Positions 1-64,000 of a stretch of DNA of 64,000 nt are shown here, piece after piece. The stretch covers positions 2,080,001 through 2,144,000 of the forward strand of contig OY764216.1 of assembly GCA_963668315.1 (NCBI GenBank). Reading direction: 5' to 3'. The notes beneath the pieces were generated by a model. That model had not been told where the DNA came from and did not search any database. It saw nothing but the letters and a program-made list of their open reading frames with translations. A program made the translations under genes and the position numbers. Each line of letters opens with the position of its first letter. The stretch's first letter is position 1. Source of the stretch: Spirochaetia bacterium (GTDB taxonomy: Bacteria > Spirochaetota > Spirochaetia > DSM-2461).

Positions 1-163
1 CGGGTGGAGTCCCCGATTCTTTAATCCAGCCGTAGGGCTGCTGAAAATCCCTAACGTATGAAAGGCTGGGACAATCTTTTTCAATGAATGAATCGGTTTC
101 TGGAATATATTTCATTCTCTTCGGATACTGATTCGTTTGCTCAATTATCACTGTGAATCTCAT
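1..163 (-). CDS. Inorganic pyrophosphatase-like protein, 5' part (runs off window)
   Basis: ATG at 163 with GAAAGGA upstream; my translation MRFTVIIEQTNQYPKRMKY...QQPYGWIKESGTPP resembles family I PPase-like proteins. Not in the ORF track because it is open-ended. Confidence 0.55.
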   Translation of the reverse strand, partial: MRFTVIIEQTNQYPKRMKYIPETDSFIEKDCPSLSYVRDFQQPYGWIKESGTPP

Positions 164-182
164 GCTGTCCTTTCTCGCCTCG

Positions 183-1514
183 TCAGTTCAGTTGGGATAA
201 TAATTTTTCCAGCGCGGCCCTGTCATCAAGTCGGGTAAAAAGCTTCTCCGAGGCTCTCTGGTTCGCCTGGTCAACGCTAAGCCCCCCGTCTTTGTATTCG
301 CCGCTGGACCAGAGGGACACTTCTCCCTCATCGGTTACATGGGAAAGAAAAAGCGTCGCGTAACTGATGATCATCCCGTAATCATTGGCGGGAGCCTGGC
401 GGAAAGAGAGGCGGGCCAGCAGATAGGGGCGACTGCTTTCACCTGTCAGGGGCGCCGTCTCCACAACGTCCAGATCATTGAGGAAGGAAAGGAGCCGGCT
501 GGGGATATCGCTGTTTTCCCAGGAAGATTCCACCAGTACGGGCAGTACATAGGATTTGACGAGGGCGGTCTGCCGTACCGAGGGAAGACGATAGCCCACC
601 GTATCCGTGAGGGGGCCCTCCCCGAAGGGAGACGCCATGGTCAGGGTATAGTCGGCGGAACCCGGTTCTGAACTGTCGGTAAATTCCAGGGAGAAGCGGC
701 CGTCCCTTTCCGTCCGGAAGCGGCGGATTTCCCTGTCCGTCCTGTCTCTGAGAACCAGAGTCACATCGCCGGGGTTCTCGTAGGAGGCTTTCCCGTCGGA
801 GGCGGTATTTTTCACTCGGCCCGCCAGGGAAACAGGTCTGCCCCTGGTAATTTCTCCGGGAAGATTTTCCCATTCCAGGGCCATTTCTCCCAGAAGTTTC
901 TCCGCTCTCAGAGTCAGAAGGGCATCCACCGATCCGTATTGCCCGAAAAGTTCCGCTTTGATGGGTTCTCCGCTGTAGAGGCGGGAGAAGGATTCCATCG
1001 CCCGGCCTATCACTTTCAGCTCCGTCAGGCTGTCGGGAAAGGTATCATTGAAGAGTTCCGCGGTCAGCGCCCTCATCTCATCGGCTCTCTCTTCAACGAG
1101 CCTGTCCCACTCCTCTCTGCTGAGCCTCAGGTATACCCAGTAGCCCAGATCGTCCGAGTAATAGGTATCCACCGTTTCTATCCGGGCCAGGTTGGATGAA
1201 ACGCTTGTCTCTATACTGCTTTCGTAGGATGAACGGACTCTCTCTCCGTCCTCCGATTCGGTCAGTTCGGAAGAAGCGCTTACTTCGGTATAGATGGAGC
1301 CGGCCAGATTCTGCAGGGCCTTCTGGTAGGCCGTGTCGCGGTCCTTGCTCTCCTTTCCCGTGCGGGATCCGCTGATTCCGATGTAGTAGTCACTATTGTT
1401 CCCGGGTGCTTCTGTCATCCACCGGGGAGGGGAGGTCCGGGACGCATCCGTGCTCAGGCAGGCGCAGAGGGAGAGAGTAATAATCGGTATAAACGAAAAG
1501 AGGACTTTATTCAC
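183..1514 (-). CDS. Lipoprotein with N-terminal LPP20-like domain
   Basis: Lipobox-like LCAC, then PPRW...YYIGIS...AYQKALQNLA, typical of LPP20 domains. Confidence 0.65.
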   Translation of the reverse strand: MNKVLFSFIPIITLSLCACLSTDASRTSPPRWMTEAPGNNSDYYIGISGSRTGKESKDRDTAYQKALQNLAGSIYTEVSASSELTESEDGERVRSSYESSIETSVSSNLARIETVDTYYSDDLGYWVYLRLSREEWDRLVEERADEMRALTAELFNDTFPDSLTELKVIGRAMESFSRLYSGEPIKAELFGQYGSVDALLTLRAEKLLGEMALEWENLPGEITRGRPVSLAGRVKNTASDGKASYENPGDVTLVLRDRTDREIRRFRTERDGRFSLEFTDSSEPGSADYTLTMASPFGEGPLTDTVGYRLPSVRQTALVKSYVLPVLVESSWENSDIPSRLLSFLNDLDVVETAPLTGESSRPYLLARLSFRQAPANDYGMIISYATLFLSHVTDEGEVSLWSSGEYKDGGLSVDQANQRASEKLFTRLDDRAALEKLLSQLN

Positions 1515-2641
1515 TGGTCAGCTCCTTTTTCCATTGTACACCCGATTTCCCCGAATATCTCTTTCAATGTCTCGATAAGGAAGTTTTCCTCCTCTTCCAG
1601 TATTTCCACCAGGCGGAACTGATTAAGGCAGCGGTCCCTGTTATGGTCGGGACGGCTGATTTTAAAGTATGTATCCCCGTTCAGGTAGTCCGTAAGAAAA
1701 CGTATGCCCATGATAAAGGCCATGGTTTTTCCCGAGAGGTAGAGGGTGTCCCGTTCCTCCCGGGTCAGGACCGCTCCCGTCTCTTCCAGAAATCCCCGGG
1801 CCAGCTCCCGGAAGAATCCCGCTTTGAAACCCAGCCGTGATAGATCCCTTTCGTCCTCCCCGGCCCCTGATACCGATGTGCGTACCATATCGCCGAAGTC
1901 AAAATGGATATAACCGGGCATGACCGTATCCAGATCGACCACGCAGAGGGCTTTATCCTCTTCGTCGAGGAGGACATTGTTGAATTTGGTGTCGTTGTGG
2001 GTGACACGCAGGGGAAGAAGCCCCCTGTCGCCCATCAGGCTGATCCGGCTCATCTCTTCGGACCGGGCGAAGGCAAAGGCTATTTCCCTTTCCATGGTCC
2101 CGGCCCGTCCCGCCTTGTCCCGCCGAACCCCTTCCTCCAGCGCCTGAAGGCGGGAGGGCATATGGTGAAACAGGGGGATGGTTTCGTGCAGCCTGTCCCC
2201 CGGAAGATCGGAGAGAAGGCGCTGGAAACGGCCGAAGGCCCGTCCTCCCTCCCGGGCGGCAGCCGGACTGGGTGCCCTATCGTAGCTGCGGGAGGGCCGG
2301 ATGTACAGGTAGAGGCGCCAGTAATCACCCCCGCTGTCACTGTGGTAATAGCCGTTCCGGCCAAGGGCTGGAACGGGCGTCAGTATCGGGGACGTCCTTT
2401 TCCCGCTATCCGCGGAGGCGGCTGCCATATGGTCTGTGACCTGGACGATGTTCTCCATTACCTTTTCCGGTTCGGCAAAAACCTCTTTATTGATTTTCTG
2501 GAGAATATAATCCGGTTCGTCCCCTTCTTGGGTTCTGACAAGGAAGGTGTCGTTTATATGGCCTCCTCCGTGGGGAGAGGCGTCTCTGAAGGTCCCGCGA
2601 TGGGCAAAGGTCTGGAATATTTCTTCTTTGGCAGAGGGCAT
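1511..2641 (-). CDS. Aminoglycoside-phosphotransferase family kinase (N-acetylhexosamine 1-kinase-like)
   Basis: GGGHINDTF, YILQKIN, HNDTKFNNVL and DLDTVMPG motifs; start moved to the ATG after an AAGGAG SD. Confidence 0.8.
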   Translation of the reverse strand: MPSAKEEIFQTFAHRGTFRDASPHGGGHINDTFLVRTQEGDEPDYILQKINKEVFAEPEKVMENIVQVTDHMAAASADSGKRTSPILTPVPALGRNGYYHSDSGGDYWRLYLYIRPSRSYDRAPSPAAAREGGRAFGRFQRLLSDLPGDRLHETIPLFHHMPSRLQALEEGVRRDKAGRAGTMEREIAFAFARSEEMSRISLMGDRGLLPLRVTHNDTKFNNVLLDEEDKALCVVDLDTVMPGYIHFDFGDMVRTSVSGAGEDERDLSRLGFKAGFFRELARGFLEETGAVLTREERDTLYLSGKTMAFIMGIRFLTDYLNGDTYFKISRPDHNRDRCLNQFRLVEILEEEENFLIETLKEIFGEIGCTMEKGADQ

Positions 2642-2717
2642 GGGCGCTCCTTTTGGCAGCTTGCTCAATTATGATCATTCCCCAATCGGAAAGGAAGGTC
2701 AAGATGTTGATCCACGA

Positions 2718-2746
2718 TTGATCATTCCTTTTTTTTGGATTATACT
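2718..2746 (+). promoter_or_regulatory. Putative sigma70 promoter of metG (near-leaderless)
   Basis: TTGATC-N17-TATACT, 8 nt before the ATG; no SD. Confidence 0.55.
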
Positions 2747-2754
2747 GACTCTCT

Positions 2755-4917
2755 ATGAAAAAGAGATTAGTAACTTCCGCTCTGCCCTACGTAAATAACA
2801 TTCCCCACCTGGGGAATTTGATCCAGGTTCTCTCCGCCGATGTATTCGCCCGTTTCTGCCGTCAGTACGGTTATGAAACCCTCTATGTGTGCGGAACCGA
2901 CGAATACGGTACGGCCACCGAAACGAGAGCCCTTCAGGAGGGCGTTTCCCCCCGGGAACTCTGCGACCACTACCATAAGATCCACACGGAGATCTACCAA
3001 TGGTTCGGAGTCGAGTTCGACGAGTGGGGGAGGACAAGCACCCCCCAGCAGACGGAAATTGTTCAGCATATATTCAGGAAATGCGACGAAGCCGGTTATG
3101 TGCGCGAGCAGAACATCGAGCAGCTTTTCTGCGAGAGCTGCGACAGGTTTCTCGCCGACCGCTACGTCCACGGCGAATGCCCCCACTGCGGCTATACCGA
3201 TGCCCGGGGCGACCAGTGCGAGGACTGCGGCAAACTCCTCGATCCCACGGAGCTGGTTAACCCCCGCTGCGGAACCTGCGGAGCCACTCCCGTTGTCAAA
3301 AGCACCAAACATCTCTACATAGACCTTCCCAAGGCCCTTCCCAAACTGAAGGAGTGGATGGAGAAGGCCAGTATCGACGGGTTCTGGGCCAAGAACGCCG
3401 TAAAAATGACCGAAAGCTGGATACGGGACGGTCTCAAAGAACGGTGCATCACCCGGGACCTCAAATGGGGTATTCCCGTTCCCAAGGAAGGATACGAGGG
3501 CAAGGTTTTCTACGTCTGGTTCGACGCGCCCATCGGTTACATCTCCATTACCATGTGCCACACCGACGAATGGGAGAAGTGGTGGCGCGATCCGGATAAC
3601 ACGGAGCTCTTCCAGTTCATCGGAAAGGACAATATTCCCTTCCATACGGTTATCTTTCCCTCCAGCCTTCTCGCTTCCGGGGAAAAATGGACCATGCTCC
3701 ATCACATGAGCAGTTCCGAATACCTGAACTACGAGGATACGAAATTCTCCAAGAGCAAGGGCATCGGCGTCTTCGGCAACGACTGCAAGGACACGGGGAT
3801 TCCCGCCGACGTCTGGCGCTTTTATATTTACTACAACCGCCCCGAAACATCCGACTTCAAATTCACCTGGAAGGATTTTCAGGAGAAGGTGAATTCCGAG
3901 CTGATCGGCAACCTGGGAAATCTGGTCAACAGAACGCTGACTTTCCTGAGCCGCTTCTATGACGGCAAGCTCCCCGAAGGGAAGAAGGACGAGGCTTTCT
4001 GGGCCGAAATCGCCAAACGGGAAAAAGCCGTTACGGAGAAGCTTGACCGGGCGGAGCTCAGGGACGGCCTCAAGGAGATACTGGCCCTTTCCGGATACGG
4101 CAACAAGTGCTTTCAGGACGGCGAGCCCTGGAGAACCAAAAACGACGATCCCCAGGCGGCGGCGGATCTGCTCTATAACCTGGCCTACCTCGTCAGAGAC
4201 CTGGCCATTCTCATCAGACCCTATCTGCCCGCTACGAGCGACAGCATCTCCGGTTTTCTGGGATGGGACGATTTTGACTGGAAATGCCTGGGGAATCTTT
4301 CCGGCCTTTCCGCATTCTCCAAGCCCAAACTGCTTTTCAAACAGCTGGAAGATGAGCATATCGAAGAACTGAAGATCAAATACGCCGGTTCCCAGGCCGA
4401 AAGACAGGAAGCGGCGAAAGAAGAGACTCTGGAAGATCAGTTCGCCGCGGAGATCGATATCCGGGCGGCGAAGATTACTTCCGTAGAGCAGCATCCCGAT
4501 GCGGAAAAGCTTTATGTTATTACCCTCGATTGCGGCGAGACGGAAGACCGGACCATCTGTTCAGGCCTGGTCAGTCACTATACGAGGGATGAACTCAGCG
4601 GTAAAACGATTCTCCTCGTATCCAACCTCAAGCCTGCCAAATTGAGGGGCATCAAGTCCAACGGTATGCTCCTGGCGGCCGAAACCGCCGATGAGAAGAC
4701 CATGGAAGTGCTTTTTGTGGACGCCGATCCGGGTACCCGCGTCTATCTGGAGGGAAAGGCCGATGCACCCGCACCGGAAAAGAAACTCAAGATCGACCGG
4801 TTTTTCGAGATTCCCGTAAAAGTAGCCGATCACAAGGTCATGTGCGGCGAAACGGCCCTGACCCTGGACGGCAAAATAATCACCGCCGAGAAAGTGGATG
4901 CCGGCTCCGTTGGCTGA
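2755..4917 (+). CDS. metG: Methionine--tRNA ligase with C-terminal tRNA-binding domain
   Basis: SALPYVNNIPHLGN, Zn-knuckle CxxC motifs, FIGKDNIPFH, KFSKS, C-terminal HPDAEKLY...NLKPAKLRGIKSNGMLLAA. Confidence 0.97.
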   Translation: MKKRLVTSALPYVNNIPHLGNLIQVLSADVFARFCRQYGYETLYVCGTDEYGTATETRALQEGVSPRELCDHYHKIHTEIYQWFGVEFDEWGRTSTPQQTEIVQHIFRKCDEAGYVREQNIEQLFCESCDRFLADRYVHGECPHCGYTDARGDQCEDCGKLLDPTELVNPRCGTCGATPVVKSTKHLYIDLPKALPKLKEWMEKASIDGFWAKNAVKMTESWIRDGLKERCITRDLKWGIPVPKEGYEGKVFYVWFDAPIGYISITMCHTDEWEKWWRDPDNTELFQFIGKDNIPFHTVIFPSSLLASGEKWTMLHHMSSSEYLNYEDTKFSKSKGIGVFGNDCKDTGIPADVWRFYIYYNRPETSDFKFTWKDFQEKVNSELIGNLGNLVNRTLTFLSRFYDGKLPEGKKDEAFWAEIAKREKAVTEKLDRAELRDGLKEILALSGYGNKCFQDGEPWRTKNDDPQAAADLLYNLAYLVRDLAILIRPYLPATSDSISGFLGWDDFDWKCLGNLSGLSAFSKPKLLFKQLEDEHIEELKIKYAGSQAERQEAAKEETLEDQFAAEIDIRAAKITSVEQHPDAEKLYVITLDCGETEDRTICSGLVSHYTRDELSGKTILLVSNLKPAKLRGIKSNGMLLAAETADEKTMEVLFVDADPGTRVYLEGKADAPAPEKKLKIDRFFEIPVKVADHKVMCGETALTLDGKIITAEKVDAGSVG

Positions 4918-5974
4918 TTCAGGCAATTATCTGCTCCTGAAAAAAGCGGAAACCGGTTCTCTCGCAGGAGGCGATAATCTCCTGCAGTCCGGGTTCTGGG
5001 GGCGGTTCAAGGAAAAGCAGGGATGGCGGACCTATCCTTTCCGGTACAGCTGGGAGGGCAGGGACCTGTCCCTTCTCGTGCTGGTCAGGCGTCTGGGGCG
5101 CATCCTGCCCATCGCCTATGTTCCCTTCGGCCCCGAGCTGACCGGTGTCCGGGATGCCGATCATCTGAGAGCCCTGGGAGAAGCGCTCCTGACAGAGCTC
5201 CCCCTGGGGACCCTTTTTGTCCGCTTTGATCTGACCGCGTCCCGTGCCGGATCTCCCGGCGATTCCCTCCCCGCCGAGGCGGGACTGACCAAGGCATCCT
5301 CCGATGTTCAGCCCCCCGATACGGTTATCCTCAATCTGAAACCTGATCTTGAATCCATCCGCTCGGGAATGCATAAAAAATGGCGCTACAACATCAGCCT
5401 GGCCGAGAAGAAGGGGGTGCGCGTTGTCGAGACGTCTTCCGCGAATCTCGGGGAATGGTATGAACTTTACCGGGTGACCGGGGAGAGGGATAAAATCGCC
5501 CTCCATCCCGAATCCTACTATCTGCGGCTTTTTGATATGGCCCGGGACAGCGCTGTTTCAGGGGGAACTGCGGGCAGGGATTATCCCGACCTGCGGCTGT
5601 GGCTGGCCTATTATGAGGATGAGCTGCTGGCCGGTATCATCACCTCTTTTTACGGGAAAAGAGCCACCTATCTTTACGGAGCTTCCTCCAACAGCCACAG
5701 GAACCTTATGCCCAGTTACGCTTTGCAGTGGGCAGCCATCCAGGCGGCAAAGGCGGGGGGCTGCGAAGAGTATGATTTCTTCGGGATTCCTCCCGCGGAC
5801 GATCCGGAACATCCCATGCACGGTTTATACCGGTTCAAGGTGAATTTCGGCGGAGATGTGGTCCATTACGAAGGGTGCTGGGACCGGGTATACGGAAAAC
5901 TTTTCTATACCCTCTATTCCCTGGCGGAAAAAGCCCGTCTCTGGTATTACAAGAAATTCCGTAAAAGGGACTAG
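4898..5974 (+). CDS. FemAB/FemX-family peptidoglycan aminoacyltransferase
   Basis: LLQSGFWGRFK, KKWRYNI, YLYGASS, YDFFGI and GLYRFKVNFGG motifs. Confidence 0.9.
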   Translation: MPAPLADSGNYLLLKKAETGSLAGGDNLLQSGFWGRFKEKQGWRTYPFRYSWEGRDLSLLVLVRRLGRILPIAYVPFGPELTGVRDADHLRALGEALLTELPLGTLFVRFDLTASRAGSPGDSLPAEAGLTKASSDVQPPDTVILNLKPDLESIRSGMHKKWRYNISLAEKKGVRVVETSSANLGEWYELYRVTGERDKIALHPESYYLRLFDMARDSAVSGGTAGRDYPDLRLWLAYYEDELLAGIITSFYGKRATYLYGASSNSHRNLMPSYALQWAAIQAAKAGGCEEYDFFGIPPADDPEHPMHGLYRFKVNFGGDVVHYEGCWDRVYGKLFYTLYSLAEKARLWYYKKFRKRD

Positions 5975-7533
5975 CTTTCCGGCGCATCCTCTCCGTTTAG
6001 GGGAAAAAGAATCGTCATCACCGTACCCGAAGGGGAGGACGATTCAAGGAAAATATGTCCCCCGTAGCGGGATATGATGCCCGAAGCCTGAGCCAGGCCC
6101 AGGCCGTCCTTGCCATCTTTTGTGGTGAAAAAGGGGTCAAAGACCCTGGTTTTGAACTCTTCGGGAATTCCCGATCCTCCGTCTTTGATTTCTATGCGGA
6201 TCCACCGGCGTATCCCTTCATCCCTGAAACGGGTGGATTCGGGCAAGGCCATCGGCTCCGTCCTCTCACTCATCATCGTGATCACCCCTTCCCCCGCCAT
6301 GGATTCCGCGGCGTTTTCCAGAAGATTGGAAATCACCTGCTGCAGATGCTTTCTCCCTATCCCGACGGTAATCCTTTCCCCGGGGGGAGTGACGACTATC
6401 CTGACCGGCGAACCGGAGAGTCTTTTCCACTCTTCGGAGATCTCTTTCAGAGATATGCCGATATCCACATCACCCCTTCCGTAGAGGTTCTGCCGGCTGT
6501 AGTCCGTCAGTTTTCTCATGAATTGAGACATCCGGCTGCTCGATTCCTTCAGACTGTTCAGAAGAGGCTTGCCCTCCTCAGGGAAATCGGGGACCATCTC
6601 CAGGTTATCGCTTAAGCCGAATATGCCGGTGAGGACATTATTGATCTCATGGGCCAATCCGGCGATGATCTGGCTGATGGTGCTCTCCTTCTCCTGGCGG
6701 ATGTTCTCCTCGTACTCTCTTTTCTGGTCCCGGATTATTCTGACCATGAGGCGCATGATGGTAAAATACGTCACCAGGGAGATGGTCAGGATCAGAAGGA
6801 AGGCCTCCAGGAAAGCCATATGCAGATTTTTTCTCGTCTCTATCCGGGCTTTCTCTGCATTCAGTTCTGCTGAGAGATAATAATCCGTATTATTCAGAGG
6901 GGCTGAGTCGGCAAGATCGGGATATTTCTTTCTTCTGAGGGGGCTTTCCGTTACGGAAACGTTTTTCAGGAGGGCATAGTGCTCCTGGGAGAAATCGCAG
7001 AGAAAGAAAACGGCCTGATCCCATCCGATGACGAGTCCGTTGTGCGTTATCCGGTGATTCAGAACAATATGGCACCCCTTTTCATTACGCATGAAGGAGA
7101 TTTCCCTGTCGGGAAAACCGACGTCGTTGGGAAAATTCACGGGATATTCGGCAATGAGACGGTTTTTGTCGTCCACCCTCCGAACATAGACAATATTATT
7201 ATAGACTTTCGCTCCGTCGGTATATTTAGGCTGGGTAAAGTTCCTGGTCTCATCCAGACTGTTCTTTCCCGTATACAGGGCATAGAGGGAGTCCCTGATC
7301 ATGGAGCGGCTCGATAGGGCGTCTATGTTTTCATGGGCCGTCTGAATCATATGATAGAAATTATTGGCCGTCAGATTCAGTTCATAGCGGAAATCGGAGG
7401 AGACCCTTTCCCTCTGGTTGAGTCCGTTGATCAGAAAGGTCCCGGCAAGCAGAAAAACTACGACCGAGAGGGTGAATAACAGTACCTGGAGATAAAAAAC
7501 GTATTTAATATCCTTCTGCATTTGTTTAATCAT
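5971..7533 (-). CDS. Membrane sensor histidine kinase (orphan)
   Basis: Two TM segments; H-box AGLAHEINN, N-box NLLENA, DGGSG, FDPFFTTK, GLGL. Confidence 0.9.
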   Translation of the reverse strand: MIKQMQKDIKYVFYLQVLLFTLSVVVFLLAGTFLINGLNQRERVSSDFRYELNLTANNFYHMIQTAHENIDALSSRSMIRDSLYALYTGKNSLDETRNFTQPKYTDGAKVYNNIVYVRRVDDKNRLIAEYPVNFPNDVGFPDREISFMRNEKGCHIVLNHRITHNGLVIGWDQAVFFLCDFSQEHYALLKNVSVTESPLRRKKYPDLADSAPLNNTDYYLSAELNAEKARIETRKNLHMAFLEAFLLILTISLVTYFTIMRLMVRIIRDQKREYEENIRQEKESTISQIIAGLAHEINNVLTGIFGLSDNLEMVPDFPEEGKPLLNSLKESSSRMSQFMRKLTDYSRQNLYGRGDVDIGISLKEISEEWKRLSGSPVRIVVTPPGERITVGIGRKHLQQVISNLLENAAESMAGEGVITMMSERTEPMALPESTRFRDEGIRRWIRIEIKDGGSGIPEEFKTRVFDPFFTTKDGKDGLGLAQASGIISRYGGHIFLESSSPSGTVMTILFPLNGEDAPES

Positions 7534-7571
7534 AGGTGAAAACCGGTGGCCGTACAAGCATAATTACCGGC

Positions 7572-7600
7572 TTGAAAAGAAAAACAAATCCGATTAGAAT
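7572..7600 (+). promoter_or_regulatory. Putative sigma70 promoter, leaderless start at 7607
   Basis: TTGAAA-N17-TAGAAT followed by 6 nt and then ATG. Confidence 0.6.
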
Positions 7601-7606
7601 AGCACC

Positions 7607-7894
7607 ATGTCACAGTGTGCCAATTGCGGGTCGCCCGTGGAAAGCTCCGTTTACAGAAATACTCTCTGCCCCGCCTGCGGAAAAGAGCTCCATTCATGTG
7701 TGAACTGCCGCCATTACGCCCCGGGGAAACCCTATGACTGCGCCGAGTCCATTTCCGAACCGGTAACCGATAAGCAGCGGGCGAATTTCTGTGATTTTTT
7801 TCAGATAAATACAAAAAAAGACGGCTCTCCCGATAAGAAAGGCGGAGGGGCACAGTCGGCCAAGGATGCGTTTGATGCTCTCTTCGGAGATTAG
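7607..7894 (+). CDS. Small Cys-rich zinc-ribbon-like hypothetical protein
   Basis: CANC, CPAC and CVNC plus two further Cys; C-terminal AKDAFDALF. Confidence 0.75.
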   Translation: MSQCANCGSPVESSVYRNTLCPACGKELHSCVNCRHYAPGKPYDCAESISEPVTDKQRANFCDFFQINTKKDGSPDKKGGGAQSAKDAFDALFGD

Positions 7895-8693
7895 GCAGAG
7901 GCCTGTCGCTGTTCTGGACTCGGGTATCGGCGGGATTCCCTATCTGGTCAAGCTGCGCAAAAAACTCCCCCGGGAAAATTACCTCTATCTGGCAGATCAC
8001 AAGAATTTCCCCTACGGAAGCAAGTCGGCTCAGGATGTGAGGCGACATGTTCTGGAAGCGGCGGACCGGCTCTTTTCTCTTGATACGCCCAAGATGATTA
8101 TCCTGGCCTGCAATACGGCTTCCGTCTCGGCTCTGCAGGTCCTCAGGGACCATGTGGATGTTCCCGTCGTGGGAGTGGTTCCCGCGGTAAAACCGGCGGC
8201 CTCCCTGTCGGGGAAGAGAACCATAGGCGTACTGGCTACGGAGAACACCGTACACGCCCCCTATCTGGACGGTCTGATCGAACAGTTCGCCGGAGAGTGC
8301 CGGGTGGTCCGGGTCGGCGCGGGAGATATCGTGACTTTCGTGGAGAACCGGCTTTTCTCCTCCGACCGGGAGGAGCAGGCGCGGCTCATCGCGCCGGCTG
8401 TGGAGGAGTTCCGCAGAGAGAAAGTGGACCGGGTGGTCCTGGGCTGCACCCACTTTACCTATCTGGAAGAGAGCATCCGGCATCTGTCGGGGGGAGCCTT
8501 TCTTCCGGTCGATTCCCGTGAGGGGGTGGCCAATCAGGCCGTGAGAATTCTGGATCAGAGTGATATGCTGAGGCGCAAGGGGGAGGGGACCTCCCTGTTT
8601 TATACAACCCGTATCAGGGAAGACGACTATTACCACAGGGTATGCGAGCGCTTCTTTCTGGAATACCGGGGCGAAGGGGAAGGACCGGTCTGA
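7866..8693 (+). CDS. murI: Glutamate racemase
   Basis: DSGIGG, FPYGSKS, LACNTAS, VLGCTHF. Confidence 0.95.
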   Translation: MRLMLSSEIRQRPVAVLDSGIGGIPYLVKLRKKLPRENYLYLADHKNFPYGSKSAQDVRRHVLEAADRLFSLDTPKMIILACNTASVSALQVLRDHVDVPVVGVVPAVKPAASLSGKRTIGVLATENTVHAPYLDGLIEQFAGECRVVRVGAGDIVTFVENRLFSSDREEQARLIAPAVEEFRREKVDRVVLGCTHFTYLEESIRHLSGGAFLPVDSREGVANQAVRILDQSDMLRRKGEGTSLFYTTRIREDDYYHRVCERFFLEYRGEGEGPV

Positions 8694-9613
8694 TGGAAGG
8701 AGTCGTTTATTTCGGCATTAATAATATCTATACAGTCAAGGAAAATCGTTCCGGCGATATTTTCCAGTGCCGCTTCAAGGGAAAGGTCCTTCGCGACGAG
8801 GAGGGGGAGTTCATCCGCGATGTCTATAATCCCCTGACCCCCGGCGACCGGGTCGAGTTCGAAAAGGACGAGGGCCATCCCGGCCAGGGAATGATCACCC
8901 TGAGGCTCCGGCGGGACAACTGGTTCTGCCGGCTGAACATCAAAAGAAGAACCCCCCAGTTCATCGCGGCCAATATCGATTATCTCCTCTGTTTCACCTC
9001 GGTGAAAAATCCGCCCTTCCGTCCCCGTTTTCTGGACCGGGTGCTTATCTCCGCCGAAAGGGGAGGTGTCAAGCCGGTCGTGGTCGTCAACAAAATCGAT
9101 CTGGGCATGGATGAAGAAACGGAGGAAAGACTGGCCCACTACAGGCTGATGGGATTTGAGATTTTCTCCTGTTCCGCCGCCACAGGCGAGGGACTGGAGG
9201 AACTGAACCGCTTTATCGGCCAGTCGCGCATCGCCGTGTTCGGCCAGTCCGGCGTGGGAAAATCCACCCTGCTGAATGCCCTGGAACCGGGAATCGATCT
9301 GAAAACGGCCGAACTATCGGATAAATACGACCGGGGAAAGCATACCACCAACTATTCTATGATGATCGACCGGGCCGACGGGGGGGGGATTATCGATACC
9401 CCCGGTATCCGCCAGCTTTTTCTCTGGGGGGTTGAGAAGGAAGAACTGGGCCACTATTTTTCCGAGATGGAGCCCTACTGGAGGGAGTGCCGCTTCTCCG
9501 GATGTTCCCATCGGGAAGAACCGGGCTGCCGCGTCCGTCAGGCCGTGGAAGAGGGGGCCATTCACCCCGACAGATACGAGAGCTACCTGCGTATTTACGA
9601 GGAGCTGGTTTGA
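8693..9613 (+). CDS. rsgA: Ribosome small subunit-dependent GTPase A
   Basis: NKID, GQSGVGKS, RGKHTT, DTPG, CRFSGCSHREEPGC; ATG overlaps the murI stop. Confidence 0.95.
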   Translation: MEGVVYFGINNIYTVKENRSGDIFQCRFKGKVLRDEEGEFIRDVYNPLTPGDRVEFEKDEGHPGQGMITLRLRRDNWFCRLNIKRRTPQFIAANIDYLLCFTSVKNPPFRPRFLDRVLISAERGGVKPVVVVNKIDLGMDEETEERLAHYRLMGFEIFSCSAATGEGLEELNRFIGQSRIAVFGQSGVGKSTLLNALEPGIDLKTAELSDKYDRGKHTTNYSMMIDRADGGGIIDTPGIRQLFLWGVEKEELGHYFSEMEPYWRECRFSGCSHREEPGCRVRQAVEEGAIHPDRYESYLRIYEELV

Positions 9614-10179
9614 GAAGACTGATTATCTATCTGCTGGTTTGCCCTCCTTTTCTTTTCTCCTGCCTGACCTTGCAGGGAGAACTTCTGGTCAATTCAGCCG
9701 ACAGCTATCAGCTTACTTTGAACTATTCCGTCAATAAAGAATTCGCCTCCATAAAATATCTTGCCAGTAATGCCGCCGTTCTGCCCCTGCCGCTGAACGA
9801 GGATGAGTGGCTGGCCTTCGCCTCGAAATCTCCGGGTGTTAAATTTCTGCCTTCCTATTTCCAGATCAGCGAAAGGGGTGAGAGGATCTCTCTGCAGGTC
9901 AGGCTTCTGCTGGACGATCCGGGAATTCTGGAGGAGCTGCTGTCCTGCCGCGTCACAGGGGAGGAAAATCCCGGCCGGCTGACCCTGGAATTCAACCGGG
10001 GGGCGGGAGAGCCGTCCGAAGAGGCCGTCGCCTTTATCAATGGCTATTGCGCGGGGGAGGAGATACGCTTTGACATGTCCGGACCGGGGGGAGCGGAATC
10101 ATCGGGGAGCTGGCCGCTCAGGGAACTGCTTCTGGCCGATGAAGCACCCCGAATCACCTTAGAATGGGAGGAACCCTGA
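9610..10179 (+). CDS. Hypothetical lipoprotein
   Basis: TTG start overlapping the rsgA stop gives MRRLIIYLLVCPPFLFSC (lipobox). Confidence 0.6.
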   Translation: MRRLIIYLLVCPPFLFSCLTLQGELLVNSADSYQLTLNYSVNKEFASIKYLASNAAVLPLPLNEDEWLAFASKSPGVKFLPSYFQISERGERISLQVRLLLDDPGILEELLSCRVTGEENPGRLTLEFNRGAGEPSEEAVAFINGYCAGEEIRFDMSGPGGAESSGSWPLRELLLADEAPRITLEWEEP

Positions 10180-10580
10180 TGGTACAGCATCCTAAATCCA
10201 AAGAGTGGGATGATAAAATGAAAGCCATGTTCGACCGGATCGATGATTATCTGGAGGACAAGTACGGGAAAGACTATCCCCTTCACCCCAATCGTATGAA
10301 AAGAGGAACCACGGCCAATAAGTCCATGGACGGGTTATTTAATGTAGGGGCTTCCTACTCCGCCGGATATGGTTCTAAATATGGCAAAGGGTACGTTATT
10401 GAAGTCCATCTTTCCACCCTTTCCGGAGTGGACCCGGATGTGAGAAAGAAGATCGAAGGGGAAGTCGAAGCACTGGTGGAAAAATTCCTTCCCGAGTATT
10501 TTCCCGATCGATTCCTCGATTGCGAGAGGGACGGCAATGTATTGAAAATTTTCGGTGACCTTTCCCTTGGTTCTCTCTAG
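10179..10580 (+). CDS. Hypothetical protein
   Basis: ATG overlaps the previous stop with GGGAGG SD; DDYLEDKYG...LHPNR...DGLF segment. Confidence 0.7.
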   Translation: MVQHPKSKEWDDKMKAMFDRIDDYLEDKYGKDYPLHPNRMKRGTTANKSMDGLFNVGASYSAGYGSKYGKGYVIEVHLSTLSGVDPDVRKKIEGEVEALVEKFLPEYFPDRFLDCERDGNVLKIFGDLSLGSL

Positions 10581-10782
10581 GGATTGATAACCTTTCGATG
10601 GAAGAGGACAGCAGGAGACATTGAGGGACATGTTCGGTGTAAAAATAAAAAAAGGAATTGAATGTGTTTGAAAGAGTATTTAATATTGATTATGATAACT
10701 TTGAATACATTTATTTTTATATGGTTATTTCTCTGTTATAGAGTATCAGATTCAAGTTTATAAAAAGGAAAAGAGGTTTGTA

Positions 10783-11379
10783 ATGGACGCTCAATTGAAA
10801 GAATTCATCGAGAAGATCAAATCGGACGGAGTGAAAACCGCCGGTGAAGAAGCGGCTAAGATAGTGGCCGATGCGGAGAAGAAAGCCACCCAGATCATCG
10901 CCGAGGCGGAAAGAAAGGCCGAAGAAACCAGAAGTAAAGCCGAAGCCGATGCCGCCCGTTCCGAAGCCAGTGGAAAGGATGCTCTGAAGCAGGCCGGCAG
11001 AAATCTTCTGATTGATCTGAGGAAAGAAGTGGAAACCCTTTTCGGTTCCCTGCTCGAAGGAGAAATCCGGACGGCTCTTTCTGCGGACGCGGTTGAGAAA
11101 TCCATTATTACGGTTATCGGCAATTGGGCCCAGAAGGAAGCGGGAGAACTGGAACTGCTTCTGCCCGAGAAAGATCTCGCCGAACTGGAGAAGGGCCTCA
11201 AGAAGAAACTGGCCGACCAGATGAAGGCGGGCATGGAAATCAAACCCTTCAAGGATCTGGAAGCGGGATTCCGCATTTCCACCAAAGACGGCTCGGCTTT
11301 CTATGACTTCTCCGATGAAGAGCTGACGGCTCTCTATTCCCGTTATCTCAGCCCCTCTCTTTTTGAAGCGGTAAAGTAA
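10783..11379 (+). CDS. ntpE: V-type ATP synthase subunit E
   Basis: LKEFIEKIKSDGV, coiled coil, GFRISTKDGSAFYDFS; first gene of the operon. Confidence 0.9.
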   Translation: MDAQLKEFIEKIKSDGVKTAGEEAAKIVADAEKKATQIIAEAERKAEETRSKAEADAARSEASGKDALKQAGRNLLIDLRKEVETLFGSLLEGEIRTALSADAVEKSIITVIGNWAQKEAGELELLLPEKDLAELEKGLKKKLADQMKAGMEIKPFKDLEAGFRISTKDGSAFYDFSDEELTALYSRYLSPSLFEAVK

Positions 11380-11389
11380 GGAGAATCAC

Positions 11390-11956
11390 GTGGGAAAAGC
11401 CTATTATTATACAGCGGCGACACTCCCTATGCTCTTTTACGATAACCAGCTTCCCGTGAGGAGGGAGGATTTTCTGGACATCTGTTCCCGCACCATGTCG
11501 GAGGCGGATTTTCAGGCTGTGGAAACGTGTACCATAGCCGTGGAAGAAGAGGGAAAGACAGGCGGATTCGCCGGACAGTACCGGGCATGGGAAATCGCCC
11601 TGAGAAACGCCCTCGTCAAAGTCCGCGCCAAAGAGCAGGGACTGGACGAAAGGGAATTCCTCAGAGAAGGGGGAGACGGCTTCGGCGTGGACGAAATCGC
11701 CTCTTCCGCCATCAAAATCGATTCTCCCCTGGAAGCGGAGCATTTTCTTAACCGCGCCCGCTGGCATTATGTGGAAGAACTGACTTCCGGCCATATCATG
11801 GACCTTGAATACCTTCAGGGTTATTTTCTGCAGCTGCAGATCCTGGAGAGAAAAGAGTCCTTTCAGGAAGAAAAGGGTTTCCGTAATTACCGGAAACTCT
11901 ACGAGGATATACTGAGCGTTCGTAAAGAGGGCGCTGATAATGAGGTGACCGAATGA
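11390..11956 (+). CDS. DUF2764-type V-ATPase subunit (C-like)
   Basis: YYYTAATLPML, WEIALRNALVKVRA; lies between subunits E and A. Confidence 0.8.
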   Translation: MGKAYYYTAATLPMLFYDNQLPVRREDFLDICSRTMSEADFQAVETCTIAVEEEGKTGGFAGQYRAWEIALRNALVKVRAKEQGLDEREFLREGGDGFGVDEIASSAIKIDSPLEAEHFLNRARWHYVEELTSGHIMDLEYLQGYFLQLQILERKESFQEEKGFRNYRKLYEDILSVRKEGADNEVTE

Positions 11957-13677
11957 AACAAGGAAAAGTTGTAGGTATAAACGGAAACATGGTTACTGTT
12001 GCCCTTGAGAGCACCGTAATCATGAATGAAGTGGGCTACATCATCAACGCCGAAGGAAAACGGCTTAAGTCGGAGGTAATCCGGGTTATGGGTGATGAGG
12101 CTCAGCTTCAGGTATTTGAAATAACCAAGGGAATCTCCATTGGTGACGGATGCGAGTTCACCGGAGAGCTTCTGGCCGCCGAGCTGGGACCCGGTCTTCT
12201 GGGACAGGTTTACGACGGTCTTCAGAACCCCCTTCCCGAGCTGGCCGAACAGGCGGGCTACTTCCTCGAAAGAGGTATTTACATCGATCCCCTTTCCCGG
12301 GAGAGACGCTGGGACTTCACCCCCGTAGCCCATGAGGGAGACAAGGTGGAAAAGGCCGATACCCTCGGTACCGTTCCCGAAGGCCCCTTCAAGCATAACG
12401 TCATGGTCCCCTTCAACATGCTGGACACCTACACCGTGAAAAGCATCAAGCCCGCGGGAAGTTACCTCATTACCGACGTCATCGCCGTGGTAACGGACAG
12501 CAAGGGCAACGAATATAATCTGACCATGTCTTTCCAGTGGCCCGTCAAGAGAGCCATCACCTGTTACGAGGAGAGACTCAAGCCGACCGAGCCCATGCTC
12601 ACCAAGACGCGGGTTATCGATACCTTTCTTCCCGTGGCCAAGGGCGGTACCTACTGTATTCCCGGTCCCTTCGGCGCGGGTAAAACCGTACTTCAGCAGA
12701 CCACCAGTAAGTACGCCGACGTGGACGTGGTTATCGTGGCCGCCTGCGGCGAGCGCGCCGGTGAGGTTGTGGAAACCCTCAAGGAGTTCCCCGAGCTGAC
12801 CGACCCCAAGACGGGCAAGTCCCTTATGGAAAGAACGATTATCATCTGTAACACCTCTTCCATGCCCGTTGCTTCCCGTGAAGCTTCGGTATACACCGCG
12901 GTGACCCTGGCGGAGTACTACCGCCAGATGGGGCTGGATGTTCTGCTTCTGGCCGACTCCACAAGCCGCTGGGCCCAGGCCATGAGAGAGATGTCCGGAC
13001 GTCTGGAAGAGATTCCCGGCGAGGAAGCCTTCCCCGCCTATCTGGAGTCCTCCATCGCCGGTTTTTACGAGAGAGCCGGTATCGTCAAGCTCAGAAACGG
13101 CAAGAAAGGTTCGGTTACCATCGGCGGTACCGTATCCCCCGCGGGCGGTAACTTCGAAGAACCCGTTACCCAGGCTACCCTGAAAGTTGTGGGCGCCTTC
13201 CACGGTCTTTCCCGTGAACGTTCCGACGCCCGTAAATATCCCGCCATCCACCCCATCGACTCCTGGTCCAAATACAAGGGCATCATGGATGAGACCAAGA
13301 CGACGCAGATGTATGACCTGCTCAAGCGCGGTTACGAGGTAGAGGCGATGATGAAGGTCGTCGGCGAAGAGGGAACTTCTCTGGCCGACTACCTGATCTA
13401 TCTGGAAGGGGAATTCCTGGACTCGGTTTACTTCCAGCAGAACTCCTTTGATGCGGTGGACGCCTCGGTGGCACCGGACAGGCAGAGCCATGTTTTCGGA
13501 AAGATCTACGATCTGCTGACCTCCAAACTCAGCCTGGACGAGAAGGGATCAGCCCGTTCCTGGTTCAACCGGCTCAGACAGAAATTCCTCGACTGGAACA
13601 GTGCCGAATGGGAAAGCGACGAGTATAAGAAGCTCGAAAGCGACATCGACGCTCAGATCGCCGAGATAGTGGCCTAA
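11953..13677 (+). CDS. ntpA: V-type ATP synthase subunit A
   Basis: [30 protein letters not shown]. Confidence 0.97.
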
Positions 13678-13690
13678 GGAAGGGAGAACG

Positions 13691-14989
13691 ATGAGAAAAG
13701 TATACAGTAAAATAGAAACAATTGCGGGAAACGTCATCTCCGTAAAAGCCGACGGGGTAAGCTACGGGGAGCTGGCCGAAGTATCCACCTCCTACGGCAA
13801 GTCCCTGGCCGAGGTCATCAAGCTTGACCATGACATGGTTTCCCTTCAGGTATTCGCCGGAGGCCGCGGTATCTCCACGGGCGACGAAATCCGCTTCCTC
13901 GGCCACCCCATGAAGGTTTCCTTCTCGGATAATCTCACCGGCCGTATCTTCAACGGTTCCGGTGTCCCCCGTGACAAGGGCCCCGAGCTGACCGAGAACA
14001 TGATCACCATCGGCGGACCGTCCTTCAACCCCGCCAAGAGAGTCATCCCCCGGAACATGATCAGAACCGGTATTCCCATGATCGACCTTTTCAACACCCT
14101 GGTCGAATCCCAGAAGCTCCCCATTTTCTCCGTTTCCGGTGAACCCTACAATGAGCTTCTGGCCCGGATCGCCATGCAGGCCGAAGTCGACCTTATCATT
14201 CTGGGCGGTATGGGACTCAAGTACGACGACTACCTTTTCTTCAAGGACACCCTGGAAGAGGGAGGCGCTCTGAGCCGGACCATCATGTTCGTCCATACCG
14301 CGTCGGACCCCACCGTAGAATGCCTCATGGTTCCCGATATCTCCCTGGCCGTGGCCGAGAAATTCGCCCTTCAGGGAAAGAAAGTTCTGGTTCTCCTTAC
14401 GGATATGACCAACTTCGCCGACGCCATGAAAGAGATCGCCATTACCCAGGAACAGGTTCCTTCCAACCGTGGTTATCCCGGTGACCTTTACTCCCAGCTG
14501 GCCTCCCGTTACGAGAAGGCCGTGGACATCGAAGGTTCCGGTTCCATCACCGTTCTGGGAGTAACCACCATGCCCGGTGACGACGTAACCCATCCGGTTC
14601 CCGACAACACGGGGTATATCACCGAGGGTCAGTACTACCTGAAAAACGGCCGTATCGAGCCTTTCGGTTCCCTTTCCCGTCTGAAACAGCAGGTTAACGA
14701 CAGGACCAGAGAGGACCACCGAGCCCTTATGGACGGTATGATCAAGCTCTACGCCGCCTACAAGGACTCACTGGAGAAACAGTCCATGGGTTTCCAGATG
14801 TCCGCCTGGGACGACAAGCTTCTGAAATACGGGGAATCCTTCGAGGCCGTCATGATGGACCTGACCGTGAATATTCCCCTGGAAAAGGCACTGGACGAAG
14901 GATGGCGCATCCTGTCCGACTGTTTCGATCCGGCCGAGACGGGTATGAAAACGTCGCTGATTGAAAAATTCTGGCCTAAAGAGAGGTAA
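13691..14989 (+). CDS. ntpB: V-type ATP synthase subunit B
   Basis: [33 protein letters not shown]. Confidence 0.97.
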
Positions 14990-14992
14990 GCT

Positions 14993-15589
14993 ATGGCAAA
15001 GGTCAAGCTGACCAAAAACGAGCAGAAAAAGCAGAAGGACGCTCTGAAAATGTACACCCGCTACCTTCCCACCCTCGTCCTGAAGAAGCAGCAGCTTCAG
15101 ATGGAGATCCGCAAGGTGGAAGAGCGGGCGGCCGAAGTCAAAGCAAAGAAAGAGGCTCTGGAAGAGGAGTTTCGAAGCTGGATCGCGGTTTTCGGCGAAG
15201 AAGTGGGGCTGGACAGTTCCCTTCTTCGTGTGAAGGAGATCGTGACAACCAAAGGGAATATCGCCGGTGTGCCCATTCCCATCTTCGAAAGGGCGGAGTT
15301 CTACCCCGTCACCTACGATTTGTTCGACAAACCCCTCTGGGTGGACAAGGCCGTATCCAAACTGGAGCAGCTCATGCTGTTCGATCTGGAGTATGAAGTA
15401 TTGGAAGAGCAGGTTGACCTTTTGAATAAGGAATTACGCACCACAAGCCAGAGGGTAAACCTCTTCGAAAAGGTGATGATTCCCGAAACCAAGGCCAATA
15501 TCAAGAAAATAGGAGTATACCTGGGCGACCAGCAGACCGCTGCGGTTGTGCGGGGTAAAATCTCCAAACGCAAGTTAAAGGTGTCCTAG
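14993..15589 (+). CDS. ntpD: V-type ATP synthase subunit D
   Basis: RYLPTLVLKKQQL, ELRTTSQRVNLFEKV. Confidence 0.95.
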   Translation: MAKVKLTKNEQKKQKDALKMYTRYLPTLVLKKQQLQMEIRKVEERAAEVKAKKEALEEEFRSWIAVFGEEVGLDSSLLRVKEIVTTKGNIAGVPIPIFERAEFYPVTYDLFDKPLWVDKAVSKLEQLMLFDLEYEVLEEQVDLLNKELRTTSQRVNLFEKVMIPETKANIKKIGVYLGDQQTAAVVRGKISKRKLKVS

Positions 15590-15590
15590 T

Positions 15591-17420
15591 ATGGCTATAG
15601 TTCAAATGAAAAAAGCCACGGTGATCACCATGGATAACAACAGAGAGGACGCCCTGGAAAAGCTTCGGGCCGAAGGGGTCGTCCATCTGAAGCGGGGTAA
15701 AGCCGTATCGTCCCAGGAGCTTTCCGCCCTGGAGAGCGAACGGGCCGCCTATCAGCAGGCCATGGTCTTCCTTCCGGAAGCCGGGGTATACGCCGATATG
15801 TCGGAAAACCGTGAATACGCCCGCTCCGTGGTGGAACAGGTGCTCGAGATACACAGAACCGGAGAAGAGCTTGATGCCCGCCTTTCCGCCATCAAGGTGG
15901 AGAAGGAGCTTCTGGCTTCCTGGGACAACGTGGATCCCGAGGACCTGGCCTATCTGGAAGAGAACGACGTATACGTCCGTTTTTACCATGTGACGGCCGC
16001 CCAGTTCGATGAGTATGCCTCAGAGTACGGCCTTATGGAACTGGGAAGGGAAAAGGGCTTTATCTACGCCTGGGCCGTGAACCGGAATCCCGATCTTTTG
16101 CCCCCCATGGAATCGGTTCAGTTTCCCGCCAAGGGCGCCGAAGCCCTGGACAAGGAAGCGGACGGGATAGAAGAGACGAAGAACAACGGAAAGAGCCGCC
16201 TGGCCGAACTGGCCAAAAACCGTCCTCTCATGGACTGGTACGGTAAGGTTCTGGCCCAGGAGCTCGAGTTCGAAGAAGCCCGTCTTCTCTACGGCGACGA
16301 CGAGGGGATCAGCTATCTGACCGGGTTCGTGCCCGTGGATAAGACCGATTCCCTGAAGGAAGCGGCTCAGGAGTACAAATGGGGACTCCTCCTGGATGAT
16401 CCGGACGAGGAAGACGAGGTTCCCACCGAGCTGAAAACGGGCTGGTTCTCCTCACTTCTGAAACCGGTTCTGGATTTTCTGGGGATTCTTCCCGGATACA
16501 GGGAGTATGACATCAGCTTCTTCTTCCTGTGCTTCTTCAGTATATTTACCGGTATGCTCATCGGTGACGCGGGCTACGGAAGCATCTTCCTGGCCATAAC
16601 CATCGTCGCCATGATCGGTGTGGCGAAAAAGACCGGATCGGTCAGCCGGTATTTCTTCCTGCCCATGCTGATGAGCGTGGCCATTATTATCTGGGGTACG
16701 ATTTCGGGAACCTGGTTCGCCAGTCCCAGGATTGCGTCCCTGGCGTTCTTCGACAATCTGAAGATGGATGCCTTCCGTGTGGAAGGGGATGCCAACATCG
16801 CTCTGGTCATGGGAATCAGCTTCTTTCTGGGTATTGTTCAGCTTCTTATCGGAGTTGTTCAGAACTTCAAGAAGAACTTTCCCAAACTGTCCAGTTTCGC
16901 CCAGGTGGGATGGTTCGCCGTTCTTGTGGCTGTCTGGTACCTGATTCTGACCCTGGTTGTCAGGAGGGAAGGGCTGGAAACCTACCCCCAGCAGATGCTC
17001 TACGTGCTTCTGGGCGGCGTGGTTGTTATCTTTCTCTTCGGAGGACAGGAAGAGGGCAAGAGCTTCATCCAGGGTATTCTTAACTCCCTGGCGAACTTCC
17101 TGCAGCTCTTTCTTGATGTGGTGGCGACCTTCTCGGACCTGATGTCCTACGTCAGGCTCTTCGCCGTAGGTCTTGCCGGTGTGAAGATTGCCGAAACATT
17201 CAATCAGCTGGGCGGACAGTTTTCCGGCAGCTGGACGATCGTGTTCGGCATCATAATCATTGTTATCGGCCATACCCTGAACATCGTTCTGGGTTTGATG
17301 GCCATTCTGGTTCACGCCGTCAGGCTGAATATATTGGAATATTCCGGAAAAGTCGGTGTCGAATGGTCCGGGTTTAAATACGAGCCTTTTAAGGTTAACG
17401 TTGAAAAAAGTCAAAGATAG
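15591..17420 (+). CDS. ntpI: V-type ATP synthase subunit I (a)
   Basis: LPGYREYD, GDAGYG, SYVRLFAVG, HAVRLNILE. Confidence 0.95.
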   Translation: MAIVQMKKATVITMDNNREDALEKLRAEGVVHLKRGKAVSSQELSALESERAAYQQAMVFLPEAGVYADMSENREYARSVVEQVLEIHRTGEELDARLSAIKVEKELLASWDNVDPEDLAYLEENDVYVRFYHVTAAQFDEYASEYGLMELGREKGFIYAWAVNRNPDLLPPMESVQFPAKGAEALDKEADGIEETKNNGKSRLAELAKNRPLMDWYGKVLAQELEFEEARLLYGDDEGISYLTGFVPVDKTDSLKEAAQEYKWGLLLDDPDEEDEVPTELKTGWFSSLLKPVLDFLGILPGYREYDISFFFLCFFSIFTGMLIGDAGYGSIFLAITIVAMIGVAKKTGSVSRYFFLPMLMSVAIIIWGTISGTWFASPRIASLAFFDNLKMDAFRVEGDANIALVMGISFFLGIVQLLIGVVQNFKKNFPKLSSFAQVGWFAVLVAVWYLILTLVVRREGLETYPQQMLYVLLGGVVVIFLFGGQEEGKSFIQGILNSLANFLQLFLDVVATFSDLMSYVRLFAVGLAGVKIAETFNQLGGQFSGSWTIVFGIIIIVIGHTLNIVLGLMAILVHAVRLNILEYSGKVGVEWSGFKYEPFKVNVEKSQR

Positions 17421-17434
17421 AAAGGAGAATTGAT

Positions 17435-17854
17435 ATGAGTTTTGGTATTATTGGACAGGCTGCCGCATTGGGACTGGCAGCAATAGGTTCTGCACTGGGA
17501 ACTGGTACGGCCGCTCAGGGAGCCGTGGGAGCCTGGAAGAAAGCGTTGGCCAGCAATAAGGCCCCCAGTATGCTTTTAGCCGCTTTTGTCGGTTTTCCCC
17601 TATCCCAGACCCTTTACGGCTTTCTGGTCATGCTCGTTGTTGTTCCCGCCAAGACAGGCGATATGAAACAGCTTGCCACCGGTGTGTTCGGCGGTCTCGC
17701 CATCGGTATGTCCGCCTGGCTTCAGGGACAGGCTGCCGCTGTAGCCTGTGATGCCCAGTCCGAGACGGGTAAAGGTACGGCCCAGTATGTTCTGGCTCTC
17801 GGTATCGTAGAGTCGGTAGCTATTCTGGTTCTGGCATTTCTTTTCCTTATCTAA
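17435..17854 (+). CDS. ntpK: V-type ATP synthase subunit K (c), 4-TM
   Basis: PLSQTLYG, SAWLQG, GIVESVAI. Confidence 0.93.
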   Translation: MSFGIIGQAAALGLAAIGSALGTGTAAQGAVGAWKKALASNKAPSMLLAAFVGFPLSQTLYGFLVMLVVVPAKTGDMKQLATGVFGGLAIGMSAWLQGQAAAVACDAQSETGKGTAQYVLALGIVESVAILVLAFLFLI

Positions 17855-17907
17855 AGGAAATCCCCTGCGGGGGTTGCCAAAAAGATTAATTTGTCTATCT
17901 AATAAGG

Positions 17908-17937
17908 GGGACAGCCTGAGGGGCTGTCCCTTTTTTT
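17908..17937 (+). terminator. Rho-independent terminator of the V-ATPase operon
   Basis: GGGACAGCC-tgagg-GGCTGTCCC followed by T7. Confidence 0.9.
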
Positions 17938-17948
17938 GGGAGAGAGAC

Positions 17949-18920
17949 ATGGGAATCATAGTTAAAAAATTCACAGAAGATCATATAGAAGAGGCGGCCG
18001 CCCTCTTTCTCGGGGTTTACTCATGGGAGAGGGAGGTGAACCCCCTGCTTCCCTCCCATCTCCTTAGTGATTCCGATATTATCGTTAATGCCCTGAGGCT
18101 GCTCGCTCAGACGGGCCCGGGGGTTTCTCTTTTTTCGGAGGGAAAACTGATCGCCTATATGGTCACCGGCGACAGATTCACTTTCAAGGGACAGAAAGCG
18201 GCGCTTATTCCCGAGTTCGCCCACGGAGCGGCCATCGATATGGAAATCTCCTGGAGCCGTCTTTACGGCCAGATGTACAAAGAGCTGGCCGGACAATGGC
18301 GTAAGGAGGGGATAGCCCTTCATCTGATCGGATTCCTGGCCCACGATCAGGAGCTTAAGGAGATTCTGTTCCAGCTCGGATTCGGGGCCATCATAGCCGA
18401 ACGAATCAGAGACCTTTCGGAGATTCCCGTCGTGGGGGAGAGGCAGATCGAAAGGATCGGCGATCCCGAGGAGCTTCTGGCCATTCACAGGGAGCACCAC
18501 GCTTTTTATCCCGATTCTCCGGTATTCATCGAAAAATCCCTCCGTGAGGACGAGCTCCTGACCGATCTTCAGGGATTCAATGACGAGGGGGATGCCCTGT
18601 TCGTCTTCAGAATGGAGAATGAGATCGGCGCCTACATGGTCGTAGGGGAGTCCTCAAAGCATGAGGAAGGCTTTCTTCTCAGAAATACCAATACGGCGCA
18701 GATCAAATCAGCCTTTGTTAAACCGGAACTGAGAGGGCAGGGCATCGCTTCGGCCCTGCTGGCCCGTACGGTAAAGTGGGCCCGGGAAGAGGGGTTCGAT
18801 GCCCTTTTCGTTGAGCATGAAACGGCCAATCTGTGCGCATCGACTTTCTGGAGCAAGTATTTTGACCCCTATCTGTATTTTGCCATGAGGTATATTGATA
18901 ATTCTCCGACCCCGGTATAG
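17949..18920 (+). CDS. GNAT family N-acetyltransferase (two-domain length)
   Basis: AFVKPELRGQGIASALL acetyl-CoA motif. Confidence 0.85.
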   Translation: MGIIVKKFTEDHIEEAAALFLGVYSWEREVNPLLPSHLLSDSDIIVNALRLLAQTGPGVSLFSEGKLIAYMVTGDRFTFKGQKAALIPEFAHGAAIDMEISWSRLYGQMYKELAGQWRKEGIALHLIGFLAHDQELKEILFQLGFGAIIAERIRDLSEIPVVGERQIERIGDPEELLAIHREHHAFYPDSPVFIEKSLREDELLTDLQGFNDEGDALFVFRMENEIGAYMVVGESSKHEEGFLLRNTNTAQIKSAFVKPELRGQGIASALLARTVKWAREEGFDALFVEHETANLCASTFWSKYFDPYLYFAMRYIDNSPTPV

Positions 18921-18930
18921 ACTGTTTCTC

Positions 18931-19353
18931 ATGAATAAACCGATGTTGATTGAAGCCGATATACGCATTAAGGCTTATGAGATCGATTCCATGGGAATTG
19001 TATCGAATATTGAATATATCAAGTGGTTTGAAGACCTGCGCCATCTTTTTCTGGATAAGTATTACCCCTACGACAGGATGGTGAAGGATAACTTATCCCC
19101 CGTTCTCCTCAAGACGGAGGCGGAGTATAAGTCGGCCCTTACGATTCATGATTACCCCAAAGGCCGTCTTTGGGTCACAAAATTCGGAACCTTTAAGTGG
19201 GAGATGTCCTTTGAGATCTATACGGATGAGAAAATCCATTGCCGGGGTAGACAGAAAGGCTGCTTCCTGGATCTGGAAAAACAGTGTCCCGCTCCCAGTC
19301 CGAAAATCCTTCTGGACAGGTATGAGCAGGAAACAAGCGGCGTCAGTTCATGA
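18931..19353 (+). CDS. Acyl-CoA thioesterase (4HBT/YbgC family)
   Basis: YEIDSMGIVSNIEYIKWFEDLR. Confidence 0.85.
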   Translation: MNKPMLIEADIRIKAYEIDSMGIVSNIEYIKWFEDLRHLFLDKYYPYDRMVKDNLSPVLLKTEAEYKSALTIHDYPKGRLWVTKFGTFKWEMSFEIYTDEKIHCRGRQKGCFLDLEKQCPAPSPKILLDRYEQETSGVSS

Positions 19354-19892
19354 TTGACAGACCGGAAAGGTTACTGGAAACGGAGCGGCTGTATCTCAGA
19401 GAACTCTCTCCCGATGACAGTCATGAACTTCGGAAAATCCTCAGTGATCCCGAATCCATGAAGTATTATCCCGCCCCCTTCTCGGAGGAGAAAGTCGAGA
19501 AATGGATCTCCTGGAACAGGGAAAACTATCGGCTTTACGGGCATGGTCTTTGGGCCGTCATTCTCAAGGAGGGAGGGACTTTCCTGGGAGACTGCGGTAT
19601 CACCATGCAGGAGATAGAAGGCAGAAAGCTGCCCGAGGTCGGCTACCATATTAAAAAAGAGTACGGGCGAAAGGGGTATGCGACCGAAGCGGCCCGGGCC
19701 TGCATGGAATATGCATTTACCCGTTTTGATTATGAATCGCTCTATACCTACACAAAATTCGATAATTACCCCTCCCGGCGGGTGGCGGAAAAAAACAGTA
19801 TGAAGTTCGTCAAGTTTTTTCAAAAAAAAATGGATGGGGAAGATATAAAGGAAGCCCTTTACCGCTTTGACAGGAAGGATATGATCCTGTGA
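19350..19892 (+). CDS. RimJ/RimL-type GNAT acetyltransferase
   Basis: LETERLYLR, EVGYHI, GRKGYATEAA, NYPSRRVAEK. Confidence 0.9.
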   Translation: MIDRPERLLETERLYLRELSPDDSHELRKILSDPESMKYYPAPFSEEKVEKWISWNRENYRLYGHGLWAVILKEGGTFLGDCGITMQEIEGRKLPEVGYHIKKEYGRKGYATEAARACMEYAFTRFDYESLYTYTKFDNYPSRRVAEKNSMKFVKFFQKKMDGEDIKEALYRFDRKDMIL

Positions 19893-20230
19893 CCGTGAAT
19901 GTCTACAGTCCCGATGGTAACGCCTCCCAAATAGAGGGATTTACCATCGTAGTGGATGTATTACGGGCCTTTTCCACGGCCTATTACATCGATGCCGACA
20001 ATCCCCGAATGCCGCCTGGCGGGAGAGCGGCAGGGAAGGCACGGCTTTTCGGAGAAGAGGACTACCTTTTCGCCGGTTATTTCAAAGAAAGGCTCCTGGA
20101 AGGACGGCCCGATTTCAATTCAATCGTAATGCGGTTAAGAAAGGGAAGCGGAAAGGGTTTCCTCGAACCGGGGTTCGCCCCCTACACTGATTTCCTGCAC
20201 AGTCTCGACGTGGGAGAACTGATATTATGA
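19889..20230 (+). pseudogene. Internally deleted 2-phosphosulfolactate phosphatase (ComB)-like gene
   Basis: N-terminal IVVDVLRAFSTA joined to a C-terminal-type EEDYLFA segment; the central TTNGT-type region is missing; only 113 aa. Confidence 0.6.
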
Positions 20231-21012
20231 GAAAATCTCTGATTTACCCCCTCGATGACAATATCGTCATTTCCTACTCGGATAATTCTGTCAAACTTTC
20301 GGAAAGAACCCGTAAGATCATAGGGGATCATTGGCAGAAAAAGATCCGCGATAATCCCCACCTCTTCAACGGTACGGTTCTGAGCCTGGGGAATCTCTAT
20401 ATTTCCCGCGGCAAGGTCCGGCTCTCATTCATGAAAACCGATTATGCCCACTATCTGGCATCCGAAGCTTTTCTGCTTCCTTCACCGGAAAGCTGCCGGT
20501 CCTTTTATGTTTCCGCAGTAATTGAAACGGAGGATAATTATACCGCCTTCGCCAGAATGGGAAAAAACAGCTTTGAACCCGGCCGGTATCAGTATATCGG
20601 GGGAGGACTGGATATGACCCATATCTCCGGAACCGGAATAGACTGCCGGTCGTGTCTGGCGAATGAGCTTAAGGAGGAGCTGGGAATTAATCCGGATGAT
20701 CCTCATCAAACGTCATCAATCAGGCCCTTGTTCTTTAGTTTCGGAAGGGATAAATACAAGCTGTCGGCGATTTATCATGTTAAGCTGAAAATGGATTCCC
20801 ATCATTTGAAACAGAGGCTTTCCATCCATAACAGGGCCCTTGTCAAGGAGAATAGAACTCCGGAAGTTCACTCCTTTGTCTTTGCCCGCAAGTCGGATTT
20901 CCGGGATTTCTTCCGGACCGGTCAGAACCGAACTGTTGATGAGAACCTGTATTCCTCCCTGGACTCATTCTATTCGGGTAAGGTGGAAAGGGATTACTCC
21001 CTGATCACGTAG
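20227..21012 (+). CDS. Nudix hydrolase family protein
   Basis: LFNG; IGGGLD...CLANELKEELG Nudix-like box. Confidence 0.75.
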   Translation: MRKSLIYPLDDNIVISYSDNSVKLSERTRKIIGDHWQKKIRDNPHLFNGTVLSLGNLYISRGKVRLSFMKTDYAHYLASEAFLLPSPESCRSFYVSAVIETEDNYTAFARMGKNSFEPGRYQYIGGGLDMTHISGTGIDCRSCLANELKEELGINPDDPHQTSSIRPLFFSFGRDKYKLSAIYHVKLKMDSHHLKQRLSIHNRALVKENRTPEVHSFVFARKSDFRDFFRTGQNRTVDENLYSSLDSFYSGKVERDYSLIT

Positions 21013-21193
21013 AAAAGCGGTATGCGGGACTATCTGCCTGGAGAAGGGTAATCCCTCATCCCTTTTCTCACCCGATCGTCCCTGAAAAAGAAAAAATCCT
21101 TATGGAAGGCGAATAAAGCGTGTTATTATAGGGGCCGTAGAAATGGATGAAATGAGAAAGACAGCTGTTTCGTTCATTCCTAAGGAGTGTGTT

Positions 21194-21733
21194 ATGAGAT
21201 TACAGACCGAGAGATTGATAATCAGCCACCCCCGTAAGAAGGATGCCTTCGACGTATATGCCCATAGGACCGATATCCGGGCAAATATCTTCACCGGCGG
21301 CGTTCCCAGTCTATCATGGCCCGATTTTGAAGCGAGTTATCAGGCTCGCTGTGACAGGAAAGACGCAAAAAAAGAGCATCTTTACTCTGTCATTCTGAAG
21401 CAATCGGATAAATACATAGGCTATTGCGGTTTCCAGTACTGTGATACATTGGGGGGCGTGGAGCTTCTGTACGGATATTCCTCCCACTACTGGGGAAACG
21501 GCTATGCCCTGGAGGCGGCAGAGGCTATGCTCTCTTACGGATTTGATTCTCTGGGCTATGAATCGATTGAAGCGGCTGTGAATCCGAAGAATCCCGGTTC
21601 CGAGAGAATCCTGGTAAAAATCGGCATGACCTTTATTTCTGAAATAGAGTGGCCTGAACAGGGCCTCGTGCATAAATACGCTATCACGAAGGAGGAGTTC
21701 GACCGCCGAACTGTTCCCGGAGGAAGCCTGTGA
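21194..21733 (+). CDS. RimJ/RimL-type GNAT acetyltransferase
   Basis: TAAGGAG SD; MRLQTERL, YWGNGYALEAA, NPGSERILVKIGM. Confidence 0.88.
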   Translation: MRLQTERLIISHPRKKDAFDVYAHRTDIRANIFTGGVPSLSWPDFEASYQARCDRKDAKKEHLYSVILKQSDKYIGYCGFQYCDTLGGVELLYGYSSHYWGNGYALEAAEAMLSYGFDSLGYESIEAAVNPKNPGSERILVKIGMTFISEIEWPEQGLVHKYAITKEEFDRRTVPGGSL

Positions 21734-22179
21734 TTGAGGATTTTATACCCGGTCAGGAGGAGGCGCTCTCACCTATGATTCAGAAAATATTCGACGAATT
21801 CATCGGTGGGGAATACTCCCGGGAAGGAAAGGAAACTTTCCGCCGGTTTATCGATTCCTCCGCATTGAGGGAGAGGTTCGAAGGGGGAAACATAATCCTC
21901 GTCGCCCGGAAAGAAGAAAGGATCATCGGTATCATAGAGATACGGGATATGAGCCATGTCTGTCTGTTTTTTGTCGATTCCGATTTCCACGGCAGAGGGA
22001 TCGGACGGCAGTTAATGGATGAGGCGGTTAAGCGTATTTCCGGCAAATCCTCCTTTCTCACCGTCAGATCCTCTACTTATGCCCTGCCGGCCTATGAAAA
22101 GCTTGGATTCACGAGAACGGGGGAGGAGCAGAGGCAGGACGGTATTCTCTCCATTCCCATGAAACGGTTGTTCCCGTGA
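21730..22179 (+). CDS. GNAT family acetyltransferase
   Basis: LFFVDSDFHGRGIGRQL, ALPAYEKLGF. Confidence 0.9.
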   Translation: MIEDFIPGQEEALSPMIQKIFDEFIGGEYSREGKETFRRFIDSSALRERFEGGNIILVARKEERIIGIIEIRDMSHVCLFFVDSDFHGRGIGRQLMDEAVKRISGKSSFLTVRSSTYALPAYEKLGFTRTGEEQRQDGILSIPMKRLFP

Positions 22180-22273
22180 GTGACTGCTCCGGCGGCCTTT
22201 CAGCTTCACAATAAATACAAAACTAAATTGATGATGAATATTAAAAGCGTGGTATAATGCTCTTTACAAAACG

Positions 22274-22468
22274 ATGTTAATTTTTCGTAAATCCGACAGC
22301 GACCATCTGATCCTTCAGGATCCTCTGACCCATCTGAAAAGGAGCCTATCCCCTGATGAGGCGGATGAGGTTATACGATTTATCCCCCAGCTCCGCGATC
22401 CCAAGGTTGATTCCTGGCTCATCACCGACCTGCCTTCGGAACTGGAAAAAATGCGGAGTCGGGATTGA
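22274..22468 (+). CDS. Possible small protein (64 aa)
   Basis: Fills an intergenic gap and follows TGgTATAAT (22250-22258); no SD and no recognised motif. Confidence 0.35.
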   Translation: MLIFRKSDSDHLILQDPLTHLKRSLSPDEADEVIRFIPQLRDPKVDSWLITDLPSELEKMRSRD

Positions 22469-22550
22469 CCGGGACGGAGTTTCATCGGCTTCTGGGATGA
22501 ACTTCTCTGCTTTTAACAGGAAATTCGTTCCCGATTTTTCCAGCGGCAGT

Positions 22551-23015
22551 TCAGCTCAGCTTTTTCTCCATGCATACCGATTCGCTCATCTGCACGTAGG
22601 GACCGTAATTGTCCCTTACTTGGAAACCGATGGATTTATAGAGACCCATGGCTGTTTTCAGAATATTTCCCGTCTCAAGGTAAAACGTATCGTATCCGGC
22701 TTTGAGCGCCTTCTTTTCAAGTTCTCCCATAAGTTTTTTTGAGAGTCCCCGTCCCCGGTATTCGTCCCTGACGAATACCCTCTTAATTTCGGCAATTCCC
22801 TTCCCATAAAATTTGAAGCTTCCGCAAGCCACGGGCGTTTTCTCGTCATAGATAAGCACCACGTCATGAATATCATTCAGCTGGTTGTACTGATCGTATT
22901 GCTCCCTCTGGATCGCTCCTCCCACCGCCTCATTAAGATGGGCATCGAGAAGCCGGCATAAACTGATAAAGTCCGGATCTCCTCCGTCCGTATGTACTAT
23001 TTTCAACTTTACCAT
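22551..23015 (-). CDS. GNAT family acetyltransferase
   Basis: AEIKRVFVRDEYRGRGLS, LETG, LYKSIGF, NYGPY. Confidence 0.9.
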   Translation of the reverse strand: MVKLKIVHTDGGDPDFISLCRLLDAHLNEAVGGAIQREQYDQYNQLNDIHDVVLIYDEKTPVACGSFKFYGKGIAEIKRVFVRDEYRGRGLSKKLMGELEKKALKAGYDTFYLETGNILKTAMGLYKSIGFQVRDNYGPYVQMSESVCMEKKLS

Positions 23016-23017
23016 GG

Positions 23018-23815
23018 TTATCCTCTCTTTCGGCAAATAACAAGATTATGACAGCTGGCTCCGAGACTGGAAGGAAGCTCCGCCATATGGAAATGGAACT
23101 GCCGCAAATCAGAGAATTCCTCTTCACCCATCTCTTCCACCCGCTTCTTGAACATGGTGTAAGGGCCGTCGGCAGCCACATGGGAGAGAAGGGCAATATC
23201 ATGGCAGGAGAGCTCCTCTTCCATGATTTCCGGGGTGGAAAAGTAGCTGATATTCATGAAATCATCGGGGAATCTGTGATTTTCCCATGCTTCCGATTCC
23301 ATCGCCTGATAATCGTCCTTACCGAAAACGATTCCCAGGGACTGCATATAGGCGAGGGCGAAAACCCGGTTGATATAGGCAAAGGCTATTATCCCCCCGG
23401 TTTTGGTTATTCTAACCGCTTCTCCGATGCTTCGGTCCCGATCCGCCCTGTTCCGCAGATGGTAAAGAGGCCCGAGGCACAGGGTGGCATCAAACTGATT
23501 ATCCCCGATGGTTTCCATATCCTTCGCATCAAGCTCCCGGCATTGAAGGTTTTCCGTCTGTTCCGCCTCTATCAGCTTCCCGATAGCGAGGACGTTTTCC
23601 CGTACGATATCCGTTGCCAGTACTTTGTGACCCAGTCGTGAGAAGTAACAGGAATAAACACCGTGGCCCGCTCCGAGTTCAATGATTTTGCATTCGGGCT
23701 TTATAAATTTCTCAATAAAGCGGCAGGTCGTATGGAACTCCAGGGAATTGGCCCTGGAAGAGAATAATCTGTCCCCTTCGATGGTGTTGCTGTAATGGAA
23801 ATCGAGAGCTGTCAT
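23018..23815 (-). CDS. Class I SAM-dependent methyltransferase
   Basis: IIELGAGHGVYS, FDATLCLGPLYHL. Confidence 0.9.
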   Translation of the reverse strand: MTALDFHYSNTIEGDRLFSSRANSLEFHTTCRFIEKFIKPECKIIELGAGHGVYSCYFSRLGHKVLATDIVRENVLAIGKLIEAEQTENLQCRELDAKDMETIGDNQFDATLCLGPLYHLRNRADRDRSIGEAVRITKTGGIIAFAYINRVFALAYMQSLGIVFGKDDYQAMESEAWENHRFPDDFMNISYFSTPEIMEEELSCHDIALLSHVAADGPYTMFKKRVEEMGEEEFSDLRQFHFHMAELPSSLGASCHNLVICRKRG

Positions 23816-23872
23816 ATCATATATTACATTCGCCGTTTATTAATGACAACGGGAAATAGTAACTTTATTCCC

Positions 23873-24301
23873 TTAAAGTACCTTTTCAAGAAGGCGGACC
23901 GCTGTTTCCACGCAGGGAGCGCAGATACTCTGCTTCAAGCCGTTCTCCTGGAAATAAGCTTCTCCCTCTTCGGTCAGGAAGTCGCAGCCTGTCAGCTCTC
24001 TGCACTCCGCCGATCCATGAATCCCCTCGAAGCTTTTGGTAAATTCCCGGACCTTCAGATACTGGCTGTCCCTCTCTTCCTTGCTCTCCGCGACGGGAGT
24101 CGTAAGGCCGATTACCATATAGGCGCCGGTCAGAGCTCCGCAGGTGTACTGCTGCCGGCTCATGCCCGAACCGAAGGAGGAGGCAGACCTTTTTATCTGA
24201 TCTTCATTTAGGTCGATTTTATCCTGAAAAGCCAGAACCACAGACTGGGCGCAGCTGCAGCCGTTATTGAAGAACTCAATCGCTTTTTCGCTTTTTTCCA
24301 T
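23873..24301 (-). CDS. C-GCAxxG-C-C family putative redox protein
   Basis: CAQSV, FGSGM, TCGALTGA, CRELTG, CAPCV; start at the GAGG-preceded ATG. Confidence 0.85.
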   Translation of the reverse strand: MEKSEKAIEFFNNGCSCAQSVVLAFQDKIDLNEDQIKRSASSFGSGMSRQQYTCGALTGAYMVIGLTTPVAESKEERDSQYLKVREFTKSFEGIHGSAECRELTGCDFLTEEGEAYFQENGLKQSICAPCVETAVRLLEKVL

Positions 24302-24412
24302 ATTCCTCTCCTGCATCATTCTTACCCGGTTAGCCGCAAATTGTAAATAGCTTTTTTTTCGTTGACCGGTGGAATTATTCTCTTTATAGTAATCAGCGGA
24401 GAGTTTACTGTT

Positions 24413-26740
24413 ATGAAAAAAAGGGAAAATGAACCGGAAAATCCGTCTGCCGTCAAAACCCGTAAACGGGGAAAAGTCTTCTACCGTCTGCTGTTCTCCT
24501 ACTTCGTCATTCTTCTTATTCCCCTGATGCTCAGTCTGGCCGTCTACCGCCAAACCCATTTTCTTCTGCGTCAGGAAGCCGAAAGGGCCAACGAACTCCT
24601 GCTGAATCAGATGAAAGCCTATTGCGACGAGGCGGTGAAGGATGCCCTTTCCATTACCTCCCTTGTCTCAAATAATGACAGGCTCAAGGGACTTATTTAT
24701 GAGAAAGGACCGGTGAACAGCAATATCTACTACCGTTCCTATTCGGCGGTGAAGGATTTTTCCGACTATCTGCTGGCCAACCGCAATATCCTTTCGTTCT
24801 GCGTCTATATCAAGGCGCTGGATCTTATGATCTCTCCCTTCGGATTTTACAGTACGGAAAGCTATTACGAGAATGTCCTCAACGGAATAGACTATACCTA
24901 CGACGAGTGGCTTTCCTATTTTACCGAGATCAGGGGAAGGTATTACTCCCCCTTTAAGACGATGGATCTTTCGGTAAAGCAGAAGGACACTCTGGCCGTT
25001 TTCTCTCCCATTCCCAATACGGAGATCATGGGAAACGCCCGGGGGGCCTGCGTCGTGGAGCTGGACTTGTCCCTTTTCACCAATCTGATGAAAGACACCG
25101 TGTGGACGGACAGGAGCATCCTGGCCATCTATGACAGGGACAGGGGCATACTTGCCTCCTCCCGGGAGGAGATCTCCCAGGAGGCATTAAATGAAAAGGT
25201 CAGTACCCCCGAGCTTTTCGACGGTTCCCTTGATACGCTGGAATGGGGTGACATGAAATACGCTGTCCTGGTCACCCGGTCGGATGTGGTGCCCTGGTCA
25301 TATATCTCCCTCATTCCCGAGGATATTTATAACGATATGTTCATCCGTCTCTTCAGGCTGTATATCCTGTTTTTTCTCTTTTTTTCCCTGATCGGGGGAT
25401 TGCTGGTATTCCTTACGGCCAGAAACAGGTACAAACCCATTCAGGATATCCTCAAGCTCATACAGCCGGAAGGGAAGGGGGATATCACCCTCTCCAACGA
25501 TGAATATAATTTGATTTCCCGCGGAATTCAGCTGACTCTGGATGAGGATAACCGGCTGAGGCAGGAGATGAAAGCCAACCAGCCCATCCTGCAGCAGAGG
25601 GAGATGCGCCGGCTTCTGAAGGGGGAGATTCTCTGGGACCCGGCGGAAGAAGAGAGAAGCCGGAAACTGGGACTCTCCTTTCCGAAGAATTACTTCCTCC
25701 TCGTTCTCATGGATATTGAACTGGAAGAGGATGCCCCTCCTTCTCTCATGGCTGAGTGTCTCAGCTTGATGCAGTCCCGGGACGTGATTAATGAGGACAC
25801 CTTTCTTATCAAAGATCTGGACGGTCACGTGGGTTATTTCATCAATCGGGATAAAAGCAGCTACTACGAGATTCTGGAGATGATGACCTGCGTCAGGGAA
25901 GAGATTGAGGAGATGTACTCCGTAGCCGTGGCTATCGGCCTGAGCCGTATACACGACCGGTCGGAGGGGTTCAAGATTCTCTACCGGGAGGCCCTGAGGG
26001 CACTGGAATACCGTCTGGTCAAGGGGCGTTCCGTTCCTATTCTCTACGATGATATTCTTAAGAGCACCCATACCTATTATTATCCCCTCGATGAGGAGAG
26101 AAAATTCATAGCCGCCATCCGGTCCGGTTCGGAACAGGACGCCTTCGATATCCTGGATCATATCCTGAAAACGAATTTCGATGGAACGCACCCCATGTCC
26201 GTGGAGATGGCCCGGTGCCTCATGCATGATCTGATCGCTACTCTGGTGAAAGGTCTGGAGTCCTATCTCAGCGAGGAGACGAATTTCTGGTTTGAGCTGA
26301 GGCCTATTCACCGCCTTACGGCCTGCAAGTCCTTTGAGTCTCTGAAAGTCGAGATGGAAGATATCCTTTACCATGTCTGCAACTATATTAAGAAAGGGCA
26401 GAAAAGCCATAACGAGAAACTTAAGGATGAAATCATGGTGTTCGTGGAGGAGCATTATGCCGATCCCGGTCTCTGCGCCGATATGATCGCCGATCAATTT
26501 GAGAGGAATTCGGCTTATCTGGCGCGTTTTTTTAAGGAGCAGGCGGGTCTGGGGCTTGCCGCTCACATCAAACACCTCCGGGTACAGAAGAGTCTTGCCC
26601 TGCTGGAGGATGATAAGAAAACAGTGGCTACCATGGCCGGAGAGCTGGGTTTTTCCAATACCAATGCCTATATCCGCGCCTTCAAGGAAAACATGGGCAT
26701 CACTCCCGGGCAGTACAGAGAAAAAAGACTGATAGGGTGA
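24413..26740 (+). CDS. Membrane-anchored AraC-family regulator with extracytoplasmic sensor domain
   Basis: Two TM segments, a large loop and a C-terminal AraC HTH (YLARFFKEQAG, LGFSNTNAYIRAFK, GITPGQYR). Confidence 0.88.
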   Translation: MKKRENEPENPSAVKTRKRGKVFYRLLFSYFVILLIPLMLSLAVYRQTHFLLRQEAERANELLLNQMKAYCDEAVKDALSITSLVSNNDRLKGLIYEKGPVNSNIYYRSYSAVKDFSDYLLANRNILSFCVYIKALDLMISPFGFYSTESYYENVLNGIDYTYDEWLSYFTEIRGRYYSPFKTMDLSVKQKDTLAVFSPIPNTEIMGNARGACVVELDLSLFTNLMKDTVWTDRSILAIYDRDRGILASSREEISQEALNEKVSTPELFDGSLDTLEWGDMKYAVLVTRSDVVPWSYISLIPEDIYNDMFIRLFRLYILFFLFFSLIGGLLVFLTARNRYKPIQDILKLIQPEGKGDITLSNDEYNLISRGIQLTLDEDNRLRQEMKANQPILQQREMRRLLKGEILWDPAEEERSRKLGLSFPKNYFLLVLMDIELEEDAPPSLMAECLSLMQSRDVINEDTFLIKDLDGHVGYFINRDKSSYYEILEMMTCVREEIEEMYSVAVAIGLSRIHDRSEGFKILYREALRALEYRLVKGRSVPILYDDILKSTHTYYYPLDEERKFIAAIRSGSEQDAFDILDHILKTNFDGTHPMSVEMARCLMHDLIATLVKGLESYLSEETNFWFELRPIHRLTACKSFESLKVEMEDILYHVCNYIKKGQKSHNEKLKDEIMVFVEEHYADPGLCADMIADQFERNSAYLARFFKEQAGLGLAAHIKHLRVQKSLALLEDDKKTVATMAGELGFSNTNAYIRAFKENMGITPGQYREKRLIG

Positions 26741-26945
26741 TTTTTCTTCGGAATTATCCATCAATAACAGCAAAGGGCGATAGGATATTCTATAGAATTG
26801 CCTATGAACCTGTGTTTTTGAATACCCCTGTCTTTCTTTACGGCCAGGGATCTTCGAAAACAGTTATTTACAGATGAACAAAGCCCCTGCCATAATTTCC
26901 TTGGTTTCCCGAGGGGGAACTAAACTTATTAATTGGAGAGTTTTT

Positions 26946-28553
26946 ATGAAAAAATTACTGCTTTTCTTGCTGATTTCCTTCCTGACGGCGGGAATGACAT
27001 TTGCCAACGGCAAGGATGACTCCGCGTCATCCGATGCCCGGGAACTGACTATCTGGGAGGGATTGAGCGAACATATTTCGGTAACCTATCCCACTCTGGA
27101 CGATACGCCCCTCTATAAGGAGATGCAGAAACGATTGAATATTGACGTTACCTGGATTCATCCCCCCCAGGGGCAGGATAACGAGAATTTCAATCTGATG
27201 ATCGCCTCAAACGAACTTCCCGACATCATCTACCGGGAATGGCTCGGCGGTTATCCCGGCGGTCCCGAAAAAGCCATCAGCGACGGGGTTATTCTCAAGC
27301 ACAACGACATCCTCAAGCAGTACGCACCCAACTATATGTCCTATGTGAACACCCACCCCGAATCGGCCAAGCAGATTAAAACCGATGCGGGAACCATGTA
27401 CGGATTCAATTTTTTCCGCAGCCCCGATGGTGATCTGGACCTGACCGTCTTCTACGGTCCCCAGATCAGAAAGGACTGGCTTGACGATCTCGGGCTGGAC
27501 GTTCCCGAAACCATCGATGACTGGGAAGATGTGCTCACCGCCTTCAAAGAGAGCGGAAAGACCGATTCTCCCCTGGGATTCACAAAGATCGGCCTGGGCC
27601 GTTCGGTTATCGATCCGGCCAACCAGGGTGTTTTCGTTCAGGCCTTCAAGACTTCCTACGATTTTTACATCGCCGATTCCGGGGAAGTCCGCTTCGGACC
27701 TCTCGATCCCCAGTTCAAGGATTTTCTTATCCTGTTCAAAGACTGGTATGAAAAGGGGCTTGTCGATCCGGAATTCATCTCCTGCGAGAGAAAAGCTTTT
27801 GACGCGAAAGTCGTCAATGGCGACATCGGCGCCTGGGTCTCCTTTACCAACTCCGGTATCGGCGCCTATCTGGACGTTATGAAGAATTCCCCCGAGCCCT
27901 TTGACATCGCACCCACTCCCTATCCGGTTCTCAAATCGGGCGACGTCCCTTTCCTGGGACAGATGGATGCCCTGGGCCGCTCCGAAGCCATGTCCATCAC
28001 ACCCCAGTGCGACAATATTCCCCTGGCCTGCGAATGGCTTGACTACGGCTATGCCGGAGAGGGTCTTGAACTCATGAACTACGGTATAGAAGGAGAGAGC
28101 TTCAACTGGGTTACCGATTTCCCCGGATTCGAGGGGCAGAGATGGCCCGAGTATACCGATCTGATCATGGATAATCCCGAGGGAAAAACCAAGGCCCAGA
28201 TGGGTTACATCTATACCAGGGCCTTCTACTCCGGCCCCACCATCCAGCAGTGGCCCTATCTCTACCAGTACGCCGAAAGGCCCGCCCAGAGAAAAGCCAT
28301 CGAATTGTGGGCCGAGGCCGACGCCGAAACCCATCAGCTTCCCCCGATCTCCGCCACTGCGGAAGAAGCGGAGGATCTGGCTACCATCATGTCCGAGATC
28401 AACACCTACCGGGAAGAGATGCTCATCAAGTTTATCACCGGCCAGGAACCCCTTTCCAATTTCGGAGCCTTCCAGGACCGCCTGAAAAAAATGAACATTG
28501 AAAGGGCCATCGAAATCAAGCAGGCCGGTCTCGACCGGTACAACGCCCGTTAA
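26946..28553 (+). CDS. Carbohydrate ABC transporter solute-binding protein
   Basis: Signal peptide MKKLLL...FANG; FNLMIASNELPDI, IRKDWLDDLGLDVPETIDDW. Confidence 0.9.
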   Translation: MKKLLLFLLISFLTAGMTFANGKDDSASSDARELTIWEGLSEHISVTYPTLDDTPLYKEMQKRLNIDVTWIHPPQGQDNENFNLMIASNELPDIIYREWLGGYPGGPEKAISDGVILKHNDILKQYAPNYMSYVNTHPESAKQIKTDAGTMYGFNFFRSPDGDLDLTVFYGPQIRKDWLDDLGLDVPETIDDWEDVLTAFKESGKTDSPLGFTKIGLGRSVIDPANQGVFVQAFKTSYDFYIADSGEVRFGPLDPQFKDFLILFKDWYEKGLVDPEFISCERKAFDAKVVNGDIGAWVSFTNSGIGAYLDVMKNSPEPFDIAPTPYPVLKSGDVPFLGQMDALGRSEAMSITPQCDNIPLACEWLDYGYAGEGLELMNYGIEGESFNWVTDFPGFEGQRWPEYTDLIMDNPEGKTKAQMGYIYTRAFYSGPTIQQWPYLYQYAERPAQRKAIELWAEADAETHQLPPISATAEEAEDLATIMSEINTYREEMLIKFITGQEPLSNFGAFQDRLKKMNIERAIEIKQAGLDRYNAR

Positions 28554-28568
28554 TTTACCCGATCCCAT

Positions 28569-28590
28569 CCCCGGTCCGGAGGGACCGGGG
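28569..28590 (+). other. Intercistronic stem-loop after the SBP gene
   Basis: CCCCGGTCC-ggag-GGACCGGGG without a U-tract; probably an mRNA-stabilising hairpin. Confidence 0.6.
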
Positions 28591-28627
28591 CTTCCTTAAA
28601 ACCCATATTTACTCACAGGAAGAGAAA

Positions 28628-29596
28628 ATGAATAAAAAAAATGCAAGGACAGAGCTCCGTTCCTCCCGGCCGAAAATCGGTCAGGCCGGTTACGGGACGA
28701 TGCTCAGAAAGGATTTCCTGAAAAACAAATACGTCTACCTGATGGCCCTTCCCGTGGTCCTTTACTATATTCTGTTCCACTACATGCCCATGTACGGCGT
28801 AATTATTTCCTTCAAGAAATTTACCCCCGCTCTGGGGGTGGGCAAGTCCCCCTGGGTAGGTTTCAAATACTTTCATGATTTTTTCAACGCCTACTATTTC
28901 TGGCGTCTGATCCGGAATACGCTGCTCCTCAGCATCAATAATCTGATCTGGGGATTTCCCGCTCCCATCATTCTGGCCCTGCTCATCAATGAAGTGAAAA
29001 ACAACGGCTACAAGCGGGTCGTACAGAGCCTGACCTACATTCCCCACTTCATCTCCGTGGTGGTCGTCTGCGGCCTTCTCCTGGAGTTTTCCCAGCTCTC
29101 CGGGCTTTTTAACGACATAACTTCTTTCTTCGGTTTTGAAAGGGTGGCTTTCTTTCAGGAACCCCGTTTTTTCCGTCTTTTCTACATCGGTTCCGGGGTG
29201 TGGCAGGAAGTGGGCTGGGGTACCATCATCTACCTGGCGGCCCTGTCCGCCATCGATCCTCAGATTTATGAAGCGGCCACAATCGACGGGGCCGGCCGGT
29301 GGAGGAAGATGCAGTTCATCACTCTGCCTTCCATTGTGCCCACCATCATGATCCTCTTTATCATGCGCATGGGAACTATGCTTACCGTAGGGCACGAGAA
29401 GATTATTCTTCTCTACAATCCCACCATTTATGAAACGGCCGACGTCATATCCACCTTCGTCTACCGGAAGGGGCTTCTCGAATTCAACTGGAGCTACAGC
29501 ACGGCTGTGGGGCTTTTCAACTCGGCTATCAACTTCGCTTTGCTCGTCGTCACCAACCGTATCAGTGCCAAAGTCTCTGAAACGAGTCTCTGGTAG
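28628..29596 (+). CDS. Carbohydrate ABC transporter permease (LplB-like)
   Basis: YEAATIDGAGRWRK EAA loop; PHFISVVV. Confidence 0.92.
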   Translation: MNKKNARTELRSSRPKIGQAGYGTMLRKDFLKNKYVYLMALPVVLYYILFHYMPMYGVIISFKKFTPALGVGKSPWVGFKYFHDFFNAYYFWRLIRNTLLLSINNLIWGFPAPIILALLINEVKNNGYKRVVQSLTYIPHFISVVVVCGLLLEFSQLSGLFNDITSFFGFERVAFFQEPRFFRLFYIGSGVWQEVGWGTIIYLAALSAIDPQIYEAATIDGAGRWRKMQFITLPSIVPTIMILFIMRMGTMLTVGHEKIILLYNPTIYETADVISTFVYRKGLLEFNWSYSTAVGLFNSAINFALLVVTNRISAKVSETSLW

Positions 29597-29607
29597 GAGG
29601 ACCCAAT

Positions 29608-30501
29608 ATGTCACAATTGAATAAACGAACCCCGGGAGAACTGGTCTTCGATGTGTTTAATCACCTTTTTCTGGCCTTCCTGTGTTTCATTATGCTCTAT
29701 CCCCTCTATTATGTCCTGGTCGCCTCATTAAGCGACGGGGCCCTCTTCATGGCCCATACGGGTATCCTCTGGAAACCCCTGGGATTCAGTACGGCCGCAT
29801 ATAAAATGGTTTTCACCAATCCCATGATCATCCGGGGGTTTATCAACTCCGTCTATCTGGTTATTGTGGGAACGGCAGTTAACCTCCTTATGACATCCTT
29901 CGCCGCCTATGTCCTTTCCCGGAAGGACGTCTACTGGAAGGGTTTTCTCATGAAAATGTCCGTTTTCACCATGTTCTTCCAGGGCGGACTGGTTCCCCTT
30001 TACCTGCAGATAAGAAATCTGGGCCTCCTGGACTCCTACTGGTCCATCATTCTCACCTTTGCCATAAGCACTTACAATATGATTATCATGAGAACCTATT
30101 TCCTCGGCATCCCCGATTCCCTGGAAGAATCGGCCCGGATGGACGGAGCCAATGATTTTGTCATTCTGTTCCGTATCATCCTTCCCGTCTCCATGCCCGT
30201 GGTCGCCACGATGATACTCTTCTACGGAGTTTCCCGGTGGAACGGATATTTCTATGTCATGATTTTTCTGCGGGACCGGATCAAATACCCCATATCCCTG
30301 ATCCTCCGTGAAATCCTGGTGGCCAATTCGGTGGACACCATGATGGACAGCAGCGGTTCGGGTATGTCCGATGCGGAACGGATCGCCGATACCATCAAGT
30401 TCGCCACCACCATCATTGCCACCGTGCCCATTCTGTTCGTATATCCCTTCCTTCAGAAGCATTTTGTCAAAGGAGTCATGATCGGATCGGTTAAAGGATA
30501 G
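29608..30501 (+). CDS. Carbohydrate ABC transporter permease (LplC-like)
   Basis: SLEESARMDGA; YPFLQKHFVKGVMIGSVKG. Confidence 0.92.
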   Translation: MSQLNKRTPGELVFDVFNHLFLAFLCFIMLYPLYYVLVASLSDGALFMAHTGILWKPLGFSTAAYKMVFTNPMIIRGFINSVYLVIVGTAVNLLMTSFAAYVLSRKDVYWKGFLMKMSVFTMFFQGGLVPLYLQIRNLGLLDSYWSIILTFAISTYNMIIMRTYFLGIPDSLEESARMDGANDFVILFRIILPVSMPVVATMILFYGVSRWNGYFYVMIFLRDRIKYPISLILREILVANSVDTMMDSSGSGMSDAERIADTIKFATTIIATVPILFVYPFLQKHFVKGVMIGSVKG

Positions 30502-30585
30502 ACTATTTGGGAAATTCATATTAAATTAATGTCCTTTCCTGTGCAAAAGTGCTATCTATAGTTGTTACATAGGAAAGGAGTTATC

Positions 30586-31824
30586 ATGTTTTTCCATAAT
30601 ACAACTAAAAGCTTATTTCTGATTATGACATTATGTTTTGCTTTTTACCTGGGGGCGGAGCAGATCGAGACGATAAATATAAGCGGTCTGAAAAGAACCC
30701 AGGATGAGACATTGCTTTCCATTATCGGCGTAAAACCGGGCGACGGGGTCACACCCGGCCTGACCGAGGCGATTGAGCAGAAAATGAGAAAAGCCGGTAT
30801 TTTTCAGGAAGAGATTACCGTGGAACTGGTTCCGGGAAGGGAAGGTCAAATCCTGAATATTACGGCCTATGATCAGTGGACCCTCATCGGTATTCCCTTC
30901 TTCGCCGTCTCTTCGGGCAATATGATGGGCGGAGCCTTTCTGATGGATTCCAATCTCAGGGGGAAGGGGAATCTCTTTGTCTCTTCCGTAATGCTCGGTC
31001 AGAACGGGGATGCCCAGGCTTTTCTTCTCTTCCGTGATCCCACTTTCAGGGATTCGGATATTTCTCTGAACGGCCGGATTTCCGGCGGGCGGACAACCGA
31101 TACCTATACCAGTCTGGACGAAAAGGACACATGGGAGGATTTTTCCTCCCCCTTCTTCAATCTGGGGACGACGGCGGGCTATGATCTCAATGACAGCCTT
31201 TCTCTGCGCCTGGGAGCGGACGGGATATACAGGCAGCTGGAGAAAGGCGATCTTCTTCCCCCGGGGGGAGAGGACAGCATGGTCGAACTGACCCTGAATG
31301 CCGGTATTTCCTATGACGGGACAACGGTCTTTCCCCTTTTCTACAAAGGAATCGGTGCCAGCATCAGCAGCGATATGAACTGGGTCCCCGGCGATGTTCC
31401 CACCTGGGCTCTATCGGGCGAAGCACGGGCCGGATGGCTGGTCGGAAATTTTCTCCATCTGCAGTTAGCCGGTAAGGGGGGAGTGACGGATAATCCCTAC
31501 TACTCCCTTTTCCAGCTGGGTGGCTCCACGGGAAGCATGACCCTGCCTGTCCGTCAGATCGCTTCCGACAGGTACCTTAACGGTGAATTCAAGAGTGAAA
31601 TACGTGTGGTTAAGTTCAGTCTCGGTTATCTGACGGCTCCTCTTTTTTACGAGGGGGGATATTTTCAGGACTACCGGGAAGAAGCCCAGTTCTACCAGGG
31701 CGTAGGGGGAGGATTCCGGTTCTATCTGGACAGGATAGCCCTGCCGGCCATGGGATTGGATTACCGCTATTGCCTGACCACCGATACGGGGGGCGTCAGT
31801 TTTTTTATGGGTATGTCCTACTAA
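30586..31824 (+). CDS. POTRA-containing outer-membrane beta-barrel (small Omp85-like)
   Basis: Signal peptide, IETINISGLKRT POTRA, DSNLRGKG, GVGGGFRFYL and a C-terminal aromatic residue. Confidence 0.65.
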   Translation: MFFHNTTKSLFLIMTLCFAFYLGAEQIETINISGLKRTQDETLLSIIGVKPGDGVTPGLTEAIEQKMRKAGIFQEEITVELVPGREGQILNITAYDQWTLIGIPFFAVSSGNMMGGAFLMDSNLRGKGNLFVSSVMLGQNGDAQAFLLFRDPTFRDSDISLNGRISGGRTTDTYTSLDEKDTWEDFSSPFFNLGTTAGYDLNDSLSLRLGADGIYRQLEKGDLLPPGGEDSMVELTLNAGISYDGTTVFPLFYKGIGASISSDMNWVPGDVPTWALSGEARAGWLVGNFLHLQLAGKGGVTDNPYYSLFQLGGSTGSMTLPVRQIASDRYLNGEFKSEIRVVKFSLGYLTAPLFYEGGYFQDYREEAQFYQGVGGGFRFYLDRIALPAMGLDYRYCLTTDTGGVSFFMGMSY

Positions 31825-31836
31825 GGGGAGACAGCG

Positions 31837-33399
31837 TTGGGGTATAAGGAAATTCAGATTAATCTGCCGGTAGAACTCTTTGATGAAGAGATGAACCGGC
31901 GGATTCTCAGGAAGGTGGGTGTACGTTCGGGGAGGATTTCCCTTTTGAAAAAAAGCCTCGATTCCCGCAGGAAGAACCAGATTGTGTGGAATATCCGGGC
32001 GGGTATTCTCTCCGATGAACTGACCGGCGGTGATCCGCCCCCTCCGCCCCGTGCCGCCATGGAGAAGATCCTGAAGGATCATTTCCGTCCTGACCGGAAG
32101 GAGAGGGTTATCATCGTCGGTTCCGGTCCGGCGGGAATATTTGCCGGTCTGGCCCTCTTGCGCCTCGGGTTTCCCGTTACTCTTATCGAACGGGGCGTTC
32201 CCGTGGAAGAGCGGGCCGAGCAGATCCGTACCTTCGAGCAGGGCGGCCCCCTTTCCCTCAGGGGGAACTATCTTTTCGGCGAAGGCGGTGCCGGTACATT
32301 CTCCGACGGGAAACTGACTTCGAGAACGAAAAGGATCGTCGCCGAAAGGGACTGGATCCATTCCCTTTATGTTTCCATGGGAGGGCCCGAGGAGATCCTC
32401 TGGTCCACCCATCCTCACCTGGGAAGCGACCGGCTGTTCACCATCGCTCAGAACATGAGGAATCTGTTCAGAGAATGGGGCGGAGAGATTGAATTTGAAA
32501 CCATGATGACCGGTCTGAAATACTCCGCGGGACATATCTCCGCGCTGGAAACAGACAGGGGAGATCGGGAAGGGCAGTACTTTCTTCTGGCTCCCGGTCA
32601 TTCCGCCCGGGAAACTTACCGTATGCTAATCGGTGCCGGCGTTCCATTCCGGGGGAAGAATTTCGCCCTGGGATTCCGCATGGAGCACCGGCAGGAAGAT
32701 ATCAATATGACCCAATGGGGGTGTAAGCATCTTCCCGGGGTAAAGGGGGCGGAATACCGGCTGACCCACAAGACCGAGTCGGGCGTTCCGGTTTATACCT
32801 TCTGCATGTGCCCCGGCGGGCAGGTCGTTCCCTCCACCCCCTACCGGGAGAACAATCTGGTGAACGGCATGAGTTCCTACGGCCGGGACGGGGTATTCGC
32901 CAATGCGGCCCTTGTCGCCGGCATCGGCCCCGATGAAATAGCCGGAGGGGAGTCTGATCCCCTGGCCGTGCTGGACTGGCTGGAAGAGAGAGAAATCCGT
33001 TTCAAAGAGATTGTCCCCGCCTATGAAGCCCCCGCCTGTACCATCGATGCCTTTCTCAGGGGAAAGACCGCTCTGGCGCCTAAGAGCAGTTATCCCCTGG
33101 GCTTGGTCGAGTGGGATCTGGCTTCGGAACTCCCCGCGGTCCAGGCGGATGCCATCCGTGAGGGACTGGCTTCCTTTGTCTCCCGCATGCCCCTGTTCGG
33201 TCAGGGACAGCTGATGGGCTTGGAGAGCAAGACATCCGCCCCCATACAGGTTCTGAGGGACGGGGAAGGACGGCCCGAAGGTTGGGAAAACCTCTGGATC
33301 TGCGGAGAAGGAAGCGGATGGGCGGGAGGCATTATAAGTTCCGCCGCCGACGGCATTAAGGGGGCCTTGTCTCTCTTGAATGTTGACAGCTCAACATGA
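31837..33399 (+). CDS. Uncharacterised FAD-dependent dehydrogenase
   Basis: IVGSGPAG, FGEGGAGTFSDGKL, TFCMCPGG, GEGSGWAGGIISSA. Confidence 0.88.
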   Translation: MGYKEIQINLPVELFDEEMNRRILRKVGVRSGRISLLKKSLDSRRKNQIVWNIRAGILSDELTGGDPPPPPRAAMEKILKDHFRPDRKERVIIVGSGPAGIFAGLALLRLGFPVTLIERGVPVEERAEQIRTFEQGGPLSLRGNYLFGEGGAGTFSDGKLTSRTKRIVAERDWIHSLYVSMGGPEEILWSTHPHLGSDRLFTIAQNMRNLFREWGGEIEFETMMTGLKYSAGHISALETDRGDREGQYFLLAPGHSARETYRMLIGAGVPFRGKNFALGFRMEHRQEDINMTQWGCKHLPGVKGAEYRLTHKTESGVPVYTFCMCPGGQVVPSTPYRENNLVNGMSSYGRDGVFANAALVAGIGPDEIAGGESDPLAVLDWLEEREIRFKEIVPAYEAPACTIDAFLRGKTALAPKSSYPLGLVEWDLASELPAVQADAIREGLASFVSRMPLFGQGQLMGLESKTSAPIQVLRDGEGRPEGWENLWICGEGSGWAGGIISSAADGIKGALSLLNVDSST

Positions 33400-33411
33400 T
33401 TCTGCTAGCCT
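33383..33411 (+). promoter_or_regulatory. Putative sigma70 promoter of the LCP gene
   Basis: TTGACA-N17-TAGCCT with TG extension. Confidence 0.45.
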
Positions 33412-33426
33412 CTTGGCGGAGGCTCC

Positions 33427-35346
33427 ATGTACGGCGATAATCAAAATCTCATGCTGGGGGGAATCGGACTGGTCCTGGTCCTGATTCTCGGTACCCTGTC
33501 CGTTGTTTCTCTTGCAAAAATTCACCATCTGGAAGAGTCTCTCGCTCTGGCCTCCGCCGGTAAAACGGAAATCACCCCGCCGGTGAAAACGGTGGGGAAA
33601 GCCCCCTCTCCGACGGTAGAGGACGATGATGAGGTTTTCTACCGGGCTCTTGATCTGTGGGAACAGAAAGAAGAGGCGACAGAAGCCGCCCGAACCGTCG
33701 GGACGGAACTTACGGAGCAGAACTGGGACTTCCTGAACGAGTGGGGACTGACCCTGACCGAAAGTTCATCCCTCTATGCCTGGACGCTGAACCGCAGCGG
33801 CGGGGCGGGGGAAAACCCGCTCTTTTCTCTGGAATACGGGAACGGCGAATGGTCTCTGAAGGCCGAAGGAGGAGACTCCTTTTCCTTTACCAGGGTAAAC
33901 GGCCGGACGGAGGAATTTATCCGGAAGGAGATGGAAAAACGGGAGCGTCTCAAGTCACTGGAGGACCGGAGCGTCCGGATTTTCCATGAGCTCATGGCCG
34001 ACGGGGAACTGAAAGCCCTGGCGGCAAGAAAAGGCTGCCGCCTCTCGGAGACAAGGGAAGGGGAGGACCTTCGCGGTCTTGCCGTCCTGACGGAAAAAGA
34101 CGGGAGAGCCGTTGTATCGGCCCTCTGGAACGGCGAGTCCCTTACTCTGAACGGGGAAGACTTCACCGATAATCCGGAGGATCTCTCCGGGGCTTTTCAG
34201 AAGGCCCTGTCCGGAGCCGATACCCGGAGCGATGAGGAGATTCTCCTTTCCCGGGGCCTTGAGAGAATCCGCCGTTTGTACGGGGACAAGAAGTTTACCT
34301 CCCGGCTGGAAAAAATGGGGCTCTCTCCCCGGTATCTGGAAAGGGAGGATGCCGATTTCGTCTATCTGGATCTCACGGATGAGCAGGGCGAACTTCGAGC
34401 TTCCTTCGGTGTGAAGAGATACACCGGCAGGATTCATATTCTGGACAGTCAGGGAATTTCTCTGGCCTCCCTCGATTCCCTTCAATCCGCCGATATCCCC
34501 TTGCCTGAGAACCTGGCCGATCTGGACCAGGCCTATGAAGACGGAGACAGTTTTAACGTTCTTATCGTGGGCTACCATAACCAGGGCACCGACACGATGA
34601 TCCTGGCCCATGTGAATCGGGAGTCGGAAAAGGTGTCCCTCATCAGCATCCCCCGCGATCTCTGGTGGGAAGGGCATAAGCTCAATTCCTATTTCTTCGG
34701 ATCGGGCAAAGAGGATTTTCTTGATGTCATGACCAGGGTCTCCGGGCTTAAGGTCGATTACTACCTGTCGGTGGATATGTATGCCTTCATCGACCTGGTC
34801 AATGCACTGGGGGGGATCGACGTAACTCTGGAACAGGAAGTCCGCGATCCCACTTACAAAATCATCCGGGAAAACGGTTCCGCCGGAACTCTCTATTATC
34901 CTCCGGGAACCTACCATCTGAACGGTGTGGAGGCATTGCGCCTGGCCCGGTCACGCCACGGCAGCTCCGATTTTGAAAGGAGTCTTCTCCAGCAGAAAAT
35001 CCTCTCCGCTCTCCGTACCCGGGCGGAAGAGATCTCCCTGGGGGATATAGGCCTTTTCAAATCCTTTCTGTCCATCGCCTCCCGGCAGACGCAGACGAAT
35101 ATGTCCCTTCCCTTCATGGTGAGCCATTTTCTGAAAATGAAAGATTATGAGTGGGACGGGGGACATAATCTGAATGACGAGACTTTGCTGTATAATACCT
35201 ATACGGAATATCTGAATCTTACACCGTCGGAACTCTCGGCGGCCCGGGAACGGGAGGATTTCTCCAGGGGACAGTGGATTCTTCTTCCCCTGGGACAGAA
35301 CTGGGACCTCATTAAGACAAGAGTCAGGCAGATAATCGGAGGCTGA
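33427..35346 (+). CDS. LytR-CpsA-Psr (LCP) family protein with long N-terminal region
   Basis: TM anchor; TDTMIL, ISIPRDL, KLNS, ALRLARSR, SDFERS. Confidence 0.88.
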   Translation: MYGDNQNLMLGGIGLVLVLILGTLSVVSLAKIHHLEESLALASAGKTEITPPVKTVGKAPSPTVEDDDEVFYRALDLWEQKEEATEAARTVGTELTEQNWDFLNEWGLTLTESSSLYAWTLNRSGGAGENPLFSLEYGNGEWSLKAEGGDSFSFTRVNGRTEEFIRKEMEKRERLKSLEDRSVRIFHELMADGELKALAARKGCRLSETREGEDLRGLAVLTEKDGRAVVSALWNGESLTLNGEDFTDNPEDLSGAFQKALSGADTRSDEEILLSRGLERIRRLYGDKKFTSRLEKMGLSPRYLEREDADFVYLDLTDEQGELRASFGVKRYTGRIHILDSQGISLASLDSLQSADIPLPENLADLDQAYEDGDSFNVLIVGYHNQGTDTMILAHVNRESEKVSLISIPRDLWWEGHKLNSYFFGSGKEDFLDVMTRVSGLKVDYYLSVDMYAFIDLVNALGGIDVTLEQEVRDPTYKIIRENGSAGTLYYPPGTYHLNGVEALRLARSRHGSSDFERSLLQQKILSALRTRAEEISLGDIGLFKSFLSIASRQTQTNMSLPFMVSHFLKMKDYEWDGGHNLNDETLLYNTYTEYLNLTPSELSAAREREDFSRGQWILLPLGQNWDLIKTRVRQIIGG

Positions 35347-36105
35347 TCAGAGCAGGGCGGAAAGTTTATCGCTCTCTTCGAGAAGGGCGGCGATAATACT
35401 CCTTTTCTTCTCTTCGTCCAGGCGAAAGCGGGGCTGGGACACGCTCAGTCCGGCGATGACGGCGCCCGTATGGTTGCGCACGGGCACGGCCAGGCAGTAG
35501 ATACGGTCCTCATGCTCTTCCCTGTCCACGGCGAACCCGTCCTGTCGGATGCGCTCCATCTCCCGGAAAAAGTCTTCCTCGTTGGTCAGGGTATGTTCCG
35601 TATAGGGCGTCCAGTCATAACCCTTGAGTATTTTCTCCAGCCTTTCCTTCGGCTCCCAGGCCGAAAGGACTTTCCCGATTCCCGTACAGTGGAGGGGAGC
35701 CGATCGTCCGATGCCCGAACGCATCTGCAGGGAAAAGCGGGAATCAATTTTATCGATATAGATGATTTTCGCATCGTCCCTGATTGCCAGGTGGACCGTC
35801 TCGTGAGAGATATCCGACAGGCGTTCCAGGAAGGGGTGGGCCATCTTTATCAGGTCCTGATGCTCCAGGGCGCTGGAGCCCAGCTGGAAGAGTTTCATGG
35901 TCAGGAGAAAGCCTTCATCCCCCGGGAGAGACTGAACATAACCCAGATCTTTGAGAGTCTGCATGAAGCGGAAGGCCGTAGCCTTGGCTATGCCCGTTTC
36001 CCTGGCCAGTTCCGAGAGTCCCATATCGGGATTCTTCCCGATTTTCTCCAGCAGAGTAAAGGTGCGGAGAACCGCTTTAACCTGTCCTTTGTCATCACTT
36101 TCCAT
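35347..36105 (-). CDS. IclR-family transcriptional regulator (KdgR-like)
   Basis: N-terminal HTH (KATAFRFMQTL), ETVHLA, PLHCTGIGK. Confidence 0.9.
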   Translation of the reverse strand: MESDDKGQVKAVLRTFTLLEKIGKNPDMGLSELARETGIAKATAFRFMQTLKDLGYVQSLPGDEGFLLTMKLFQLGSSALEHQDLIKMAHPFLERLSDISHETVHLAIRDDAKIIYIDKIDSRFSLQMRSGIGRSAPLHCTGIGKVLSAWEPKERLEKILKGYDWTPYTEHTLTNEEDFFREMERIRQDGFAVDREEHEDRIYCLAVPVRNHTGAVIAGLSVSQPRFRLDEEKKRSIIAALLEESDKLSALL

Positions 36106-36139
36106 TGCCTGTCTATGGTATAGGGAGGAGCGATTTTTG

Positions 36140-36763
36140 TCAGCCCCCTTTTTGAGGGTCCCATCGGAAAATAAGGAAGTTGTCCTCAGTAAGAGAGCCG
36201 TCCGGCTCCCGGTAGGGTTCGACGGCAGAGTAAACGGGAATGAAGCGGTCTTTGGTAAAGAGAGCGGTTATCCATTCCTTGGTAAAGTAATTAAAAAAAA
36301 TCTCCCCGTCGGAGAAACTCGTTGTCTCGTATCCCGGGGTTTTGCCCGACATGAAGCTGATGTAGACAAGACCTTCAGGATTCAGAAGAGAGCCAAGACG
36401 GCTGATCAGGGTTTCAACTTCTTCATCGGGAAGGTGGACGATAATGAAGGAGAGGCAGACTCCGTCAAACCGCTCCGATGGTTGGTATTCCTGAATCGAA
36501 CTTCTGGAAAAGGAACCGCTCGGACAATTCTCCCTGGCAATGGTGAGCATGGCTTCGGAGAAATCAAAACCATGCACTTCAAAGCCGGCCCGGGAAAACT
36601 CTCCCGCGTTCACTCCTGTTCCGCAACCCATATCCAGAACTCTGGCCCGGGCCGGCAGTTCTTCTATGTAATGCCCTATCTGTCTCCGGTAGGGATTGTA
36701 CTGTGAGAACTTTTTGTTGTATTTATCCGCGGAGCTCTCATAGGATTCCCAGGTCCTGTTCAC
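36140..36763 (-). CDS. Class I SAM-dependent methyltransferase
   Basis: VLDMGCGTG, GFDFSEAML; GTG start overlapping the dapF stop. Confidence 0.85.
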   Translation of the reverse strand: MNRTWESYESSADKYNKKFSQYNPYRRQIGHYIEELPARARVLDMGCGTGVNAGEFSRAGFEVHGFDFSEAMLTIARENCPSGSFSRSSIQEYQPSERFDGVCLSFIIVHLPDEEVETLISRLGSLLNPEGLVYISFMSGKTPGYETTSFSDGEIFFNYFTKEWITALFTKDRFIPVYSAVEPYREPDGSLTEDNFLIFRWDPQKGG

Positions 36764-37581
36764 AGTTCGGCCGTTCCCCGGTAGATCAGTTCCGCCGGTC
36801 CGGTTTTCATTACCCGGCCGTCCTCCGTCCGTTCCAGGGTCAGGTCGCCTCCGCGCATGTGGCATAGCAGGGATTTCCCCGTCCGTCCCGATTCGCTGGC
36901 GGCGGCGCACACCGCGGCGGATCCCGTTCCGCAGGCCATGGTCTCGCCGCATCCCCTTTCCCAGACACGGACTTCCGCCTCGTCCGGTCCGATTATCCGG
37001 GTGAACTCCACATTGCACCGGTCGGGAAAAAGAGGGTGATGCTCGAGAAGGGGGCCCAGGGTGAGCACATTCGCATCGCTTAAATCGTCGGTGAAGTAGA
37101 CACAGTGGGGATTGCCCATGGAAACGGCACAGATGGAAATCTTTTTCCCGTTGACGGTTATCTCCCTGTCTATGACGGGGGAGCCTTCGAGTTTAACCGG
37201 GACATCCTCGGGATTCCAGCGGATCTTTCCCAGATCGGCCCTCACCCGGTAGGTTCGGCCCCGTTCCAGAATCTCCACTCTCTTCAGACCGTCCTCCGTA
37301 TCAATATCCACCGTGTCTTCCCTTATATAGCCTTTCCCGTCCAGGTAGAGCGCCGTACAGCGGAGGGCGTTCCCGCACATGCCCGCCAGGGTGCCGTCGG
37401 CGTTCCATATCTCCATGGTCCAGTTCTCCCGGCGGGATATGTTGACGACACCGTCGGCTCCCGCTCCGAATCGGCGGGCGCAGAGTCTTCGGATCTCTTC
37501 GGGCGAGAGGGACATTTTCTCCTGTTCTATGAAAATAAAGTCGTTTCCCGCTCCGGCCAGTTTGGTGAAATTCAGTTCCAT
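36760..37581 (-). CDS. dapF: Diaminopimelate epimerase
   Basis: GAGNDF, MCGNA, MGNPH, ERGCGETMACGTG. Confidence 0.95.
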   Translation of the reverse strand: MELNFTKLAGAGNDFIFIEQEKMSLSPEEIRRLCARRFGAGADGVVNISRRENWTMEIWNADGTLAGMCGNALRCTALYLDGKGYIREDTVDIDTEDGLKRVEILERGRTYRVRADLGKIRWNPEDVPVKLEGSPVIDREITVNGKKISICAVSMGNPHCVYFTDDLSDANVLTLGPLLEHHPLFPDRCNVEFTRIIGPDEAEVRVWERGCGETMACGTGSAAVCAAASESGRTGKSLLCHMRGGDLTLERTEDGRVMKTGPAELIYRGTAEL

Positions 37582-38840
37582 AAGGTTTCCTCCCGTATCA
37601 GCTGAGCCAGTTCTGCCGGCGTGCGTCTTTTTCTGATGAGCCGGTCGTTTCCGTCCTTTTCCAGAAGCACTTCGGCGGGGAGGGGACGCATGTTATACTC
37701 CGATCCCATGGCGTAGCAGTAGGCCCCGCTGTTGAGAAGGGCCAGATAGTCCCCCTCGCGGATTTCTGCTACCTCCCTGTCACGGGCAAAAAGGTCTCCC
37801 GATTCGCAGATATTGCCGGCGATATCGTAAATATGGGGCTGCCCTTCCGGATGGGACAGATTGATGATGCTGTGATAGGCCCCGTACAGAAGGGGGCGGA
37901 TCAGGTGGGGAAATCCCGAGTCTGTTCCGGCGATCAGGCGGTCCCGGTTCTTCTTGAGAGTATTCACCCGGACAATGAAAATCCCCCCTTCGGCGGTAAC
38001 GAATTTCCCAGGCTCGAAGTAGAGGGAGAGATCCCGGCCGTACACCTTCCGGAAGTTCTCGAACCGTTCGGCCAGGGCCTTCCCGAAGGCGTCATAATCC
38101 ACGGGGATCTCCTCTTCCTGGTAAGGAACTTTGAACCCCCCTCCGCAGTCGATGAACCGGAGGTCGGGGAACAGACCGCTGCCTGCGACGGAAAGGAGGT
38201 TGTCCATACTCTGGAGGAAGAGGGCCGTATCGGCGATACCGCTGCCCGTGTGCTTATGGAGTCCCACCACGGTAAGACCGTACCGATCGGTGATCTCCTT
38301 CACCCGGGGAGCCTCCTCCATAAGGATGCCGAACTTGGTCAGCTTGCCTCCCGTCTGAATCTCTTTGAACTCTCCGGCCACCACGTCCGGATTGAATCGG
38401 AGGCACACGGAGGAACGGGGGTGGGCTTTGCCGAATTTCTCCAGCCGGGAGAGGGATCCGATATTCATGGTCACTCCCGTCTCCGCCACTCTGTCCATCT
38501 CCCCATCGGTGATATGGTTGGCCGTATAGATGATTCTGTCCGGAGTGAATCCGCAGGAAAGAGCCAGATGGACTTCCCCTTCGCTTACCGCATCTATTCC
38601 CATCCCCCCTTTCCGGATGATATTCAGAAGATGGGGGTTGTTGTTGGCCTTCATGGCATAGAAGAATTTCAGGTTATTCAGAGGAATCCTTTTATGCAGC
38701 TCTTCGACTCTTCCGGCAATCCAGGCTTCATCATAGAGATAAAGGGGAGTGCCGTATTTTGCGGCCAGGGATGTCAGCTCCCTGCCGGCCATACAGACTT
38801 CTCCGTTCTTCTCTTCCAGACTGTTTCTTAAGTTATTCAT
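37572..38840 (-). CDS. lysA: Diaminopimelate decarboxylase
   Basis: YGTPLY, YAMKAN (PLP Lys), EPGKF, GNICESGD. Confidence 0.93.
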   Translation of the reverse strand: MNNLRNSLEEKNGEVCMAGRELTSLAAKYGTPLYLYDEAWIAGRVEELHKRIPLNNLKFFYAMKANNNPHLLNIIRKGGMGIDAVSEGEVHLALSCGFTPDRIIYTANHITDGEMDRVAETGVTMNIGSLSRLEKFGKAHPRSSVCLRFNPDVVAGEFKEIQTGGKLTKFGILMEEAPRVKEITDRYGLTVVGLHKHTGSGIADTALFLQSMDNLLSVAGSGLFPDLRFIDCGGGFKVPYQEEEIPVDYDAFGKALAERFENFRKVYGRDLSLYFEPGKFVTAEGGIFIVRVNTLKKNRDRLIAGTDSGFPHLIRPLLYGAYHSIINLSHPEGQPHIYDIAGNICESGDLFARDREVAEIREGDYLALLNSGAYCYAMGSEYNMRPLPAEVLLEKDGNDRLIRKRRTPAELAQLIREETLWN

Positions 38841-38868
38841 AAATACTCCTTTACGTTGCCATACACAA

Positions 38869-39351
38869 TTATTTCTCTCCGCTCTCATCTATCCGCTCCA
38901 GGGCAGAGAAGAGGATCTCCGTGGAGGTCATTACCTCCCTGACATGTCCCCGGGGCAGAAGGGATATGAGCTTGCCGTAGTAGGACTCCCTTCCGGCCTT
39001 TACCGCTTCGGCGGTAAAACGACCCCGGTCTGTCAGGGATACATGCTGAATGCGCTTATCCTCGCCATAGGTGTGGGTTTCTACCAGAAGACTGCTCTTG
39101 AGAGGAACAATCAGACGTGTCACACTGCTCTTCTCCAGATGCATTCGTTCTCCTATTTCTCCCATGGTAAGCCTCTTTTCCTTGAGAAGCAGGGTCAGAA
39201 GAAAGGACTGGGAGCCGGTAAAGCCTGTTTCCTTTCTCTGTTCCCTCTCCATGATCTGAAATATCTGAGATGTCCTCTGCAGCAATGCGGCAATATCGGT
39301 GAGGCATTTTTCATATTTGCTCTGATCGTTGTAATCGCCTTCCTGATTCAT
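38869..39351 (-). CDS. MarR-family transcriptional regulator
   Basis: LEKSSVTRL, EDKR...VSLTDRG winged helix. Confidence 0.88.
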   Translation of the reverse strand: MNQEGDYNDQSKYEKCLTDIAALLQRTSQIFQIMEREQRKETGFTGSQSFLLTLLLKEKRLTMGEIGERMHLEKSSVTRLIVPLKSSLLVETHTYGEDKRIQHVSLTDRGRFTAEAVKAGRESYYGKLISLLPRGHVREVMTSTEILFSALERIDESGEK

Positions 39352-39356
39352 ATAAA

Positions 39357-39388
39357 GTTGTATAACACAACAAAAGATAGTTTGTCAA
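39357..39388 (-). promoter_or_regulatory. Putative marR promoter with overlapping inverted repeat
   Basis: Minus-strand TTGACA (39383-39388) and TG-extended TATACA (39359-39364); GTTGT-N5-ACAAC at 39357-39371. Confidence 0.5.
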
Positions 39389-39442
39389 GCCTTACTTTCG
39401 GGGTTTCCCTCCCATGGCGATCCTGATACAATAGGGGAGGAT

Positions 39443-40432
39443 ATGGGCATAGAGGAATCTCCGGTGGTGGACGTATATGAATCAGGTAAACTCATCAGAG
39501 CAGGAGCTGAGAGAGAGGGCTTTTCCCGCCTGAGGATACTCTCTCCTCTCCCCTGCTGGAACTTTACAGGTCACGTGGATATGCCCTTTCCCGAGAATGC
39601 CCGTTCGGCCTGTCTGCTCTTCTACCCCTATGACAGGAGTGGAGGTCCCGGCGTGCTGGCGCCCTTTGCCCGGAGCAATTACTACGCCGAAGCGGTGGCC
39701 CGGCTCAAGAAAATCGTCTCGGAACTGAGGAGGAAAACGGGATTCTCCAAGGAGGATTTCCGTATTTTCTGCAACTCCCGTTTTCCCGAGAAACAGATGG
39801 CCTGGCACTGCGGGCTGGGGTATTTCGGGCGGAACAGCCTCCTCATCACGCCGGAGTACGGCTCTCTGGGTATTATTGCCGGATTTTTTCTTCCCTTTGA
39901 GCTGGAGGGGGAGTCTCCCCTTGAGAATACCCCCTATGAACACTGCGGCTCCTGCCGGCAGTGCGCCTTATCCTGTCCGGGAAAAGCCGTAAAGGATGGG
40001 GGGGGAATCGACAGGCTCCTCTGCTATCAGTACCTCTCCACCGCTTCCGTCGTTCTGCCCCGTGACGTGACATCCCGGTGGAATATTCTCTACGGCTGCC
40101 AGATATGTCAGGATGTCTGCCCGAAAAACAGGAAGAAACCGGAAGGAAATCCCCCCGGGAGAGGGCTTTTGGGAGAGGAGCCCGATCTGAAATTCATACT
40201 GGACGCTACCGAGGAGGAACTCCGGTTGTTCCTGAAAGGTTCCGCCCTGTCCCAGTCATGGATCAAGCCGGTCCTGCTGAAGAGAAATGCTCTGATCTGT
40301 CTCTGGCAGAGGGGGACCCGGGAGGAGAGGGACGCCCTGACAGAGGCCTACCTGAAGCATCCCGACGGGATACTGGCAGGCACGGCCTCCTGTCTGCGGG
40401 ATCTTTCTAGTACATCCCTTCCACGGCTCTGA
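39443..40432 (+). CDS. queG: Epoxyqueuosine reductase-like 4Fe-4S protein
   Basis: EKQMAWHCGLGYFGRNSLLI, CGSCRQCALSCP, YGCQICQDVCP, HEAT-like tail. Confidence 0.8.
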   Translation: MGIEESPVVDVYESGKLIRAGAEREGFSRLRILSPLPCWNFTGHVDMPFPENARSACLLFYPYDRSGGPGVLAPFARSNYYAEAVARLKKIVSELRRKTGFSKEDFRIFCNSRFPEKQMAWHCGLGYFGRNSLLITPEYGSLGIIAGFFLPFELEGESPLENTPYEHCGSCRQCALSCPGKAVKDGGGIDRLLCYQYLSTASVVLPRDVTSRWNILYGCQICQDVCPKNRKKPEGNPPGRGLLGEEPDLKFILDATEEELRLFLKGSALSQSWIKPVLLKRNALICLWQRGTREERDALTEAYLKHPDGILAGTASCLRDLSSTSLPRL

Positions 40433-41672
40433 TACCGCTGGCCCAGGCCCCGGTTATCCCCCGGCTGGTACCCGCCCCGTCGCCGATCATCCAGATATTT
40501 CCTTTCACACGGAAAGAATCATCGATAAACTTGGGCTTATTGGCATAGAGCTTGATTTCCGGGTAATACATGATGGTGCTGGGGTGGAGTACTCCCGGGA
40601 TGATCGTATCCAGCTGCTTCATGGATTTCCAGATAGCCCGCAGAATCTTTCCGGGCATGACCAGGGAGATATCTCCCGGAGTGCAGTCCAAAGTCGGCTT
40701 GAAGCTGTAGAGATCCTCATTGAAGTTATGGCTCTTGGAGCGTTTTCCCATGCGGAAGTCTCCCACCCGCTGCATGATGGGCTTCCCGCCCCCCAGAAGG
40801 GCCGCCTGCTTGCCCAGCATTTCGGCATAATCCTGACCGCTGGCCAGGGGTTCGGTAAGTTTGACCGTCTTCAGCATGGCGAAGTTGACCAGGCCGTTGC
40901 TTTTTTTACGGGAGTAGGCGTGGCCGTTGACGCTGTAGTAGGTTTTGCCGTCCTGGCTTGTGTATTTTTCCCGGACCACATGGGCGCTTCCCGAATTGGT
41001 GCAGAATGTACGCACCTTCCCGGGAAAGTGAAATTTCGGGTCATAGTAATCCCTGACGATGGGGTAGTGGGGCTCTTCCGTCTCCACCCGGATTCCCACA
41101 TCCACGATATTGTCCACAAAGGGAATGGACAGGTTCTTCATTGCCGACTGGAGGAAGCGGAAACCCTTTCGGCCCGGGGCGATAATCAGCCTGTCAAAGC
41201 GTATCTCCTCCCCTTCCAGCTGAAGGGCGTCCTCCGATATATCAAGGACTTCCTTTCCCAGTTTTATCACCACGCCCATCTCTTCCAGACAGGAGGTCAG
41301 TTCCTTAATGAGTTCAAGGCCGCCGTCCGTTCCCAGATGGGCCTGCCTGATATCCAGAAGCTCCACATCAAGGGGGCGGCACCGCTTATGATAGACATCC
41401 AGATTCTGCTTCTCCTTGATCGGAGGATTCAGAAACTCCTCCACCCTTCCGAGGTAGTAGGATGCCTGATCCTTTTCCCAGTACTCCTGGGGAAATCCCA
41501 CGGGGTAGGTGAAATTCATCTTGCAGTCGTTTCTCAAGCCGCCGGTGGAGAATTTCTCCTTGTCGAGCATGAGAATCTTCTGCTTACTGTCCTTCTTAAG
41601 AAGCTCGAAGGCAGCCGCCAATCCGGCAGGGCCGGTACCTATGATTACGCAATCCCACTGTTTTTCGGTCAT
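40407..41672 (-). CDS. Uncharacterised NAD(P)/FAD-dependent oxidoreductase
   Basis: IIGTGPAG, HLGTD, VDVGIRVE, RTFCTN, GDGAGTSRGI. Confidence 0.88.
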   Translation of the reverse strand: MTEKQWDCVIIGTGPAGLAAAFELLKKDSKQKILMLDKEKFSTGGLRNDCKMNFTYPVGFPQEYWEKDQASYYLGRVEEFLNPPIKEKQNLDVYHKRCRPLDVELLDIRQAHLGTDGGLELIKELTSCLEEMGVVIKLGKEVLDISEDALQLEGEEIRFDRLIIAPGRKGFRFLQSAMKNLSIPFVDNIVDVGIRVETEEPHYPIVRDYYDPKFHFPGKVRTFCTNSGSAHVVREKYTSQDGKTYYSVNGHAYSRKKSNGLVNFAMLKTVKLTEPLASGQDYAEMLGKQAALLGGGKPIMQRVGDFRMGKRSKSHNFNEDLYSFKPTLDCTPGDISLVMPGKILRAIWKSMKQLDTIIPGVLHPSTIMYYPEIKLYANKPKFIDDSFRVKGNIWMIGDGAGTSRGITGAWASGIRAVEGMY

Positions 41673-41745
41673 AACATGCCATTGTACACTATTTGTCCCC
41701 TTTTGAAACAGGGAAAAATGCTTGCTCCGGAAAGGAATTCTCACT

Positions 41746-42711
41746 ATGCTTAAAGCAATGGTAAAAACGCGGATAGAAATATCCTCACCCTATGTAAAAA
41801 GTATTCATTACGGCGATATTCTGCCGGAAATCCTGTATCTCAAAAGAGTGTCCCCCGAAAAGGAGAGGGCGGCCTTCCCGGAGGAAAAACCTTCCCGGCG
41901 GCTTATCTTGGTATGTTATACCGCCCGGGGATGGCAGACCTGTCATGTGGGAGGCAAGTACTTTTATCTTCCGGAAGATCACTTTCTTTTCATTCCCCCG
42001 GGGGAGTCCCTTTCGGCGGGAGATAAGGCGGGGACGGACAGTAAATTGTATCTTATCGCCATCCGCCTGCCCGGAAAGGAGAGGGAAGGGGACTTTCTCG
42101 GACTTTCCCACGACGAAAGGGGAGGGCTATTCCTGCTGCTGTCGGAGATGGCTTCCCCCGTTATCCGTACGGACAGGTCCATGGGAGATGTGATGGAGAG
42201 CATCTACCGGAACAGCATGACCATGGCGACGGCCGATCAGGATAAACCGGTTCTTACCACGATCCGGGTGAAAAATCTTTACCGGGAACTTTTCCTTACC
42301 CTCTCCGAGGGAAGCCCTGTGCTGGGAAACGCCCTGGACAGTCTTATCGATTCGGTTCTGCCCCGCCTGCCCGAGGGAGGATATTCCCCCCTCATTGGAA
42401 GAGCTATCAGCCAGATGGCGGAAAACCTTTACGACGGCCTGACCCTCGTCAGCCTGGCCGACGGGGTGAATATATCCCTTAGCCGGTTCAAAGCCCGCTT
42501 CAGGGAAGAGACAGGCCTTTCCCCCCTGGAGTTCTACACCCGCCTCTCCATACAGAAGAGCCTGGTCCTCCTCCATCAGACCGATCATACGGTGGAAGTG
42601 ATTTCACGGGATCTGGGCTTTTCCTCACCCCGGTATTTTTCCACCATCTTCCAGAAGAATGTGGGAATGGAACCGGAGGAATTCCGGGGATGGAGGGGAC
42701 GTTTTTCCTGA
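41746..42711 (+). CDS. AraC-family transcriptional regulator
   Basis: Cupin-like N-terminus; SLSRFKARFREETG, LGFSSPRYFSTIF. Confidence 0.88.
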   Translation: MLKAMVKTRIEISSPYVKSIHYGDILPEILYLKRVSPEKERAAFPEEKPSRRLILVCYTARGWQTCHVGGKYFYLPEDHFLFIPPGESLSAGDKAGTDSKLYLIAIRLPGKEREGDFLGLSHDERGGLFLLLSEMASPVIRTDRSMGDVMESIYRNSMTMATADQDKPVLTTIRVKNLYRELFLTLSEGSPVLGNALDSLIDSVLPRLPEGGYSPLIGRAISQMAENLYDGLTLVSLADGVNISLSRFKARFREETGLSPLEFYTRLSIQKSLVLLHQTDHTVEVISRDLGFSSPRYFSTIFQKNVGMEPEEFRGWRGRFS

Positions 42712-42755
42712 AAGTCAGACGGGACGGCCGATAGGCGTAACCGGCCCGTTATAAA

Positions 42756-43145
42756 TCAGTCGTATTTGACAATGACCCCGGTGACATGGGCTGTGGCCGG
42801 CGCATAGAGCCCGAAGGTGATGCAGTTGATAAGTATATTGGTGAAGGATGCGGTATAGGTTATCTCCACATTCATGGCCGCATCTCCGGTGAACTTCTGA
42901 ATCTCCCTCTGAATCGCATCGTAGATGGCCGTATCCATGGCATCGGACGTCGCATTGAAGAGATTGGCCCCCCCGGAGGTTCCGAGAAACTCATGACAGG
43001 TCACTTTGATATCGAACTGGCCTACCGTGTCATAGGAGGGAATCTCCCGTGTCACCTGGCTTCCCGATAGCTGAAAGGTGGTGCATGATGCCAGAATCAT
43101 AAACAGAATACTGACAAGAATTACAGCTCTTTGAATCTTTTTCAT
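42756..43145 (-). CDS. Small lipoprotein
   Basis: AAGGAG SD; MKKIQR...ILASC lipobox. Confidence 0.75.
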   Translation of the reverse strand: MKKIQRAVILVSILFMILASCTTFQLSGSQVTREIPSYDTVGQFDIKVTCHEFLGTSGGANLFNATSDAMDTAIYDAIQREIQKFTGDAAMNVEITYTASFTNILINCITFGLYAPATAHVTGVIVKYD

Positions 43146-43261
43146 TGAAATAACTCCTTTACTAATAATCTTAAGAAGCTTTTCCCGGGGACGCAAATTT
43201 TTTCCCTTCAAATTTTTTTCCTGCTCCGGTACGGCTCCCTGACCCGGATAAACCCTATGCC

Positions 43262-43729
43262 CTATTTCAGATCTGTCAGTTTCATCTCCAGCCTGTTCTT
43301 CATGGGCACAAGGAACAGGATAACGATGAAAAGGGAATAGATAACGGAGCAGAGGGCTGTAGCCAGATTCCTTCCTATGACATCTACCGAAGATATATCG
43401 GACAGCATCATCATCAGGGCAAAAAAGAAGAGAAACACTCCGGAATAGAGATAGGATTTGACAGCGAAATCAAAAAAAATGATTCCCCTTTCCAGATCAT
43501 CCTTAGCAGGAATTCTCTTATCAAAGAACAGGCTGATATTTCCGGCTATCATTCTGAAAGAGTAGTTAAAGAGAATAATACCGAAGGGAAAAGTGACGAT
43601 CAGTATAAAGGCTTTTAAATCCCAGAATAATCCGACGGCGAAAACCGTAAAGTCTCTCATGGCAAAAATCATATAAGCCAGGAGCAATAGCTCAATAATC
43701 CCTATGATTCCCCATCTTCTCATTTTCAT
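43262..43729 (-). CDS. Multi-pass membrane protein, weakly MotA/TolQ/ExbB-like
   Basis: Hydrophobic helices; LMMMLSDISS..IGRNLATAL.S.IY resembles the MotA TM3-TM4 region. Confidence 0.55.
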   Translation of the reverse strand: MKMRRWGIIGIIELLLLAYMIFAMRDFTVFAVGLFWDLKAFILIVTFPFGIILFNYSFRMIAGNISLFFDKRIPAKDDLERGIIFFDFAVKSYLYSGVFLFFFALMMMLSDISSVDVIGRNLATALCSVIYSLFIVILFLVPMKNRLEMKLTDLK

Positions 43730-43989
43730 TTTTTTTCCTCTCCATTAATCGTTAAATTCTTGCAAATATACATTAAATCTTCCTTATACGCCTTTTGGTA
43801 TATGGATAGATCCAGTTTTGTCCTATTGCCCTGGGGAACAAGCAGCAATAGGGCAAAATTGATAATCAGGGCGACTTTCATGACTTTTTCTATACATTCG
43901 GTTATTCCTCCCTCTTTTTTTTCATGATTTATCTCTCTGTAATAATCCGTGAGTTTTTTTTCAGCTTCAGTTTTTCTCATATTTTTCAT
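43726..43989 (-). CDS. Small single-TM protein, putative anti-sigma factor
   Basis: Overlaps the 3' end of the ECF gene; one hydrophobic helix. Confidence 0.5.
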   Translation of the reverse strand: MKNMRKTEAEKKLTDYYREINHEKKEGGITECIEKVMKVALIINFALLLLVPQGNRTKLDLSIYQKAYKEDLMYICKNLTINGEEKK

Positions 43990-44470
43990 AGGCCGCCTTT
44001 AGCATTTTTCTGATATTTGACAAACGGTACTTAACCGTTCCCGCGGGGATCTGAAGAATTTCCCCTATGCTTCTGCACCGGAAATTCTCATAGTAATACA
44101 AATAGGATATATTTCTGTTGGTCCGATCCAGACTGTTCAGAAAACCCTTTACCCACTCCCTTTCCAGGCTGTTCATTAATTCCTCTTCCGGATTCAGACA
44201 GGGGGAAGCTATCTCATATTCCCCATCCAGGGATTCCACTGTTTTTCTGTACTTGATTTTGTCTATTGCTTTGTTGTATGCGACCTTATATAACCAGCTG
44301 ATATTCCATCGGAAACGGCTCTCCTGATTTTTCCTGTGTAATATTACGAGCACGTCCTGGATTATCTCCTCCACATCCTCTTCCTGGAAATTCCAGTTGT
44401 TTCTCAGAAAGTTTTTCAAGCGCAATGATAGGATTCTGTATGTTTCATCGGTATTCATTGGTGTCATCAT
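43967..44470 (-). CDS. ECF (sigma70 family) RNA polymerase sigma factor
   Basis: DVEEIIQDV, SWLYKVAYNKAID, IPAGTVKYRL. Confidence 0.9.
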   Translation of the reverse strand: MMTPMNTDETYRILSLRLKNFLRNNWNFQEEDVEEIIQDVLVILHRKNQESRFRWNISWLYKVAYNKAIDKIKYRKTVESLDGEYEIASPCLNPEEELMNSLEREWVKGFLNSLDRTNRNISYLYYYENFRCRSIGEILQIPAGTVKYRLSNIRKMLKAAYEKYEKN

Positions 44471-44477
44471 TTATATA

Positions 44478-44503
44478 TAACGATATCCTATAGTAAATGG
44501 TTG
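44478..44503 (-). promoter_or_regulatory. Putative ECF-type autoregulatory promoter
   Basis: Minus strand CAACC-N16-CGTTA, 7 nt before the sigma ATG. Confidence 0.45.
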
Positions 44504-44654
44504 GGTATTTTTTAATTAAATTAAGATAACCCCGGTTTAAGGATTAATCATCCCCTTCGCATGGACGGGGTGTATTCCCATTCTGTTGATTTTCCCATCA
44601 ACCTGAAGTAATATGAAGAAGGGGAATCCCCCATATTATTGCAGGAGAATTGTT

Positions 44655-45344
44655 ATGGAAGAAACAAGTTTGAACAGATATTTGGATCATGCCGTGCTCA
44701 AACCGGAAATGACCCGTGAAGAGGCCGTGGAGGCGATAAAACTGGGAATCGATTATAAAGTGAAGACCGTTTGTGTCAGACCCTGCGATATTTCTCTGGC
44801 CGCCGAAATGTGCAAAGGGACGGAGACGGAAGTTTCCTGTGTCCTCTCTTTTCCTCACGGAACGAATCCCTCCGCCGTAAAAGCCGAGGAAGCCCGTCAG
44901 TATATAGCCATGGGCACCGACGAAATCGATATGGTCGCCAACTACGGATATATCCGCTCCGGTCTCTGGGATGAAGTGGAGAAGGATATTAGAGCCGTAT
45001 CCGATGTGACCGTGCCGGCCGGCATTCCCCTCAAGGTCATATTCGAGACCTCCCAGCTGACCGGGGAGGAGATCAGCAAAACCGTGGAAATCTGTATCCG
45101 CGCCAAGGCGGATTTCGTGAAGACCTCCACCGGATTTTACGGTGAGGGCGCTACGGAGGAGGCAGTGAAAGTGATGGTGGACACCGCCGCGGGCCGCATC
45201 AAGATCAAGCCTTCCGGTGGAATCAGAACAAAGGAACAGGCCAGGAAATTTGTTTCCATGGGTGTCCACAGGCTGGGTAACGGCTACTCTTCGACAAAGG
45301 CGATTTGCGACGGGACGGAAAACACGTCGGAAGGATCGTACTGA
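44655..45344 (+). CDS. deoC: Deoxyribose-phosphate aldolase
   Basis: LDHAVLKP, FPHG, EIDMV, LKVIFET, FVKTSTGF, IKPSGGIR. Confidence 0.95.
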   Translation: MEETSLNRYLDHAVLKPEMTREEAVEAIKLGIDYKVKTVCVRPCDISLAAEMCKGTETEVSCVLSFPHGTNPSAVKAEEARQYIAMGTDEIDMVANYGYIRSGLWDEVEKDIRAVSDVTVPAGIPLKVIFETSQLTGEEISKTVEICIRAKADFVKTSTGFYGEGATEEAVKVMVDTAAGRIKIKPSGGIRTKEQARKFVSMGVHRLGNGYSSTKAICDGTENTSEGSY

Positions 45345-45347
45345 GGG

Positions 45348-45456
45348 AATAAAAGAAGAGCGACCGGACAAAAAGGGGATAGGAGAGAGAAGCTGTCCGG
45401 CCGCTCTGTAAAGTAAAAAGGAGAGAACAACGATTTGTTGCTCTGTTTTTCTGTCT
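45348..45456 (-). ncRNA. Candidate small RNA (two hairpins, anti-SD loop, U-rich end)
   Basis: ATGAAA-N17-TATATT upstream; 8-bp and 14-bp stems that pair fully only on the minus strand (G-U); loop CUUCUCUCUCCUAUCCCC. Confidence 0.45.
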
Positions 45457-45507
45457 AAAAAGAATATAGCCCATAATGTTTGCTATTTCATTTCAAAAAC
45501 ATTACAT

Positions 45508-47109
45508 CTATGAAATATTTCGGAGATGTTTTTTCCCATAGGGAACGGTGATCGTCAGCTGGACTCCTTCGCCCGGTTCTCCGCTGGCTTTAAAGGTTCC
45601 CCCTATCTCTTCAATGCGCCGGCCCATCATCGTCAGCCCGTTGCCTCTGTTCAGATCGGCGCATCCCTTGCCCGTGTCGGATATGATCATCCTCAAACGG
45701 TCCTCCCCGAAAAGCAGAATCAGATAGATGCGCTCGGCCCCCCCGTGCTTCAGAGAGTTGGTTATCCCCTCCTGGCAGCAACGGATCAGGTGGGAGACGA
45801 CGGGGGCGGGGAAGGGCTGTTCCTTGCCGCGGACGGTAAAGTCCAGAAGCCCCCTGCCCGAGAAATCCTCAATGGTCCGCTGAAGGGCTATGGAGAGAAT
45901 CTGATCCTCCCCGATCTCTCCCTCCAGGCTGCCCTTCAGTTCCGTCAGGCTTCCATCAAGGATCCGTGCCGATTCGGACAGGCAGCGCTTCCTCTCAGTC
46001 TTTCCCATATTCTCGAGGAGGGCCGTTCTCATGAGCATGATGATCTGTGTCAGAGAATGGCCCAGGATATCGTGGAGTTCACGGCGGGAATGGTTAAGCC
46101 ATTGGGCTTCCACGGCCTTGAGCTTTTCCCGGTTCTGCTCCTGTATCTCTTCAATGGTTTTTTCCAGACTGCTGTTCCGCCTGTCAAGATCGCAGGTCAG
46201 TCTTTCCCATTCGCTTATGTCGACGTAGTGGTAGAGGCGGTTCATGGGGGATTTATGGATTTTATGGATCCGGTAAACCCGCCCGCCGTACTCTACCCGT
46301 TTGAGGGGAACCGAATCGGGAGGGAGTATATGGGTCCTCAGGGGGCGGTTTTTCCTGTCGGTGAGGATCAGGGGATCTTCCATCCGGTTCAGCAGGGTGG
46401 AATGAGCCACGGGGAGCAGCCCCAGGAAGTGGGAGCGGTAGGCGGCCGTCGCGAAGAGGATAAGGGAGCCGGTCATCATCAGGGGAGTGATATCGAAAAG
46501 GGGATTGATGATGTCCATCAGATAAAACACATTGAACAGAAGGGGAATAAAAGCGGCCATTCCTATGAGAAAATCCCACCGGGAGCGGCTCCACTTGATA
46601 ACGGCCCTGAACGAAAGGGCGATGCTCAGGAGGATCAGCGCGTAGGTGTAAGCCGCTTGCACATAGAAAAGGGGGCCGAAGTCGTCATGATAGAAGTCGA
46701 AGGAAGAGTAGAAGCGGTAGTGCAGGGGGTTGGTCGCCATGATGAGAAAGAGCACCGAAGAGAGACCGCAGAGAATCCTTTGAACCGCCCGGGGAATTGT
46801 CCGGTGTAGGGCGAAGTGCCAGGAGAAGAAAAAGTAGAAGGGACCCAGAAAGCATATGGACAGATACTGGGTGGCGATAAAGAACCAGCGAAGCTCGATG
46901 GTGGGGGCCAGGGTCTTGCCTATCTTGCTGACGATCCAGAGGATGATCGCCCCCTGAAGGATAAGATAGCTGTTAAGAAGGGGGCCCTTATTGGCTTTGC
47001 GGAAAAAAAAGTAATTGACCGAGAGGCTTATGATCAGGGCTATGAAATGGTAGGATTCGGTGATGAATATGAAACGCATGTCATAGTCATCGGAAGGCAT
47101 GGGAATCAT
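45508..47109 (-). CDS. 7TM-N-terminal HisKA_3 sensor histidine kinase
   Basis: About 7 TM helices; RRELHDILGHSLT, QEGITNSLKHG, DTGKG, GNGL. Confidence 0.9.
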   Translation of the reverse strand: MIPMPSDDYDMRFIFITESYHFIALIISLSVNYFFFRKANKGPLLNSYLILQGAIILWIVSKIGKTLAPTIELRWFFIATQYLSICFLGPFYFFFSWHFALHRTIPRAVQRILCGLSSVLFLIMATNPLHYRFYSSFDFYHDDFGPLFYVQAAYTYALILLSIALSFRAVIKWSRSRWDFLIGMAAFIPLLFNVFYLMDIINPLFDITPLMMTGSLILFATAAYRSHFLGLLPVAHSTLLNRMEDPLILTDRKNRPLRTHILPPDSVPLKRVEYGGRVYRIHKIHKSPMNRLYHYVDISEWERLTCDLDRRNSSLEKTIEEIQEQNREKLKAVEAQWLNHSRRELHDILGHSLTQIIMLMRTALLENMGKTERKRCLSESARILDGSLTELKGSLEGEIGEDQILSIALQRTIEDFSGRGLLDFTVRGKEQPFPAPVVSHLIRCCQEGITNSLKHGGAERIYLILLFGEDRLRMIISDTGKGCADLNRGNGLTMMGRRIEEIGGTFKASGEPGEGVQLTITVPYGKKHLRNIS

Positions 47110-47753
47110 GGGGTACCTTCGTCTATCAGATTATTCTTGATGGCATAGACGGCTATCTGGGTACGCGCCTGGAGACTCATTTTATTCAGGATGGAGGATA
47201 CCCGGTTCTTGACGGTTCCTTCGGAGCAGTTCTCCCTCTGGGCTATCTCCTTGTTTCCCAGGCCTTCCGTTATGAGCCTGATGAATACCATGTCCCTTTC
47301 GGTCAGGCCCAGCTCCTCCCTCTTTTCCCTGTCCGGCCGGCTTTTTCTGGTTAGGTATTTGCCCGGATGGGGGTGATAGATATGCAGCCCTTCTCTGATG
47401 CCCTTCAGGGCCATGCGGAAAAGCTCCTGATCAATATCCTTCAGGAGAAAGCCGTCCGCCCCGATTTCCAGGGCTCTCTCTATCATATCGTCCTCGTCAA
47501 AGGTGGTGAGGAGAACGATCTTGCACCGGGGAAACCGCTTCCCGATAATTTCCCCCGCTTCGATGCCTCCCATGATGGGCATCCTGATATCCAGGAGGGC
47601 GATATCGGGGCTGTGGAGGCTGCACAGTTCCACCGCTTCCACGCCGTTGGAAGCGGTTCCGACTATGTTGAAGTCATCCCCTTCCGAGAGCAAGAGTCTG
47701 AGAGAGTCTCTTATCAGTTGTTGATCTTCCGCCAGAATGATGTTGATTCCCAT
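47106..47753 (-). CDS. NarL/LuxR-family response regulator
   Basis: AEDQ, LLDIRMP, LTTF, GFLLKD; LuxR HTH NKEIA...EGTVKNRVS. Confidence 0.95.
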   Translation of the reverse strand: MGINIILAEDQQLIRDSLRLLLSEGDDFNIVGTASNGVEAVELCSLHSPDIALLDIRMPIMGGIEAGEIIGKRFPRCKIVLLTTFDEDDMIERALEIGADGFLLKDIDQELFRMALKGIREGLHIYHPHPGKYLTRKSRPDREKREELGLTERDMVFIRLITEGLGNKEIAQRENCSEGTVKNRVSSILNKMSLQARTQIAVYAIKNNLIDEGTP

Positions 47754-48783
47754 AGTTATCTCCCTTTAATTCGTTTACCGCTTCCCTGATATGGGCCATG
47801 CTGTTCTCTGCATATTCCTGAAGTTTTCTTATATTGCCGGCCGAAAGGTCCTGCTCTTCCAGGCGGGATCTGAGAAGTGTCAGCTCTTCCTCCACCAGAT
47901 TCTGAATTTCATGGGAGATCCGTTCCCGTATCTCCTCCTCCTTCCTGAGAAGGGTGACATTGCCGCTCTCTTCACTCTGAAGAATCGTCCTGCGGTTGGT
48001 CAGCATCCGGTGCTTGTCCCTGAGTTCCGCCAGGAGGTTCTGTTCTTCCGTGATATCCAGAAGGGTCAGGAGGTAGCCCCTTTCTCCTTCGAGTGGGGAG
48101 AACCGGAAGGAGTAAGTGCCGGTTCCGTATTGAATCGTCCCCCTTTCCGGCCCTTCTCCCCCGAGACAATCCCTGAGGGAGTGCAGATCGTTATCCAATC
48201 CCTCCGAACCTTCGATAAGAGCGGAGAGAGAGCAGCCCGGAGTCACCAGATGGGAGGGAAAAATCTCTGTCCCTCCGGAAATGATGTTTCTGTTCCGGTC
48301 CAGAATCATAATGGATTCTCTGAGGGAGCGGATAATCCAGGACTGCTGATTTTTCCACGAATGGTCGTTTCGCTTCTCTCCGTAATATATGATCCTCGCC
48401 AGGACTCCGGAGGCGATGATGACGGGAAGTACCAGAGGATAGGGGGCAAGGAGTCTGCCTGTGCAGAGAACGAGACATCCCGCCGCGGAGAGGCAGTCCG
48501 CCCGGAAGGGCCTGAGCCGCCGCAGGGGTAGGAAAAGGAGTACCGACAGGGGAATCAGCATAAGACTCCCTGCGGTGAGTATGCGGACGGCCGCGGGAAA
48601 AGGACAGGCCGGAATCAGAGCCCGGGCGATAAGGAAAAGGAGAAAAAGTAACATCCCCAGACTTTTCAGCTCTTTGCCTTCCGTCAGAAGATCAATACAG
48701 GTAAATATAACGGGAAATACGATAAAAGATGTCAGCAGCAGGGGTAAGAATATCTCGTATACGTAGTAACTCTCCATATCCAA
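47674..48783 (-). CDS. Membrane protein with PAS-like domain and degenerate His-less HisKA_3 helix
   Basis: About 5 TM; LRESIMILDRNRNII...LTLLDITE PAS-like region; RERISHEIQN; no HATPase domain. Confidence 0.7.
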   Translation of the reverse strand: MDMESYYVYEIFLPLLLTSFIVFPVIFTCIDLLTEGKELKSLGMLLFLLFLIARALIPACPFPAAVRILTAGSLMLIPLSVLLFLPLRRLRPFRADCLSAAGCLVLCTGRLLAPYPLVLPVIIASGVLARIIYYGEKRNDHSWKNQQSWIIRSLRESIMILDRNRNIISGGTEIFPSHLVTPGCSLSALIEGSEGLDNDLHSLRDCLGGEGPERGTIQYGTGTYSFRFSPLEGERGYLLTLLDITEEQNLLAELRDKHRMLTNRRTILQSEESGNVTLLRKEEEIRERISHEIQNLVEEELTLLRSRLEEQDLSAGNIRKLQEYAENSMAHIREAVNELKGDNYGNQHHSGGRSTTDKRLSQTLALGRG

Positions 48784-48825
48784 AAGTATTATGTCCTAAA
48801 AAAGCATGTCTTACAAGATATATCT

Positions 48826-48900
48826 GTTACTTTTTTCATCCCCGTGAGTGACTTAAGTTACCGTGGTTTTTGGCCGATTTACCCTTCCCCGTGATATAAT
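48826..48900 (+). promoter_or_regulatory. Putative activator-dependent promoter with two imperfect palindromes
   Basis: GTTAC-N4-TTCAT (48826-48839) and GTGAC-N4-GTTAC (48848-48861), 22 bp apart; TGaTATAAT at 48892-48900 with a poor -35. Confidence 0.5.
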
Positions 48901-48932
48901 AAATAGTGAGAATATGTTTACAGGAGGAATAA

Positions 48933-50174
48933 ATGAACTTACGAAGAACAGTAGGGTTTTTATTGTTTGCAACACTATTTGCAGGAAGTGCTCTTTTTGC
49001 TGAAGATGATATTTATTGGGGAAGCAATTACGCTAAGGGTAATACGGTTTTCGGAGCGGCCGCCGCATATGAGAGCAGCAGGACCTTTTCATCGGATAAA
49101 GCGATAGGACTCTACCCCTCGGCGGAACTTCTTCTCTGGAAGCCGGTTATCGCCGGCTACGCCCCCTTTGACTTCGGTCTCATGGCCGAAGGACGTTTCG
49201 GTCTGCCCCTGGACGGGCAGAGCCTGCAGGCCGGCGTAGGTGCCGGCGGTACGGTGCATTTCGGATTCAAAGGGTTCGATTTTCCCTATTCCGAATATCT
49301 GGACCGTTTTGAACTGTACGCCCGGTTCGGTTTTTCCTTTGATCTCGTCAAGGGGGCCGATGATGATTTCTTCGGTACGGTCGCCACATCGGGTGCCAAC
49401 TATTTTCTGGATGACAGACTGATGGTGGGACTCTCCTACACCGGCTGGGGGAGCGGCGAAACAGGATATGACGGTGTCTCCCTGCAGCTTCAGTACCGAC
49501 TTGGAAAGAACTTACACGTGGTGGGAATGAACGGAACCTGGGAAGCCTACCAGGAGACGGTAAACGCTCTGAAAGCCATGGGGCCCGTCAGTCAGTTCTA
49601 TGCCTTCTATGCCTATGCCGTTTATTCCGGCGGTTACTACTGGGCTCCCGAATCCTATGATGAGGGGGAGGGAACGGTCTGGCGGTATTCCGAGAAAGGG
49701 GAGGATCCCTTCTATCTGGAAAGGATTCTGCTTGAGCGAACCGCCGACGGAGGAGAGTGGTGGAGCCTGCGCTACTTCAATGACGAAGGGGATGAGTATC
49801 CCTTTGAGTTTCTTATCTCCGCCGGTCAGGAGCTGGAAATGCTCTACTATCTGGATGAAAACGGACAAATCGGCTCCTATCGCTTTGATGACGACCGCAG
49901 ACAAATTGAGCTGGAAGATATGGAAAAGATCACCTACGAGGAGCTTGAGAGCATGTCCGACGGCCGGGAAACCGTTACCGTTCCGGCAGGTACGTTCGAG
50001 GATTGTCTCTATATCGTCAGCGAGGATGATGAAGCCTCCTATAAATGGTGGTTTTCCGACGATAGGGGCGTAGCGGGAGCTCTCGTCAAGTTCGTTGATG
50101 AAACGGACGATATCATCACTGCCGAACTGGAGGAATTGATCAGCGGCCGGAAAGGGGCTTTTAAGCTGAAATAG
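48933..50174 (+). CDS. Secreted/outer-membrane protein: beta-strand-rich N-domain plus C-terminal 'TVPAGTF' domain
   Basis: AGGAGG SD, signal peptide ending ALFA, alternating Gly/aromatic strands, ETVTVPAGTFEDC. Confidence 0.75.
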   Translation: MNLRRTVGFLLFATLFAGSALFAEDDIYWGSNYAKGNTVFGAAAAYESSRTFSSDKAIGLYPSAELLLWKPVIAGYAPFDFGLMAEGRFGLPLDGQSLQAGVGAGGTVHFGFKGFDFPYSEYLDRFELYARFGFSFDLVKGADDDFFGTVATSGANYFLDDRLMVGLSYTGWGSGETGYDGVSLQLQYRLGKNLHVVGMNGTWEAYQETVNALKAMGPVSQFYAFYAYAVYSGGYYWAPESYDEGEGTVWRYSEKGEDPFYLERILLERTADGGEWWSLRYFNDEGDEYPFEFLISAGQELEMLYYLDENGQIGSYRFDDDRRQIELEDMEKITYEELESMSDGRETVTVPAGTFEDCLYIVSEDDEASYKWWFSDDRGVAGALVKFVDETDDIITAELEELISGRKGAFKLK

Positions 50175-50196
50175 ATCTCTTCTTGTTTTAATCTCC

Positions 50197-50226
50197 TGCC
50201 TCCCACTTGATGGGAGGCATTTTTTT
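50197..50226 (+). terminator. Rho-independent terminator
   Basis: TGCCTCCCA-cttga-TGGGAGGCA followed by T7. Confidence 0.9.
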
Positions 50227-50306
50227 ATTATAAAATGAGTCGCATTGAAATTTCCATCAAAATATATTATCGTATCATAATGCAATGATATTTAAGGGGG
50301 CCTATC

Positions 50307-53300
50307 ATGGGGACCACTGAAAAGGGCGATCTGTTCCGTACTCTTCTGAAGGAGAAAATCCTTTTTCTCGACGGAGCGATGGGAACGATGATCCAGACTT
50401 ACGGACTGACCGAAGAGGATTTTCGCGGAGACCGTTTCGCCGGCCATCCCAAGCTTCTCAAGGGCAACAACGATATTCTCAACCTGACCCGCCCCGATGT
50501 CATACGGGAAATCCATGAAGCATTTCTGGAAGCGGGGGCCCACATTATTGAAACCAATACTTTTAATGGAACCTGCTACTCCCAGGAGGAGTACGGGACC
50601 GCCGAATATGCCTATGAGATAAACCGCACCGCCGCCGAAAACGCCCGTAAGGCCTGCGATAAATTCGATACGCCCGACTATCCCCGATTTGTGGCGGGAA
50701 GTCTGGGGCCCACGGGCAAAACCCTTTCCATCTCGCCGAAAATCGAAGATCCCGGCTACAGGGACATCGACTTTGACGGACTGGCCGCCGCTTACACAGA
50801 AGCGATCCGCGGCCTTGTGGACGGAGGGGCGGATATTCTGATAGTGGAGACGATCTTCGACACTCTTAACTCCAAGGCCGCTATCTATGCTGTCAGAAAC
50901 TACTTTGCCGAAACGGGGACGGAACTGCCCCTTATGATCTCCGGAACGATTACCGACGAGAGCGGCCGGACCCTCTCCGGTTCCACCGCCGAGGCTTTCT
51001 GGTACTCCGTTTCCCATGGCGAACCGGTTTCGGTGGGGTTCAACTGCGCCCTGGGGGCCGATAAAATGGGCCGCCATGTGGCTACTGTCTCAGCCATTGC
51101 CGACTGCGCCGTTTCGGCCTATCCCAATGCGGGGCTTCCCAATGAACTGGGAGAGTACGACGACTCCCCCGAGCTTATGGCCGAAGTTCTGGCAGGTTAT
51201 GCCGAGGCGGGCCATCTGAATCTGGTGGGGGGGTGCTGCGGAACGACTCCGGAGCATCTCAAGGCTATCGTGGAGAGAATCCGGGATATCGCACCCCGGA
51301 AAATCCCCCCGAAAAGGCCCGTCTCCACCTACTCGGGTATCGACCCTCTTGTCCTGGATGAGAACAGTCTTTTCCAGAATGTGGGAGAGAGGACGAATGT
51401 GGCGGGAAGCCGCAAATTCGCCCGCCTTATAAGGGAGAAACAGTACGAGGAGGCTCTGGAAATCGCCCGCCGGCAGGTGGACAACGGGGCCACCATTATC
51501 GATGTGAATCTGGATGACGCCCTTCTGGAATCGGAAGAGGAGATGGCCCGGTTCATAAACCTTATCGCTTCCGAACCGGAGATCAGCCGTGTTCCCATCA
51601 TGGTGGATTCCTCCAAATGGTCCGTTATTGAAGCGGGCCTGAAGAGGATACAGGGTAAATCGATTGTCAATTCCATCAGCCTTAAGGAGGGGGAAGAGGC
51701 ATTTCTGGAAAAGGCCGCTAAAATCAGACTGTACGGCGCCGCCGCCGTTATCATGGCCTTTGATGAGACCGGACAGGCCGATAGTCTGGAAAGAAAGCTC
51801 CAAATCTGCCGCCGTTCCTATAATCTTTTGACGGAAAACGGATTTCCCCCCGAGGACATCATCTTCGATGTTAACGTTTTTGCCGTGGCCACCGGAATCG
51901 CCGAACACAGAAATTACGGGGTGGATTTCATCGAAGCGGTGAGAATACTCAAGAAGCAATATCCCCTCTGCCGGTTTTCCGGCGGTATCAGCAATGTATC
52001 TTTCTCATTCAGGGGTAACGATCCCGTGAGGGAGGCAATGCACTCCGTATTTCTTTACCATGCCATTCAGGCCGGTCTGGATATGGGTATCGTCAATGCC
52101 GGGCAGCTGGCGGTTTACGATGAACTGGATCCGGAGCTCCGGGAACTGGCCGAAGATGTGATCCTGAACCGGAACGGCGGAGTTGAAGGTGACGAGGCGG
52201 AGGAGAAACTTCTGGAAGCGGCTCCCCGTTTTGCCGGTCAGGGGTCTTCCCAGAACGGCGATCAGGGAAAGGATGAAGCCTGGAGGCAGGAAGAACCGGA
52301 AGAACGTCTCAAACACTCCCTGGTCAAGGGAATTACCACCTACCTCGAAGAGGACTTGAAGGAAATCGGCCGGAATCTGGCGGCCCTGGAAATCATCGAG
52401 GGCCCCCTCATGGCCGGTATGAACCGGGTGGGCGACCTGTTCGGCGCGGGGAAAATGTTCCTGCCCCAGGTCGTGAAGAGCGCCCGTGTCATAAAGAAAG
52501 CCGTCGCCATTCTGGAACCGGAACTGGAGGAAGGGAAAACCGGTTCTACCGGTCGGGGAAAAATTACTCTGGCCACGGTTAAAGGCGATGTTCACGATAT
52601 CGGAAAGAATATTGTCGGCCTTGTACTGCAGTGCAACGGCTATGACGTGGACGATCTGGGAGTTATGGTTCCGGGAGAGGATATTCTGGACCATGCCCGG
52701 AAAACCGGTGCCAAAGCTGTCTGTCTTTCCGGGCTGATTACCCCCTCCCTCGATGAAATGGTTTACGTCGCCGGGCTTATGGATAAGCGTGGCATGGAAG
52801 TTCCCCTCTTTGTGGGAGGCGCCACGACCAGCAAGAAGCATACAGCCCTGAAAATCGCCCCGGCCAGAAAAGGTCCGGTATATCATACCAATGACGCTTC
52901 CCAGATTATCCAGGTCATGAATGATGCCCTGAATCCGGATAAAAAAGACGCCCTGAGGAAGGAAACGGAGGAAAACTATGAAAAACTCCGGACCTTGACG
53001 GCGGAAACCAGACAGAAGGCTCCCCGGTTTACGGTGGAAGAGGCAAGAAAGCGGAAGCCCCGGCTGAACTGGGATGGCTATAAGCCGATTCCCCGGGAAT
53101 CCTGGGTCGGATCTGTTCCCATTGAAGAATTGATTCCCCTTATCGACTGGAAGTTTTTCTTTGTGGCCTGGCAGATGAAAAAGAATACCCCCCAGGCGGA
53201 AAAGGATGCCCTGAAAAAAGAGGCCATGGAGATGCTCGGAGAGCTGTCCGAGAGGAAGGATTATAAGATCCGAGCCGCCTGTTCCTGGTTTCATGCCCAT

Positions 53301-53768
53301 TCGGACGGGAAGGAATCGATTATATCCGCCGGAGAGACCTGGGTCTTTCCCCGTCAGAACAAGGGAGAAATATGCCGCTGTCTGGCCGATTATGTCTGCC
53401 CCGCCCCCGGAGAGGATCTGATGGGCTATTTCGCCTCCACGGCGAAAGGGTCAAAGGCTTTGATCGACGCGGCCCGGGAGGATGATGACGATTACCGTTC
53501 TTTTATGATCGCCGCCCTTTCCGACCGGCTGGCTGAAGCGGCCGCCGAATGGCTTCACCGCAAATTTGCCGATAATAAGGGCATTCGTCCGGCTCCCGGT
53601 TATCCCAGCTGTCCCGACCATGCCCAGAAAGAGGGGATTCTGGCGCTCCTGGATGACGGCGCCCTGGGAATTGAACTCACCGAGCACTATATGATGCAGC
53701 CCGCATCGTCGGTTTGCGGTTTTATCATTCCCCATCCCGAGGCGGATTATTTCGTCGTGCTGGACTAG
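50307..53768 (+). CDS. metH: Cobalamin-dependent methionine synthase
   Basis: [57 protein letters not shown]. Confidence 0.97.
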
Positions 53769-53770
53769 CA

Positions 53771-54253
53771 GTGGAGGGCGGAGAGATCAGGGCGGCTTTC
53801 GATCGGCTCGATGAGGCCGTCATTGACGCCTGTTCCATCATCTACCTATTGAAGACCGGCGTATTCGAAAGTCTGGGAGCCATTCTCAAACTGGATACGA
53901 CGGGAGATGTCTACCGAGAGACCGGCTGGCCGCTGAAGGACGGCCGGCCCCGTCTCCCTCTGACCCTCTTTCCCTCCTCTGAAATGGCCCGCTCCAACGA
54001 TCATGGGCTTTTTCTACTGGCAAAAAGCCGATCCCTTCCTCTCATTTCCGAAGATAAGGAAGTTCTGGAAATGGCCGCCGGTGAGGGACTGCCCTATTAT
54101 AACAGCCTTATGATGCTTCTCTTTCTGCTTTACAAGGGAAGAATTACTCAAGGGGACTACGAAGAGTATAAAATACGCCTATTGGGAGAAGCCCGTTACG
54201 GAGAGAGTATTATCAAGAGGGGAGAAGAGTACTACCGCGACCTTTTTCTCTAG
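53771..54253 (+). CDS. PIN-like domain protein
   Basis: VIDACSII, VYRE, SND and LISED give the acidic PIN pattern. Confidence 0.6.
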   Translation: MEGGEIRAAFDRLDEAVIDACSIIYLLKTGVFESLGAILKLDTTGDVYRETGWPLKDGRPRLPLTLFPSSEMARSNDHGLFLLAKSRSLPLISEDKEVLEMAAGEGLPYYNSLMMLLFLLYKGRITQGDYEEYKIRLLGEARYGESIIKRGEEYYRDLFL

Positions 54254-54268
54254 GAGTGTAAGAGAGAA

Positions 54269-54294
54269 ACCACGAATTACACGATTTTCACGAA
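54269..54294 (+). repeat. 9-bp-period CACGA(A) repeat, left arm of a degenerate inverted repeat
   Basis: ACCACGAATTACACGATTTTCACGAA; 18/26 identical to the reverse complement of 55663-55688. Confidence 0.5.
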
Positions 54295-54303
54295 AAATTG
54301 GAG

Positions 54304-55526
54304 TTATGCAGAATTAAGAAAAATATATATAGTGTCAAATGATACGTCACTTCTATTTTTAATTTAGATTAGTTATATATATGTAATGTAAAGAGATAAT
54401 ATAATAATGGTAAGAGAATTGGGCTAGACATTTGATATTAAAATATATTATTTATAGAAGTCGTAAAACAACCAAAATCTCATAAGAGATAATACTAAAA
54501 ATTAAAGGACTTGATATGAGATTTAAATTTACTTTATTCATTATATTTTCATTGTTACTATTTGGTTGTACTACAAAACAACCTGTGAATGGATGGGAAG
54601 AATATTTTTGTAACATGAATTACGTGAATAATATCTATCTGGGAATTTTATTAAATAATTCAACAATAAATAATGGTAACGATTACTCTATCTATTTTGA
54701 ATTTGATTCAGATATGATAGAAGAACTAGAAATGAAGTATCATATTAATAAAATTGCTGGAAGTGGTAGTGATTTTGATAAAGCATTAAGAATAATGCAT
54801 GAATTTGCACCCAGATTAGCTCATGGTAGTACGTTTGATAATCATATAGATTTCAATTCTCTTTCTATACTTGATTATAGTTTGGACAAACCTAAAAATG
54901 GGATAAATTGTTTGAACAAGTCTAAAATCCTAATGGAATTATGTTTAAGTCAGGATATTTACGCAAGAAAAGTATCTCTTTATCCATATAATCCAATAGA
55001 TGAAGATAATCATGTCGTTGTAGAGATTTATTCAAATGAATTAGAAAAATGGATTATGCTAGATCCTTCCAGTAATACTTATTGTCAAAATAAAAATGGG
55101 GATCCAATGTCACTATTGGAGATTAGAGATAATTTAATATCAAAGTTACCTTTTACAATAATATCTCAGGAACAAATTGATGATCCAATTTATCTTGAAA
55201 CCTATCTTACTAAAAATTTAATCTTCTTAGTTTATGATTCTATAAATGGTTTTGGAAATAATAATGATAATATCCGATATTATTTATTACCTCAAAATTT
55301 TGATATAAATAAATGGTATAATACTAAATATCCTGATAGAAAAGAATATTATGAGAATAATATTTTTAAATTGATTAGTATAGATTCAATAACCAAAAGC
55401 CCGATCGCACTAAATAATTAATGAATGCATAACAATGTTTTGCTACTGTCAATTTTTCTGTCACTCATTTTGTTTACACAAAATAAGCGCCAGCCCTTCG
55501 GGACAAAATTGCAGCAGAAAACGGCG
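54304..55526 (+). mobile_element. Solitary integron-type gene cassette (no integrase in window)
   Basis: Begins G|TTATGC (54303-54309), carries one AT-rich ORF, and ends in an attC whose R'' GCATAAC is complementary to the start. Confidence 0.75.
54516..55421 (+). CDS. Transglutaminase-like (Cys-His-Asp) lipoprotein, cassette-borne
   Basis: Lipobox LFGC; INCLNKS, NHVVVEIY, WIMLDPS; very AT-rich. Confidence 0.85.
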   Translation: MRFKFTLFIIFSLLLFGCTTKQPVNGWEEYFCNMNYVNNIYLGILLNNSTINNGNDYSIYFEFDSDMIEELEMKYHINKIAGSGSDFDKALRIMHEFAPRLAHGSTFDNHIDFNSLSILDYSLDKPKNGINCLNKSKILMELCLSQDIYARKVSLYPYNPIDEDNHVVVEIYSNELEKWIMLDPSSNTYCQNKNGDPMSLLEIRDNLISKLPFTIISQEQIDDPIYLETYLTKNLIFLVYDSINGFGNNNDNIRYYLLPQNFDINKWYNTKYPDRKEYYENNIFKLISIDSITKSPIALNN

Positions 55527-55532
55527 ATAAAC
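55427..55532 (+). other. attC recombination site
   Basis: R'' GCATAAC-5nt-L'' TTTGCTAC ... L' GCAGAAA-5nt-G|ATAAAC; long imperfect palindrome with two unpaired bases. Confidence 0.75.
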
Positions 55533-55662
55533 TGATTTTAAGTTTTCTATTTTAGTGAGAATTCCTATTCAATTATAAGCTTTAATAAAAGAAAGAGTCT
55601 CCACTAACTTATAGAAGAGAACAGCGTGAGCCCAAACAGGCTTTAATGAACCACAAAAGCTT

Positions 55663-55688
55663 TTCGCTTTATTCGTGCATTTCTTGGT
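55663..55688 (-). repeat. Right arm of the degenerate inverted repeat
   Basis: Reverse complement ACCAAGAAATGCACGAATAAAGCGAA. Confidence 0.45.
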
Positions 55689-55691
55689 CAT

Positions 55692-55723
55692 AAAAAAAGC
55701 CCCCCGGCCGCAACCGGAGGGCT
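55692..55723 (-). terminator. Rho-independent terminator of ilvN-ilvB
   Basis: Minus strand AGCCCTCCGG-ttgcgg-CCGGGGGGCT followed by a T run. Confidence 0.85.
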
Positions 55724-55731
55724 CTCTGGAT

Positions 55732-57405
55732 TTATTCGTCCACCTCGTCACCTACGACAAGTTCATCGAGGGCGGCTCCCGGGGGAACCATGGGGAATAC
55801 CTTGTTGTCCGTGGGGATTTCGCAGTCCACGATAACCGGCCGGCCGGCCGCAAAGGCTTCCTTGAGAACGGGAGTCGGGTCCTCATTCGCCCCTATGCGA
55901 AGGCCCTTGGCACCGAAAGCCTCGGCGAGTTTCACCCAGTCGATGGCATAATTCAAATCGGTGGATGAGTAGCGGTTTTCGTAGAACAGAGTCTGCCACT
56001 GGCGTACCATCCCCAGGGTTTTATTGTTCATCAGAAGAATGACCAGGGGGAGTTTGTTCTGAACGGCCGTGCTCATTTCCTGGCAGTTCATGCGGAAGCT
56101 TCCGTCTCCCGCCACATTGACGACCTGTCTGTCCGGGCAGGCGAAACAGGCGCCGATAGCCGCTCCCGTTCCGTAACCCATGGTACCCAGGCCGCCCGAA
56201 GTCAGGAAGGAGTAGGGTTTCTTGAAACCGTAGAACTGGGCGGCCCACATCTGGTGCTGACCTACCTCTGTGGCCACGATGGCGTTTCCTCCGGTTACTT
56301 CCGTCAGGGCATCGAGTATCTCCTTGGGCCTTTTGCTCTGAGGCGCCCGGCTGACGGGATTCATTTTTTTGAGTTCCACAATTTCTTCCATCCATTTGGG
56401 GTGCTTCTTCTCGCCGACTCTTTTGATCAGTTCCTCCAGGGCCGGTTTCATATGGCTGATGATGCAGTGATCGGTGGGGACGTTCTTGTTGATCTCCGCC
56501 GGATCAATATCGATATGGAGGATTCTCTTGTTCTCATGGAAACCTTCGGTTTTTCCCACGACACGGTCGGAGAAGCGGGCTCCCAGTACAATCAGGAGGT
56601 CGCAGTTTTTCATGGCCAGGTTGGATGCCTTGGAGCCGTGCATTCCGATCATACCCGTATTGTGGATGTCTTCCTTATCCATGCAGTCCATGGCCATGAG
56701 ACTCAATCCCAGGCAGGCGTCGATTTTCTTGACCAGAGTGCTCAGTTCATTGGCCGCCTTGCCCAGGGTGACACCTCCGCCGGCGTAGATATAGGGGCGC
56801 TGGGCATCCATAATCATATCCACGGCTCTGTCCCAGTCCTCTTCGGTCGCCTGGGGTTTGGGAATGACGATAGGTTCCGGTTCCTTAAATTCATAGTCAG
56901 TCTTTTCGGTGGTGATATTTTTCGGAATATCGATGAGTACGGGTCCGGGACGTCCGGAAGCGGCAATGATAAAGGCTTCCCTGATGGTATCGGCCAGTTT
57001 CTCGACATCGGTTACCATGTAGTTATGCTTGGTAACGGGCATGGTAATTCCCAGAATATCCACTTCCTGGAAGCTGTCCTTTCCCAGAAGATTCATGGGA
57101 GTGTTTCCCGTAATGGCCACCATGGGGATGGAATCCATGTAGGCTGTGGCGATTCCCGTTACCAGGTTGGTGGCGCCGGGACCGGATGTGGCCATACAGA
57201 CGCCGACTCGGCCGCTTGCCCGGGCATATCCGTCGGCGGCATGGGCGGCTCCCTGCTCGTGGGCTGTCAGAATGTGATTGATCTTTCCGTCTTTGAAAAG
57301 AGCGTCATATATATTGAGAACCGCTCCGCCGGGAAAGCCGAATATGGTATCAACCTTCTGTTCCTTAAGACATTCTATAATAATTTCTGCACCTGATAAT
57401 TTCAT
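55732..57405 (-). CDS. ilvB: Acetolactate synthase large subunit
   Basis: HEQGAAHAADGYAR, TSGPGATN, GGLGTMGYG, GDGSF, LGMVRQWQ. Confidence 0.96.
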   Translation of the reverse strand: MKLSGAEIIIECLKEQKVDTIFGFPGGAVLNIYDALFKDGKINHILTAHEQGAAHAADGYARASGRVGVCMATSGPGATNLVTGIATAYMDSIPMVAITGNTPMNLLGKDSFQEVDILGITMPVTKHNYMVTDVEKLADTIREAFIIAASGRPGPVLIDIPKNITTEKTDYEFKEPEPIVIPKPQATEEDWDRAVDMIMDAQRPYIYAGGGVTLGKAANELSTLVKKIDACLGLSLMAMDCMDKEDIHNTGMIGMHGSKASNLAMKNCDLLIVLGARFSDRVVGKTEGFHENKRILHIDIDPAEINKNVPTDHCIISHMKPALEELIKRVGEKKHPKWMEEIVELKKMNPVSRAPQSKRPKEILDALTEVTGGNAIVATEVGQHQMWAAQFYGFKKPYSFLTSGGLGTMGYGTGAAIGACFACPDRQVVNVAGDGSFRMNCQEMSTAVQNKLPLVILLMNNKTLGMVRQWQTLFYENRYSSTDLNYAIDWVKLAEAFGAKGLRIGANEDPTPVLKEAFAAGRPVIVDCEIPTDNKVFPMVPPGAALDELVVGDEVDE

Positions 57406-57447
57406 TTTATGCTCCTTGTAGTTTCAGCGGGATGACCCGCCATGCCC

Positions 57448-57993
57448 TCAGGCATTGATTTCGCCTTCCAATACGGCCTGTTCCGCATGTTCTTTCATAT
57501 CTATAAGGGAGTGGTCTCCCCGGGCAATACCGGTAATACCGGTCTGAACGATCTCTTTGATTCCGAAGCTGCTCAGTTTTCTCTGAAGCCCTTCCAGTTT
57601 GGCCGTGTCTCCCACGGCTTCTATCGTAATGGATTCTCCGGCCACATCAACGACTTTCGCCTTGAAGAGTTCGGTGATCTCCCTGATTGTCGCCAGATCT
57701 TTACCTACCGTATTCACCTTTATGAACATCAGCTGTCTGATTATGGCATCTTCCGGATTCAGAACTTCTATGTGCTTGACATCGATAAGTTTGTCCAGCT
57801 GTTTGCCGATCTGTTCAAAGACGGCGTGGGAGCCGCTGGCTACGATGGTCATGCGGGAAAACTCCGGATCTTCGGTGACACCTACGGTCAGGCTGTCTAT
57901 GTTATACCCTCTGCGGGCGAATAGACCGGCCACGCGGGTGAGGACGCCGAAGTGATTATTCACTAATACAGAAAAAACACGTTTTTCATTCAT
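57448..57993 (-). CDS. ilvN: Acetolactate synthase small subunit
   Basis: NNHFGVLTRVAGLFARRGYNIDSL ACT domain; AGGAGG SD before the ATG at 57993. Confidence 0.95.
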   Translation of the reverse strand: MNEKRVFSVLVNNHFGVLTRVAGLFARRGYNIDSLTVGVTEDPEFSRMTIVASGSHAVFEQIGKQLDKLIDVKHIEVLNPEDAIIRQLMFIKVNTVGKDLATIREITELFKAKVVDVAGESITIEAVGDTAKLEGLQRKLSSFGIKEIVQTGITGIARGDHSLIDMKEHAEQAVLEGEINA

Positions 57994-58153
57994 CTTATTC
58001 CTCCTGTGCGGCTTGACCACACGGTTTTTAATATTTAAGCGTTTATAACGCTTTCTTAACAGGTCAACGTTATATCTCAAGTATAAACGTATCCCTGATA
58101 CGGGGCTGAGTTAATGTCGCAATTCTTTTAATTTGTTGAATTAAAAGCCGCGA

Positions 58154-58342
58154 CTAGCTAATGACGACTAGTAGGACGGAAAAAATGACGACGGATAGGA
58201 CGACGACGTCGGATAGGACAGATAGGGAGGGGGGGGTGAGGTGGTTGCTTGCTTTCTTAGTGCTGAAGCTCGAGGCTCCGGCGGTAAATCTGCCTGATCC
58301 CTGAGGGGAAAAACAGATCCCTTTCCATGACATTCCGGTCAT
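58154..58342 (-). CDS. Putative ilv leader peptide (62 aa, Val/Leu/Ile-rich C-terminus)
   Basis: TAAGGAG SD 6 nt before the ATG; ends ...LSVLSDVVVLSVVIFSVLLVVIS; directly upstream of ilvN. Confidence 0.7.
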   Translation of the reverse strand: MTGMSWKGICFSPQGSGRFTAGASSFSTKKASNHLTPPSLSVLSDVVVLSVVIFSVLLVVIS

Positions 58343-58373
58343 TCTAAACTCCTTAGGTAGGATATATCTTCCT

Positions 58374-58402
58374 ATTAAAGGATAGATGGGGGTTGTTGTC
58401 AA
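58374..58402 (-). promoter_or_regulatory. Sigma70 promoter of the leader-ilvN-ilvB transcript
   Basis: Minus strand TTGACA-N17-TTTAAT. Confidence 0.7.
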
Positions 58403-58448
58403 GGGATAGTTGTATAATACTTTAAGAAAAGGAAGGAGATACAAGGAT

Positions 58449-59720
58449 ATGTGTATAAAGCGAACATCTCTATTTGTACCGTTTTTCTTTGTCTTTATAT
58501 TTTTATCAGCCCAGGAAAAAGCTTCCGTTGCCGTATTGGATACGGCCCTTCTGGACGGGGATATTCCCCGTAATGCCTCGATGGTGGCAGCCACATACCT
58601 GAACGATTCCTTCTCCGCTTCACCCGGGTATGCCCCTTTAGACCGTAGGCTTATCTATACACGCTGGAATAACAGCTCGCCGGGAGATATCAATATTGTC
58701 TCCCTTGTGCAGAGGGGTGAGTATGACAGGCTGGGCGGTCTTCTCGGAGCCGATTTTCTCTGTCTGTCCTCGCTCAAGCGCGACGGGGGCGGATATCTCC
58801 TGACCGCCGAGCTGTACGATATCTCTCAGGGAGGCGTCGTCTCCCGGGAAACCGCCCGCGCCGGACGTCTGGAAGAGCTTCTCAATGCGGGCCGACTGGC
58901 GGGAGCGAAACTCTCCGGAGCTTCTCCGGCGGCGCTTCCCGAACCGGCTCCTCCCCTGACGGCCGCCGTTCCCGCTCAGGCTCCCCCGGCGGGTGCGGCC
59001 TCTCCCGTGAAGGAAAAGGTGGCCGCCGAAACTCCGGCGGAAGATCCGCCGGCTCAGAATGCTTCAAATTCATTCGGTGAACAGGAACAGGGTTCAGATG
59101 CGCCCGAAAAGCCTTCCTCCGGACGGGCGGAACCCTTCGGCTCCCTGACGCTGAGCCTTCTCCTGCCGACCTTCGTGGGCAATGAGGAGTTTACCGTATC
59201 CTATGACGGTTGGGTCACCTACGAACAAACCCCCCTTTACGATCTTGGTTTCGGCGATGATCTGAATCTGGGAATGGACTTTAATTTACGATTTACCGGA
59301 ACATCCTATTTCTGCCTGGATCTGGGATTCTCCTTGGCCTCCCAGCTTCTTACCTACGAAACCTATGACTACTATTACGGTTACGAAGAGACCACTTCCA
59401 TGAGTTTCGGCCTTTTTGACTTCTACCTGGGCCTGGGGGCTGTCCTGCCTCTGACGGAGAACCTGCAGTTGGCCGGAGTGGGAACCATAGGATACGGAGT
59501 CCTTTTTCTGGGCGCCGATGTCTGGGATTCGGCAACCATTTCCAGTTTTGACGGATCGACGGGAGTCACTATGGGGATCACGGCGGGAATCGATTTCAAG
59601 ACGGCTTCCGGTCTTGTCCTGACGCTACGGTATCGATACTCCTATGCCCCCGAGCTTGATCCATTGGGGACGGATTTCGGATACCACGGTGTTCTGCTGG
59701 GATTAGGGACAGTCCTGTAA
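58449..59720 (+). CDS. Secreted protein: CsgG/TolB-N-like domain, Pro/Ala linker, beta-barrel-like C-domain
   Basis: Signal peptide; SVAVLD, LGGLLGADF, LTAELYDISQG; PEPAPP linker; Gly/aromatic strands. Confidence 0.65.
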   Translation: MCIKRTSLFVPFFFVFIFLSAQEKASVAVLDTALLDGDIPRNASMVAATYLNDSFSASPGYAPLDRRLIYTRWNNSSPGDINIVSLVQRGEYDRLGGLLGADFLCLSSLKRDGGGYLLTAELYDISQGGVVSRETARAGRLEELLNAGRLAGAKLSGASPAALPEPAPPLTAAVPAQAPPAGAASPVKEKVAAETPAEDPPAQNASNSFGEQEQGSDAPEKPSSGRAEPFGSLTLSLLLPTFVGNEEFTVSYDGWVTYEQTPLYDLGFGDDLNLGMDFNLRFTGTSYFCLDLGFSLASQLLTYETYDYYYGYEETTSMSFGLFDFYLGLGAVLPLTENLQLAGVGTIGYGVLFLGADVWDSATISSFDGSTGVTMGITAGIDFKTASGLVLTLRYRYSYAPELDPLGTDFGYHGVLLGLGTVL

Positions 59721-59808
59721 GGAGGGGGAAGATTTTTTACGGGAAAAACTTGAAAATCCCTTTGGTATCATTAATAATTATATTACCCCCAGGAGGGAGG
59801 AAGAGTAA

Positions 59809-60213
59809 ATGCGTTTGCTTCTGGTTGATGATGATTTTGTTTCCCGTAAATTGCTGGTCACGATTTTAACTCCCTATGCCGATTGCGATATCGCCGTTTC
59901 GGGCGACGAGGCTGTACTGGCCTACAAGCTCTCCCATAAGGAGAAAAGGCCCTATGATGGAATCTTTCTCGATGTGATGATGCCCGGAAGTGACGGATAT
60001 TCCGCGTTGGAAGGAATAAGAGAGTGGGAGAGAAATAGAAGCATTCCTTCTGAAAGGCAGGTGAAAATTATTATGGCCACTTCGGTGGACGAGCCTAAAA
60101 TGATGATGAAGGCTTTTCACAACCAATGCGACTCCTATGTGGTAAAACCCCTGGTGGAAGCCAAAATCCTTTCTGCTGCAGAGAAGGCCGGACTGTTTCT
60201 CTTCAAGAAATGA
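59809..60213 (+). CDS. Single-domain CheY-like response regulator
   Basis: LVDDD, FLDVMMP, MATS, YVVKP. Confidence 0.9.
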   Translation: MRLLLVDDDFVSRKLLVTILTPYADCDIAVSGDEAVLAYKLSHKEKRPYDGIFLDVMMPGSDGYSALEGIREWERNRSIPSERQVKIIMATSVDEPKMMMKAFHNQCDSYVVKPLVEAKILSAAEKAGLFLFKK

Positions 60214-60304
60214 AAATAATAATAAAAAACAATATATCTCTCTCCTGAAAAGAATTAAAAATTACATCATCCGCTGATAAAACCCCCTTTCTTATTCTGA
60301 AATT

Positions 60305-60333
60305 TTGATTTTTCTCCTTTCATAGCCTAAAAT
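60305..60333 (+). promoter_or_regulatory. Putative sigma70 promoter of cheA
   Basis: TTGATT-N17-TAAAAT. Confidence 0.45.
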
Positions 60334-60365
60334 TACCATATGAAGCTGTGGTGAGGGCGAATGTC

Positions 60366-62588
60366 ATGAAAGAAGAGATCATCGAACGATTACAGTGTTT
60401 TAAAAATGGCGATCTTATAGAGAGAATGGAGCTTATCGAGATCATGGATGAGCACCTGGATAAACTTATCGCCACGAAAAAGAACTCATCTCCCTTCTTC
60501 CGTAAAATGAAGAATTATATGGATCAGCTCTCATTCACAGAACCCATTGATGATTTTTTCCATCAGCTGGGCGATTTTTACGACAAGCTCTATCATGGTG
60601 GAATGGACGGGGAGGAGAGACGAATCGCCGTGGTGGATACCATGGAGAACCTTATATCCCTGGTTAAGGGAAGAAAAATCGAAAAATCTCCCGCCCGGCA
60701 TGACACAAAGAAGAAACCCGAGCCCGAAAAGGAGTTTACCGAAGCCGATGAAGAGGCCTTCGACTACGGAAGCATTGTCATGGAGTCCTCCATGGTGGGA
60801 ACCTATATCGAAGAGGTGGGGGAATTCCTCGACTCCGCCCAGGCGGCTCTTATCGATCTGGAACACGACGAGAGTAATCAGGAAACCATCAATCAGGTAT
60901 TCCGGTGTTTTCATACGGTCAAAAGTTCTTCCGCCCTTCTCGGGTATAAAAATGTGGAAGTCCTGTCTCATCATATGGAAAACATGCTGGGTAAGGTCCG
61001 GGACAGGGAAATCAGTGTCAACTCCGAACTTGTGGATATCATCTTTCACGGTGTCGGTATTATCAGGGATCTGGTGAAGATAATCGAGACCTGTCAGGAT
61101 AATAAGGATTGTCTTATTAAGAATTTCCAGTCATACAAATTAACTTCCTATATAAGGCTGATAGAAAGAATTACCCGGGAATACAAAAATAAAAAGGTCG
61201 GTGAGATTCTGAAGGATATGGGTTCCCTTTCCGATCAGGCTCTCGAGAAGATTCTGAAAAGGCAGGAGCAGGAAGAGGACGCCGTTTTCGGGCAGATTGC
61301 TCTGGAGGAGAAAGCGGTCAGAGAGGAGGACCTTAACAAAGCTCTGCAGGAGCAGTCGCGTAGCCGCACCAAACAGAGCTTCGTCAGGGTCAGTTCCGAT
61401 CGGCTCAACAGCCTTGTCGACATGGTGGGGGAGCTGGTGGTCAATCAGTCCATGATCAGGCAGCATCTGAGTCACGGGCGGGGGGAGAGTCTTTCCGAGC
61501 AGGATATAAAGCAGCTGGAGGGGGTCACCACTTCCATCAAGGATCTGGTCCTTTCCATGGGCATGGTTCCCCTGGGAGAGATGTTCCATAAGCTGCGGGT
61601 GGTGGTCAGAAATACTTCGCGCGACCTGAACAAAGTCGTCTCCTTTGAAACCCGGGGAGAGGATACCGAGATGGACAGAAGTCTGGTGGAATCGGTTTAC
61701 GACCCCCTTGTCCATATGGTAAGGAACGCGGTCAGCCACGGTATCGAGAGTCCCGATGAGAGGGCCGCCGCCGGAAAAGCGAAAGTGGGGCAGGTGGAAA
61801 TCTCCGCCGAGTATCGGGGGAACGGGGTGGAAATCACCCTGAAGGATGACGGCCGGGGGATTGATCCGGAGAAAATCGTGGACAAGGCTATTGCCCTGGG
61901 ATGGGTGGAGCCTTCCCGGAGAGCCGCCTGCATTAAGGACGAAGCCTTTGTCTACTCCCTCATCTACAAACCCGGTTTTTCCACGAAGGACAAGGCGGAC
62001 AGTATATCCGGCCGTGGTGTGGGTATGGATGTGGTCATGCAGAACATCGACAGAATCAACGGGAAGGTGGAGATTCAATCCAAGGTGGGAGAGGGATCGG
62101 TATTCAAAATCAAGCTCCCCCTGACCCTGGCCATTATCGACGGATTCGTGACGAGGATAATGGACGAATCCTATGTCATCCCCTTTGAAGCGGTGGAAGA
62201 GATCCTGGTGGATAAGGAACTCAGGCTGATCCCCACCGAGGGGGATGAACCGATGGGTGAGTCGAGGGGGAAGTATTTTCCCGTAGTCGATTTTCACCAG
62301 CTTCTCACGGGAGAGAAGGGCCGTTACGAAGGGAAGACCCTTTATTTGCTGATAAATTACGACAATACCCAGTTTGCCATACCGGTCAATGCCGTTCTCG
62401 GCAAGCAGGAGATTGTCATTAAGAATCTGAACGAACTGACCCGGAGGCAGAAACTCTTTTACGGGGGAACGATTTTCGGGGACGGTTCCATCGGATTTAT
62501 TCTGGATATCGAAGAGATCATTGACAGGTTTAACCGGATCGGCGGAAAGAAGCCGTTCGTAGATGATCGGGAGGTTAATAATGAATAG
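60366..62588 (+). CDS. cheA: Chemotaxis histidine kinase CheA
   Basis: Hpt [55 protein letters not shown]-terminal CheW domain. Confidence 0.95.
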
Positions 62589-64000
62589 CAGAAGGAAATT
62601 GAGTCTGGCCCTCAGGATTATAGGCATAACGCTTATACTTCTTGTCCTTATTTTCACCATGCTGACCTATCTTGTGTCAACGAAAATTAAAGAGGGTGTT
62701 TTTGAGCTGCAGGCGCAGAATGTCCTCCGTTCCGCCAGGGAGGTAAGCGCGTCTCTTGACGAGATCGTCGGCGGGCTCTCCCGCAGGCTTTATCTTTTCT
62801 CCGGTACCAAGAGGATGATCGACAGTATTGAAAACCGCAACAGGGAGGCCATGGCTTCCATCTGCCGGGATTCCTTTGAATCGGAAGACTATTTTGACAA
62901 TATAACCATAATCGACGGCAGGGGAAAAGTCCTCATGAGCTACCCTGACGAGGGCCTTATAGGAAGGGACCTTGAGGGAGAGGATTCCTTCCGGAAAGCC
63001 CGGGAGGTGGAGAAGGGTAGTTATGTCTCCGGCAGGGGAAAAATATCGCCCTTTACCGGCGAGCCGGTATTCTATATAAGCACGGCCATATGGGACGGAA
63101 ATGTTTTCCTGGGCGTTTATCTGGCCTCTATCAATCTGAACAAGTTTTCCGAGATGCATATCAAGCCCCAGAAGTACGGGAGCACAGGCTATGCCTATCT
63201 GATGGACGACAAGGGAATCGTTCTGGGACATCCGACTCTTTCTCTGGTGGAATCCAGTCTCTGGGACTACGATTTCACCAAGGAGATCATCCAGTCGGCC
63301 GACAGGGAAGGGCAGGTTCACTACGAATGGTCCGACGGCTGGAAATACGCTTTCTATTCCAAAATGGACAGTGTGCCCTGGATCGTCGCCGCCTCTATTT
63401 ATGATGACGATCTTCTGGCTCTGTCCCGTCTCCTTCAGCAGAATATCATTATCATATCCCTGGTCTCCCTCGTCGTCATGGGAGTTATCCTGATGCTTTC
63501 GGTCTATTTCTTCGTGGGACGCCCCATCAGCCGGATCAGCATGCGTATCTCCGACGGTTCGGAACAGCTGGAATCGGCCTCCTACCAGATCTCATCGTCG
63601 AGTCAGCAGCAGGCCTCTTTTGCCACGGAACTGGCTTCCAGTGTGGAGGAGATCTCCTCAAGCATCGAAGAGCTTCAGTCCGTGGTGGAAATGAATACGA
63701 AAAATATCAACCAGAGCGAACTGATGATGCGCGATACGAATGACGGGGCCAAACAGGTCAGCGGCCAGATGGAGGAGCTGAAGGAAGCCCTTCTGGAGAT
63801 CAATGAGAACAGCCAGCAGATAGTGAAGATCATCAAGGTGATCGAGGATATCGCTTTCCAGACGAATATCCTGGCCCTGAATGCCGCGGTGGAAGCCGCC
63901 CGGGCGGGGGATGCGGGAAGAGGATTCGCCGTGGTGGCCGATCAGGTGAAGGATCTGGCCCAGAAGAGCGCCGGTGCCGCCAGCGAGACGGCCATGCTTA
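62581..64000 (+). CDS. Methyl-accepting chemotaxis protein with Cache-type sensor (runs off window)
   Basis: My translation from ATG 62581: TM1, [16 protein letters not shown]ache region, TM2, [30 protein letters not shown]. Confidence 0.93.

Follow-up and report, generated by a model that had tools for sequence, protein, structure and literature searches.

IntI recombines the folded bottom strand of an attC site with double-stranded GWT sites (attG), which has been shown for IntI1-3 in E. coli and V. cholerae, and cassettes inserted at attG sites can be expressed from host promoters and excised (10.1101/2022.09.11.507474). The same paper (Loot et al.) counts 3,400 SALINs in 2,469 of 21,105 genomes, describes a CRGM hotspot motif at attG sites, and in its main text gives as natural single insertions only aadB on the plasmids RSF1010 and pRAY (10.1101/2022.09.11.507474). 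SALINs are thus counted in the thousands, and their origin by attG insertion is mostly deduced from laboratory assays with class 1-3 integrases. Among spirochaetes, the accessible portions of two papers report attC sites of more than 100 bp in T. succinifaciens and T. brennaborense (PMC3607928, PMC8352920), and one of them, in its accessible portion, shows that a Spirochaetes attC model exists in print (PMC8352920). In a literature search that covered few subscription papers, we found no paper on a single SALIN cassette with a known empty site and none on the extrahelical bases of spirochaete attC sites.

We use a window of 64,000 nucleotides, taken from a chromosome assembled as one 5.62-Mb contig with 51% G+C, to study how such a cassette sits outside its array. 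The features of the locus are collected in Table 1; positions without a prefix are those of the window, and positions in the source genome carry the prefix C1. Three FlaA genes score over cut-off in the host and none in 14 control genomes, and FlaA, a spirochaete marker, thereby suggests that the host is a spirochaete. A sequence-only reading of the window had proposed that an integrase acting in trans placed a solitary cassette at a G|AT site, and we consider this very probable: an integron integrase working away from its own locus recombined the folded bottom-strand attC of a single cassette with a chromosomal G|AT (attG) inside an intergenic two-arm repeat. Support comes from the structure of the attC site, the start of the cassette, a distant IntI, the relatives and both boundaries, and the cassette is a SALIN, likely one that was inserted at an attG site. 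In the proposed mechanism, a cassette circle carrying TGCATAAC...G|TTATGCA would be cut after the G and joined to host G|AT; the R' tail of the cassette would then mark the left junction, and the right one would read into host ATAAAC.

Table 1. Features of the cassette locus and its surroundings, in window positions.
Feature	Position	Strand	Basis or detail
PIN-like gene next downstream of metH, GTG 53771 as likely start	53714..54253	+	ORF
Left arm of the ACCACGAA..CACGA two-arm repeat, in the host part of the landing site	54269..54296	+	
Left junction: G (host or shared), then TTATGCA start, complement of the cassette's own R''	54303..54310	+	
Gene cassette	54304..55526	+	1,224-letter deficit in X5 record 9; X6 record 20 covers 54399-55526
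Cassette leader, 212 bp, 22% G+C, with AAGGA ribosome-binding-like motif at 54505-54509	54304..54515	+	
Cargo gene, 301 aa, transglutaminase-like (PF01841), Cys132-His166-Asp183	54516..55421	+	Pfam, alignment
attC site	55427..55532	+	R'' 55427-55433, L'' 55439-55446, L' 55514-55520, R' G 55526 then host ATAAAC
Right junction G|AT, putative attG core (GWT)	55526..55535	+	X6 record 20 stops at 55526
Right host flank, 32% G+C, with facing repeat arm 55661-55688 (minus)	55527..55690	.	no ORF, no R'' partner
Terminator-like hairpin and U-tract behind ilvB	55692..55724	-	17/18 letters common to congener G001
ilvB, acetolactate synthase large subunit, convergent	55732..57405	-	TPP_enzyme_N/M/C domains

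The cassette measures 1,223 bp and is the only one at the locus. GTTATGCA at 54303-54310 has its exact reverse complement, TGCATAAC, at 55426-55433, the start being complementary to the cassette's own R'' over 8 letters, and the ORF stop codon lies 5 nt before R''. Such an 8-mer seldom arises by chance: 16 of 2000 dinucleotide shuffles of 54254-55425 contain it, and 7 of 5000 when the intergenic sequence is shuffled; 54303 is the nearest upstream match of at least 7 letters to R'' and the only 8-letter match within 6 kb. Within the arrays of the same genome, 21 of the 27 cassettes that have a preceding attC match their own R'' over at least 9 letters, which leaves the match at 54303 one below the usual 9, and the A found at position 10 in 28 of 33 array cassette starts is also present here. 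A single ORF with an attC, a start that complements its own R'', ends shown by contigs and movement as a unit are the features of a cassette that we find at this locus. Its G+C is 22-25%, against 51% for the genome. We recomputed every one of the original coordinates, the complement, the 106-nt site, the G+C counts (10/60 in the AT-rich island, 34/60 outside it) and the G|ATAAAC junction, and all of them matched. The AT-rich island was to have begun with the cassette, and in this respect the reading needs correcting: the counts stand, but low G+C extends beyond both ends (32% at 55527-55690, 38% at 54254-54303), and this AT-rich flanking DNA is landing repeat, not cassette.

The site at the end of the ORF is a genuine attC. 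It is 106 nt long, it has the R''-5-L''(8)...L'(7)-5-R' geometry, and its R'' ends in AAC. The extra bases are G 55442 within L'' and T55449, the latter visible in the fold, and the arms carry one mismatch. Folding gives -21.0 kcal/mol for the bottom strand (z -4.2; equalled by none of 200 shuffles), with the unpaired bases and an unpaired central spacer present, and -13.3 kcal/mol for the top strand (z -1.3; equalled by 19 of 200 shuffles). If the R' tail of the cassette is restored, the R box becomes paired and the energy of the bottom strand drops to -27.6 kcal/mol. A covariance model built from sibling sites scores the site at 83.2 bits (E 1.5e-18), its only match in the 64-kb window, the training set containing two siblings 91-94% identical to it; it consists of 29 of the 38 genome sites and leaves out seven with truncated or mis-called ends, a 135-nt site and the site at 55427-55532 itself. 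The site thus scores as attC, not as the non-attC that would have spoken against the earlier reading. The family model shows compensatory changes in 18 of 29 pairs, and the covariance model recovers the family in 9 of the 10 relatives searched. Sequence identity is 91% and 94% to two sibling sites and 83% to one in the IntI array.

Two details of this site are unusual. First, its R' lacks the core GTT and reads GAT instead, the sole such case among the 36 readable sites of the genome; this is expected after attG insertion, and the TT tail is now found at 54304. Second, the extra base in L'' is a G on the top strand and a C on the bottom strand, which had been taken as a hint of a divergent attC type. 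The base is indeed unusual, but it is a trait of the lineage: the same holds in 31 of 31 genome sites examined (with the 7 of 38 that have truncated or mis-called ends omitted from the fold and arm counts), so we reject a divergent type peculiar to 55427-55532. Larouche and Roy (PMC3053210) report that A-N6-C attC sites (attCdfrA1 mutants and blaVIM-2) are excised well by IntI2*179E and SonIntIA and call C at that position rare among clinical cassettes, and Wu et al. (PMC3607928) mark a 'protruding G' in Treponema attC sites.

Now we consider where the integrase could come from. It had been said that no integrase lies nearby, and locally we find none: IntI is 1.0 Mb away and the nearest other attC 0.82 Mb. 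A search of the genome for intI and for sibling sites, as had been suggested, finds both. The integrase gene (C1:3134145-3135380) is intact, encodes 411 aa with no stop, scores 361 bits on TIGR02249 (cut-off 265) and is the one integron integrase among 14 tyrosine-recombinase matches in the genome; 13 attC matches, two of them truncated, follow it. An iterated profile search finds 38 attC-like matches in all: beside those 13 they lie in clusters at 3.31, 3.34, 4.55, 4.64, 4.87 and 5.02 Mb and as lone sites at 2.135 (this cassette), 2.959 and 3.438 Mb. Judged by sequence, the attC at 55427-55532 belongs to the family of the resident integron. IntI scores over cut-off in 24 of the 38 genomes of the taxonomic family. 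We think it somewhat more probable than otherwise that the resident IntI was the acting enzyme, failing which a related IntI present at that time would have acted.

The surroundings of the other attC sites hold several further observations. The lone site in C1:2957912-2959984 (site C1:2958985), 91% identical to 55427-55532, closes a cassette with an opposite-strand short-chain dehydrogenase gene and is followed by GTT and then by an AT-rich, PhzF-like gene. A second attC-like repeat of about 145 bp (TAACAG...AAAC|GTTA) has 17 same-strand matches between AT-rich genes at C1:5010731-5030541 and is also found at 3440241-3444445, at 4548840 and in the congener G001 (C32, L085); its bottom strand folds better in all three cases tried. 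The main run of this repeat starts divergently from a short, 266-aa tyrosine recombinase that falls short of the IntI cut-off. Enzyme and arrangement recur in G001, and the repeat looks like part of a second, integron-like cassette system. Five family attC sites (C1:3437805, 4547464, 5021655, 5025229 and L085:4408) have near-identical extended ends, with GATTCTATACAAC before them and, in three of the four genome sites and in L085, GTTGTATAGAAATC after them; a copy of the second repeat immediately precedes two of them, as though the site of one system had inserted in that of the other. Tyrosine recombinases of 440-460 aa with partner genes of 200-215 aa head attC-cluster islands at C1:3447090-3448469, 4647736-4649079 and 4859354-4860676, and the first cassettes of these islands start at non-array junctions (e.g. 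C1:4864575, 4646855). Directly before one recombinase island, the peptide FQSTPPRGER is repeated in ORF translations at C1:4856000-4858100 in a CRISPR-like pattern. A 287-aa recombinase at C1:4638252-4639115 (NF040815 over cut-off) starts directly after an attC, as if cassette-borne, and C1:5015855-5021534 holds three identical tandem copies of a 2,297-bp unit made of a transposase-like gene and a cassette. In several relatives, an element of one and the same kind starts right at R' (GTTGAGACTGTAGAAAA) at four loci (L086, L088, L090, L097), and at the first three of these an ORF that we take to be transposase-like follows, which suggests an attC-targeting insertion sequence. ORFs of 417-426 aa in one relative (G020; L093, L094), presumably reverse-transcriptase-like, lie on the opposite strand directly before attC sites with an unreadable R'', as with attC-targeting group II introns.

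The presence of other recombinases raises the question of whether IntI is the right enzyme. The same cassette could have been brought to the same site by one of the short tyrosine recombinases (C1:4638252 or C1:5010731), enzymes in which the IntI insertion is missing, or by a transposon-mediated move, and we give this a very small chance. Both short recombinases adjoin attC clusters and score 184-199 bits on TIGR02249, below its cut-off; the arrays are full of insertion sequences; and the congener G001 has four family attC sites with no IntI match. Against these points, G001 is a 50-contig draft, the position of the cut after the G is that of an IntI cut, a repeat family of another kind goes with the enzyme at C1:5010731, and the locus shows neither a transposase nor a target duplication. 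Insertion by an integron integrase is the reading that we keep.

At the right junction the cassette meets G|ATAAAC, and it matters whether this G|AT is host sequence or a damaged cassette end. Positions +6 to +9 after the junction read CTGA, a 3/4 match to CRGM, a motif defined for IntI1 only; 8-15% of local GWT sites do equally well, and we reject the match as strong evidence. GATAAAC is one letter off GTTRRRY (a 6/7 match) and has A at position 10 as cassette starts do. GAT on its own proves no attG insertion, because a genuine GTT-to-GAT change has occurred inside an array: one array site of the relative G007 has G|ATATGTGG, and GTTATGTGG is what the R'' of the next attC complements (32 sites of relatives were examined for the junction, two with unreadable ends, and one of the two GAT calls, L096, looks mis-placed). 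These observations, together with the 32% G+C of the flank and the GTT and further AT-rich gene that follow the lone site at C1:2958985, are what would be seen if several cassettes had arrived together, the second had decayed to 55527-55690 and its GTT had mutated to GAT. We nevertheless hold such a remnant of a small cassette cluster to be very unlikely. The locus at 54303 is set apart from the G007 case by its downstream DNA, which has no ORF and no R'' partner and persists in a cassette-free contig: 55527-55731 has no ATG-started ORF over 15 codons, no R'' partner is found as far as the end of the window, the cassette-free relative keeps 55587 onward at the expected length, and the flank continues a host repeat.

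This repeat, with ACCACGAA..CACGA arms, has 16 arm-like matches in the genome, several of them as facing pairs 106-140 bp apart, and one cluster of arms lies behind a GxxExxY gene (TIGR04256); our literature search, with few subscription papers covered, found no paper on GxxExxY-linked repeats. Intergenic facing pairs are also seen at C1:641439-641613, 1210345-1210468 and 2335015-2335452. When the cassette is removed, both flanks align continuously with the repeat copy at C1:2335015 (in a pairwise alignment only). For the right flank, 25 of 3000 AT-rich genomic controls are as good when the alignment is anchored, and 21 of 1000 shuffles and 20 of 1000 controls when it is not, so that continuity with this paralogue across the junction has a p of about 0.01-0.02; the cassette start aligned to the continuation of the paralogue scores 10, against 17 for the right flank. 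When the site was reconstituted without its cassette and used as an nhmmer query, no paralogue passed the threshold (best E 4.3), and a scan of the degenerate motif in two public collections gave 0 matches in each and no intact copy. What the locus shows in respect of attG is the GAT at the crossover, a cassette-free gap of 65 letters where 66 are expected, and the continuity with the paralogue; this continuity is moderate support for the G|AT at the junction being host DNA. It is tempting to go further and to regard GxxExxY-linked ACCACGAA two-arm repeats as preferred attG landing pads for spirochaete IntI, with the cassette still mobile and filled and empty alleles coexisting, in which case a resident chromosomal integron would seed genes into safe intergenic sites of its own chromosome. 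We consider this improbable. A target preference for the repeat is unsupported: no arm is found when 20 attC loci from relatives are examined, and within this genome the other 14 arm matches all lie away from attC sites.

The congeners do not have the cassette at this locus. The PIN-like gene is kept in 18 of the 38 family genomes and ilvB adjoins it in all three congeners, and between the two genes none of the three has an attC or the cargo: G001 has about 50 bp with the terminator only, and G002 and G003 have a GGDEF-motif gene. None of the three gives the exact empty site, all being without the host flanks of the window locus. No attC lies within 1.5 kb of any of the 17 other PIN-like ortholog loci, and cargo homologs are found in 0 of the 37 other genomes of the family. 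Vertical conservation of the gene, which would have told against the sequence-only reading, is not seen, and these comparisons support a cassette that was not inherited vertically at this locus.

The boundaries themselves are visible in sequencing contigs, which come from four of the seven listed runs; X5 and X7 are one sample and not independent of one another, and X1-X3, probably the source sample, are not independent support either. X5 record 9 (50,792 letters), from a relative 93-96% identical, aligns to 51500-54297 (194 differences) and to 55587-58500 (112 differences, 10 gaps). Between these pieces it has 65 letters where the window has 1,289, a deficit of 1,224, and removal of 54304-55526 from the window leaves 66; the 65 letters do not align at 85% to 55527-55586, and the fit is one of length only. 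A contig of a different study, X6 record 20, matches 54399-55526 with 13 differences in 1,128 (99%) and continues with 10 unmatched letters, and the flanking-gene pieces listed for the same run show 86-92% identity. X4 record 5 comes from a different sample that carries the same species label; it matches 54029-54302 with 0 differences and continues with 28 unmatched letters, and 114 letters at its opposite end are also unexplained among the matches listed. Its orientation is taken from X7 record 24, which has the same offset as X5 record 9. By the convention of the tool, an empty allele that shares the G would stop matching at 54302. In the X4 run, depth is about 13 to either side of the cassette but 0-4 per bin within it, and we leave holes in contig cover uncounted as evidence. 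The breakpoints in these contigs thus fall at 54302 and 55526, with the 1,224-letter deficit, and not at the other positions that would have contradicted the proposed insertion. Taken together, the three records support both boundaries of the cassette, with the junction of the empty allele deduced from length.

The direction of the event also has to be considered, since precise excision from attG sites has been shown experimentally (10.1101/2022.09.11.507474) and the match in length fits excision as well as insertion. An empty allele that arose by excision from an older attG insertion is in our judgement extremely unlikely. The X6 copy is 99% identical while the listed flanking pieces are 86-92% identical, which points to recent movement of the cassette, the cassette has 22-25% G+C in a genome of 51%, and excision would still require an earlier attG insertion. 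We retain insertion into an empty site.

What does the cassette carry? The cargo scores 24.8 bits on PF01841 (Pfam cut-off 23), and a protein atlas places it at a similarity of 0.96 to a PF01841 cluster. Its Cys-His-Asp triad (Table 1) is invariant in the 27 sequences aligned out of 66 homologs found, the closest of which is 48% identical. The protein also has a lipobox-like LLLFGC with Cys18, which we read as a lipobox and take to make the cargo a predicted lipoprotein. We predict a surface cysteine enzyme with a transglutaminase/papain-like fold. Neither the cargo nor the locus has a match in Rfam, PADLOC, NCBIfam or PDB, with no defence-system or solved-structure relative by sequence. Outside the family, 400 genomes of the class yield 3 distant homologs (31-33% identity), with no family attC within 1.5 kb, and a scan for the cargo in the genome contigs of a collection found nothing. 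The PIN-like gene upstream has no Pfam, NCBIfam or PADLOC match and was not found in a scan of metagenome contigs; its look-alikes in the atlas (0.90-0.94) carry PIN/DUF3368 in 12-29% of members, which is a lead only.

The leader of the cassette has 7 promoter-like matches where 10.6 are expected, so that a promoter of its own does not rise above chance. Because the cargo lies on the same strand as metH and the PIN-like gene, has no promoter above chance, has a ribosome-binding-like motif and stands upstream of the terminator-like hairpin (the only terminator seen at the locus), it is likely expressed by read-through from the metH / PIN-like transcript. As to its mobility, the R-box mismatch weakens the fold (-27.6 kcal/mol if the original tail is put back, -21.0 as the site stands) and would lower the efficiency of excision relative to the array.

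The locus reveals no new mechanism and is a natural example of a known route. It is an unusually complete one, with a cognate integrase and array on a finished chromosome, a cassette-free relative and a matching copy elsewhere, and it offers a ready pair of substrates for testing an environmental IntI against the GWT and CRGM rules, as well as a lead on how the enzyme handles sites that all carry C at the usual G position. In the terms available from PMC3053210, the bottom strand here is like the A-N6-C variants in having an unpaired A, six paired bases and an unpaired C, and it differs from the rare clinical C in that every site examined in one genome has it. Like the chromosomal integrons of Treponema, as far as the accessible text of PMC3607928 describes them, the system has attC sites of more than 100 bp; here the site lies outside the array. 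As in a SALIN, there is one CDS and one attC with no other att site or integrase nearby, a G|WT junction, a bottom-strand fold and a position behind a host transcript. Unlike the cases of Loot et al., this one is chromosomal and likely from a spirochaete, has its cognate IntI in the same genome, and is accompanied by a cassette-free relative and a second copy that ends at the same base.
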